Below are positions 1 through 64,000 of a DNA stretch of 64,000 nt, piece by piece. The first letter of the stretch is position 1. Each line of letters opens with the position of its first letter. The translations under genes were made by a program, and so were the position numbers. The stretch comes from Glaucostegus cemiculus (lineage: Eukaryota): the NCBI GenBank assembly GCA_976551045.1, contig CDPCPM010000077.1:3224001-3288000 (forward strand), written 5' to 3'. The notes below the pieces were generated by a model. That model saw nothing but the letters and a program-made list of their open reading frames with translations. It searched no databases and was not told where the DNA came from.

Positions 1-266
1 GCTAAGTTTTAAACCCAAGTTCTGGTTGTGTAGGTAAGGCACTCAATGAATATACTCATAAATCTATATGGACAGCTTAGCTCACATAGACACAACTGAT
101 CAATCCTCATGCAAAGCTATAGAATTATGGTTCACTGAGGAATGATGCATACTTACCTGTACACTAGTAATCAAAGATACCTCAGTGTATTTATGAGATT
201 TTTTTGAGAGAAGTAGTTGAAACTTTGGAAAATAATATGCCACTAACTGACGTTTTGTATCCACAG

Positions 267-326
267 GACTCCTGTTTGCTTTAGTGTTGGAACCCTTGGG
301 AATGCAATAAATTTTTCAGTTTCACG
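267..326 (+). other. Candidate internal 60-nt exon of an unidentified host gene (5'UTR or coding)
   Basis: Branch point CACTAAC (241-247), acceptor ttttgtatccacAG and strong donor ACG|GTAAGT (327-332). One frame is open (phase 2: TPVCFSVGTLGNAINFSVS) and there is also a mini-uORF ATG CAA TAA. The peptide is not recognised. Confidence 0.7.
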
Positions 327-639
327 GTAAGTTTGTTTATTCTTCATTTCTTTATAAAACAAATCAAGAAACATGGAACTAAATGTTCAGGTGGAGGTGA
401 AACTGAAATTCTATTATTGCTGAGAGAAACCGAACATATTTTCTTTCCTTAATGAGAGTTCTTTGTGTACATCTTCCTTCAATTAGTTCTTAATTGTTGT
501 GAGTCGTTCTGACACTTCCTCTGGTGGGAGGATGTTGTGGTCTGAACAGTTTGTGGGCAATTTTCACATTCACCAGAGGCAGAAAGCTGGTGGAAGCAAG
601 TTGACTATCAGACAGGCAATTGCCCAGGATTCCCTTTTT

Positions 640-760
640 ATTGAACATAGAACAATACAGCACAATACAGGCCCTTCGGCCCTCCATGCTGTGCCATCCA
701 TCAAACCACACGTCACTATCTAACCCTTTCCTCCCACATATCCCTTTATCCCACATTCCT
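640..760 (-). mobile_element. CR1/HER1 LINE 3' tail fragment
   Basis: catagaacaatacagcacaatacaggcccttcggccc is the reverse complement of the gggccgaagggcctg...gtgctgta tail seen in other copies in this window. Confidence 0.75.
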
Positions 761-3700
761 AGCTGACTTCATTGCCAGCTTTCCAAATCTGTTGAGCGTG
801 GAATGGGAAACTTCTGTTAAAGGTATCACATTGCAGGACACCAGTAAGTTCAATGGTGAACTTGCTGCCATGTGGAGTGGATGAAAGGGATGGTAGTGGC
901 ACACTTAAGGTGAAACTTGATGCATACCTGAGGGAGCTAAAATAGACCGGTTATGGAAGCAAGCCTGATAAATGTTATAGAGTTTGTTGTGGAGTATAAG
1001 CATGAACCTGGTTTGATTCTGTAGGCTTTATTGTGAGGTATTTTGAATGTATAAGATAAACCCTGAAACAGTTGAGATATGTAAAGCGAGGATGGTGGTA
1101 AATGTAAAGCAGTACATTGTGGGGCAGTCCCTATGAGATTGATATCAAAATAGTTTTCATGTGTGGGACTGGACTTTTGCTGCTTTGTTTTCCATTAGCT
1201 CTATTGTGCTTTAGTTGGCATTGTTTGAAAAAGGTTATCAAAGACCAAAAGTGTGTGCACCAACTCATTGAATCAAAGAAAAAAAGGAACTTATTTCCAC
1301 CCACTAGAACTGCACATAGAATAGTTGAAGCTGATAATATTAACACACAACACAAATGCTACAGAAGCAGCATGAAAAAGGGTAATACAGTAGAAGAGGA
1401 ATGGTATAAAGAATAAACATCACCATATACTCTCTCAGGATGTCCTAGTTTAAGAAGGATAGGAAATATAAGAAGCTTTAGTTGAGAAGAGATTAGAAAC
1501 ATTAATACTCTTTCTTAATCAGGCTAAGGAATGGGAACTAGAGGAATTTTGTTTAGAAAAAAACTTTCTCTATTTGAGTAGCCAGCAGTAATAGGAATCT
1601 ATTGTTTAAAATTAGCACAAGGAGGAAAGGAATAGTATTTTTTTTATGCAGTTGGTTGTTTGGATATACACGAAACTTGCAGTAAAATAGCTTCCAAAAG
1701 TAATATGGATTAGTGAAAACAAAGAAAGAATTTAAAGTCTAGAAAGGACAAGGGAATTACACTGAAGGCATCATTCTTTCAGAGCATCATACAGGTATGA
1801 TGCGGCAAATGGCTTCCTTGTGGGCTGGCAGCTTTGAAAGAGTAGTGTTTCAGCACAGCTTGAAAAGTTTATAAAGTGGACTATGTAAAATGTACAACAA
1901 CTTTGAATAATGATGGTATAACCTCTAGCAGACCGTTAGAAAATTATCACCAGGTGAGTGATAATCTGTTTAGTTACAGGCAGGTAGCATTGGCTGACTG
2001 TTCCGATGACTGGTAGGTCAACAAAACGAACATTGCTCTTCAAGTTCATGTGCTAAAATGTAAAATCAACAATGGAATTGAACCTTATAACACAAATGGA
2101 ACAAAGTGCACCTCTTTCATTCTGATGCTTTGCTCATTTGATGCTCTGATACTTGGCAATTCTCCCTATCAACTGCAGCTTTCAAATCCAGTTCCAGATG
2201 CTAATTTTAAGCTGTGATGCTGTAATTAAATGGCAATTCTTCCTCCAACTTAAAAATTGAATGGCTGTTGTCATTTCTCCTTTTGGAGTGGTGAGTGATG
2301 AATTGCTGGGTCCATGTTATCTTCAGTTTCAACTGGTTCAGATCAGCAATTCCATTTTCATATTTTAAAAACAAGGGAGGTCTTTGGAAGCTGCGTGATG
2401 TCATGGTGCTGCCAAATGGAACAATGTAAAGTCAAAGATTAAAATATTGCAGAATGTATATGTAGGATCAAAGTTAAAGAGCTTTTCAGGAAATCTCCTT
2501 TTGGGTCATGTTTTTTTTTTGTAAGACTATTTCCTCTCTATGCAAAGAAACAAATATCTAAAGAAAATATTGCATAATAATGCCTTGCTTTTTTTTTAAG
2601 TTTTAGAGGTTCCAGGCCCCCTTTGACATTTTGCCAAAGTTAGCATTAAGCATTTTGGAACAAAAATGAAAATTGTTGCTGAATATGCCTCCAGAAAGCT
2701 TCTGAAGTGAAAGTTACCACCCACCCTTAAGATGATTAGCCCTGCCCACAGAGATCACAGGGAAATGTGATCTGAATTCCATTTTCTGTTTGTATTACAA
2801 AATGGATGTTCGTTCTGGGTCTCTGACGTGCAGTGCTGCAAGCTTTTGTGGTTGTCAGGCTCGAGAGGGAGTAATTATTGTTCTTCTCTTAATGTTCTGA
2901 TTCTTGCTGGATTGTTGTCTCAGGGAGGCCTGGCAGCTATTCTCTATTTATGAAACCAGACACTGTTAGTTGGCCGTTCTACAGTAGAAAGCATCGCTGT
3001 GGAATCTAATCTACAATGCATACATGGGCATTTTCCATCAAGTGGGTGGATGGGCACAAGATAGTGATCAGCATGAACCACAAAATATCCAAGATATTTT
3101 TTATCCACTTATATTTTTTAAAAAAATATCTTGAACAATAGTGAAAGAATTAAGCATCAGAATTGTTTTGGCAAAGGAAGAGGCCATTCAAGCAGACAAG
3201 TCTCTGTCTCCTACATGTAGAGGAGTCCATGCTTTCTCTCCTTGTAGCTCACTCAATTCCTTTTGAAAATCTTTGACGCCACCTTTTAATGTAGTATTAT
3301 GAATTCCAGACGATAACCACACAGTTAAAACATTTTGCTCGTGTTCTCTTAAATATTTCTTCAGTAAAGTATATTCTGTATATTTACTTTTGAAAGAGTG
3401 CATAGAGTTACAGTAGCTCTGCTTGCTGTATAATGCCAAAAATAGGTTGAAATTTCATGTTTGGGTCATTTCACTGCAATGCATTAGAGTAAATTGAAGT
3501 GGAGTATTCAGGCACCTTTCAGATTGGGCTCCAGAAAAGCTAGTCTGCCATCATTTCTTGCTGGGACTTGGGAAGGGTTTTGTAACAAATGCTGTGCTGT
3601 TAACCTCAAGAAAATTTGTAATCCAAATGCCAACTTAAAGAGAATGCTTAGCTGCTTTATATCACGTTGCGTTGTGAGTGCTGAGGGTACCATACTTTCA

Positions 3701-4273
3701 GTTTAAAGTGCCTTGTAATGGAAGCTGAACTGGTTGTGGTAAATCTTTCAAGGCATAACATGTGCTGGAATAATTAATGGTGCACAGGTGATAGCAGCTG
3801 CTTTCAGTTTTCAGAATCAGATCCATGGACAGGTCATGCTGAAGTGTAATGCCATATTACAGCTGCCAGGCACTGCATACTTGGATCAGTCGGAACCACA
3901 TGAGCACCCTTCACCAAGACTTCAAGCTGGATTATAGTTTGTTATTCCACTCTAAAAATAGTGTGATGTTAAAATCCTCTGAAGTATTTATCTTTTGCAA
4001 TCAGCAATAAAATATTTCAAAAATTTCACTGTTGAATTTTTTATGCATTAGGTAATGAAATGAAGGCACTTTTTATAAGCCATAGAAACTGCAGGTTTAA
4101 ATTTTGCCCAGTTTGTGTGCACTGCAGTTCATTTGTGTCAGAAAGGATTTGGATGATGGACTCTGTACAATTGAAATGGTAGGCTTAGAATCTAATAATC
4201 ATGTCTATCCATTTGCATTTATTATGTTAAAATTGCACCAAATAATTCTACATATTGGATATAATTTTAATTT

Positions 4274-4730
4274 CAGAGTCGTATACAGCACAGAAACAGG
4301 TCCTTCAGCTCACGAGGTTCATGCCACCCTTTTTGCCCATCCTAATCCCATTTGCCTGCATTCGGACCTGCCTTTTTAAGTGCCAGTTCAAATGCTTCTT
4401 AAACTTGGTAATTGTATATGATTCCATCACCTCCTCTGGCAGTGCATTCCAGATATTAACCACTTTGCCTGTAAAAAAAAGCTTGCCTTTTAAATCCTCT
4501 TTAAAACTTCCTCTCATGTTAAACCTGCTCCCCTCTTGTTTTCAATAAGAAAAAGATATTGACTCTCTACCCTATCTATGCCCCATAATCTTCCATCAGG
4601 TTATCCCTTCAACTTCCTTCCTTCAGAGAAAACAACCTCAGCTTGTCCAATCTCTCCCCATAACTGAAGTCATCCTCTCCAGGTGACTTTTCTCTGCACA
4701 CTCTCTAGTGCAGTCACATCCTTGTGATAA
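4274..4730 (-). mobile_element. CR1 LINE 3' fragment (ORF2 C-terminus and tail)
   Basis: ORF 4305-4517 gives KLFFTGKVVNIWNALPEEVMESYTITKFKKHL and the adjacent frame gives KDVTALESVQRK; both are typical CR1 ORF2 C-terminal motifs. Confidence 0.85.
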
Positions 4731-4769
4731 AGCTTTCCTAGTGAGAGCTTTTGATAGACTCCATCGGGA

Positions 4770-5385
4770 CCATCTGTTTCCACTGGAAGAGAATTGGTAA
4801 GTAGAGACTCTAGATTCCAGATAATTGGCAAAACTCTCGTCAGGAAATGAGAAATACTCATTATGCAATGGCAATGAGTTGTTACAACCAGGAATCCACT
4901 TCTTAAAAGGGGTAGTGAAAGCAATAATAGCTTGCAAAAGGGGAACTAAATGTAAACTTAAAAAAAAGAGAAATTCACAGGGGGTTGTGACAAAGAGCAA
5001 CCAGTGGGACTGAAGTGGAGAGCACCTCCAAAGAGCCAAATGTCTTCCAAAGAGCCTTCTGTGCCGTATTATTCTAAGGCTGAGTGAGTTAACTCGGTTT
5101 GTAATATATGAAGCAGTTTCACAATGATTCCCGGAGGAGTGGAGAAATTCATTGTGATGCTGCACTCTCCTCTCCCTTCCTTCATCAATAATTTTGGTAG
5201 TTTTTTAAAAATTCTGTTCCGAAGTCGACGACCACAGAACAAGTAAGGCAAAACACTCCAGGTAAGAGGCTTTTAGACAGACGCATGGATGTGGAGGGGT
5301 ATGGATCATGTGCAGGCAGAAGTAGTTTAATTTGGCATTGTGTTCAGCACAGGCACCGTGGGCCGAAGGGCCTGTTCCTGTTCTG
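4770..5385 (+). mobile_element. Two decayed CR1 3' fragments (about 4770-5070 and 5260-5385)
   Basis: ctgtttccactgg...attggcaaaa motif, and a tail ending gggccgaagggcctgttcctgttctg. Confidence 0.65.
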
Positions 5386-5689
5386 AAATTCAAGTGTTTA
5401 GCCTCAGAGGGGGCGTTAATGTTGCCATGGGGCTAGTTGAGTAAACGGGAATTAGGAATATGCCTATTAGGTTGAGCGAGACTAATTGAGAAAAGCGATT
5501 TGTTCAATGTGTGATTTCCTCTGGATGATGAACTAAAAAGGCTGATCTTCAGGGCATGCAAGGAACAGCTCTGGCGGTGGTGTTCATCACTTTTAATCTG
5601 ACGCTTGAAGTGGTGTTCTGGCTGTTTGCTGTGGTTAGAATTTCCACCCCCTCTGTGTCTCTTTCTTCCTTTCCCCTGAGCCAAGGTGT

Positions 5690-6310
5690 TGTTTGAAATT
5701 ACAGGAACCTCATAGCAAGCCCCGCTTGAAGGGCTGTTCCGCCGGACTTTTGTCTTCCTTTGTGAATCCTCCTCCTCCTCACTGTGGGGAAGACGCTTGC
5801 TTCGTGTCAGAAAGCTATTCCACTGTGGGCTGCGTCACACCTCGGCGTGTGCTGCCCTGCGCTGGCGCCTGGCACTTCCTGCTGAAAGCAGCCCCCCCCC
5901 CATTAGCAGAGAGTCAGCCAGTGTCTCGGTTCAGAGCGGGGACCGAACCTGCGACCTCTGTGTTCTTACATGGCTCAGCCACTGACAGGTTAAATCCCCA
6001 AAGCGATCGAGAGAACACCCCCTCCCTCCCCAAGTGCTGAGCGGTATCTCTAGTGTTTCACAACGTTGCTATTGCACTGTAACACCCTGTAATCCTTGTG
6101 CTGGTGCGCTCACTGTAATGCCAGCCGGACAGACAGGAAATCACAGGAGCTCGCAAATCCGTAGCACCGCTCGACAGGTGGGTGAAGTGACTGGTGTGCT
6201 GGGAGTCTACGGTCAGAGCCTTCCAACTGGCTTGCTGGCTGATGACATCGACAGGGTTCTCGTGTTACAATTTTGTTTTTCCTGTTCCTAAAGTTTACAC
6301 GGTAACCTTC
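5690..6310 (+). promoter_or_regulatory. CpG-rich promoter/enhancer-like block with a possible alternative first exon ending at 6301
   Basis: GC and CpG content are visibly higher than in the rest of the window. ETS-type CACTTCCTG (5873-5881) and ACAGGAAAT, TGCGTCA (5831). ATG at 6242 is followed by 20 codons and then ACG|GTAACC. Confidence 0.55.
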
Positions 6311-7409
6311 CTCAACACTCTGCTCTTTGCTCAATGGATTTGATACCAGTGTATTGTTAAAGGATTGCAAACGCAAGGTTGGTGCAAACTTTGGTTTATG
6401 GTTTCCTTCCTGAGAATAGTCTGGCTACCTAAAGAAAGAGGTGTGTGTGAGACAGAGTGTGTATGTGGGGGGTGGGGGCGAGGGTGGTGACGTTACTGAG
6501 AAACGAGATGTGGATAACTTGTGTTTCCAGGCTGCATGTTTACTGACTGGTCCTGGTTCAAGTCTCGCACTGCCGAGACTGTTCTGTTTTCCATCAGTCT
6601 GTCCGCCTGTGGGAATCGGAGCTGTGTCTGAAGCCTGGTTCTTGGCCCCAGCCTGTCAGAAGACGAAGAGTTTGCTGATATTTTTCCAACTGCTGTGCCA
6701 AATACAAATGAAGGGGGGGGGGGGGGGTGAAGAGGGAGAGAGAAGAGAGTTGTAGCGCTGTGGAGCTAATGACGATCTCATCTCTTGCTTCTGGTTGTTT
6801 AATTCCCAAATGTCCAACATGTGCGTTCGATTTTCAAACTATAAGGAATATTTATTGGATATCCGTGTGGCGGGGGAGGGCAGAAAAGTTTGATAAATGA
6901 ATATATGTTATTTGATTGAATTATGAGCTATGCATAATACAGGGTTCATCAGATTGCTCTGCCTGAGATAGTTTACAAATGGATCCTTTTAAGCTGCGTT
7001 AACATTGATTTTTGAGGGGTCACTGCACTAATGGTTAATGATGCCCTTGTCCCACATATTTGTTCCCAAACTGCAGTGTATTTAGATATAATTGTATGTA
7101 AAAGAAGTGTAAATTAGAATCTGGGATTTGTTAGACTCGATGCCAGGAAGAGACAGTAGGGGACAGTTTCCTTGTGATCAGGCTTGGTAAACATAGCAAG
7201 CTTTGCTGATGGGTGTGAAAGATTTGCCTTTTGGAAGCTGGCTACCTGCATGTAATTCTTGAAGACAGCAGCAATAATCCTCTAATACAGGTATAAACGC
7301 AATGTAAATTGGCATATTTTAAAGATGTTCATAATGTGTGTTTTCTTAGCAAAACTTTGATTTTTCAGGCCTGTCCTTGTGCTGTTACTCCACAGCAAAA
7401 GTAAGGGAA

Positions 7410-7795
7410 TATCTGTGCAGAATCCCACTCTGAAGGCTTAAGCCACAAACTTCAGCTGCCTCAGTGCAGACTTGAGGGGGAGTACTGCACTTTCAGAGGT
7501 ATTAATGTGAGGCCCTGTTTGTAGTCTAAGATGAGCATTTATATGGCACTGTTTTGAAGAAGAGTAAGGGTGTTAGTTCCAGTGTCCAGACCAATATTTA
7601 TCCTTCTGTCAACATCACTTAAAAAAAAATTATCTGGTCATTATCATTGGCTGTTTGTGGGAGCTTGCTGTGTGCAAGTTGGCTATCATACTTCCTGCAT
7701 TACAACGGCAACACTTCAGAAGTAGTCTAGCTGACGACTACTTTGGAATATCTTATGTTTCTGAAACATGCTATAAAAATGCAAGTCTTCTTCCT
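7410..7795 (+). mobile_element. DeuSINE (SacSINE1/AmnSINE-like)
   Basis: Deu-domain-like atggcactgttttgaagaagagtaagggtgtt...tgtccagaccaatattta, then gctgtttgtgggagcttgctgtgtgcaagttggct and an L2-type tail gctataaaaatgcaagtcttc. Confidence 0.75.
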
Positions 7796-9904
7796 TTATT
7801 TAATGTATGCAATAAGGTATTGTACAAACCACCCTTCCATCTATATTTCATTTTATCAGTGATTCTTTCACATTGGTTTTATCATCTTGTTCAAACTAAG
7901 TGCACTCCTGCAGACTTTGTCATCTCTTGTTCTTTGCACAGTGAGATAAGATTATAGCCAGAAAAGTTGTAAATTTAGTTCTTCTCAGCTGGAGTGATAA
8001 TTAGAACTATGCTTAGGAGGAGGAAAATTTGTCAGATTATTTACCCCAATCACTCTCCCGTGACCTCCTATTAAAAAGTGCATAAGTGGACCATGGGCAA
8101 GACCAGGATCAGACTTGATTGTTTCTTTGTGATCAAACAGTTTGATGATTAGTTCACTCAGTGGGCCTGCAAATAAAGTGTAGTCCAGTGGTCAGGCATT
8201 GTAGAGGAATTGTCACCTATGAAACGCATCAATTTCAGGAACAAAGAGGAGATCAGGGAAATAAAGCATTTGGAAAAATGGTGAGGCAAAAAAAATTACA
8301 TTTTCTTAATGTTATTGGGGACATTTTTTTTAATAATTCCTTTAGATTTTTTAATATGGACGTTTATGCCTGTCATGTATACCATGCCTGGGGGGTCTCC
8401 AAGTCCCTAAGACAGAATTTAACCAGACATAACTGTGCATTTCACTGCAACACAACTTATTCACCTGGGACCACTCCACCTAGCAGGGCCAGGACTTGCT
8501 GGTTCTGTTAGAACTGAGTCAGATGAATTACATCTCCAAGTCCCACCATTGAGCCAATTACCAATGGTGCCTTCGGTGTGATGAAGCTGCCAGGATTCCT
8601 GTTATGGATCAACTAATACCAATCTCCCAACACCCGTCATGCAGTCCTCAACCCATTGAAATGCTGCTTGCCAGCCTTAAGTCATTGAGGATAGTTACAA
8701 ATTGGTCTGCAATTGATAAGTGTTTGTTTGAAATTTACCTCCTGGTTACATTGCCTAGAAACCAGGCACTTCTAATCTCTTCTGTTGCAGCTGAATTGGA
8801 TTTCATGATTCAAACCAGTTACAAGTTTGGGGATTGCCCCAGTGTCAATCCTGGTGTATTACACATCCTTGCACAGTGCATTCTAGAGTATAGAACCATG
8901 AACCCAAACTAACTTGTAGCTGTGCTACAGTTGGCCATCTGCGAAAACTGAAATCTAAAGTAACTTATTGTGGTATTTGATTTAGTTTCTGTTCTTGATC
9001 AGTTAATGTATTTTTGGAATTGTATTTCATAACATTACTAAAATGTTCTAATATCAAAATGCAATTCGGCCTTATTTTTTGAGTCCAAAAAAAACGACAA
9101 GCCAGCCAGCCGCCTTCTCCTGTAAATCCTAGTGCCTAATTTGTGCACTCCCCGTAAAAATGGGATGTGAGGCCTTTGTTCAAAATGTTCCATAGCCAAC
9201 TTAAGTCTGTCAGAATTCCAGCTTTAGTATTTCTACTTCTCTCTCTCTCTTCCATGTCTGATAAGGCTGCTTATTTTTTCCCCTGAAGAAGTGATGGAGC
9301 ATGAATCCAATGCTCTAACCAGAAAGTTGACAGTATATTCTATTAAACTCAGATCACTGAGTGCCAGCTCTTTCCAGTACAAACATCAGTTCACTTGAGT
9401 TCAGCAGACAACTTTGCAGATGGTTATGAGTGATTTTCATTATAAAAGAAGAAAAGCTCAACTTTGATATGTTTGGGTAATTTATGATTTTTTTTTAGAA
9501 GAAGGGGCAAATGTTTTTTAAAAATTACTGGGGTCCACATCTGGAAGTTATTTTCTACATTCCAAAAGGATTACCACATGGTCTGTGATGAATTGGATTT
9601 GACTGATTCTTTGGACTGACAGGTTTGAATAATGTTAAGAGAGGAAAGTATTTACTGTTTTTAATGGCTTTGAACTGTACGCAGAGATCCAAGCCAGAGT
9701 GAATTTATCACTGCTGTTGGTACATTTATAATTCACATAGAACTTTATCCGTGCTGCAGACAATGCAGTGCATGTTTCCTATTCAAACAGGGCAGATTTC
9801 AATGGAAGCAGTTAACCCTTTAATGCCAAAGATCCTTTGTAATGCTCACATGTACATTTTCTGCTATTTAACCTTTTTTTATTTTAAGAAAAGGCTTATA
9901 TAAG

Positions 9905-10205
9905 TTTGATTGTTCTCCGAGAGGGATCATTGAATGAAGGTGAGTGGCATAAGAAACAAAAGTAACATGACAAAAATATTTTACCTGGTGGGTTATTAGA
10001 TTCAGGAATGCATTGCCAGGGAAGGAGTAGAGGCAGAATCAATTGCGTTCAAAAGGAAGCTAGACATGCATCAGAAAGGAAAGAATTTGCAGGGCTATAG
10101 AGGGAGGGTGAGGGAGTTAGACTTGCTGGATTGCGCTAACATGGAACAGGTATGATGAGATGGGCCACATTGTGGTGGTCTGGACTAGAACCATTCTGTG
10201 AATCT
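9905..10205 (+). mobile_element. Decayed CR1 3' fragment
   Basis: ggaatgcattgccaggga...gaggcagaatcaattgcgttcaaaaggaagctagac (WNALP...FKRKLD-like). Confidence 0.7.
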
Positions 10206-11237
10206 GAGATCAGTATAATGTTGCAATCAGTGATGGAACATTTGGGTGTGAAATTGTTCTGTTCCCTGTGGCATGTTTTACACAAGAATCCTCAGTGCCA
10301 TTGTTGGTGATCTGGTGCAGGACTGGGCTGACCCTTCTACAGACTGTGGTTGAGTTGGAAGTGCACATGTGAGTCTGACGTCAACATCATATTGTCCTAT
10401 ACTCTGTATGGCAGTGAGCACCGAATAGTCCTTTGGAAAACTCTTTCTCTTGGCTCGGGGAAAAGGACCAATGACATTGTGGAAGATTTTAGAGTCGGAA
10501 TGCAAATACTTTGTAAATTTACTCTCACTGGCCACCCCCCCTCCTCCCACCCATTTATAAGAAAGGTATGCTTGGAAATAAAATTTTCTTTTGCATCCAA
10601 GTTAGGTAAAAGAATGAAGTCCTAAAAATATTTTTTTAAATGATTCGACTAGTGTGGCATGGATTGCTTGTTTTTTGCATTTTTCCAAGGTGAATATTTT
10701 TCACTTATGTGGGTTTGCCAAGTACATTTGAGAACGAGGTATAGCACAAATTGATGTTAAAACTTAAGATTGGAGCCAAGAATAAATTTCAGCCTGCTCC
10801 TCGATGTGCTGCTTGCAGCAATAGTATTACCTTCTGTGTGGTATTAGAGATGGTGCAGTGAAAGTGGACAAATAAAAAAATTAGTAACTATAGTGTGTCA
10901 ATTAGAAAGAGTTTAATTAGGGTTGATTCAGTGAATTGCTGCCAGATTATTTACCAAAGGATGGAACTTTTTGGATGTTTTGAAATAATACATCATACAG
11001 CATTAGAGTTCCTGATTTAAATAGTACTTATTATTGATTTGTCAATTGCTTGTTGGTAGTACATGTTAAGTGACCAGTATTGTCTACATTCATAGCAAAC
11101 AGGAGATTTTCCCTGTGGGAATGGTTAATGTAGATTTTACAGATTGCATTGGTTTCAAAGTGTACTACTCACACTTGTCTGGATTAAATTCCATCTGCCA
11201 CTGATTTGCCCAACTTTCCAGCTGATTTGCAAAGTGC

Positions 11238-11470
11238 GCGGCATGCTAGCATAGCGGTTAGCGCGACGCTGTTACAGCGCCAGTGATCAGGGTTCAATTC
11301 CCGTTGCTGACTGTAAGGAGTTTGTACGTTCTCCCGTGTCTGCGTGGGTTTCCTCCCACAGTCTAAAAGACGTATGGGTAGGTTAATTTGGGGGTTTAAA
11401 ATGGGTGGCGCAGACTCGTTGGGCCGAAAGGGCGTGTTACCACACTGTAAATAAAATTTTTAAAAATTTA
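11238..11470 (+). mobile_element. HE1-type tRNA-derived V-SINE nested inside a minus-strand CR1 RT fragment (about 11160-11545)
   Basis: A-box-like tagcatagcgg, B-box ggttcaattcc, V-domain ggagtttgtacgttctcccgtgtctgcgtgggtttcctc and CR1 tail gggccgaaagggc. The flanks read as CR1 (minus strand aagtttgcagagacaaaaattggtgg, KFAD.TKIG-like). Confidence 0.85.
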
Positions 11471-13229
11471 AATTAAAATCTATGTCCAGCTGTATCCTTA
11501 GACTACTATTTATGACTCCACCAATTTTTGTCTCTGCAAACTTGCATTTGAAAATAAATTTTAATTACTGTCATTTTGTATTTTATAAGCTTGCACTGCA
11601 AATGTTATTTAATTTAGCATAGAAAATTGTTTCAAAGTGTGTTCCGGAGGTGGAATCAAGTATTGCTGATACAAGAAAAGAGAGGGTCACAAATCGAAAT
11701 TTGTCATCTTTTGGGTGACACTTAAAAAAAAATCCATATTGTATGCATACATATGTGTCCATAAATGTTTAATGATTGTTTGGGTGACCTTGGTCCCTGC
11801 TGGCTCCCTCTATGCATCCAACTATGTAGGGGAGATCAAACGCTCAGATTTTAAGTGGGGAAGAGGGCTGTGTGGTTTAGAATAAAACTTCCAGCGTGTG
11901 TGGCCTAAATACCTTAATAGTACAATTACAAGGAAGGTGAAAAGGGAACACAGTCTAGCTGAAGTTCTAATGTAGGAATATGCTACAGCTATGGGGGTCA
12001 TGAAGTTTATCATTTTGAGATATTGTTGGGCTGTGAGTCTGTGTGGACCATCAGAACCAGGATTAGATTTTGGGCAGTAGAGTTTTTGATGGACTGAAAT
12101 TTATAATAAATTGACGATGGATTACACTATAGTAAAACCTTATTTAAGAAGGTAGATATTCCTTTTCAATTCCCTTGTCTTCATTAAGAAAATAATTGAA
12201 ATTATTAAAGTAACTTCCTGAATCCTTGCCCAGTTCTCCTGCCATCACAAACCCGAATCCCAACAATCAAGTTTGCACCCTTGCAAAGAATCAAAGTCAA
12301 GGATTGTAGAATATTCTTTTCCAGCAGAGCAGACAGAGAGGAATAATGGGCTTTGAAGTGACAAAGGCATAAGTGAGGGCTTCAGGAGCAGATGGGCAGA
12401 AGTTAGCTTGGAGACTAAAGCAGATGTTTTTTATGATGGAGAGGAAATAGATTTGGAAACTCAGTTTGAGATTGAGTAAGATACAAGCTCATCCTGGGAC
12501 AGTGGATGTGGAGAAGGAATGTCAACGTAATTGAGGGAAAATCCCATTGAGTTCGGAAGTGGAGGAAAGAGATTGGAGCAAAATGGAATATGTGACTTTG
12601 TTAAAAGCTCCAGATAGGGAAAAAATTCAGACCCTGCGTTGGTTTAAACTAACAAAATGCAAAAAAAATTCTAATCTTCATGGAAACAGACCAAATTTTT
12701 TTAATAATACTGCCCTTGGGTTTTACATTGGTAGAATTTACAGTGCCTTATCTTTCACATCTTTATTCAGGAAAAAAGGCACATTCTGGGCAGAACAGAG
12801 GAATCTTTGGAAAGGCTTCCTAACCAGTATATTGGATAAGTAAAACAAACTAGCCTCTGGGACATATTAGGGCCATTATTTACCTAATAGTCTCAGCACA
12901 TATATTTTCTCTTATGTTAGTGTTTCAGAATAATCAAAAATTAATACATCTCTGGTATATTAATATGCGGACAATCAGCTGAGGTACAAAATTTTGAGGT
13001 TGCAACTTAATATGTTCACTGGGATGTGGAAGGAGTACTACTGCTTTTTGGTGCCATGCCTGATTTAAATTTTGATGTTGAAAATTATTTTTTATTTGCA
13101 AATCTATTTAAATGGATATTACACAATATATTATTTCAGCTGGGTTTAATACTGCAAGAACAATGTCCTCAGATCTTTAAAGGGAGCGGGATGAGTCAGT
13201 GGGTGGCTAAAGAGGAATATGGACGCCTT

Positions 13230-13770
13230 CCTTTATTAGCCACAGCACAGAATATAAGGGCAGAGATGTTATGCTGAAACTGTATATAGTACTATGGCTC
13301 AGCTTAAGTACTGTGAAAACATTTGATCACATTACAGGAAAGATGTGATTGTACTCAAAAAGATTTATGAAGATGTTCCCAGGTCTACAAAAATTCTCGT
13401 GGTGAGGAAAGTTTGGATAATTTGGGGCTGTTTTCTTTGGAAGAGATAATTCTGAGGGAAGACCTAACTAAGATGTATAAGCTTATGAGGAGCCTAGATG
13501 GACCATATAGGAAGGACTTGTGTCCCTTAGCAGAGAGGTTATAAACCTGGGGGCATAAATATGAAGTAATTGGTAGAATAGTTGGATGTAAGATGATCCT
13601 TTTCTTCAGCTGGGATGTCTGGAACTCGCCCCCTGAAAAGGTGGTAAAGGCAGAAACCTTCCTCACACTTGAGCTGTACTTGAATGTGCACTTGAAGAGC
13701 TGTGATCTGCAGGGTCATGGATCTAGTATTGGAAAGTAATGGCCTTCTTCTATGTCATAACCTTTCTGTG
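13230..13770 (+). mobile_element. Decayed CR1 3' fragment
   Basis: Tracks the CR1 ORF2 end: ttatgctgaaactgtata, aggaaagatgtgattg, ctgttttctttgga, ctgagggaagacctaa, tggaactcgccccctga. Confidence 0.75.
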
Positions 13771-13989
13771 ATTTTTTGTATACTTTGGAGAAGTGTAATA
13801 ATAATAATAAAGCATATAGTTTATGGAAAGAATTACATGACTTTGGGGTTGTTCTTGCTTGTTAACAGAGTTGTATGAGGAACAAATATAACCATCAAAA
13901 TTACTGCTTCATAAGTTACAAAGAGATTGTCTCGTACTACACTGGGAAAATTTAGGTTTGGTCTATGGCCTGGAGCAGATGATCTTGCC

Positions 13990-14335
13990 TGTATGCTTCT
14001 GAGAGTTGCACTCTTGTATCCCAAAACAACTGGAGAGAGATGCATCAACACTGTTTTTGCAAAATCCACTGGGAGCTTAAGTGAACCAACATCAGTGTCC
14101 TCTCCCAGGCCAACATCACTGTCATGAAGGCCCCAGGTACACTCCTTTTGAGCAGACCCTGTCACTTGCATGCCTGACACCAGACTCCTGAAACTGGCAA
14201 TCTTTTCTGAACTCTGTCACACCAAGACATTACCAGCTTGACTGAGGAAAAGATTCAAAGGTGGTCTCAAAACCTTGAAAAAATGTGCAAGAATCTCACT
14301 AATCCCTGGGAATCCCAAGATCTTGACCAAATGAT
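13990..14335 (+). mobile_element. RTE-clade LINE fragment
   Basis: aaccaacatcagtgtcctctcccaggccaacatc, gcatgcctgacaccagactcc and gaaaagattcaaag are homologous to the minus-strand RTE copy at 43.3-43.9 kb. Confidence 0.7.
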
Positions 14336-15302
14336 AGCAGTTTGGTTGCTAGGTGAGAGAGAAGGAAAATAAGGTTTTCATTCATGATTGCTATTCAATG
14401 ACAGGCTGCTGGGAAGTGGTTATAGATCAGTAGGATCAAAACTCCACTGAAGTGCACCATCCAAACTCAGTTTCCAAGGTTGGAGTAAAGAATCGCAAGT
14501 TTGGAGATGTGCAGTACAGACACGTAGACACACACATCATCTATATCATAACCATAGAAATAGCAGTCTTACCATCTCAATGTAAATCCATGTACCATGG
14601 AGCTATATGCAATTAAATACTTTACATCTTTTATGAATACACGTACAGCCCTAATGTTAGGAACTAAATGTGAACACACCCTAATCTCCGGTTACACATA
14701 CTTTATAACATGATTTTTGGGGAGGCTTGTGCTCTTGCTTTTACCTCATATTGTGCACATTAAATATTAAAACTTTGTAAATTTAAAAAAAATCTCCAGA
14801 AGATAAGTGTACTATTTTTTTTGGAAATGTAAAACAAAATATTGCCCAAAGTTGAAAAAATGAAGTGAGAAGCCTACCTGTGGCTTGTTGCCACTTCTCC
14901 CTGGGATCAGTTTGGGATTGGAATTTTGTATTCATGTTATAGCAGTTACTTGGGGGAGGGGACATTATGGACTGCCAAGAACACTTTTTTTTCAAAAAAA
15001 AAGTGTATTGCATTTTCACTAGTTCCTAGAGCAAAACCAATGCATCTCTAAGTACTGCTTGGGTTAGAACTGAACTCGGCTGGATTTACAGAGCTTGGCC
15101 AATGCAGTGCTCTTACATGGCTATGAAATGCAATTGTATACCTATTTAAGGCTCTGTTCGTCTCTCTGGTTTACCTTGTTAGGTGAAAACAAATTGAGTC
15201 GATAGACTGAGTATTCTGTGTTCATTATTGAACTCCAAGATGTAACACTTGGATATAAAAACTTGTGGGTATGTAAGGGGAAGAATGCCAAATGCTTTTA
15301 TT

Positions 15303-15600
15303 GAAAGAAACTATTTGCATTTATTCAGAACCATTCACAGCCTCAGGAAGTCTGTAAGCCCTTTGGAGTCGATGAATCCCTGTTGAAGTATGACCACTAT
15401 TGTGATAAAGAAAACCTAGAACCTATTTGCATACATCAAACATGATAGTGACCAGATAGTCTGTTTAGTGATGTTGTGGTGTAGATATTAGCCAGGGCAC
15501 CGGGCATAATACCCTTGTGCTTGAAAATAGTGTTATAGCATCCCTTGTGTTCATCTGACAGGGCACTGATGGGATGTCAGTTTAGCATCACATAATATGA
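15303..15600 (-). mobile_element. DeuSINE copy (a second fragment lies at about 15940-16065)
   Basis: Reverse complement of the 7410-7795 element: tgaccagatagtctgtttagtgatgttg...gatattagccagggcacc. Confidence 0.7.
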
Positions 15601-17417
15601 GGATTATCACCTGTGATTACTACACACAGTTGACCACTGTTGTATGCTGAAGAAGATCCCTTGCTTGCCTACATGTAACAAGGAAAGGTTTTCTCAATTC
15701 TTAGTGTGCTCTCGATAGGTATCAAAGAGATATTTGGCCTATTTACAATGACCTTTTGTCTGTACTCTGTTTTACATTGTCTTCAGTGCAAAGCAATAAC
15801 TTTTCAATCATTGTTTGATGATCCTGATATTTTGACCCACTGGTAGAGGCTCCTTGGAAGATCATACTCTGTAGTAGTAAGTGGAAAAAACATCTTGTTT
15901 GAGTGCTGGTGCCTTTTGTGAAATAAAGGAAGGTTTGATAAGGACTTCCCCTTTCACATCCTCATGATGTCTCCAAGTATTCGAACTATCGAAATACTTT
16001 TGAAGTGCATTCATTGTTATATAGTCAGCATAACAGCTAATTTGCTCGCTGCAAACTCCCACAAGTATTAATTTCTATTTGACCTGGGGTTCAGTTGTAT
16101 TTATTTGTTTGTTTTTATTGTTGCTTAGCCTGAAATTTATGCTTTGCTATGATTAGTCTGTTGTCTAGCTGAGAGTGGAGTTTAGAGCAGTTCCCAAGCC
16201 GCCTCATTTGATGCCTTTTCAGTTCTGGGGCATAGACAAAAGAAATTTAGTATGGCTTACCCAACTGTATCTGTTCCCACCTTTGAGACAATACCTTGTC
16301 CTGCTGCCACGTTCAGGATTAGACATTTTAGGAAATGACTAATACAAATTGTTGTTTGTTGAAATTTTCACAACATCTTGCATTATTTCCTCAAAATGAG
16401 AAGGGAAACCACTATCTAGAATTCTCAGGTTCAGTCCTTGCTTATCACGAATACCTTGCAAAATGGAAGGTCAGTCAGTTGCACGATTGTTTCTCCATGT
16501 ACATGGTGACATGGACATTGTGCTTATAAGAGAACTTAATTGATGATTTAAAAAAAATGAAAACTCACGATTAATGTGTTACTTGCCTCTGTCAGAATAC
16601 TTTATACTATTTCAGAGACTGCTGTGTTAGATTTCTTTGATTGTGGCATTTGTATTGTAGATTTGTTCAAGCGACCCATTCACCTCAAACACAGAAAGCT
16701 CTTGAAAATCTGCAATAAATATCCATGTCTATGTCCAGTATTTGCTTCCACAAGCCAGGATGGGTTTCGATCATTCATCTTTCTCACAACCAATGTTAAA
16801 ACCACAAACCAAATATTTGTTTACCCTCATGATCATCAAAGGGCAAATTTTGCTGAAATTTCCTGAATAACAAGTTATGTGAGCCAGTTGATTGCTCATG
16901 CGAATGGCTGACTTTCCATTTTGCAGCACGTACATGACAAGTGACGGTCAAAGATCTTAGAACTTGAGATAGTCATCATCTTCTCAAGTTGGCAATTTGA
17001 CCAAATAACATAACTATTTCCATGTGTATAGCACAGCACGAATGAAATTGAGTAGTTTACAATCTTCAATTTTTAAATCTGCACTTTTTCAGCTGCTTCA
17101 CTGATTTAATGGTTAAACGCATTCCTCAGTGTTATAGTGAACCAGAGAGATCAAAAGAACCAGGCTTGATCTCCAATTTGCACTGAATTAGATGACATCA
17201 TCTGAGGCAGTGACTTGGATGTTGCAGTTTTTCTGGGATCCCTTTTGTCTGAATAGAAGAAGGAATCAGCCAGCACATCCATTTGCTTGCCCCTTATTGG
17301 AAAACTTAACCAAATATCTCCAGGAATGAGGAATCCATTTAGTTTCAGTATCTGTAATATGTCCCAAGATCATTTGCAACAGGAGAGATTAACTAAACTA
17401 TAGATTATATAAATTAA

Positions 17418-17610
17418 ACTTCAATTCCCCCCTACTGTCTGTAAGGAGTTTGTATGTTCTCCCCGAGACTGCATGGGTTTGCTCCGGGTAATCTGGTTTC
17501 CTCCTACATTCCAAAGATGTGCGGGTTAGTAGGCCTATGTGGGTGTAATTGGGCGGCACAGGCTCATTGGGCTGGAAGGGCCTGTTACTGTGCTGTATAA
17601 ATAAAGTTTT
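17418..17610 (+). mobile_element. 5'-truncated HE1-type V-SINE
   Basis: ctgtctgtaaggagtttgtatgttctcccc...ggtttcctcctacattccaaag...gggctggaagggcctgttactgtgctgta. Confidence 0.85.
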
Positions 17611-19734
17611 AAAAAAAGTTTATAGAGAATTCATTAGACTCATTCATTGCAATAGATTTGATGGATATTTTTCAAGGTAATGCAGGAGCTCTAGAAGATC
17701 GAGATCAAGATGGTTGCAACTTTGGCACTGCAATGAGGAGTGCTGACTTGGATGGGGAATGGGAATCTAATTGACTTGTGGATCCCACATTTGGTTTGTT
17801 GAATGCAGACAATTACTGCTACTAATCAGGTAATATTTTCCACTGTAGACTAGATTGAATTTAGGAAGTACTTCATTGGCTGTAATACCATGTGGAGTGT
17901 GGGATGTTCTAAGGCCAAGAAAGGTATTGTATTAAATGTTGCACAGCAGCTATCGATACTTGCTCATTCTACACCTGCACAAATTAAGGCTTTATTAAGG
18001 GAAATAACTAAAATTTTATTAGACAGAATTTCCTGTCCTCCAATGACTGTTTTTGCTTTTTGTAATTTTCAGTCTTGAATATGATTGATGCTGGATTTTG
18101 TATGGAAGAATATCAACAGTTTTTCCCATTTAAAAAAAAAAATCTTTTTTGGACTGTGGGCAGAATTTCTGGAAATAGATTTTGAAATAATTCTGTATCC
18201 ACCTGCTTTCTTGCTCAGCATGGTATCCTATCTCTTCCCAGTTTATTTGACTCTTTCTTGTATGTTCTTTGGCATAGGCAATTAGCAAATTCCTTTGTTG
18301 CGCGTTTTATGAAGCAAGGTTTCTGTGGTTACTGAAAATGTTTACACCTACCGTATTGAAAATTTCTCCTCATCACACTTTCCATCCTTTGAGGTAAATC
18401 AGGTGACAAAAGTGTTGACTCGAGGCAGCACGAAAACAGGTTTTTGTGCAGTGTCTAAGTGAAACTGCACTCTATTGTCCATTATTTTTATTGCCAGTGG
18501 CCTTCGGAGGAATACAAGACGTGCACGGTATAGAAGTGTTCCAAAGTTATTCAGTAATTACTACAGCCCCTTGCTGAATTAGCCTCCCTCAGCAGGGATG
18601 GCAGTAGAGCACTAGATTTTCCTTTCCCCTTGGTTAGGAAAAGGTTAAAAAAGAACTGGAACTTATGATTCAGTAATCTGTCTCCTCATCCCTGCCTGAA
18701 AGGACACAAATGCAAACAAGGTCTGACTTGGCTGAGGTGACCTGATGGTTAAGTGGTCTGGTGGCACTCCATGTCAAGGCACGCAGTTGAATTTTGATCA
18801 TACAGCAGCAAAAAACATGCACTTATCTCCAGCTATTAATGATGCTGGGTTGTCCCAAAGAGAAGGCAGTGACTAAATTTGCTTTTTTTTTTGTTTTAGC
18901 AATCCAACCATACTACTTCATAGTTTGGTAGAGTTTGTTGAATGATGCTAAGGCACAAAGATCAGGAAGGCAACTTCTGTTTGTTTTATTTGGAGAATTC
19001 ACACATTAGAGAAAATGCATGCATTTAACTTCCTTGCCCTATTACTCCCGGCTTTTTCAAACAGTGCATAATATAAAATGAGCATTAGTGAATTATGTAA
19101 AATTATTTGGTAGAGTGGTCTAATATCATAGTGCAGGAATGAAGCCCATGTTATTTTTGATCAGCAGTGGACACCAGAAATAGAGTTGGTGAATTTAGTA
19201 ATACTGTAGTTATTCTGTTATTTCTCTAAAGGATATGGCCATCAGATGATGCTAGTCCTTGCCAACTATCCTTTCCAGAAGTTGGAAAGACCCATTTAAT
19301 ATTATAATTCCCACTGTATTTATTTTCCTGTTTATTTTTCAAATTGATTTTTCCTCCTATAGGTATAAAGTTCCTCGAGGTTTATTTCCTTCAATATGCT
19401 CTGCAAATAGCCAACAACAGCAAGCTGATTCTGCCCCTAATCAGTGTCACACTTGCCTAAAATATTTGACTATGGGTACTGCACAGAGAGGAGAGGGGTG
19501 GAAAGTGAAAGTGTAATCTTTGGCTAACTTTCTTCTTCCTCCAGGAATATTGAGGCAAATTCTAGAGTCTCTCTGGCAGAAAATAGTGACTCCAGCACAC
19601 TGGAGATTAAAATGAACCTTTCTGTATTGAAAACTGCATATGTTGAAGCTAGCACAGGTGATGACCATGGAATAATTTGAACAACTATTTGAAGGATTCA
19701 TAACTAAAGTAAAAACCTACTAACGTGTAGATAC

Positions 19735-20382
19735 AGAGAGCAATTGGGAAGGCAAATGATACATAGCATTTATTATGGGAGGGTTTGAGTACAAGAGTAG
19801 AAATGACTTGTTGCAGTTATACAGGGCCATGGTAAGACCACCTTGTGAGGACTTTGTACAATTTTGGTCTCGTTATCTAAAGAAGGATATACTTGCTATA
19901 GAGGGAGTACAGCAGTGTTTCATCAAACTAGTTTCGGGGATGGTGGACCTGTCATATGAGAAGAGTTTGAGTAGACTAGATCTTTATTCTGAGACGTTCT
20001 GAAATATATGGAAGTTCTTAGAGGGCTCAATAGGGAAAGTACAGAGGATGTTTCTTTTGGTTGAAGAATCTCGAACTAGGGAGCTCAGTCTCAAAAAAAA
20101 AAGTTTAAAACTATTTTAAGCTGAAATGAGGATAATGTTCTGTAATCAGAGTGTGGAGAGTCTTTGGAATTCTCTACTCCAGAGAGCTGTAGAGGCTCAG
20201 TCATTGGTTCAATCAAAGCAGAGAATTGATATATTTTAGGATATGGGAGTAACCTCTATTTCAGGATGTGATCAATATGATAGGAAAATGGTGTTGAGGT
20301 AGGTGACCAGCCAAGACCTTGTAGAATGTGGAGCAGACCTGAGAACAGAATGGCCTACTCCTGCTCCTATTTCTTATGTTGA
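19735..20382 (+). mobile_element. CR1 LINE 3' fragment
   Basis: ORF 19775-20002 GFEYKSRNDLLQLYRAMVRP...VQFWSRYLKKDILAIEGVQ; tail gaatggcctactcctgctcctatttcttatg. Confidence 0.9.
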
Positions 20383-21124
20383 TATAAACTCTTAGATACT
20401 TTATGCGAGATCAATAGTCTGGGGACAGTTTTAACCCAGCACATTAATGGATACTGACCAGCTCATGTTGAACACTGTTGTCCAGTGGTCTCATTTTGCA
20501 GAATTTAAATCCAGGCTTCAACCCATCAGTTCAACTTGTTGCGAGATGAGGAAGGTTAAAATAATCTGTCAGGCTGCATAACAACACAGCATTATAGTTT
20601 GAGCTTTCTCACTGTAAGTAGTTTCAAGAGCCTGTGGCTTAGTTAATACTTAACAGAGAATAGTAATCTTAGTTGTAGTGGTGATTTTGTTTTGGCAATA
20701 AGTATTCTAGTTGGAGCATTGATATTATAAAATATTAGCGTTCTTAGCGCTCCAGAGGATACTAACAATGCTCCATGACGGTACCAAGTTATAACTGTCT
20801 TACTGAAGGTTTTTAAAGACAATTGTTAATGGCTATAAAGACCTGGCAGCTGGCTGCTGTGTTTCTTGTACTGTTCTACAACGTTCCCACTAAACACAAA
20901 TGCATTCCGTTAGTACAAGGTTCAAAGTTTGAGACAAGACAGCTTAAGGTTCAGTTTTAAGATCTTTCTTGTCTGTATCTATATGTGTTCTCCTCCAGTT
21001 AATCTTATTAAATTGCATAGCTGTATGAAGGAGGAAAAACTGTGCAGGACTGTAAAAACAAAATTATAACTTCAGACTTATTAATGACGTGCTCAAAATG
21101 CACTACACAACCATCATTAGTTTT

Positions 21125-22078
21125 AAAGTCACACAACTTAGAAACAGGCTCTTCAGCCCACACTGACCATTGAGCATGCAGTGAACTAATCCCATTTTAT
21201 TCTCCATTCCCATCAACAAGGGGGAATTTATGGTAGCCACTTGCCAACCAGCCTGTATGTCTTTGCAATGTGGGCGGAAACCGATGTACAAGCCCAAAGA
21301 TCCCTAAAGTAGTGTGCAAATCCAAAAATCCTGAAAGGTAGCAGTGCAGGTAGATAAAATGTTTAAGAACGCTTTGGGATGCTGGTCTTCATTAGTTGGG
21401 GCATTGAATACAAGAGCAGGGAGGTTATGCGTCTGCTTTATAAAACATTGGTCAGACCTCAGTGTGTAGTTCTGGACACTGCCTTATAGGAAAGATGTGA
21501 TAACACTGGAGAGGGTGCAGAGGAGATTCACCAGGACGTTACCTGGGATGGAACGTTTCAGTTAAGAGGAGAGACTGAAGAGATTAGGTCTGTTTTCCCT
21601 GGAGCATTGGAGGTTGAGGGGTCATGACTAAGGTATGTAAAATCATGAAGGATATAGGCAGGGTAGACTGAAGGAAACTTCTCCCCATATCAGAGTTCAT
21701 AGATTTAGGCTAAGGTGTAAGAGACTTGGAGAGGATCTGAGGGGAGCTTTTTTTCACCCAGAGAGTGGTGAGTACCTGGAATGCATTTCAGAGAGTGTGG
21801 TGGAAGCAGAGTCACTGACAGCATTTAAGAAGGGTTTAGATGAGCACTTGAATCACCAGGCATAGAGGGTTACTCACCAAGTGCTGGAAGATGGAGTTAA
21901 TGTTGATGGATTCCAACTGGTAGGTATGGATGTGGTGGGCTGAATGGCCTATTTCCATGCTGGATGACCCTCTGACATCCAGAGGAAATCCACACGGTCT
22001 CAGAGAATGTGCAAATTCTAAACAGAGAGCACCAGAGGTTTGGAATGAACCAGGGTCACTGGAGCAACGCGGCAGCTT
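21125..22078. mobile_element. Minus-strand V-SINE split by a plus-strand CR1 fragment (about 21330-21975)
   Basis: gtctttgcaatgtgggcggaaacc lies before the CR1 and cacacggtctcagagaatgtgcaaa...tgaaccagggtcactggagc after it. The CR1 part has GIEYKSREVM and LERVQRRFTR motifs. Confidence 0.75.
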
Positions 22079-22239
22079 TTTGGTATCTCTGAAGTTTTGC
22101 GCCGCTGGTTTCAAAAGCACGAGTTTCACACGGGCAGTGACAACCCGATGCCAGCATATTTGAATTGCCTTGGTGGCTTTTTGGGAGAACTATTTATATC
22201 AGACCTTCCTGCACCATTGGCAAAGTGAATGCACACAAT

Positions 22240-22512
22240 CTTTTTCTTGGGGGTGGGGAATCAAGAACTAGAGGGCGGAGGTTTAAGGTGAGAGGGGGAA
22301 GGATTTAATAGGAACCTGAGGGGCAACTTTTTCACCCAGAGGAGGTGGTGAGGCAGGTATAATAACAACATTTAAGACATTTGGACAGGTACATGGATCG
22401 GAAAGGTTTAGAGGGATGTGCGTTAAGCACAGGCAAATGGGACTGGCTTTGATGGGCACCTTGGTTGACATGGATGAGTTGGGCCAAAGGGCCCGTTTCC
22501 GTGCTGTATGAC
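22240..22512 (+). mobile_element. CR1/HER1 3' fragment
   Basis: agaactagagggc...gtttaaggtgagagggg...gggcaactttttcacccagagg; tail gggccaaagggcccgtttccgtgctgtatgact. Confidence 0.85.
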
Positions 22513-25500
22513 TAGGAATCCAGCAAGTTCATTTGGGGGTTATCCCCTAAACTGAGTCTGGCATTTCAGGAGCTAGCAATGCAAAGGCAAGGTAAGATGG
22601 GAAGAGTGGTTTAATGTCAGTATAAAAGCGATTACTGGTTCTCTTGGTCCTTTGGCTGCTTTGTATCATTGCTAACCTTCAACGCATCTGTTTCTTTTTG
22701 CCATTGGAAACCTATTCAGTGACCTTTGTGCATTGGAAGGTATCTCAGTACACATCATAGTGATTGACAAGACAGCCTCTGTCAACAAAATATGTGAAGT
22801 GTTTGAGAGCTGATTGCTCTCAAAATTAAAAGCACATGTATCATTCTAATGTACACATTAGAGAGCATTGCATTTTAACAAGGTTTCTGCATGTCTATTA
22901 CAGTGGTTTCACATTGCCGTGACAGAAAATAACAGATTTATTCCAGGCTGAAGCAAGGCCTTTGTGACTGTCCGGTCTCAAAGTTGCTCTGGCAGGAGTG
23001 TTGGTGACTTTGCAAGTGTGTTATCAGAAGAGAGTAGATGATTTTACTGCGGCCATTGGTATTAAAAATTAAAGTCTTCATCTGACAAGCACTTGAAGCT
23101 GAAGTATTCAAAGCTTTTGTTTCATGCACATTGGTAAGGTATAATATTGCATAGTATGAGTGAAGTATAATTTTGTGACAGTCTTGTAATAACTGCTTTA
23201 AAAAGTATAACATTAGCTGTTAAGAGCTTTAAATGCAAAAGTTCCTTCTCATTTTTAGGTATTAATAATTCAATATAAAGAAATGCCACTGATACATAGT
23301 GAGAATCTGGCTCCACATGAATGGTAAACTCACAAGTGTTCTTTTAGACATTTAATGATTGTCCTAAGTGCTACAGAAATGGTGCTATCACATAACTTGT
23401 TTTCCCAATGCTTAATTTATATTTGGGCAGGAATAATCAGGGAATCTTCTAGTTCTCTGAATCTGGAACCTGGCCGAGTGGTTATTTATTTTTTTCATGA
23501 ATGGTTGAAGACATTGGGTGAGCAGAGCATTCTTGGCACTATTGGCACTTTTTTCAATAAAGTAAGAACTGTATTGGCCAATGCAAGTGTACTTGGTAGC
23601 ATATAAGATTTCAACTCCTGTAATAATTCTATTAATTTTATAACATGTTTCCACTGTCAAAAGTATTTTTGGACTCTGAGAATGTCTGGCTATAGTATAT
23701 TTAATTACAGTGACCCCAGCTAGCAAGAAGAAAATAGGTCTATTCCAGGTGGATCCTCAGAAGGGAAGAGAAGTCCTTTTAGGCTTATTGTAAAGTAAGA
23801 GTAGAATCACATTTACAGTGACAGATGTGCTTATGGAAGAAAAGAAAATAGGTTAATCCCTCCAGAGCTAGCCCTGGCTAACCGTACGATTCTACAGATA
23901 CTTATCTAGAGGCAAAAAAGGACCACACAGACACTAGCCAAACATGGTTTCCTTGGAGCATTATGATAAATGACATACCATGCAGGGAACATTTGAGGCT
24001 GTGTGCCCAGTTCAGATTCTTACACATCTTCAGTGGGAATCAGGAAATGAGGTGTGGGCTAAACATTCCAGTTATGCAACCTGTGGGATGTTCCGTCTGC
24101 TTAAATTAACGAGCAGGAAATCAAATGAAACACAAAATGGACATGCTGAATTGTAAGTGTATGAAACAAGATGCAGGTTCGAACTAATAAAAGATAATTA
24201 GGAGGTTCTTCTGACAAGGCATGATCAACACATCAAATAGATTTCCAGATGGAGTGGCAGAGGTAAAAATGCTGAATCCTTTTAAGAACCATTTGGTTGC
24301 CATATGATAATTTATTGGATTGGATGAACAAAGATGGACTGAGTGATCTTTCTTGTCCATAATTATCCAAGGGTAATCTGAAAGGGGATCCCAATGTACA
24401 AAGCCATATACCTGACTGAGGAGGTTTAGTTATCTTCTGGACCTAGTGAACATTTTCCATTGCATGACCTTTTGGGTCATTTGTGGTGTTTGTGGGGGGT
24501 GCATGGTTCCCTTCAACTGAACAGGATAATTGAAGGAAGGATTTCAAACGGCAAAACTGGATGGACACCAGTAAGTGGTTAAAAAAGAGGAAGTGCAAAA
24601 GAGCTGTGGTCTAAAGTTCTAAAGAAGTAGCTTTAACCACAATCCTATTTTGCATACCAATTTTGGTTTAAAATCAAGCCAGTAGCTGCAAAGCTTTACA
24701 ATCCCTTGTTGGCAACTTGTAGAAAATCAGTGTTCTTGCTTTCCTTAGTCAAGGCTTTACTTAGTTTGTTCTAGAGTATTGTAGGTTAACTGGCCACATC
24801 ACATGACTGCAATGCATTTTTTTTAGATTGCATGATATTTGGGAAGATTCTTTAACTGGATTGTCAGTTCATATAATTGTAATCCTTTTAAGTCTTCAGG
24901 ATAGCTTTCTTCCTTCTTGCAGCTTTATGATGCTAAAGTCAAGACTTCTACTAGTTTTTTATTTTACAGGACCTCAAAACTATACACCTTCAGTCTTCAC
25001 CCTCTTCAAGTTTCATATTTTTATGCACTAAAGCATTCTTACCACTAAGCGCTCCTTTCCCTAATCTGTATTATGCTTTTCAAAAACACAGTTGCTCTGA
25101 ATTTATAACTTTTTACAGAAGAGGAAAGCAGTGGCTTAAAGTTTAATCAACCTGTTGTTAAAAGGGAGGTCAAGAAAATACCCTCTGCAGATATAGTTTT
25201 GAATGAGAAGAAATTTGGAAAAATTTGTGTGCTTTTTACATGTACATAGATTACAAGGCATTGGGATTGAAGTATTTAGCAAATGGGTCAGATGCAAATG
25301 GTAGTTAGGAGTTGACTGTTTCCAGTACTTAGATTAAATGTAAGAGATTGAGAACAAAAATGAGCAATATCTTGTTGGGGCCCAAGGAATATATTTTCAG
25401 AGTTACCTGTTGAAGCAGAAACCATGTCAACACACTCCAATTTCTAGTGTTGTTGTAGCAGGGGAAATGCAAGGTTCAAAGTCCAATATTTCAGACAAAG

Positions 25501-25674
25501 AATGAGTAGTAGTCAATAGGCAAGGTATCCTGTCGTTGGTAGTTGTCTTAGTTCAAGCATTGAAAATTTAAAATAAAATCTTAGACCGTGGATTAAATGA
25601 ACTGAAATGTTTTGGTGGTGCACAATTCTGATTTTTACCATTTTTAATAAAATTGTAAATGTGGTTGAATGGGT

Positions 25675-25805
25675 TCATAGAGTAATACAGCATGGAAACA
25701 GGCCCTTCGGCCCAACTTGTCTATACCAACCAAGGTGCCCATCTGAGCTAGTCCCATTTGCCCACATTTGGCCCGTATCCCTCTAAACCTTTCCTATCCA
25801 TGTGC
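25675..25805 (-). mobile_element. CR1/HER1 3' tail
   Basis: atacagcatggaaacaggcccttcggcccaac is the reverse complement of the 22.4-22.5 kb tail. Confidence 0.85.
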
Positions 25806-27449
25806 ATATCCCTTTTTTTTGTACAAAATGTGTACATAGGAAATCTCTTTTACTATCACCATCTCCCACCACCTTCCAGATTAATCTTTTGCACAGATTA
25901 TATAAGAAAGCACTTCAGAGTAAATCTGCCTGGAGAATGGGTTGCAGTTAGCTGAGTGTCAGTGGAGTGCTTACTCAAGAGTCCCCTCAGAGTCCTATTC
26001 AGTACTCATCGCCTATATATCTATAACCCACTGGGAATGGTCCTTGGGTAGCAGTCAGGGTTCATTTTATAATGTGGTGACACAGATTTTCTCACTTTGA
26101 CTAGACATCCTGCTTTGTATGGCTGTGTTCGATGCTGGATTTATTTCCTGAACTACAAGTGCAGCATCGTTGTTCAGATTTGAAAATGCATTTAACCCCA
26201 TAGCAATAGCCAGAGGTATTTTCATAAGTGTTATCTGTGATAATGTAAATTGTGGAACAACTAATATCATCACTGTGATTAATCTGTTGCATGCTGGTAC
26301 TTTGTAGTAGTGTTACTACGTTTTACCAGCTATCAACTGGATTTGAAACAGTGACAGATAAATTACTTGTCATAAAATGTCTGTATTATATATTGTGATG
26401 TAATATTTGACTGACTTGATTGTAGCAACGTAGCAGAACTCCTTGCATTGCCTAAGTCATTCAGGTGATCCTATTCTTTGTAACTCTTTTGGTCTACCCG
26501 CATAAAGGATTTTGTAATGTTTGGTAATTGTTATGTGAAAGGATAATGATATGGGTTTGTAAATGTCACTGTAGTTGTTTTGTCCAATAAATATAATAAA
26601 ATATTTTGCTATTGCAACCTCTGGGCTAAAGATCTTGCTGGAGCAAAGAGAACAGATTGATATTCATAGACTGAATTTTCCCCTGCACTATTGTAGGTCA
26701 TGGTTGTTTCCCAGTGAGCACTGTTAGCAGTTCTGAGAACTGTTTACCCATTAATCTCTCTCCATCTGACAGCATTCCCATTAAACTTACTTAGTATTTT
26801 TTCCCCTTAAGTTTCTTTTTCTTTCTTTGTTTTTCTTTCAGCTATGCTAATCAAAGAAAACCTTTGACCTGATGAGTGGGATGCAACAAAATTCTAAATC
26901 AATTGGAAAGTCCTAATACACAATTGGGAGTAAAAATTTAAATTGCTCTTTTATCACTGCCTGGCTTTTCATTATTTTGGCTTAAACTGTGGCAGATGAA
27001 TTCATGTGAAACACGCTGGGAATGAAGAATAAAGCCAGCATCTATCTGGATTTGATGCTGGCACACTTCTGCAAATGCTATTCTGGCTGTCTCAGAGTGG
27101 GTGTTTCCAGTGAATTATGTTCTGTAATGTCCAGCCTCATGACCATCAAAAGGCCTAAATGGGCTCTTGGGTACAAGCAGGAGCAAGCGTAGGGGTTTAA
27201 ATCTGCAGACTTTTGGATGAACAGGCACGGGTGTGGTTAAAGCTGTGGAGAAATATGCATGCACATCAGAAATCTTGCCATTTTTCCAGATGAATATCTT
27301 GGCTGAGGTTAGGAAGCTCCTCTCTCCACCTGCCTATCTCTATAGTTGCTTTGAGTTTTGTAGCACTCAGTCTCACGCTTTGCCTGTGCACTTGGTAATT
27401 ATACCATCAAGTGTTATTTTCTTTATCTTTCATGCCGTAATATTGCACC

Positions 27450-27820
27450 CCACCTCCAACAAGCTCTTCGCTGGAGTGAACCAATGAGCAACTGTCCAAC
27501 CTACATCACCACTCAAGAAACAAGGTCACCTCTGCTTCAGCCATCGTGGAGTACACAGATGATACTTGTGTATGGGCTAGGGTGGAAGCTGAGTACCAAG
27601 AAGGTGCCAATGTGGCCACAAGCATACGAATGATTGGGCCCTTTACTAAACAACACAAAGCAAAGGCCCTTTAGCAGCCTGCCCTGCTGTACAAAACTGC
27701 AACAATAAACATAAATGGTGAGACCCTAGAAAATGTGAGCCACTTCCAATGTCTCAGTAGTCATGTCTCAATGGAGGTAGACATTGATGATGAAATACAC
27801 CATCCCCTTCAGCGTGCTGG
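27450..27820 (+). mobile_element. RTE-clade LINE reverse-transcriptase fragment
   Basis: gagtacacagatgat (YADD-like) and NGETLENVSHFQCLSSHVSMEVDIDDEIHH. Confidence 0.7.
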
Positions 27821-28119
27821 ATCGATACCTGGAACGGGTGGGCTTTCTTACAAGGAAAGTCAGACAGACTAAAGAGTGAGAGGGAACTTCATTGATGCAC
27901 ATAATATCCTGAGGGGTCTTCACAGGGAAGATGTGGAGAGGAAATTTTCTTTCTCTTGCTCCATCTCCATGGGAGATCCGGCTGCTCCCACATTGGCCTT
28001 GTCAGGCACCTGACAGAATTGGAGTGGAAGCAAGTCTTTCTTGATCCTGAGGGACTGCTTGAGATGAAGTTTTATTGCTATTACTTTCAGTTTTCTGAGA
28101 AGGTTTATCCTCCAGCATA

Positions 28120-28487
28120 CCTACCGAATATTGAAAGGTCTGCATAGAGTGGACATGGGGAGGATGTTTTCAGTAGTGGAAGAGTCTGGGACCAGAAGGC
28201 ACAGCCTCAGAATAAAAGTACGCCCCCCTTAGAACTGAGATGAGGAGGAATTCAGCCAGAGGGTGGTGAATCTGTGGAATTCATTGCCGCAGTTGGCCGT
28301 GGAGACCAAGTCATTGGCTATATTTAAAGCGGAGGTTGATAGGTTCTTGATTAATAAGGGCATCAAAGGTTATGGGGCGAAGGCAGGATAATGTGGTTGA
28401 GAGGGAAAAATAAATTAGCCATAAATGGCAGACCAGACTTGATGGGCCGAATGGTCTAATTCTGCTCCTGTGTCTTATGGCCTTACA
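28120..28487 (+). mobile_element. Relatively young CR1 3' fragment with a probable TSD
   Basis: Closely matches the 44270-44668 copy. Flanked by tttatcctccagcata (28104-28119) and tttacacttcagcata (28488-28503). Confidence 0.85.
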
Positions 28488-28530
28488 TTTACACTTCAGC
28501 ATAAACCTCAGAAAATTGAAAGCAATTAAG

Positions 28531-29902
28531 AAGTTATTACTTAATCTGCCCACCACTCAGGCAGAGCATTGAATCATAAATTGCCACTTGAACATTTTTT
28601 CCTTTGTCGGTGCTGGTCTGTTTCCATTACCTTTAACTTTTGTGTTATTTAATCCTTTTCTGCTGAAAATAGTTTCTTTGTTACTCAAGGTATCATCATT
28701 TAGGCCACTACATTCAATTGGGACCTTTTGCAGAAGAGACTCTAATTTTAACTGGCAAATTAAAACTCCACTAAACTCAAGACTTTAATCAATTCTCTAG
28801 CTGCCACTTCAAAGAAAATAACATAAAATTATAATATAAAAGTTATGCATCAATATCCTCAGTGTGTCCATGGTTTAATAAACCAGACATTACTTTGCTG
28901 GTCGATACAGACCATCACAGTTCAGTCCAATTGCTTACCAGTATTAGGTGAGTCTGTCATAGTTAGAGAAGGAAGAAAGTTTGACCAAGATTCCTGTCCT
29001 TAATCTCCAGTCATTGAGCCTGCTGAGGATGAGTAAAGGTTGGACAAATTGTGATTTCCACCCCCACCCCCTCCCTACCCCCAATTCTGCAAGCTTGCAT
29101 ATTACAGTTGATTATTTGAGTGCAGCTACATGTGTTCAAGAGAGGAAGACTAAGGAATTAAAACGGAATCCATATTTCTCTGTGCCCAGCCTTATGATCA
29201 GGTAAGCGATCATAGCTGTTATCTGTGCGGCATCCTCTCAGAGGTTTGCCCGCTAAATTTCAGTTCCTTTTTGTGAAACAGGGCCACACTCAGTGCCTCC
29301 TCTTGAATGTAATATTGGTTTGAGAGCATATTCTCTGAAAAAATATGTAAATGCAGGCCAAAGTCTGGTGCATTGGCACAGCAATTTCCAATACCACCAG
29401 ATAACTTTGCAGAACAGATGCTGAATCGCTAAGGTAGATAACAGAACAGTGAACCTAAGGTGCATATTTCAATGAACGTAAGTAACTGGAAGAATAGAAA
29501 GAGGAAGGAACTTCTCCAGTTGATTACAGAAAAAATCACATTTGGATCATTGACGGGCACATTTTCACTTCCACTGTTAGTTCCCTCCAACCTCTTGTAA
29601 TCAGAAAAATAGGGACTTTAAAAAAAAAAGTGACAATCCCGGGAAAAATCAGTGAGAAAAAACTTGTGTTTCCTATGAAAGAAAATATGCCTTGGCGAAG
29701 GGCCCAATTGAGTGTAGTGGCCTGAATGATGACATCTTGAGTAACAAAGAAACAGTTTTCAGTGGAGAAGGGATTAGGGAACACAAATTTAAAGATATTG
29801 GGAACAGAACCAGTGTTGACAAAGGAAAAAAATATTTATATGATGAATTATGATTGAATGCTCTGCCTGAGACAGTGGTGGAAACAGATTCAGTAATAAC
29901 TT
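28531..29902. repeat. Long degenerate inverted repeat (outer arms 28531-28730 and 29697-29902)
   Basis: gtttctttgttactcaaggtatcatcatttaggccactacattcaattggg versus the reverse complement of the right arm, gtttctttgttactcaagatgtcatcattcaggccactacactcaattggg. The match extends for about 200 bp. Confidence 0.9.
29190..29201 (+). other. Candidate 12-nt microexon CCTTATGATCAG
   Basis: catatttctctgtgcccAG|CCTTATGATCAG|GTAAGC. The length preserves frame and a UGC lies just upstream of the acceptor. Confidence 0.3.
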
Positions 29903-30091
29903 TCAAATGGGGAATTGGACTCATTCTTGATGTGGAAACATTTTCAGAGCCTTGAGGAGAGAGCAACTGAGTGGGATTAATTGGATAGTTCTTTCAAAAA
30001 GCTGACATAAACATGATGAACCAAACAGACTCCTGGGCTACATCAGATCTAATTTTTCTATGTACCGTGTGTGGAGGTAAATAATGAGGTA

Positions 30092-30297
30092 CAGGTCCTC
30101 CCCAGCTAATGAATGCCCGACTTATGTACAGCCTGTCCGTGCGAGCAAGCGTTTGGGAGGTCAACGGGATGGATTTGACGGCTGCTGCGCGGCTTCAGGC
30201 GTCTTCTGCCAGGTAGGAACTCCGTTCATGCCACATTTCCGACTTGCAAATGAACAATTCACATGAGGCGAACCTGCCTTAACCTGTGGGCGACCTG
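30092..30297. mobile_element. Tigger/pogo-like MITE
   Basis: TA|CAGGTCCTCCCC at the left end and GGGCGACCTG at the right end (imperfect TIRs); internal ccgactt motif twice; retained CpGs. Confidence 0.5.
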
Positions 30298-30571
30298 TTA
30301 GTGGAAAATAAGTCCGTGTTGCTTTACTGAGTTTGGAGCTGAAGTGTATTGTTGAGTTAGAACTTTGGCTGGTGCTTAACCACGAGGTCTTGATACTACT
30401 GGGTGACTGTACAAAACTCCTCCAGTATTCAAAAGTGATTGTGGTGATAATGAAACTATGGCAAAAAGAAATGGAATAGATTTATATCAAAAAGCTTGTT
30501 TGGTTTTCATTATGTACAATGAAGATTCAGTTACTCTGTATTGAATGCTGCTGTAAAGTTTAATATGAATG

Positions 30572-30760
30572 TAAGAACATAGGAGGAGGAAGTCCTGTTG
30601 CCCCTTCAGCTTGTTTTATGGGTTAATAAGATTACAGCTGATCTGTTCCCTCATTTGTACTTTCCATCCTGCTCTCCATAACCGTTGATTTTCTTAAAAG
30701 TCCAAAAATCTACCCGTCTCTGCATTGAACATAAACTACTGACCATCAGGAGCTCTCTGT
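30572..30760 (-). mobile_element. Decayed CR1 3' fragment
   Basis: taagaacataggaggaggaag...ccttcagc...gctgatctg...ctctccataacc. Confidence 0.6.
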
Positions 30761-33700
30761 GAACTTTCTTTTGATTTGATTGCTATTTCATATGTTGGAT
30801 CATCCAATTTTTTTCCCCCACAACAAAATAAAGCCTAATGGTTTTTGTTGTAGTGATTCAGAATTCATTTTGCAAGGCACCTTCAAGACTTTACCCAGAA
30901 TCTAAACTATCAAAATAATAGGATGCTTCAGTCCTGACAGAGATTGAAGTGCATGAAACTCACTTTTTCTTAAAGCTCATGAGCTTTTAAAGTTTGAGAA
31001 AGAATTCCTATAACTCACCATCACAGGAGAGGTTTCCTTTGTTTAAAACACATGGAAAACGCACTGGAGTATGTCATAGGAGATTTACAATTCTGTACAG
31101 TGTTGGTGCTTAGGACTGTAGCATTTCAGTTTTGCCATCTATGGTTATATACCAAACCTCGGAGCTAATTTCAGGAAAGGAAAAGAAATTCTGCCCAGAA
31201 AGTTTCAATGTTGTTTTTGGAGCAATACCCCGAGAGACTTGTTACTGCGCAATTTACACCTTGGAAATTATTTTCAGAAGGTAAACTGAGGACAGGATTC
31301 GGGAAATGTGGCAGGATGCTTGGAGCATGTAAAACACAAATTGCTCATGCAAATTTCTCTGCTTTAGAGTAAGAAAAATGTGACAAGATTTTCAATATTT
31401 TATGAACACTTTTTATTTAAATGTGGCTATTTAAATTACATTTTACAAAAAGAATTCCATTTATACCCTGGTTTGAAACACTGTGTAATAGCAATTTGTC
31501 AGTGTTAGCTAATGAAGTTACAGTCAGGAAATCTTAAGAAATCTGCCAATATCTGCTATCATGCATCACGTTGACTGTGTTTGGATGTAGAAAGAATGAA
31601 TGATGAAATGATGCATGAACCTGTTTATAGAGAGTGGATTTACAGGACACCAAAACATGTCAAACAGTAAGGTCTAGGTTCAAATCAAGAACTGAACATT
31701 ACAATTAACATCATTGTCCTTAATGAGATCAGTTTACTTGACACTGACCAAGGATCAGATGTCATTAAGGAAAGCAAAATTAGCCAAGACTCTTCCCTGC
31801 TGGAAGGATCTTAAACTTGTGTATAGTGTCTTCCTTGTTATTGCCATCATTGGAGTCTGTAGCCTACCAACAATGCTATCTGAATCTAGGAGAAAATATA
31901 CTGATGGATGACCTTTTTGTGTGAGCTCTTAAGACGATCCTTGCCAGTATCACTTACAGGCAGGTGTTAACCTGATCATGTTTGATGTTGAAAGCAGAGT
32001 GCAGATTTAAATGGCAGCTGTTGTGAAATGGATTGGCTGTTGATAACTGTAGCATCAGGCATCAGTTAAATCAATTGCAGTTAATTATCAGTTGTGTAGT
32101 ACCCAGGTATTGTTAGACACTATATTTTAGTGGAGAAGATAGTGACTTCTTGAAATACTGTCCAGTGTACTCAACAGGGCAAAGCTAGTCTTCAGGGCGT
32201 CTTTGTTGCCCACATCATTCTTTGATATCTGTTGCATTTCTGTAACTGTACCCTCAACGCCGCCACCCATTGCTCACCAACCCCCAGAGATGCTACAGAT
32301 TTTCAGCTTCCATTTTAAGATTGGTGCTGTACAATCTATGTACAGGCCTAGCGAACTGCACTACGAGAATATAGACCAGATTGCCAAATTACCATAGTTA
32401 TGTTTCAAAACCACTTCCCAAAACACAAGAATAAAAATATTCAATAATGATTAGTAAACATATTTTCCCCTGTTTTTTTTGAATATTTATCATTGGAGTA
32501 AATATAAATAAAGATGACTGATGTGCTTCCTCCCCTCCCTGGAGCCCACTTTCATCATCTGTTTATGCAGTCTGTGGAAGCGCAATTGTAATCAATTGCT
32601 AATTGGATCCATAGATGGAACTCAGCTGCTCGAGGCCTTTTAGCCTGCCATTTGCCTGTGTAATGATTGACATTTTTAAAAAGAAAATTTGTGTATTTCC
32701 ATTTGGCAGAAGGCAACGATTCAGAAAATTGTTTACATCCAAGAGAGCGCATGGGCCTGCAGCCGTACCATGCGAACTATGGCAGTGAAAGTTTTGGCAA
32801 TGTGACTATTTTGCTAAGATTCATTGCCCCTGCTGTTCGGCTTCAACTGTGTTACTCTCAATTGACTGAGGACTGCATATGGTTTTCACTAACCCTTGAC
32901 GTCAACCAGTAAGTGCATCAGATAGTATTGTGTTTCAACTGCACCTTCTATGGGATAGGGAAGTAGTGAGTTTTAAAACTGATTCTGCTTTTCTACTGAC
33001 TCCCCTTCCCTGGTAATTTGAATGTCTCACTACTTTAGCTTCACTTATACCATTACAATCTGAGGGGACATGAAAGTGACCTAAGTGCAGACCTCTGCCC
33101 AGAAGACAAGTTATGGCAATAGATTTTCTTCTCACTTGCCCTTGGATAGTCTAACTGAAATTAAGAGCTTGAGACAGGAAGAGATTTTACGTAGTAGCGC
33201 TCTCAGGGTAGGTTAGACACAGTTCACTTGCTCCTCTTTGATTTCTAACTGTAGGTACTGGGAACACAATTGTAAGTGGATAAATTGTGCAACAGTTCTA
33301 TATTACAAAATGGATTTTTGTGTGGCAGGCTAGCAATATCAAGTACCGTTTGAGAGGGCTAAAGTCAGTTGTGATCTTAACAATTAGAAAAATCTTCAGA
33401 TTTCACTCTTGTTACTTTCACTTGTCTTCCTCCTCAACTTGCCCAGATGCAGTTGTGTCATTGAGTTTAATCCCGCAGTGAATCTGCAAAGCTTCTAAGT
33501 GGCCATTTCTATTTTGGAGCCAAGATGGGCTGTCTGTCTGTCTGTAAGAATGCAAGAGCAGGAATTGAAGTTAAGGCTACAATAGAGCCGGTCTGGTGGA
33601 GACGGTGATGGAGTTCTATGGTTCACATAAAATTACAGTAATGCCCAAAGATATATTTACATTCAATGCAATTCATTACTGATGATCAAGTGTCTGATTC

Positions 33701-36700
33701 CAAATTGATTCTCCCTTCCCTGACCTGGGGATCCTGAGGCCAACTAATCATGCCTAAAAGCCAGCTAACTCTGCATAGATCAGGGGTTTTCCTTGTTCGT
33801 TATTGCTAGTTATCACCGTAACTTGTGAAGCTATTGGGAATGCAAGATAGACTTTCTGATCTTGTCCTGGAAAATGCTTGTTTTCTCATGTACTTGTTTC
33901 AGGATGAAGGAAGCAGATTTTTGTTTTTACTGTCTGTCCATCTATTTTGCATTGCCCTACATTTGCAATAGGTACAATCCCCAACGCTTTCAGCTATGTG
34001 AGGCAAAAGGATGCATGGCTGAGATTGTGTTCTCGCCAGAGGGCCTCAAGGCTCATGGACAGGAATGTCCTCCAATTATTCCTAGCACTTTACTGAAAGG
34101 CAGGCCTGTGCTGGGAGTACCCCTTCACTGTGTTATTAATAAAAGAACACAATTTATGACTTTGTAAAATGTTTTAAGATTTAGCAGACTGGTTTGTCTT
34201 CAACCCCAATACTCAGCAGCAGTAGCTCATCCACAATGCATTTTGCCTTTCCTGGTGATGGTTCAGTTTGCTAAACTGGCAGACCTCAAATGCTTTGCAA
34301 TTTTTGATGTGATATTGTTGTTTCGAAGTGGGACAGAATGGAGCCAGGAAAACCACACTCGTTAAGTTTAAAGCATTTCACATGTTCAGAATTGTAAAGC
34401 TTCTGTGGACGTTAGGCTCTTCACCACCATCTTGAACTCAGCTGGAGGTGCTTCCTTGGTGAGTGTCCATTCTTGCCTTGCTCTCCTGAATTACTAATGC
34501 TGTCTTTCCAGCCTCTACAACATTAAGACGAACAGTACAGGAAGGGCTCCGAGACCCAGTTAAATAGCCTGGGCAGTCAGTCATTGACTTTCACGTCAAG
34601 AGGTGGTATGCGTTTTTGCAATGAAATCGCAGGCAACTAGAATTTTACATTTTGTATTGTTGCATGAAAGCTTTGATTCTGCCTGTTGGAGACTGCTTTT
34701 ATTACTCTTCTTCCTCTCAGTGGAGAGCTTGCTGCAAGTCCGTGCACTCACCTAATGGAATCTAGAACCCTTTGTACTTGTTTTGCACAAAACGAAGCAG
34801 GAAAGTAGGACTTTTGTTTTAACTGATTTGTCTAAAGTTGTAAAAAAAAGCTTATCCAGAAGGGTTAGAAGGTGCAGCCCAGCACACCTCATATTCCTTG
34901 CTTTCTGGTCCTGAGTTAAAGCAGTGTAGCTGTTCTCAGGGGAATCAACCTGGGTTTTTTTGGGTGGATTTGTGCAATATCATTAATCACTGACTTGGCA
35001 ACCGGCAAAATATTTGTTAGACGTGTAAAATAGGAAGCAAGTTGAGGGATTGAGCTACCAGACAGGAACATGCTCAGCGAGCAACATGCATCAGGGCGAC
35101 AGGCTGCAGACGGCTTTGAATGCCTTCACACGACAGGAAAGACGCCTGGGAAGGGGATAATAAGGCAAGGGACAGGAAATCCTTAATGTTGCTGGCAATC
35201 TCTGTTAAATATATAACTTTCAGCAGGACTTAAAAGATAAAAGATTAATTTGGATGTACAGTGCCTGTAATGATATCCAGATTTAAGTCTTTGACTTCCA
35301 AGAATAGATAATTTCTATTTTTTTTAAAAAAAAGGTTGATTTCCAGTGTCGATTAAAATCTTTCCAGTACTTTGGACAAAGCCTTTTTGTTAGTTGCACA
35401 TCTCTGCATCGTGGCATGGCTTGCATTAATTAAAGCAACTGCAGTGAAAAATGGTCATGTTTAAAATGAAAGGGTAAAATTGTAAATTTGTCTTAATAGT
35501 TTGTCTCACCGGAGCAAAGATTAAATTTATTCACTGCCAGTTGAATAACTGATGACACTGTCTTTTTGTGCAATTGCTGCAGAGGGCAAACTGCCTGACT
35601 TATTCTATGCTAGTGTCTGGAATTATATAATGTACTGAAATGTGTAGGTTTATTGTGCAATGGTTTGTTAACTGGAAACATGGACTGTGCCGTTGTGAGA
35701 GAGTAGGCTGGATCAAGCACTGTCTGGTTTGTGCCCTATGTTCATTCCCCCGCCCCCAGCAATACCAAGGCTGTTCTAATATTCTGCAGTTCTACGGGAT
35801 AAGAGAGCTCCAGGCCTTGCTGCCACAGCTGTTCCATGAAGCAGAGTGGTCTGTGAGTGGCAACTCAGCCTCAGGTGCTGAATCTTGAGACCCCTCTACA
35901 AATAACCTTTTGACAGCTCTGACAATTGGAAACATTTTAAAATGTTGAAATGGGTTCAAATATTCTTTAGAATATATAAAATTACATTAAAAAGTAATAA
36001 ATTGACATAAAATCACATTTAACCAGTATAAATTAATTTAAAACATTTGAATTAGAACCAATCCACTTAGCCGCACTTGCTGATTCAACTTAGAATGGCA
36101 TACCCATGGGATGGAATGGGGCCACACTACGTACACCAACCATGACTAGCATGAATTGGAGGGGCTAGATGCAAAGCATGTGCAGCCCCTCTGCTCAGGA
36201 AATCTGAGTTCCAGCCCTAGACTCGGTGCTGAGCCCAGTGGTGATGCAGGAGGTGGCCATGGAAGGCAGGAATGTTCTGACCCCTGTAGAACTGTCTCCA
36301 GTTCTGTCTGATGGAGACCACTGTTTTGCAGTTGTGTTGTGGTATGCCAGAAGGTCATACAATTCAATGTCTGGAGATACCTTTAGTTTTTTTTTGTTTT
36401 CTCCAGCAATACTTGGTTGAATTGCATTCTGTCATGCTTTGTTATGCTGTGTTTCTTGAAATGCTTTGAGTTGTGTTGTCATGTCTCATATCAGTACTGT
36501 GTTTAACTGAATCATGGTGCATTGTGCTGTGACATGTATTTTCTGCTGCAGTGCGTGTTGCTGATAATTATTGTGGGAGTCCGTGTTTCTCATTGAAAAT
36601 ACTGAAAATCTAACAGCAGTTTGCTTTTGGTTTAAATGGATACATAAATTACTGTATTTTGTGGATAAAGTTTGAGAAATTATTATACTGTGTGCCATTA

Positions 36701-37315
36701 CTCCTGGCACCCTGTAGATTAGCTCTATTTGTCCTTCCCGTAGAAGATGGCATAGAGTTTGACAAAGCAGCTACATAACTGCCTGAAATCCAGTGTAAGT
36801 AATATACCGGAATATTGACTATCCACTAAAATGAAAGTCATCAGATCCAATTTAATCTTTTATCATAGCGTTCATCTCATTCAAATTAAACTCCATGATG
36901 CCTAGTTAGTTGTATGAAAATGCAAGGTTAGTTGCTTTCTCTTTTGGCTTGCATCTGGGTAAGGCTTTAAAATTATCAAATTATGACCATGAAATTCTTA
37001 ATAACTGGCTGTTCAACAGTATTATAGAATCATACAGCTCAGAGCCAACATTCTTTCCATCGTGGGTATGAATTTTTTTTCCCCTTTTCAAGTAAATGTC
37101 GATTCCTTCTCAAAAGTTATTATTAAATCTGCTCTAATTATTCTAAATAAAGTAGGTAGCAGTAATTTCTTTCTTGAGAGGCATTGATGCCTTTGTTACC
37201 TCAGATACAACCATTCTGATTCTATACTGGTGACTTCTAGAAACAGCCTTATTCAGATCTCTGCTGCCTATACCCTGATCCACATTAATTTGCATTAGCT
37301 GTGTTTGTTGACATT

Positions 37316-37830
37316 AGAACATAAGAAACAGGAGCAAGTGTGAGCCATTCAGCCCCTCAAGCTTGATTTGTCATTCAGTAAGTTTTCACCTGGCCTTCCA
37401 TCCCTATCTTCACATTCCTTGACTCCACTAATAGGCAGAAATCTGTTCACCTCAGCCTTCAGTGAACCCCATGCCTGAGCTGGCATAGCTGTCCAGCATA
37501 GAAAATTCCAAAGATCTGCCATGCTTTGAGTAAAATTTCTCATCATTTCAGACCTAAATATCCTACCCTTTTACAAATGTGCCCCCCTAACTCTCAACCC
37601 CTCTACCAGGGAAAATATCTTCCCTCATTGATCCTTCTAAGCATGTTCTATGTTTCAGTGAAATCACCTCTCATTCTTCTAAACTCTAGAGAATAGTGGC
37701 TTAGCCTACTCAGTCTCTGCTCAGGAGACAGAGCAGCCATCCCAGATAGCAGTCTGGAGAATATTTGATGCATTCCCTCTGTAACAAGTACATTTTTCAG
37801 GTTAGAAGGCCTGCATTTGTTCCAAGCATC
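37316..37830 (-). mobile_element. CR1 3' fragment
   Basis: ORFs MMRNFTQSMADLWNFL...LKAEVNRFL and RLSRLSHYSLEFRRMRGD. Confidence 0.85.
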
Positions 37831-40779
37831 CCTCAAATCCTCAGTTTCAAAGTTTTCATCCTTTTTGGGCTCTCCTTAAAACTTACCCTTGCTACTATTT
37901 AATCATCTGTCCTTTTTAGTGTCAATTTTTTGTCAGTTTTAATTTTCGATGTAGTGCCCTGTAAGCTTTGCTTGGCTGTGTGCAAGGCTCATCACACGTT
38001 AATTTTGGCAAGAAATTTGCTTTGAAAAATCTAATCAACTTTGTAAACTGTGATTAATATGCATGGAAATAAAAAAATATTGTGGAACTCTATTCAAAGG
38101 CTTATGCAGCTTGAGTAAGCAATGATCCCATCTGTGAACTCCTAAAGACTAACTAGAATTGTGGAAACTATATGTTTAAAAAAAACTTATCAGCTCTCTC
38201 CCACATATTTTTGCCATCTCCTTCATCATAAAAGCAGTGATTTCTTACACAGGTGCTGGTTTTTGGACACTGGGCCCTGTCCAGTACATATGTCCTTTAC
38301 ATGAGGTCTTCATTAGCAGGCAGTTTAACTGGGCCATCAGAACCAAACTCAATTTTTTTTCTTCAGCACATTCCCACATGCATATGATTGCACTGAGGCA
38401 CCTAATTGTGCAACATTTGGGTCAATTGTACAAGATTGAGTAACATTTTCATGTCAGCCTTACAGTAAATATGTTAAACCATCTTTTTCTCTTTACTAAT
38501 GCGAATAGTCTTAGATTTTCCCTCTGCTTTCCGTTTTTATTTCAATGTTTATAGACTTCTCTCTGTACTGCCTTTGGTTGTGTCCTCACATATCCCAGAA
38601 CGTTGAAAGGTGGCAAGTATACTTCATGAGACAGTGGATTATCTTTCATTGCTGAACTAAATTTGTTGATCATAAACAAGTGAGCAATGACTATGATATG
38701 CTTTAAATTTTGGACTAGTTATTAAACCTACATAATTCAAAAGTCATGTATGCAGTATATGTTTACTTATTGTCTGAGGAAGCTCTTTGGCCACTCTCTC
38801 TCTCTCTCTCTCCCCCAAAAGCTTGTTAAGAGAATTGGCACCAAGTAGTGAGGATTAATTGAATGCCTTAAACTCTCCTTCAACCTTGTCCACTCCGGAT
38901 CTGCAATATTTGTATCCGAATAAGATTTTTTAAAATCCATTTTTGATTAAAATTGATTTGTAACCTTCTGTAACATGACAGAAATTAAGAAACTGGTGCC
39001 AGGATATAGTTTAGGCAAGGTTCTCTGTCATCTGATCACAGCACTCTCAACTGTAAAGATGCTGACCTTTAGAGCTCTCATATATTCTTATTTTGTATCG
39101 CAGCCCTGCACATCATTAGCAAGGGCTTGGCTCCCAACACCAGATCAACGACTTTGTCTATCATGCAACAAGTAGGTGGTATGACAACTTTACAAAGTGC
39201 TTTTGATGCAGCAACATCTTACTCTTGTGTTAACAATTAAAGATTTTTAAATTATGTTTGATATTATTATTGGATGTTTGAAATCTTACATTTTTTTTAG
39301 ACAATTTATGCAGTATTTTGTCCATGGCTTCAAACCCTTCCATTAATGACCCACTATGGACTTAAAATTGCTGACCCTCATCTATAGACTAAAACAAATG
39401 TCCATTTTAAGAATACACCCCTCGGTATGCATGGAAATGACAGAGAATTTGCAGATAATTGGAGATTACCATGCATTAATGTTGGGATATATTCATTAAG
39501 TGAAAAATGTCTAATTTTATGTTCCTTCATTCCTTGTTGGGTTTACCACAACATTATCATTTGAAATTAGGTCTATTCTCTCAATCCTGGGATTTGTTTG
39601 CAATCAGTCAGATGTCTCTTGTAATCTTTCAGTATCCTGAGGCACAATCATGCTGAGGTGTCGTTATTACAATATGCTCTTCTTTATTTTGTTGAGTATT
39701 GGTTCTTTGAGTGATGGTCTTAGTAAGTTTTATTAAAGGGATGAGTGATGTGAAGTTCACAGAAATACTGAATGAATATGCTTTTAATTAGCCTACAGAT
39801 GTATTTGATCCAGCTGACTTTTGACTGCAGAATGGTAAACTGAAGGTGTCTGAGGATGTGTCTGTCTGTGTCCCCCACAAGTAGCTTCCTGTTTGGCAGT
39901 TTGATGTGAGCATTTCCAAGATCTATGGTGAGATATAGCTATCAACTTGGTATGCTTTATTAAGTGATCAAACAAAAACAGCGAAGCCTGGTATGACTGT
40001 TTTTTCCAATATCTTTTTATACCGCAGTACAAAGATGTCAGAAATGGCTTCTCTCTTGGTAACCTGTTTGAACAGGCCCTGGGTTAGATTTTTTTTTTGG
40101 TTTTGAGCTACTTCAAAAGTTTTATTGTCAGAGTGAAGGCGTGTTCTTGATACAAAGTCAGCAAGGTTTCTTCTGAAGTCATAACTTGCTCAAAATCTGC
40201 AGAAAAGTCGAGAGTAATTTTGATTCAAAACATTAAGTTGTAGTGCAACTTTGAACATCTCGCTTAGGTCTTGTCTGCTCAAAGGAACAAATTCTGATTT
40301 TTGACATAACTGAAATGGCTCATTCCAGGTGCCATTCTAGTAAATCTCTTGCATACCCTCTTTAATACTTTGACCCTCTTCCTGAAGCAATTAGGGCTGC
40401 CTTAATTAAAAACAGAACTTGGTGGAAATCTCTGGAATTCCAGTTTTATTTCCTGACCTAGAAACCCTTCTCCTGTAGGGACCACTTCCACATTTCAAAA
40501 GATTTGTATTCAGTATTCGGGATTCTCAAGCAATGAGTTGCATGGGTGCTTGGGCTGTTGACTTAGGGAATCAACGTTAGGGGTTATCAGCAATCATGCC
40601 CATTTTGTCCCATCTCCTGGACCAAATATATTTTAGAGTCCACCAAAGTTTGTTGCTTTCCAGCAAGTCCTTACTTAGGTTATACTGGCACTCTGCCAGA
40701 AGAAATCTCAATGGTGTGTTTTGAGTACAAGACAAGGACTTCTCAATTTTTGTTATTATTTCTTTTTATATCTGACTTC

Positions 40780-40826
40780 CTGTGTGTGTGTCTCTCACAC
40801 TCTCTCACACTCTCTCACACTCTCTC
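40780..40826. repeat. (TG)n and (TCTCTCACAC)n microsatellite running into the assembly gap
   Basis: tgtgtgtgtg tctctcacac tctctcacac tctctcacac tctctc. Confidence 0.9.
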
Positions 40827-41148
40827 NNNNNNNNNNNNNNNNNNNNNNNNNNNNNNNNNNNNNNNNNNNNNNNNNNNNNNNNNNNNNNNNNNNNNNNNNN
40901 NNNNNNNNNNNNNNNNNNNNNNNNNNNNNNNNNNNNNNNNNNNNNNNNNNNNNNNNNNNNNNNNNNNNNNNNNNNNNNNNNNNNNNNNNNNNNNNNNNNN
41001 NNNNNNNNNNNNNNNNNNNNNNNNNNNNNNNNNNNNNNNNNNNNNNNNNNNNNNNNNNNNNNNNNNNNNNNNNNNNNNNNNNNNNNNNNNNNNNNNNNNN
41101 NNNNNNNNNNNNNNNNNNNNNNNNNNNNNNNNNNNNNNNNNNNNNNNN
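40827..41148. other. Assembly gap (322 N)
   Basis: Run of N. Confidence 1.
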
Positions 41149-43269
41149 TATCCAAGGCAGAAGACCAACATTCATGCAGGTACAATATCCATTAACCCCC
41201 AGCCAGGATATCAAAACAAGTTACTATAATTAGTAGTCGTAGTATGTTTGGATAAGGGAGGGAGGATGCATACTACTTAACTAAAAATCTGAAGATAGCA
41301 CGTGTGTAGTCTTGAGATGGAAGCAGACCTGTCAGCCTAAATGACTCCTAGTTGAAATGCATTGTGCTTCACATACATTGGCACCTGAGTCGTTCAAAAT
41401 TATAGCATCAGGAGTAATGAAATGTGATCTTACTGGCCGGTGTATTACTCCCAATGTGCAACAGTTCATTATAAATATGTGTTAGTTGTAACTTGGGTAT
41501 GGGTGGTTGAATTGTTTACATCATTTTTAGGTCTACCAATTGATTATCTCCCTTCTGTGCACTGTTTTAACAAGAGAATGATTCTCTGTTGTTTTGATGG
41601 GGGTGCAGCAAATGTTAAGATTCTGTTTGTCGGTTTTTGAGTTGCCAATCCCACTCTTCTCATATGTTCTCAGTACAGTTTTTGGAAGATAGGTTCTGAG
41701 ACTTAACCTTTCCAAGCTTCTAATGAACTGTACCTACTGCAAATTTAAACCAAAACCATAAATGCTGGAAATACTCAGCAGGTCAGCAGCATCTGTGGAA
41801 AGAGAAGTTTATTGACATAGATGGGCTGAGATGAGTAAAATGTCTGAGGGCACGGTAATATTCTTCACTCCATAGTAACAGTGCATTTTCAGAGGCTATT
41901 TTTTCTGATTTATATTGCCTTCAAAATCTTACTTCAAATGTTAGTTAGAAGTACATAGTGAATGGATGAATTCCAGCATATGGTTTTTTCAAACATTCAA
42001 ATATCAAATCTGGTGAAATGTATTTTGTCATTTCAGATAAATAATAGCTGGTGCTCAATGCAAGTTTATCAAAAATGTTGCTGATTGTTGAAGCTGATGA
42101 AACACCAGACTGAGGTTAAACCAGGATGGTTGCTGCAGTTGGACTGTTGGTGTGGTATATAGAGAAGGCAATGGTTGCCTATAATCCATTACAACACAGC
42201 AGTCATAGCCAGAGGTTAAGACGCTGTGATCAATCACATCAGAAGAGCTCTCGCTTACTGGTGTATCACTTACTTATTAAGTCACTACCTTGGAAAGCAA
42301 TACATAGCTCTGAGTGGTCTGAGGCAATCTTGCCTGACAAGGTGTAGAAGTAAGTATGCTCTCTCTGGAGAAAATACTTTCGTGGGTACAGTAATATTAA
42401 TGCCATAAAAGTAATGATGACCATGAAACTAACTATTAGATTCACGGATTCCTCGTTACCATGATTTCCCAGTCTGGTTTTTATGTGACTCCAGACCTGC
42501 CGATGTAGTTCACTCTTAATTACCACCTCATTTCAGGGATATTGGTGAAGGATAGTAAATGCTGGTCTTGCCAGTGACTTCCCATCCCTCGGTGTTAAAA
42601 ATTGTGATGTATTTGTAATTCACTGAAGTGTCTATAATTTAGAATATGAATGAGTGTGAATTCTAATTATTGTGACCCAGATTCTGTTACTATTTAAAGA
42701 TGAAAGTAATGGAACGTGGTACAGGAATGGATGTGCCACAGATCTGGTGTTTGGACTTGTGTGTGTGTGTGTAGTGTGGACCACAAAAGGTAGACAGGTA
42801 TATGAAGTGATTAAAATCTCCATTACCTCAAACTCACCTCGCAGTCTGGTGCTACATCAGCTTCAGATTAAAGTTAGCAACCCCTGCTCAGCAGTTCAAC
42901 AAGAAAATGTTGAGTAATAGATTTTGAGGCGGAAGAGAAGAACCTAGTTTAAAATGAAAGCAATGCATTACTGAAAATTGAGACACTGACAATGTACTCT
43001 ATCTTTTCATAAGCAAACCCATATGGTGAGACAAATTATTGCAACATTTCTGCCAAGTACATTTAGTCAGACTGTGAGAACTAACAAGCGATGTGCAATC
43101 TACCAAATGAGCCAACCCATGTTTTACACCTGAAATCAGATTGTGAAAGGCAGTCAAGAAAATAACCTTGCAGCACGCATATAATCTGACATATTTCCAT
43201 TTCTGTTTGAATGGTGGCTTGCTACCAAGAGTGCTATTAACTCTCTGTCTCCTACTTTTTCTCAGGAGA

Positions 43270-44920
43270 CCCATGTGATTGCACATGACTTGCTTCCACT
43301 GCAGTTCTGAGGTTGCTGTCAGACCTGCAGATACTGCCACAAGGAGAGGTGCTTGGCAGCCTTGAGGGTCGTGTACTCCTTAAACCATTTACACTAAGTT
43401 TCTGTGTGCTCCCAGTGCAGGATCTTGGGGTTCTTGATACCATCCAGAATGCTGCTTTTCCATTCACAGTGCACCTGGACTGGGAGTCCCATGAGTCTGT
43501 GGGAATGTTACACTTTTCCGAGGTTGCTTTTAGAGCATCCTTGAATCTTTTCTTCCGTCTGCCTGGTAATCTCTTGCTGTTACAGAGCTTGGAGTAGAAG
43601 GTCTCTTTCAGGGGTCAAGTGTTGGAAATCCAAGCAATATGGCAGGCCCTTTGGAACTGACGGAGTGTAATTAAGGCCTCAAAGCTGGGGATGTTGGTCT
43701 GGAAGAGGACACTGATGTTAGTTCAATCATCCTGATAATGGTTTTGGAAGATTTTGCAGAGATGGTGTTAATGGTATTTCTCCAGTGCTTTGAGGTGCCT
43801 GCTGTAAGTAGTCCATGTCTGAAGCACAAAGAAGGGGACAAACATCACTGCTGTCTGGTAGACCATAAGCATGGTCAAATACTGTGCTGCCTCATTAAAG
43901 GTGTTAGTAGATGCCTGTCTTTGCTGAGGAGGGTTTCCTGAACTATGTGATGTGGCCTTAATTTTCCATGGTCTCACTGTTAAGTTTTATAATCGTGGAG
44001 CAGTGGAGTGTACAGTGGAGGTGTGTTGGTAGTGACCTTGTTTCACAGATGTTAAGAGATTGGACTCTCATTTGCTTTGGGGAATGAGTCGACAGTGACT
44101 TGGAACTTGGCCACTGAAAGTTCATGTAGGCATACTACAGCTCGATGACTTAAGTTGGGGTGAGCTTAGTTGTGGAATGTAGGCAATGTTGGTTGAACAA
44201 TTTCCCACTTGTCCTACAGATTAGCTTCACTTCAGTAGGAAGCTTTTTGGAGTATTTGATGTCCTTAAGCCTATACTTGGTGGAGTTCAGAAGGATGAGG
44301 GGGGAATCTCATTGAAGCCTACCGGATACTGAAAGGCCTGGATAGAGTGGATGTGGAGAGGATGTTTCCATTAGTAGGAGAGTCTAGGATCCGAGGGCAC
44401 AGCCTCAGAATAAAGGGGCATCCCTTTAAAACTGAGATGAGGAGGAATTTCTTCAACCAGAGGGTGGTGAATATGTGGAATTCATTGTCATTGAGGGTTG
44501 AGGAGGCTCAGTCATTGGGTGTATTTAAGACAGAGGTTGATAGGTTCTTGATTGGTAAGGGGGTTAAAGGGTGATGGGGAGAATGGGGTTGAAAAAAAAG
44601 TCAGCCATAATTGAACGGTAGATCAGACGATGGGCTGAAAGGCCTAATTCTGCTCTTATGGTCTTATGGAGGTGAGGTACAGCAGTATGGCGAGAGAGGA
44701 GCTGAGCAATGATGGCAACTTTACTTGAGAACAGTCTGGACTGAGATTGGGTGAAGCGGCTGGAATTATTAAACAGCAGTGTGTGAAATCCACTAGAGGG
44801 CGCATGCATTAAGTGCAATTTGTGTGAAAGTTTTGCTGAAGTTAATAGATTCCCTCAATTTGCTGGAGGAATGTTCCTCAGTCATATTGTACCGGCAGAT
44901 TGCAAGGGAACTTCACTGCT
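43270..44920 (-). mobile_element. Decayed RTE-clade (BovB/Expander-like) LINE interrupted by a CR1
   Basis: Minus-strand ORF MVYQTAV...QTWTTYSRHLKALEKYH. Plus-strand gagcatccttgaatcttttcttccgtctgcc reads RRKKRFKDAL on the minus strand. RTE-like sequence appears to resume after 44668. Confidence 0.75.
44268..44668 (+). mobile_element. Young CR1 3' fragment
   Basis: ORF MDVERMFPLVGESRIRGHSLRIKGHPFKTEMRRNFFNQRVVNMWNSL...FKTEVDRFL; tail (cttatggt)n. Confidence 0.92.
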
Positions 44921-44963
44921 GTTAAATTTATTTTGATTGGTTAGAACAATTTCTGTAACTTAA

Positions 44964-45252
44964 GGGTAGGCACGGTAGTGTAGCGGTTAGTGTAATGCTT
45001 TACAATGCCAGCGACCCGGGTTCAATTCCCGCCACTGTCTGTAAGGAGTTTGTACATTCTCCCTGTGTCTGCGTGGGTTTCCTCTGGGTGCTCCGGTCCC
45101 CTCCCACAATCCAAAGAAGTACAGGTTAGGAAGTTATGGGCATGCTATGTTGGTGCTGGAAGTGTGGCAACAGTTGCGGGCTGCCCCCAGAACACTACGC
45201 AAAAGATGCATTTCACTGTGTCGTTTCGATGTACATGTGACTAATAAAGATC
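44964..45252 (+). mobile_element. V-SINE with a non-CR1 (Rex1-like) tail
   Basis: tRNA head (ggtagtgtagcgg...ggttcaattcc) and V-domain, then a tail atttcactgtgt...gtacatgtgactaataaa. Flanked by cttaag on both sides. Confidence 0.8.
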
Positions 45253-45384
45253 TTAAGAACAAAATGTTGCTATGTTCACTTGGCAGATTGCAAATGGTTT
45301 GGATGGTTCCATCTGGCAATGTGCATGTGACAGAAATATTCCACTGCTCCCATTAAAGAACAAAACTAAAGGGCAGTCAAGCTG

Positions 45385-47825
45385 CTGGCTGTGTGCTATA
45401 GACCCCAAACAGTGCAAAGGAGGTAGAAGATCAAATTTGTAGGCAAAATTTCTGACAAGTGCAAATCAAGAGGATGCTTATAATGGGAGATTTCAATCAC
45501 CCTGGTATTAACTGGGAATCAATCAGAGTGAAAGACACAGAAATAATACAGTGCATTTGGAGAAACTTTGAGCCAGTTTGTAGTAAACCCAACAAGATGG
45601 ACAAGGTAATCCTGGATTTAGCATCAATAGGAGAAGCAGTTTTGTAGCGGTTTTCATATTTGTTTGGAGTTAGTACAGTTGTGGAAAAGCACAAAGATTT
45701 AATCAAAAATGGTGTGAGTGTTCTAAATTGCGATAGGGCAAATTTTCACCGGACTGGGATACCACTTAGAAAAAATGGACTGGGAGCAGCTTCTAGGTAG
45801 TAGAGTGCATTTGGGAAGGAGAGTCAAAGAGTTCAGTTAAATATGTTCCCACAGAGAAGGAACGAAATTGTCAGATTTATGGCTCCAAGGATGACGAGGT
45901 GGATGGAGAGTAAGTTAAAGGAAAAAGAGGAAACTTAGACTTTGAGAGTTTAATATTTCAGAAAGGCAAGAAAAATATAGACAGTATAGGAATAAAATTA
46001 AAAGAGAAGTTTGAAAAGTGAAGAGCGGATGTGAAAAATATTGGTAAATAAAATGCCGAGTTATTTTATAAGTAGACGAAGTATGTGGCTAATTAATGAA
46101 ATCTTCTTGGTCCGTAAGGGTAACCAGTGTCTGATGGTAAAGGATGGGGGTAAGTTTTTTGATGAATAATTTGTGGCTGTCTTCACAAAAGAGCTGATGT
46201 TTTGGTTAAGCAGGAAGAGTATGAAATATTGGATGGGATATAAATAGTAAAGGAAGAGATATTAGGGATTTGTATCTCTTTGAAAGTCGATAAGTCAACA
46301 AGTCTAGACGATATATATTCCAGGTCATTAAAAAAGTGCAAGGGAAGAAATTTTGGAGGTTCTGGCCTTCAATGTTCAGTCCTCTGTGGCTATAGAAGTG
46401 GTGCCAAATGAGTGAAGAACTATGAATATGATACCATAGTTTAAAGCAAGAGTGGGGAGGATTAAGGCCAGTTAATTGAACTTAACTGGTGGGGAAATTA
46501 TGGAATCATTCTGAGGAATAGAATGAGCCTTCATTCAGAAAGGTGCAGATGAATAGGGAAATGTCAACGTAGATTTAATAGAAGAGTGTGCCTGACAAAC
46601 TTGATAGAATTTTTATTTTGAGGAGATGACAAGGAGAGTCAATGAAGACAATGTGTACTCCATCAAATGCACTGATTTCAGCAAGGCTTTCAACAAAGTC
46701 CAGGCAGGTTGGAAAAGGTAAATCACCATGGTATCCAAGGGAGAGTGGCAAAATTGATTCAAAAGTGGCTCGAAGGAAAGTGTAATGATTAACATGTGGT
46801 TTTGCATCTGAAAGGCTTTTAAAAGCAGGGTTCCACAGAGCTCAGTACTTGGTCCCTTGCTGTTTCTAATAAGAATTAATGGTTTAACTAGAGAGGGCAC
46901 GATAACAAAATTTGCACATGGTGCAAAAATTTGGCGGCACAGTTGACAGCAAAGGAGAAAGTTTTGGATTACAAGAGCATATCAATGGATGGGTTCAATC
47001 GATTAGAAAAGTTGTAAGTGGGACTTATTCTGGAGAAGTGTGAGTTAGAGAGAATTTAGTGAGGTTCAACAATGCAAGGGCATGCAAAATAAATGGGAGT
47101 ATACTGAGAGGTGTGCAAGAACAGAGCAATCTTGACATATATATGCACATATCCTTAATGGTAACAACACATTGATAAGGGGGGGGGGTTAAGATGCATA
47201 TGGGATGATTTCCTTTATTAGTTGAGGCATACACTGTACGAGCAAGGAACTGGTAATAGGACATGTTAGGCCACTGCATGAGCACCACATACAGTTCTGG
47301 TCATCGTATTACAAATAGATTAATGAAGATGTTGCCAGAACTGGAAAATTGTGGTGGTGAAGAAGCATTGATTTCGCTGGTGTTGTTTTCTTTGTAATGA
47401 ATTGATCTGTAGGAACGGTATACTTTGGTACAAGTGACAATAATAAACCCATTCCAGTTCCAATTTAATTGAGGTATTTAACATTAGGAGATTCTTAGAG
47501 TGAATCGAAAGTATCTATTTCCCTCAGCAAAGGAGTCAAAAACAAAGGGACGTAGAGTTATAGTAATTTGGTGGGGGGGGGGGGGGAATGAGAAGAAAAT
47601 CTTTACTCTCAGAAGCTGATTGGAGTTGGAACTTGTTGTGTGGCAGCATGGTAGATGCAGTAACCCTCCCAGCATGTAAAATGTACTTGGATATGTTCTT
47701 GAAGAACAATAACCTATAGGGTTATGCGCCATGTGCTGGACTGCGGAATTAAGCTGTGGCTCTCTTTGGAACACCAGGGACCTCATGGCCTTCTCCTTTC
47801 CTGTAGACTTCCTATATTCCTATGA
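45385..47825 (+). mobile_element. Long decayed CR1 ORF2 (endonuclease, RT and 3' end) with many stops and frameshifts
   Basis: YRP (tatagaccc), LIMGDFNHPGINW, DFSKAFNKV (gatttcagcaaggctttcaacaaagtc), VPQSSVLGPLLFLI and KFAHGAKI motifs in the expected order. Confidence 0.88.
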
Positions 47826-48279
47826 ATCTGTTTATCCATGTTGGCTTGTTTATCATGTGTTAGGAGGGGACTGTTGGTATCTCAATTCAGTGTTACATTG
47901 CAGCTTTGTTTTTTTTTCCTCTAAATACATCATTAAGGCATATTTTGTCTTGTGCTGCATCAGGCTACCAGTTTATATGCAAAGCTATGATCCTTTTGCT
48001 ATTGTTCAAGGATATGTTGAGAATATAAAAAAGGCTTGAGGATTGCAGTGAAAAATCTGCCATAGTCTTTACACAATGTTCGTATTGCCTTGTATTAAAG
48101 CATGTTTGAGCTAAGGTTGCACCATTGAGGACAGACTCAGTGCAAGCTTCTGCTAACAAAACTACCTGTTTAACTGAATGGAAATACACCAAGTCTCTAC
48201 CCCTGCACTCTTGCCCAAGCCATGTCCCTTTAACCCATCAACAGTGTACTCACTAACCTTTGAATATTTATGCTTCACC

Positions 48280-48680
48280 AGTACCTCAAATTTAAAATTC
48301 TCATTCTTGTATTTAAATCCTTCCAGTCCTCTGTTCTAGTATCTTATAACCTCTTTCAGAACGAGAGTCTTCCACGAATTCTGCCTTCTTCCAACACTAG
48401 ATTTTATTTGTTCCCATTCCTTTTGCCTTTACATTGACGATGGCTTCTCCAGTTTGTCTGGATCACAAGCTGTGGTGTTCCGCACATAAATCTTGACAGC
48501 TGCCCACCTCCGGCTCCTCCTTTTAAGATCCTCCTTAAATTCAACCTCTTTGGCCAAGCTTTACATCATTCATCCTAACACCTCCTTTGGTTGTGTCACT
48601 TCTTGTTTGATTACTCCCTCCTGAAGTACCTTGAGATGTTTTCTTAAGTTAAGGGTGCTTTATAAATATAAATTGACGTT
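48280..48680 (+). mobile_element. L2 LINE 3' fragment
   Basis: tttaaaattctcattcttgtatttaaatcc (FKILILVFKS); ctccttttaagatcctccttaaa; tail gggtgctttataaatataaattg. Confidence 0.7.
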
Positions 48681-51600
48681 GAAGAGAAAAGGGATAGGTG
48701 CAATTAATCTGGGGAAAAATAGACCAGCAATTTCAGTCTAATACCCTTCTTCTGTACTAAAATTCTCAGATTCTTATTGCGATGGAATATATCACAGGCC
48801 ACATCTCCATTAGCTGATGTCAACCATCAAAATTGTTTGAAAGACTATTGAGCTTAACCAGGAAAACTCATGTAATTTAATCAGCTTAATGAAAATGGAT
48901 AAAAGCACAGCGTTTCATACTGGCACGTAAGGTTTTAAACTGCAGAACAGTTCTCATGGAGGCTGATTTCTGATCACAGTTGAAAAACAGCCAGATGTCA
49001 CTGAATGTTGATAACTAAACATTTAAAGAAGCAATAGCAAGCTGTTCCATTCAGTGCAAAATTCAGGGAGCCAATATGGAGAAACCTTTAAAACTGTTGG
49101 CCTCTTTTGAATTGTAAAGAAATGTAGCTGCTCCATCCAATCCCATGTTACCAGCGTTTGCTTTGTTGCAAGTACCTTTCCCTGGCTTCCTGTGACTTTT
49201 GTCTATCTAATTAAATTTACACATCGCTAGTTCCTGTTTGATGCCTAATAGCAGTGATGAATAGCGTCTTTTTGGAGGCTGACAGTAACAGATACCTGAC
49301 ATTTTTCACTCTGTCACAGCTCCCTGCTTCTCCAAGCACTTCTGACCCTATTGTTTTGGGGGTAATTACCATGTTGTACTTCATCATGCTCCCAGACATA
49401 AATGACAGCGCCCCTGTGAAACAAATGAGCGAAGGTCGGACAGAGCAGCTACCTACTCGCCAGCTCCCAATTACAGGTTACCACATGCTAAAGTGGCTCA
49501 GAATGGCAGGCAGTAACACACTTCCCAAGTCTCAATTAATCATGGAAACCATATGGAGTTGCAGCCACTGTTTGTAACATCAGTAAAGTAAAGCTGACAC
49601 TTCCACTCTGGATCATTAAGCTCGGCTGCTAGCACCAATGTTAGGCCAAAATCTTGCGTAAAATCAGAGAACAAAAGGTCTATTTTTACTAATTTGAAAA
49701 GAATCCGGTGAAGAGTTTAATTCTTCCAATGTAGATTTAACCCAGGTTTATGTCGTGTGATATTGAGCAAAGATCTGTGACTGTCAATATTACATTTATG
49801 CTGCATTTTAAAACAAAAACAACCTACATTGTCTCTTGGCAAATCTACAGAAGGACCCTCAGCCTAGACTGATTTCACCCAACAATGTGGTAATATCAAT
49901 AACGTTTCCATGGCACAATAATTACCAGTGGGTTTAAATGCCTGTTGGGTAAATAGAGGTACGAAAACTTTAAACCAGATTTTAATTAATTAGAGTCAAG
50001 CTCATGAAAGTTGAGGTGGATGCGGTGAACTCTGCTTTGGAGGCTCAGAAGGTTTTCATTCTCTAACTTGATCGGCACAGACATAATCTCCTGGTGGGAA
50101 AATCCAGTTTTTTGAATGTAGGATTTTGGGTTGCTTGAGGATAATGTGATTACCTGAAGGAACAGCCCCCAGCAGTCAGGTAAAAGTTCAGGCATAAGGT
50201 CACGAAAACTTCCTGGTTCAAAGGTGAGTTGGGGGAGGGGTGGTGGTAGTGGTGATGGTAGTTGGGACACAGCAGACCTTAGCTTTCCTTGTGTAGCCTG
50301 GAGGATTGGATTAAAATTGTAAACGAGGCCTAATGACATCATTGAAGCATGACAGGCGTATTTAAAGCAGACCTCTGCTTGCCAACGGTTGTGCCACATA
50401 CCTGCTCAAAAGAGGAAGCTAAAATTATAATCTCTGCAAAGGCAGCAGAATGAAGAAAGTGATAAATAAAAATATTTTAACTGCCGGCCTTTGTGCGGAG
50501 TTAAAGTTGCACCTTTAGTGAGTAAATGCACCATTCATCATTACACTACACTGAAGATACTAAATGTGAACTGCTGTTGATATTAAGCCAAAGACCAGAA
50601 AGTCCCGGCTTTGTTCCTTAGTCTGTTTTGTGCTGACATTACTCAATTAAGGCAACAATGCCGGAGCTGTGATACGTCTCAACATTTCTTGGCTGGAGAG
50701 TGAAGTTAAGTTGACCAGCAGTCCTGTTCACGATTGTTACCAAGTGCTTGGTGCTGAAAAATATGCATGTGAGGGATTCGTGGCCTTGGTTGTGACATCA
50801 CCTGCAATCGACTGGCTTGTTGACCTTCACTGGCCAGGATGACACGTGAAAAATCTTCTCTGGGGCAAGGGGCCAGAGGCCTGCCAGTGTTCACAGCCAG
50901 CCCTTTCGGGGGAGATGAGGAGAAAATGTTATATAATAAAAAAGCAGAACTGTGTAGGTGCTAGTGAAATATTCATGAACCCAGAAGCTCAACAGTATAA
51001 ACTGATCGTGATAGATCTGTTTGCCATCTCTTGATGACCAGTCAGAGCAGCAGTAGTGAAGGTCAATCGAGCAGGTCACTGTTCTTTCTTGGTCCAGTTA
51101 GTCTATAGTCTGCAGTGACCAGAGGAATGCTCTCACCCAACTTCTGTTTTGCAAAGTATGGAGAAATTTTCAAGTCCTGTTACAAACATTGTTATTGCCT
51201 TTGACAGCGACCATACTTTCAAAATATTCGTTTGACTACAAAACATTTGAAGACATCCTGAGAAGTGCTTTATAGATGCAAATCTTTTTTACTTCATACC
51301 TAAACATTTTATTTGTTCATTTACCATTGCTGTTTAAATTTGCTCTTCTATATTATGCCTATTAAATCAAGTTTTGGCTAAAGTGACATTTGCCCAGATT
51401 TGGCTTCTAAACTTGTTGATGAATAGAACTGAAGATCACAAACATAAGACATTTAGGACAATAATTTTTTTTGAAATCTCACACTGGAAGGTAACATTTT
51501 CAATGTATATATGATGCTGGATGTTTGTTTAAGATAAAATGGGAATTTACTTTACATGGTAACACATCTGACATGCCAAGATCATCTCTAAGCACAACAT

Positions 51601-51856
51601 TGTTTTCCTTTGTATAATGACCTCAGCCATGAAGCTGTGTTGAAGCCAGTATTGCATTCCCAGACAACTGCTGTTTTGAACAACAGATTCAGATTGGTAC
51701 CATTTTTATAGTTGATAAAGTTAGCTCCAGCTGAATTTTATAATTTTCATTCTTGGCACCTACTCAAGGCTTTTGATTTCAACTTCCCTTGCCAATGTGT
51801 TTTGTGCTTACTGCAGGTGCATTTTATTCTGGATTCTTATCCAAACGTTAACAGTT

Positions 51857-52335
51857 GAAAGAAGAAAGAAAGCTTTGTATTTACATAGCATGTTTCATGT
51901 CCCTTTTAAGTCACCTCAGTCCACTTTACAGTCAGTAATGTATCCTTGAAGTCATTGTTGTATACAGGACCCATGACGGTTAATCTCCTCACATTAAACT
52001 CCCACAAACAGCAATATGATGATGTCCAAGTCAGACCTTCCTTTGAAGTGTCACCTGAAAGACAGGACAGCATTGGGGTATCAGGCTAGACATTTGAGAT
52101 CAAATTTTTGGATTGGGATTTGAACCCAAAACTTAAAATAATAACAAAATATGCTGAAAATACACAGCATCAGGCTGCATCTGTGGAAGAGAAGCAGAGT
52201 TAAAATTTCAATGACCTGAGTATTTCCAGCATTTTCTGTTAGATTTTCAGCATCTGCAGGTTGCTTTTTCATTTACATGAACTTAAAATCTGATTCAAAG
52301 GCAAGAATGCTACCAAATGACCCACAAGCTGAAGC
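51857..52335 (-). mobile_element. DeuSINE split by a short Penelope-derived fold-back insertion (52140-52279)
   Basis: aaactcccacaaacagcaat and gggatttgaaccc (reverse-complemented B-box). The SINE head resumes after a perfect 10-bp duplication aacttaaaat (52130-52139 and 52280-52289). Confidence 0.7.
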
Positions 52336-52502
52336 CATATTGTAAGTTACAACACATGTTACTTGTTGAACAAGTTACAATGCATACATAGTTTCAGTCA
52401 AATGGAGACACCAGAGACTGCAGATGCTGGAAATCTGGAGCAACACACACGAAATGCTGGAGGACCTCAACAGGTCTGGCAGTATCTGTGGCGGGAAATA
52501 AA

Positions 52503-52540
52503 CAGTCAACATTTTGGGCTGAGACCCTTCATCAGGACTG
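52503..52540 (-). ncRNA. Degenerate minimal type I hammerhead ribozyme
   Basis: Minus strand reads CAGTC CTGATGA A GGGTCTCAGCCC aAAA tGT t GACTG. Stem I, CUGAUGA and stem II are intact; GAAA is mutated to AAAA. Confidence 0.7.
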
Positions 52541-53074
52541 GAAAGAGGCAGAAGCCAGAATAAAAGGGGTGGAGGGAGGGGGAGGGACACAAGTTGGTGG
52601 GTGATGGGTGAATCCGGGTGAGGGGGGAATGGAAATTATGTGAGAAGCTGGGAGGAGCTAGGTAGAAGAGGCAAAGGGCTGAAGAAAATGGAATCTGATA
52701 TGAGAGGACGGTGGACCTTGGAATAAAGGGAAGGAGGTGGGGAACCAAAGGGAGGAAGGTGTGGGTGATGGGCAGGTCCTGAGGGTGGGGGAGGGTTGAG
52801 AAAGTCCCTCCCTACCCTCCTCCCTGGCTCCATTATGCCCTCCATTTATTCTATGGTGCACTAATCTCTCCTATCAGATTCCATCTTCAGCCCTTTGTCT
52901 CTTCCACCTATCACCCCCACCACCCCCACCCCCCCCCCAGCTCTCGTATCATTCCCACATCTCACCGCCCCCCCCCACCATCTGGATTCACCTGTCACCC
53001 TCCAGTTCGTGCTCCTCCCCCTTCCCCTCCCCGTCCCCACACCCTTTTATTCTGGCTTCTGCCCTCTTTCTTTC

Positions 53075-53112
53075 CAGTCGTGATGAAGGGTCTCGGCCCG
53101 AAACATTGACTG
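53075..53112 (+). ncRNA. Degenerate minimal type I hammerhead ribozyme
   Basis: CAGTC gTGATGA A GGGTCTCGGCCC GAAA CaT t GACTG. GAAA and stems I and II are intact; C3 and stem III are mutated. Confidence 0.7.
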
Positions 53113-54074
53113 TTTATTTCTCTCCATAGATGTTGCCTGACCTGCTGAGTTCCTCCAGCATCTTCTTTGTGCTGCTCCATAGCCTCAGTCAGCCTGTTTC
53201 ATTACTAATCCTCCACAAAACGGGAAGGAGATGGCATCACTGCAAAAAAAAACCTCATGCATTACATCAAGTAACTGGAAGTGATCTATGAGGGTTTTTT
53301 TTTGCAAAGTATTACATAGCTCCCCTAATTTAGTCTTTCTTCATAAGTGAATTGTTGCCTCACGTGGATTGGTTGCTGATTTGAAGCTGTTTGTACTTTT
53401 TGGCATAAGATATGGATTTTTCAAAATTTGCAGCTTTACAAAATGGTGTGTGTCTAAATTGACCTGTATTCTTAAAAGCTTAACAGAGCTTTGTGACTTA
53501 AGTGAGGTCTCTCTGTCTCATCATAAATGATATATAATATTTTCACAATGATGCATATGCAATCAAATAGAAATTTTCATCAATGAATTGAAAGTATAGT
53601 TTTATTTTTCTGATATTTATTTTTTAACACAATGCCAACTTCAGTCCAGGTATGTTTGTAGGATGAGAAATAATCCTAAAGTGTTTCACTCTTGTAATAA
53701 TGAACCATAAGCCAAAGAAGATGTTGGCATGGACAAAAAAAACCAAAGGTTTTTAATAAAGACTAGAAAATGTTAAGAGAGGTGAAAGAGGAGTTTGGGG
53801 AAGGAATTCCAAAGCTTAGATCACTGAATGGATTGAGGACAGCTGTCAAGTCAGTGGACCAACCAAGTGCACAGTTTGGGTTGTGCAAGAAGAGATTTTC
53901 AGGAGGGAGTGGCAAAAAGGATATAAAGGTTCTCAGTGTGGATCCTGGTAGAACCAGGAAACAATAAATGCATAAGAAGAGCCATAGCACGGGATAGGAT
54001 AAAAGCCGCAGATATCTGATGCAGATGAACTGAAAGTTTACAGGGGATGGAAGGTAGAAAACTACTCAGCTGAA

Positions 54075-54233
54075 CAATCTGCTGAAGGAACTCGGCGGGT
54101 TGTGCCGCATCTGTGGGGGGAGGGAAGAATTGTCAACACTTTGGGTCGAAACCCTGCATTACGACCTGCTGACTTCCTCCAGCGACTTTGTTTGTTGCTC
54201 CAGATTCCACCATCTGCAGTCTCTTGTGTCTCC
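54075..54233. mobile_element. Short Penelope-derived fold-back insertion
   Basis: ctgctgaaggaactcggcggg / cctgctgacttcctccagc inverted pair. TSD actactcagctgaa (54061-54074) and actaatcagatgaa (54234-54247). Confidence 0.7.
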
Positions 54234-54694
54234 ACTAATCAGATGAAGATTTGAAGCATGGAAAAAAAAACTCCACGTGTGCTTGAATTATGAAATAAGT
54301 ACAGGAAATGCTGCAAGTATTCAACAGGTCAGGAAGAGTCTATGGAGACAGAAACGGGCACTGACCCCCACAGAATTTGCAAGATCAGGAACTCACCTTG
54401 GTGTTGAGTAGAATACTAAAACTGTAAACAATTTAGTGACTGGAAAGGTGGCTGAGGGCCATGGTCAAGGGTAATAAGTTTGTGGCAGGGTCCAATATAA
54501 TGGTTTCAATTCCATTCTTCACTGAACTTGGAGACCACTGTTGTATGTCAAGTAAGCAATGTAGTCGTGTAGGGATCAACAGAGGAGAATAAAGTTGGGT
54601 TTCATGTGGAGGCTGACCCACTGTACACAAATGAAGTTGTCAAAATGTAGATGAGCAACAAGGGAAAGACTAAGGGGAGTTCCTCAGGAATACA

Positions 54695-54920
54695 ATAGCC
54701 TAGCAGTTAGCGCGACGCTGTTACAGCGCCAGCGATCGGGGTTCGATTCCTGTTGCTGTCTGTAAGGAGTTTCTACGTTCGCCCGTGTCTGGGTTTCCTC
54801 CGGGTGCTCCGGTTTCCTCCCACATTCTGAAAGATGTACGGGTAGGTTAATTTAGGGGTTTAAAATGGGCGGCGTGGACTCGGAGGGCCGAAAGGGCCTG
54901 TTACCAGGCTGTAAAAAAAA
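54695..54920 (+). mobile_element. HE1-type V-SINE, CpG-rich and probably young
   Basis: gttagcgcgacgctgttacagcgccagcgatcggggttcgattcc...gggccgaaagggcctgttacc; very similar to 11238-11470. Confidence 0.88.
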
Positions 54921-57229
54921 ACATGGCAATCTTGCGGCTGAGGCAAGTAGTTACTGTTGCTGGTGTCTAGCTGCAATTGGATGGGTAAGAAAAGCCAGCA
55001 AGAACAGTCATCTCAGTTTGATAGTGAAGGGGGAGAATAATAGAACATTTTCAAGGCTTTAGAGATGCCATGGTCAAAAACAATTCACAGGTAAGGCTGT
55101 TTAGGTGGTGTGGGAGAGAAGAGATTCAAATGGTTGGTCGGACAAAATGGGCACATGTTTGAGAGTTAACAAAGTGTTCAATACCTTTGGAACTGAAAAG
55201 CAGGTTGAGGGGGTGAATTTTGCGAGGGAAGACCTTTTTTATACTGTACTTGAAGAGTAGAATGTGAATTGTCACGGGAGGCAAGAACGTATTTAGGTGG
55301 TCAGTGAAGAAAGCGATTGGGAATAAGAGAGTGGAATCAGGTTGGAGAGGAACTAGAGAGAACCAGTGGCTTAATGGGACAAGTAATGGCTTTGGTTTGG
55401 TTTTGTGAGTAAGGGATGTTTGGAAGATTTGGAACAGCAGATCCATGATTGCCAGCAACAAGTAATAAAGAAGTATGTTAGGTCCTTGCAATTTATGGAA
55501 ATGAGGTTGGCGGAGTCAGGGAAGGAAGACTTTGTAAATAAAGCTGTGGGTTGCATTGGAAGTAGCTTGAGGGTTATTTTTGCTCTCCAAGATGACCCTA
55601 ATTTTTGGCTTTGGCAGCGGAATGTGCACATTGATGAACGTTTATTTGATTTGCCCTCGCCAAGTCTCTAGCCCTTGAATTTGGGAAGTATTATTTCTGG
55701 AGCATGTTCTAATTCTGCATTTTAGTTTTCCTGAAAAAATTACAAGAAAGTTCTTTCTGCAGGTTTGATTTAAATAAAATGTTGACTGGATTTTAAAAGC
55801 CATAGTGTATAGTTGGTACACTAAGTGTTAACTGTGCAGTGTTGCTGCTTTGTGTATGTAAATCGTGGGTGTTGACGTTAAGGCTGACAACGCATCTCAA
55901 TTATCACATGGACAGTAAGCATGATGACTGTGTAATGAGTGTGGTGAGTCACCCTATTTCCATTTCTTGCTTGAGAGGGGTGGGGAATTCCTGTGAGCGT
56001 ATAAATGAGCTTGCTTTAAAGAGCAACTTATTCTAGTCCTGCCTGAACTCTTTTGTCTGCAGTCACTGGAATTTAAGCTCATTTGATATCAACCAGTTCA
56101 GTGCTGCAGTGGACAGAATTGGGATTGACCTTCCAGCATTATTGTTCTGGACTAACACAAGCCAAGTGAGTAAATACTGCTGTGTTATTCAATCCTAAAC
56201 TTGAACACAAAGTTCTCACGAGAGGGAGGTAATGGAGAACACTGGTGCCTCTCGAAATGTGGTGCAACAAGATTCAGCACTTTCTAAAGAAAAGGGAAAG
56301 AAAATTGACAAGAAATTTACAAGTTGATCTTGATGTCCTGCTTGGGTGTTTTTTGGGCATCTTATTCCACCCCTTCCTGAATTATGTTCCTGCATGTGGA
56401 AGTAGAATTTAAAATTTATAAATATGTACTGTTTGCGCATGAGGACCATTATCTTAAGAGTTATATTTGAGATAATAACAGGTCTAAGAGGGAGTGTGTG
56501 CATAGGCAATCTCCTGATTACATTCCTAAACACACTGTTGACAGTTTTCAGTGCAGATTTACTCTTTAAAGAAGGTTGTTGATGTGTTGTGAAATATTTA
56601 GGTATTATTTATATTCATGCGTGGTTCAAAGTGTGGACATATTTTTTTCTAGTTCACTTTTTCTTCTTGGTTACCTTCAGTTATTTTATCAGTTTACCAG
56701 CTGTAGAAATGGCAGCAAGCAGGAAACATATCCCCAGTGACCCACCAAAGCCTCTCTGTAACCAGAAAATGGAAGTCCTTGTTTACTGACTTGAAGATGA
56801 ATGTACAAGTGATTCCCAGTGCTGTGGGTTCATCCCAGATTTGCACTGCATAGTTAATTTCCACAGCACATTATGGCTTCTATCCAATGAACCTCCCCTG
56901 ATGATGGGGTGCATTTGTACAGTCACATGGTTGGAAAACTCGTATTCCAAGCTGTCACTTGCAAACTGCACTTTCAGTCGAGCTGTGGCCAATGTTTCAA
57001 ACTTATTGTTTGCAAAATTATCAAAACAATCTCACGTTGCGAATGATCTGGTTATGTTGCATTGCCATTGTGGTACCTTGTTGTACATACATTGGTTCCC
57101 TTGTTTCCTACATCACAATTTTTCTGAAGTAATTAAATTGGCAGTAAATTGTTTTGGAAAAGGCTGAACTTGTGAACACTGTTTTGTTGAAGGCATGGCT
57201 TTCAATGCTCCAGCCATAACAAGAAGTCA

Positions 57230-57440
57230 GGGACTGAATATTCTGCAGCAAGAGATTCACCTTCTGATTCTCCAAAGCCTTTCCACCATCTGCAAGGAGC
57301 AAATACTATTAAGCAATACTTTCCGCATTTAAGTGAGTGCAGTGCCAACAACTTAAGCACGATAATATTCAGGACAAAGTTGCCTGCTTAATTAGTTACC
57401 CTATTTTACCACAGTAAACAATCACTCCTTCCAACAATAA
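57230..57440 (+). mobile_element. Old non-LTR retrotransposon ORF2 fragment
   Basis: IHLLILQSLSTICK...DNIQDKVACLI-like translation. Confidence 0.55.
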
Positions 57441-58699
57441 GTCCCATGAAAGAAAGAAAATGCAAGTCAATGCTACGGGTCAGGAGTGATGAATGTAACA
57501 TTATTTCCACATCCCAAAGAAAAGTTTATTTTGAACGTTCAGACAAATTTCACTATTCAGACAGCATCTTATTGAATGAGATTTAATAAGATCGTCTGGA
57601 AAATTAAATTGAGGGTAATAGATATCTCTAAATGAATTACAAGGTAGTAATTCATCAGAAGAATTCAGATTATACCATCCATTACTGTCTGCTTAAAGCT
57701 ATACATTGTCTTGTTATAAATTAATATTTCATTGAAGATAAACTTACAATGAGTAGCATGAGGGGTGTATTTCCTTTCTGTAACGAAAAAAATGGTATCA
57801 TAAAACAAGGAGAGTTGGTGTACTCTTGCAGCCACATTTTATTGCATCAGAGACTGGAGATGTATAATTTGTATAAAACAGTGATGCACAACATCTGGTC
57901 TGCAGGACAGATTCAACCCATGGGAGGTTTCCACAGCTAGCCTCAGTGAGTGGTGAGCCGCTTGTGCTGCTGCTTTTTTTTGCATGTCTTTACCTGCACT
58001 GGCAACTTGGCCTCTGAAGTAGCTCCTAACTGCGGAGGCTCTGTGGAGCACAGTGCTTTCCTGCAGTAAATCAGAAGCCCTGCCCGCAGTAATGGTTTTG
58101 CTGCTGGTTAAGAATGTCTCCAGACATCCAAATGTCAAAGGCTTGGAATGTGAAACATTTAATAATAATCAAAAACAGTTTTTGAAAATAATTTTTAAAA
58201 ACTTAATTATTAAGCATTTAAAAACACTAAAGAAAATTTTAACAAACTTATTAACGAACACATTAAAAGTTAACTCAGTTTGGACACGTAAACTATGAGA
58301 AACTTGCCTTATCTTTTGGCCTTACTCCATTGAAATAAGTGGAGTCTCTGAGCCTGCACTGTGTCTAACCTGGTGCAGGTTCAGTGTGCTGATTTCCCAG
58401 CTTGAGTGTTGGGAAGTGCAGGTGTCAGCAGTGTCCGTGAGGAAGTCATTGTTGAGGTTCAGTCAGAGTGACAATATAAAGGTGCTTACAGAAAGCTGGG
58501 ACTTTCATTTAAGTGGTCCTCAAAATTGATAAGATTGTAAGTCTGGCCCACCATCCCCAAAAAGGAAATATCTGGCACCGAACTAAAGGATCTAGGCAGA
58601 TTTGAGACAAGGTGAAGAATTATTTCAAATTGACTTTTGGAACTAGACTCTTGAACAGATTTCTCATGTGCTAAAAGATGAAATCATGATCTCCCAATC

Positions 58700-58887
58700 T
58701 ATCTCATTGTAGCCCTTACACTTCGTCTATCTCTCTGCACTTTCTCTGTAACACTATATTCTGTATTCTGTGTTTGTTTTTACTACCCCGATGTACTTGT
58801 CTATGAAATTATCTATCTGGATAGCATGCAGACAAAAGCTTTTCACAGTATTTCAGTATATGTGACAATAATATACCAATACCAAAT
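58700..58887 (+). mobile_element. Rex1-like LINE 3' UTR
   Basis: aaaagcttttcacagtatttcagtatatgtgacaataa followed by a (ataccа)-type short tandem tail ataccaatacca. Confidence 0.55.
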
Positions 58888-59532
58888 GAGCATCTTGGCT
58901 GATGATGGAAGTCATATTCCATGATGCAAAACTAAACATGCCTTTGCACTATTCAAGTTGAGGAGTGTTATTATTAGAGAATGATATGGCATTTGGTTAT
59001 CAGTATTTAGCACTTTGGGCTGGGTACAAATGTCACATGCATAGTGCAGCATTGGTTACTTGTACAATATAGTACAACTTCAACTTCATAAGAGCATTCT
59101 CTGTTGGATCAATGTTTGGCCAGTGCTCACTTTAGAAACCTTAGAACAACATTGGGAAACATCTGAATATGGATAACTGTATGGACATTGACAATTTTTA
59201 TTGTTGAGGAAATCCTAAATTGTTTCACTTGGGTTCACTGGACACACTGAACAAAAGTCTGATCAAAGAGGGAGGTTTTAAGGAGTATTTTGAAGGAGGA
59301 AAGAGAAGTAGAGAGTATTATAGGGGAGTTCCAGCATTTATAGTTGTGGCAGCTGGAGGCAGGTGTGCCGTTGGTGGAGGATAATCAATAAGGTAGAGTT
59401 TGGGGAAGTGGATGTATTTGTGACATTCACAGAGCTGAAAGATGGGAAGTGGTAAGGCCACTGAAGAGAATTGAAAGCAAGGGTGGTAAAGTGGCATTGC
59501 TGAACTGGGAGCCCATGTAACCGAAGGGGAGA

Positions 59533-59678
59533 GTCCAAAAATTCTGCAGATGCTGAAATTTTGAGCAATACACAAAGTGCTGGAGGAATCAGCAGGTCAG
59601 GCATACGTGGATACATACATAGGTTTCCATAGATGCTGCCTGACCTGCTGAGTTCCTCCAGCACTTTTTGTGTATTGA
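59533..59678. mobile_element. Short Penelope-derived fold-back insertion
   Basis: caatacacaaagtgctggaggaatcagcaggtcaggca / tgcctgacctgctgagttcctccagcactttttgtgtattg. TSD aaccgaaggggaga (59519-59532) and aaccaaaagggaga (59679-59692). Confidence 0.8.
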
Positions 59679-60180
59679 AACCAAAAGGGAGATGGTTAGA
59701 TGGGTCTTGATTCAGATTAGAATAATGAGCAACAAAGGCTTGGATTTGGAGATTAGGATGAGGAATGCTATCTAGAGTACATTAGAACAGGCAAATTTAG
59801 AGATAATGGAGGTGTGACTGAGCGTTCTGAAACACAGGAGCTGAAGAATTGGAAATCAATGTTACAAAGGTAGGAATGAGTTTATTAGTCATTGAGCAAG
59901 TATGTGGTCCATAGCACAACTTGAGGACAAGCATGAAACCAAATTTCTGAAAAGCCAAGGAGTAGTATAGAGTCAATGGCTGGAGATGGTGTTATCAATG
60001 GTTTATTTAGTTGAAAGGAATATCTTCTTGTTTGTCACTGGATGTCATGATTTAGAGACAGGGGAGGAGGTCAAAAGAAGTGGCAGCATGGTGGGTGTCA
60101 CCAATTTACCTGTGGAAACTGATGCTTTGTTTCTGGACGATGAAGCTGAGATGGGATGCAAGGATTCATCTTTGGAGGAC

Positions 60181-60672
60181 ATCAGAATCAGATTTATTGT
60201 CACTGACTTAGATGATGTGATATGTGTTGTTTTGCTGCAGCAATACAGCGCAGAGACAAAATTACCATAAATTACAAATATAAATAGTGCAAAAAAAAGT
60301 AACGAAGTAGTGTTCATGGACCATTCATAAATCTGATGGCAGAGGAGAAGAAGCTGTTTCTGAATTGTTGAGTGTGGGTCTTCAGGCTCCTGTACCACCT
60401 CCCTGATGGTAGTAATGAAAAGAGGGCATGTCCCGGATGGTGACGGTCCTGAATGATAGATGTTGCTGCCTTGAGGCACCGCCTTGGAGATGTCCTCCAT
60501 GGTGGGGAGGGTTGTGCCGCGATGGAGCTAGCTGAGTCTCTTGCGATCCTGTGCATTGGAGCCTCCGTACCAGGCTGTAATGCAACCAGTCAGAATGCTC
60601 TCCACCGTACAGCTGTAGAAATTTGTAAGAGCCTTTAGTGACATACCGAATCTCCTCAAACTCCTAATGAAG
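60181..60672 (-). mobile_element. Rex1/Babar LINE 3' fragment
   Basis: RSLRRFGMS...NFYSCTVESILTGCITAWYG and HHPGHALFSLLPSGRWYRSLKTHTQQFRNSFF; tail gtgacaataaa(tctgat)n. Confidence 0.9.
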
Positions 60673-61690
60673 AGGTAACTGTGGGAGTGAGAAAAGAAGC
60701 CATTAAAGATAAGTCTACTGCAACTACTGAATAGGTAAGAAACCAGGTGAGTGCAGCTCCACTCAGTTGGATTATTTAGAAAGGAACTGGAGGCAAGTGA
60801 TGTGTTCAACCATTCAAAGGCTGCCAACAGGTCAAGATGGATAAGGAGTGATAAGCTATTAACTTTGTCATAATCACATAGGATGTCATTAGTGACTGAT
60901 AAGACTGGTTTCGGTACCAAAGTAGGGCCTGAAACCTGATTCAATGAATTTAGACAAGGGGCCTTCGAAAGACCCGAACAAATTTAAGAAGCTATAATAT
61001 GTTCAAGGCCATGCAGGAGAAAAGCGAGGTTTGAAGTTGTGTGGCTTGCAAGTCTACCAGTCGCAAGGTACAAGCAATGCACGTGATCCATTTGTGCCAT
61101 CAGGAATTAATTCAAATTCAAGAGATCTAATGTATTCACAGTTCTAAAATGGGTGGCTTAAAACCATTTGTTTCTTAAATTTCAACTGTTGCAATAACTG
61201 GAGCATTTTCAAAATAATTAATGGGCAAAGGCAAGTTTGAGAATGCTGTTCAGAATAACGAGAAGTAAATCTATTTGAATAAATAGAATTAAGAATATTA
61301 ATCCTTCTTATTCAAAAGAGAATTTGAATAAATAAAACCGAAAAGGTTAAACTCTATCTACAGTGTGATTATTGTTTCAGTATGAATGCAGGGTGGGGTC
61401 AGTCTGAAACACAAATACACCTGTGTAAATTCACCAACTAAAATAAACCATGTTTTCCTGGATTTATGTACTCATCACTGCTTGAAAAAAGATATTGCTA
61501 TTGTGGAGCTGCTGTGTTAGCAATGCTTGACCTCATGGAAGCATTGGCAGTGGGCATTTGGAGCTTGGAGTCTGCCTTAAGTGGATGTGGTTTGGAGCTA
61601 AGGAAGCAAACCCTCCATTATAATCTGTATTAGGAAGAAGGCTTTCCTAATTCCTGAACTGAATTTATTTACCCTTTTTTCTTTTGTCAG

Positions 61691-61692
61691 TG
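61691..61692 (+). other. Candidate 2-nt microexon or abutting acceptor/donor pair
   Basis: tttatttacccttttttcttttgtcAG|TG|GTAAGT with upstream CTAAT and CTGAA branch-like motifs. Confidence 0.3.
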
Positions 61693-64000
61693 GTAAGTCC
61701 AAACAGCCTTCCAGGATCTCTTGCTGGTAGAAGTTCTTTGTATTGGGGAAGCACATTACACAGCCAAGCCCACCACTTGTCCTTTTCTAAATTCCAGTCA
61801 GCACAGTTGTGACCAAAAGGATAGTGATCGGGAGGGGGAAGGGGGGGAATTCCTGACTGATTGTACTTTTTGTAAACAACATTGTACTTTTTCTATTAAT
61901 ACAATTGCCAGTAATTCCTCACCTGGTACCTCAGTTTAGGTTAGCTGACAGCTTCACAGAGTGATCCAGAGCCCAAATCGTCATTTGTGTTTCTTGTGTG
62001 GTGAGCAATTTAAAAGTAGGTTGAAATTCTTGAGGTTTTTTTTTCTTTTCAGCATTTTTGACCTCTCCAGGTTTTTAAAAAAAATAATTGACTGCTACCG
62101 AGGTATGATTTCACAACAGTAAATTATCCTACAGTTCTTGCTACATTAGCACAATGGTATTGGTACCGCTGTGTTAAAGGCATAGTATCAATGTACATTT
62201 TTGTTGTCATGTCCATCTCTGTAAGCATTGATTGCTATTTAACAGAGAGAGTGTCTAATACTGCTGTCATCTTCACTCAGAATTTACAGATGCACATTTT
62301 CAGGAGGTTTACCAAAATACAGTGGCAAGAGGTGAACTTTCCTTACACTCGTCAGGCTTGCTGTAAGGTCAGTCACAGGTCCCAAGACTTGTGGAAGGAC
62401 TATTTAGGGTTTTTGTGAAGCATGCCTGAATTTTATTCTAAATTGTGTTTGCTTGACAAATAGAAACTGGTTTATCTTAGGGACCCAGGAGTTTTCCTGA
62501 ATTTGCCAACATCTTTTAGAATAAACAGTGAAAATTTAAATAAAATCTATCACCTTTATTCAGAACACTGCAGCCCAATCCCTCGTGTATACTGGAGTAG
62601 CTGATTTTAGTCAGGGTGATCTTTGAGGCACAGCAGCTGGGCTCATTCGAAAAATGGAGCCAACTGGAAAGAGGAAAGCAGATACTTTTTTAATTTTAAG
62701 GAAACAGTTTCCCAGTTTTAAGTTCATTCGGGAATTACGTTACAATCTTTTCTCACTGAAGCTGTCAGAGAGTGATTATATCCACAGTTAAGGTCACATA
62801 CACATAGGGAATCCATGCCTCTTAAGGTATTTAGGGGATCCAGGAAGCGCAGCTTGTTTATGAAACCACACTGATTTTATTTTATGTGTGTCAGTCAATA
62901 TAACAATGATTTATTCATAGATATTTTCACAGATTTATAAAATCAATTTTTCTTTCTTAATAAGTTAAATGTCAAGATCGTCTGGACAATGGGCGCCCTC
63001 CCACCTGCTGCTTTTACCTCGGGCATCTGCTTCAGAGAATAATAGAACCTGTGATAGATGGTGCTTTCCAATTGTCAATAATGGAGGAAGGAATCTGGTG
63101 TTTATCCAAGAAGATTAAAGCTCTGAGCATATTCTTGACGAAAATAAATGCTAGGAAATTGCTCCGTTTGCCTGGAATCAACAAATCTACAATTCTAAGT
63201 ATGTGCCTTCAAGGTGCTTGAGAATTGTTTTGGCTGATGTGCCAGGTTGTTAAATGCCAGCCCAACAGCACTACTGTATTAGGATTAAAATGTGTATCGA
63301 TCAGTTATCATTGACAGGAAATACTTCCTTCACTGACCGCACACCGTAGGTTGTCTCAGATTTTGCATTTGAAATAAAGGCAAAAGTGTTGGCATCCACC
63401 ACTGTGAACCTGACTGCAGCTTCTGAAAGCTGCACATGGGTACTCAAGTGCAGAGAGGCAGATGTTGCTGTTGGCGTTTCCCTGCTCCTCCACAGGGTGG
63501 GCTGTTAGAATGTTTGCAGATGGAACTCTTCCTGAAATCAATGAATTAACGAGAACTTTTTATAAAGACATTATTTCTGCTGTAAAACCATTGGAAACAG
63601 CCGTAGCATGTTCAGCGGATTATGATGACAGCTGAGCACTACTCTGGTCCTGAGAAACCAATTTTATTTCTGGGGTCTAATTACCTTAACGTAAATATTT
63701 CATAATTTCAGGGATTTCAAAATAATTATAGATTTTATAGTCTTTCAGCTTCCATGTCTTGATATTTATTACGTACTCAGTAAACTGTTTGCAAAGTTAG
63801 CTAACTCTGCCCAGCCTATTTGATCACATGACTGTTGCAGACCACCATAGATCCTCTGTGTCAGCCTGAAATTAATGTCAGAAGGGAGAGAAGTTCTATG
63901 CTGCACTGATCCCTGGAGAACTTTCTTCAAAGTCGATGGTAACCATAATCAAAATCCTGATTGATGTAAAAGAGCTGAAGTCTCAAATTTTCTTGGATTC

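Follow-up and report, generated by a model that had tools for sequence, protein, structure and literature searches.

The inverted symmetry between positions 28531 and 29902 of the window (the whole stretch of 64,000 nucleotides that was analysed) consists of two arms of 200 nt standing 970 nt apart, and not of a palindrome of 1.4 kb. Judged by homology, most of the sequence of the arms comes from an old LINE, of which it represents the 3' end. We consider it quite probable that the structure arose from one old local copying event followed by neutral drift, the G-U tilt in the pairing of the arms coming from a strand bias of mutation together with small numbers. The features involved are the following:

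28531-28727, - strand: left arm, apparently an inverted copy of the 205 nt with which the old LINE fragment at 29698 begins
29698-29902, + strand: right arm, the putative 5' part of an old 5'-truncated CR1-like 3' fragment and the likely template
28728-29697, no strand: spacer of 970 nt, single-copy, without significant inverted symmetry
29698-29754 (partner 28671-28727), + strand: inner 57 nt common to both arms, either degenerate CR1 or copied flank
29755-30034, + strand: recognisable CR1-like 3' fragment, defined by the profile match and by the pile-up of paralogous contigs in relatives
28120-28487, + strand: separate, better preserved CR1-like 3' fragment (76% to 44318-44669; family D11; profile match)
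28062-28547, no strand: short fold-back (28062-28111 against 28498-28547; core 28080-28111 against 28498-28526)

When the window was compared with itself by BLAST, 28531-28727 matched the reverse complement of 29698-29902 with 79.6% identity over 206 columns (E 6.7e-41), which confirms the outer inverted arms of about 200 bp on which the original prediction had been built. The local score of the arms was 194, while 200 dinucleotide shuffles returned a mean of 23.7 and a maximum of 39, and the structure therefore shows the reverse-complementary arms beyond chance and the spacer of up to about 1 kb that define an inverted duplicate. The arms are real inverted copies and not an assembly artefact, since both occur at the orthologous place in all four relatives analysed and one contig (X10) spans 28498-29998. 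Their inner 74 nt are 86% alike, and the mismatches per third of the arm numbered 11, 14 and 7, an unevenness that was not significant (P=0.27).

The symmetry had been thought to continue inward as a decayed palindrome, with three pairs of short motifs around a common centre. All three pairs were found where they had been placed, with centres at 29208, 29225.5 and 29221, but the symmetry there was no better than in shuffled sequence. The two 485-nt halves of the spacer aligned with a score of 20, against a shuffle mean of 20.5, and 193 of 300 shuffles scored as high; the best of eight scoring schemes was matched by 29 of 300 shuffles and, among 234 real centres at other places in the window, by 28. 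In the spacer, three 12-mers close to the diagonal paired with at most two mismatches, where 2.5 were expected. These results refute the 1.4-kb palindrome. The spacer is orthologous in the four relatives, with many indels. A candidate exon within it (29011-29201) was rejected as coding, the G at 29010 of its acceptor being T in all four relatives and a 5-nt insertion occurring in two. A strong 5' splice-site consensus lies in mid-spacer at 29201-29207 and was the top + strand candidate of a crude exon scan; run X3 carries insertions next to this donor.

The repeat identity of the arms was evaluated by using a profile built from the other LINE 3' ends of the window, with the arms region masked. 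This profile gave 14 matches to CR1-like 3' ends in the masked window and matched 29755-29937 (E 8.5e-11), leaving the first 57 nt of the right arm unmatched; it gave no match to the left arm alone. Hundreds of paralogous contigs stacked on 29815-30026 in the runs of all four relatives. Taken together, the profile match and the contig pile-up indicate that the right arm is the start of an old 3' fragment, homologous to a high-copy 3'-end family, which extends about 130 nt past the arm as an unpaired tail (29903-30034). We take the LINE fragments of the arms and of the window to be CR1; Pfam and atlas searches returned no family name, and a better preserved copy in the window showed 72% identity to a stretch of a catshark protein record. 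For comparison, over 88% of whale shark genes have been reported to carry CR1-like LINEs in their introns (10.1101/443036).

The inner 57 nt common to both arms were compared with the collinear part of eight CR1 copies, and the score obtained was reached by 171 of 1000 shuffles for the right arm and by 51 of 1000 for the left. The inner 82 nt of the left arm were 66% identical (E 0.008) to the CR1 copy at 47457-47544, at its collinear start. Degenerate CR1 is at least as likely as unique flank for the inner 57 nt, and the passage of the arms from CR1 into non-CR1 sequence, as first described, is therefore only a possibility. A DNA transposon or MITE with terminal inverted repeats was discarded, the LINE fragment continuing past the right arm and the spacer being single-copy.

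Copy number was judged from the contigs of the relatives, using four of 13 runs, from four different organisms and each of 1.7-2.0 billion letters, and a threshold of 80%. In all four runs the left arm and 29698-29814 were covered at single-contig depth, bar a few short stray pieces, and neither the left arm nor the inner 120 nt of the right arm was overlapped by any family at or above 80%. Given the inner identity of 86%, a dispersed subfamily of such age should have shown. Eleven other copies in the window were only about 40-54% identical to either arm, while in the same alignment the arms with their flanks showed 71%; by the contigs of the relatives and the copies of the window, the arms are thus closer to each other than to dispersed copies, as is characteristic of inverted duplicates. 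A short deletion immediately ahead of 29856, judged against the family's loose-end consensus, is also common to both arms. As the arms resemble each other far more than they resemble any other copy, a local inverted copy is likely. The preference for local inverted duplication over two insertions, originally argued on other grounds, is therefore upheld by the single-copy depth and by the contrast between 80% and about 40-54% identity. The corrected divergence amounted to 0.18 between the arms and to 0.054-0.075 between the organisms, so the arm copy is older than the five lineages. A single paralogous X3 contig joins 29903 to 28621, a piece resembling the end of the right arm being followed by a 34-letter piece resembling the left arm, and this joint hints at another locus with facing fragments of the same family.

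The kinship of the arms might also derive from two independent, opposite insertions of one CR1 subfamily, homogenised afterwards by gene conversion between neighbouring arms and still evolving neutrally. We consider this unlikely. Such an origin would suit arms that are largely or wholly repeat sequence, with no clearly unique shared flank, and an identity that varies along their length; however, this variation is the non-significant one given above, the two arms share one inner starting point, and no CR1 tail follows the shared part in the left arm.

Under the favoured reading of one local copying event, the 3' end of a CR1-like LINE would have inserted at about 29.7-30.03 kb, an event to which the homology described above testifies and to which we attach the name assumed for the family. 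Its first 205 nt would then have been copied in reverse 1 kb upstream, a step suggested by the local kinship of the arms and for which a template switch in replication or repair is the presumed mechanism. On the divergence values, this copying predates the split of the five organisms. Afterwards, + strand A-to-G and C-to-T changes would have outnumbered their complements, so that inverted pairs came to read G-U-rich, a tilt that distant pairs in the window display and that may be linked to transcription. Template-switch inversions similarly create nearby inverted repeats by local copying of the opposite strand (PMC7954356). The best-supported events of that report have a median length of 12 and a maximum of 128 nt, whereas here about 200 nt would have been copied from 1 kb away, and for this reason a switch of the repair type appears as likely.

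The CR1-like copy at 28120-28487 adjoins the left arm and lies between imperfect 16-nt direct repeats (28104-28119 and 28488-28503), which are likely a target-site duplication. This copy splits the fold-back at 28062-28547, which overlaps the outer end of the left arm and whose score of 34 was reached at 2 of 1524 positions of like geometry. The fold-back has arms of about 30-50 nt and had a loop of about 10 nt before the CR1-like insertion into it, and it is possibly a scar of the copying event or of template switching. We rejected it as a microRNA hairpin, given the 370-nt repeat in its loop and the poor folding of its halves (z -0.08 and 0.31).

The pairing of the arms was then counted column by column. 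Read as + strand RNA, the 206 columns comprised 164 Watson-Crick pairs, 17 G-U, 6 A-C, 9 transversions and 10 gap columns, and the mismatch tally was identical under all four scoring schemes. An excess of G-U on the + strand is therefore present, as had been claimed, but the ratio of 14:3 reported at first was overstated, the correct value being 17:6. Against 50:50 this ratio gave a two-sided binomial P of 0.035. However, 50:50 is the wrong null for the wobble ratio of the arms. The + strand of the window has skews of 0.086 for G over C and of 0.026 for T over A, and in a sensitive set from the same window 14 inverted repeat pairs more than 5 kb apart, which are dispersed copies to whose tilt subfamily differences may add, gave 240 G-U to 174 A-C (58%). 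When each base was used once, the distant pairs gave 150:111 (P=0.018 against 50:50); four nearer inverted pairs of the sensitive set gave 39:24.

The ratio of the arms did not differ from that of the distant pairs (Fisher P=0.19, or 0.18 with each base used once) and was borderline against a strict BLAST set of 18 inverted pairs, which gave 87:77 (Fisher 0.074 two-sided, 0.046 one-sided). Among the other inverted pairs, 13 had 12 transitions or more, and three of these reached 71-74% G-U; when adjacent G-U runs in the arms were counted once the ratio became 11:6 (one-sided P=0.17 at 50:50). The wobble bias of the arms is thus indistinguishable from what distant pairs display. Since these already contain 58% G-U, mutation bias alone would tilt any inverted pair toward the more stable duplex on the sense strand, and strand asymmetry of mutation, first raised only as the alternative, fits the data better than selection. 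A wobble bias alone should not be read as a sign of a selected RNA structure.

On the non-template strand, A-to-G has been reported to exceed T-to-C in mammals and C-to-T to exceed G-to-A in the introns of fish, and such strand-asymmetric transitions in introns, known from mammals and from bony fishes, build G>C and T>A skews (PMC2927911). Either bias would become a G-U excess in an inverted pair. The four taxa named in that report do not include cartilaginous fishes, and our counts pool the transitions that may carry the bias. A literature search on G-U bias in intronic inverted repeats, which included few subscription papers, returned nothing on this locus or on wobble arising from strand asymmetry. 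Seven of the arm mismatches, read by hand as CpG decay, all led to G-U (7:0, against 35:35 in other repeats, P=0.014), although they represent four sites chosen post hoc (P=0.125 by site), one of them confirmed by the C that the relatives carry at 28661. The arm transitions outside this putative CpG decay were an unremarkable 10:6. As CpG decay in the repeats of the window was symmetric (35:35), non-CpG changes are the more plausible carriers of the + strand tilt. Polarising all 32 mismatches by the CR1 copies of the window was dropped, the copies being too distant.

Of 193 rows of differences from the relatives, the analysis covered 40, five of them in the left arm and none in the right arm, whose rows are among the other 153. 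All four relatives carry the base complementary to the right arm of the window at 28571, 28658 and 28661, three of the four do so at 28590, and at 28588 a G faces T in all four. The five left-arm changes of the window all weaken pairing: three convert Watson-Crick pairs to G-U, one converts C-G to G-G (28571) and one converts G-U to U-U (28588). None of the five is compensated in the right arm of the window, on the assumption that the right arms of the relatives match it. The three transitions all yielded G-U and were counted against the neutral reading. The left arm differed from X3 at 5-11 of 197 positions and the spacer at 35 of 680 (P=0.17-0.86, the range allowing for six differences of that contig beyond the rows covered). 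In X12, differences numbered 17 of 369 positions for the right arm with its tail and 51 of 663 for the spacer (P=0.066). Mild constraint is compatible with these data, whereas strong constraint or covariation was not seen among the rows covered.

These values bear on the proposal that the duplicate acquired a role as an intronic RNA duplex, an ADAR substrate or a splicing bridge, with selection purging A-C mismatches and tolerating G-U. The 17:6 ratio set against 50:50, the 7:0 split of the putative CpG decays, the three recent transitions to G-U, the slightly lower divergence of the right arm and tail in X12 and the retention of both arms in five organisms would all agree with it. Nevertheless, we judge it quite unlikely, as distant pairs are already 58% G-U, the recent pair-breaking changes at 28571 and 28588 went without compensation, 32 mismatches and 10 gap columns have accumulated, inner symmetry is missing and neither an exon nor a host gene was identified near the arms. 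Improbable, too, is a fuller version, in which a CR1 fragment duplicated in reverse before the split of five elasmobranch-like lineages was co-opted as a long intronic RNA duplex, its CpG decay was filtered to G-U and it came to serve the host gene as a conserved element for editing or splicing. Selection for a pre-mRNA duplex thus finds no support in the inner symmetry, which equals that of shuffles, in the wobble, which is not distinguishable from the background, or in the rows covered, which lack compensation; the first two are among the three outcomes that the original prediction had itself listed as disproof. If co-option were true, the locus would show, with a date attached, how a retrotransposon duplicate became a regulatory RNA duplex in a lineage that evolves slowly. 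Finally, it is very improbable that one dispersed subfamily or composite repeat gave rise to two unrelated insertions which face each other by chance: CR1-like 3' ends abound in the masked window and one X3 contig has the 34-letter match to the left arm, but at 80% or above none of the four runs yielded a family for the left arm or for the inner 120 nt of its partner.

The folding of the arms was predicted on both strands. The whole region folds alike (-479.6 and -477.1 kcal/mol), while the arm duplex reached -240.5 kcal/mol on the + strand and -215.2 kcal/mol on the - strand, the + strand being more stable by 25 kcal/mol, and the arms pair with each other in the predicted fold. If the + strand is transcribed, the arms are predicted to form a long, though imperfect, duplex open to bystander editing by ADAR. 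Most CR1 copies are fragments of the 3' end and hence pair like SINEs, and pairs of such ends that face each other are known to supply editing in bulk; hyper-editing was reported in elephant shark brain and tied mainly to nearly perfect duplexes (PMC5625713). The arms satisfy the rule used in that work for putative ADAR duplexes, 65% identity within 2 kb. The pairs described there are independent insertions, whereas here the arms are each other's closest kin and editing is only putative.

Inverted duplicates number millions per vertebrate genome (4.3 million in human with loose thresholds), and most are predicted to fold while few are expressed (PMC5398296). The present structure resembles them in its reverse-complementary arms, in a spacer within the range of up to 1000 nt and in the enrichment of such duplicates for repeats. 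Unlike that set, which is mostly intergenic and from mammals, it probably belongs to an elasmobranch intron, its arms are long and its spacer is near the limit. As read here, the structure has little importance, inverted repeat duplicates being very common in vertebrate genomes.

The genomic context was also considered. The strand skews, together with a stretch near 5.4-6.8 kb that resembles a first exon and contains donor-like sites, suggest that the arms probably lie in a + strand intron. The stretch at 5400-6800 is richer in GC and CpG and poor in repeats, its donor-like sites on the + strand are near 5990 and 6178, and it is possibly the promoter and first exon of a host gene. A comparison of 45 selected frames, nearly all from 129 ORFs, with Pfam gave one weak match below the cut-off, and the 10 candidates from a crude scan for splice sites included none that could be recognised, so that these searches identified no exon or host gene near the arms. 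Rfam returned 0 matches at gathering score in the window, and an exact-pattern scan of metagenome contigs with a 30-nt motif of the inner arm returned 0 matches, a result uninformative for a fish locus. At about 40.8-41.15 kb, an assembly gap of 322 N lies beside a CT/CA microsatellite. A short repeat family occurs in about five copies in both orientations (41760, 52403, 53123, 54163 and 59544-59677), and two of these copies, inverted 1-1.7 kb apart, provide further candidate duplex pairs.
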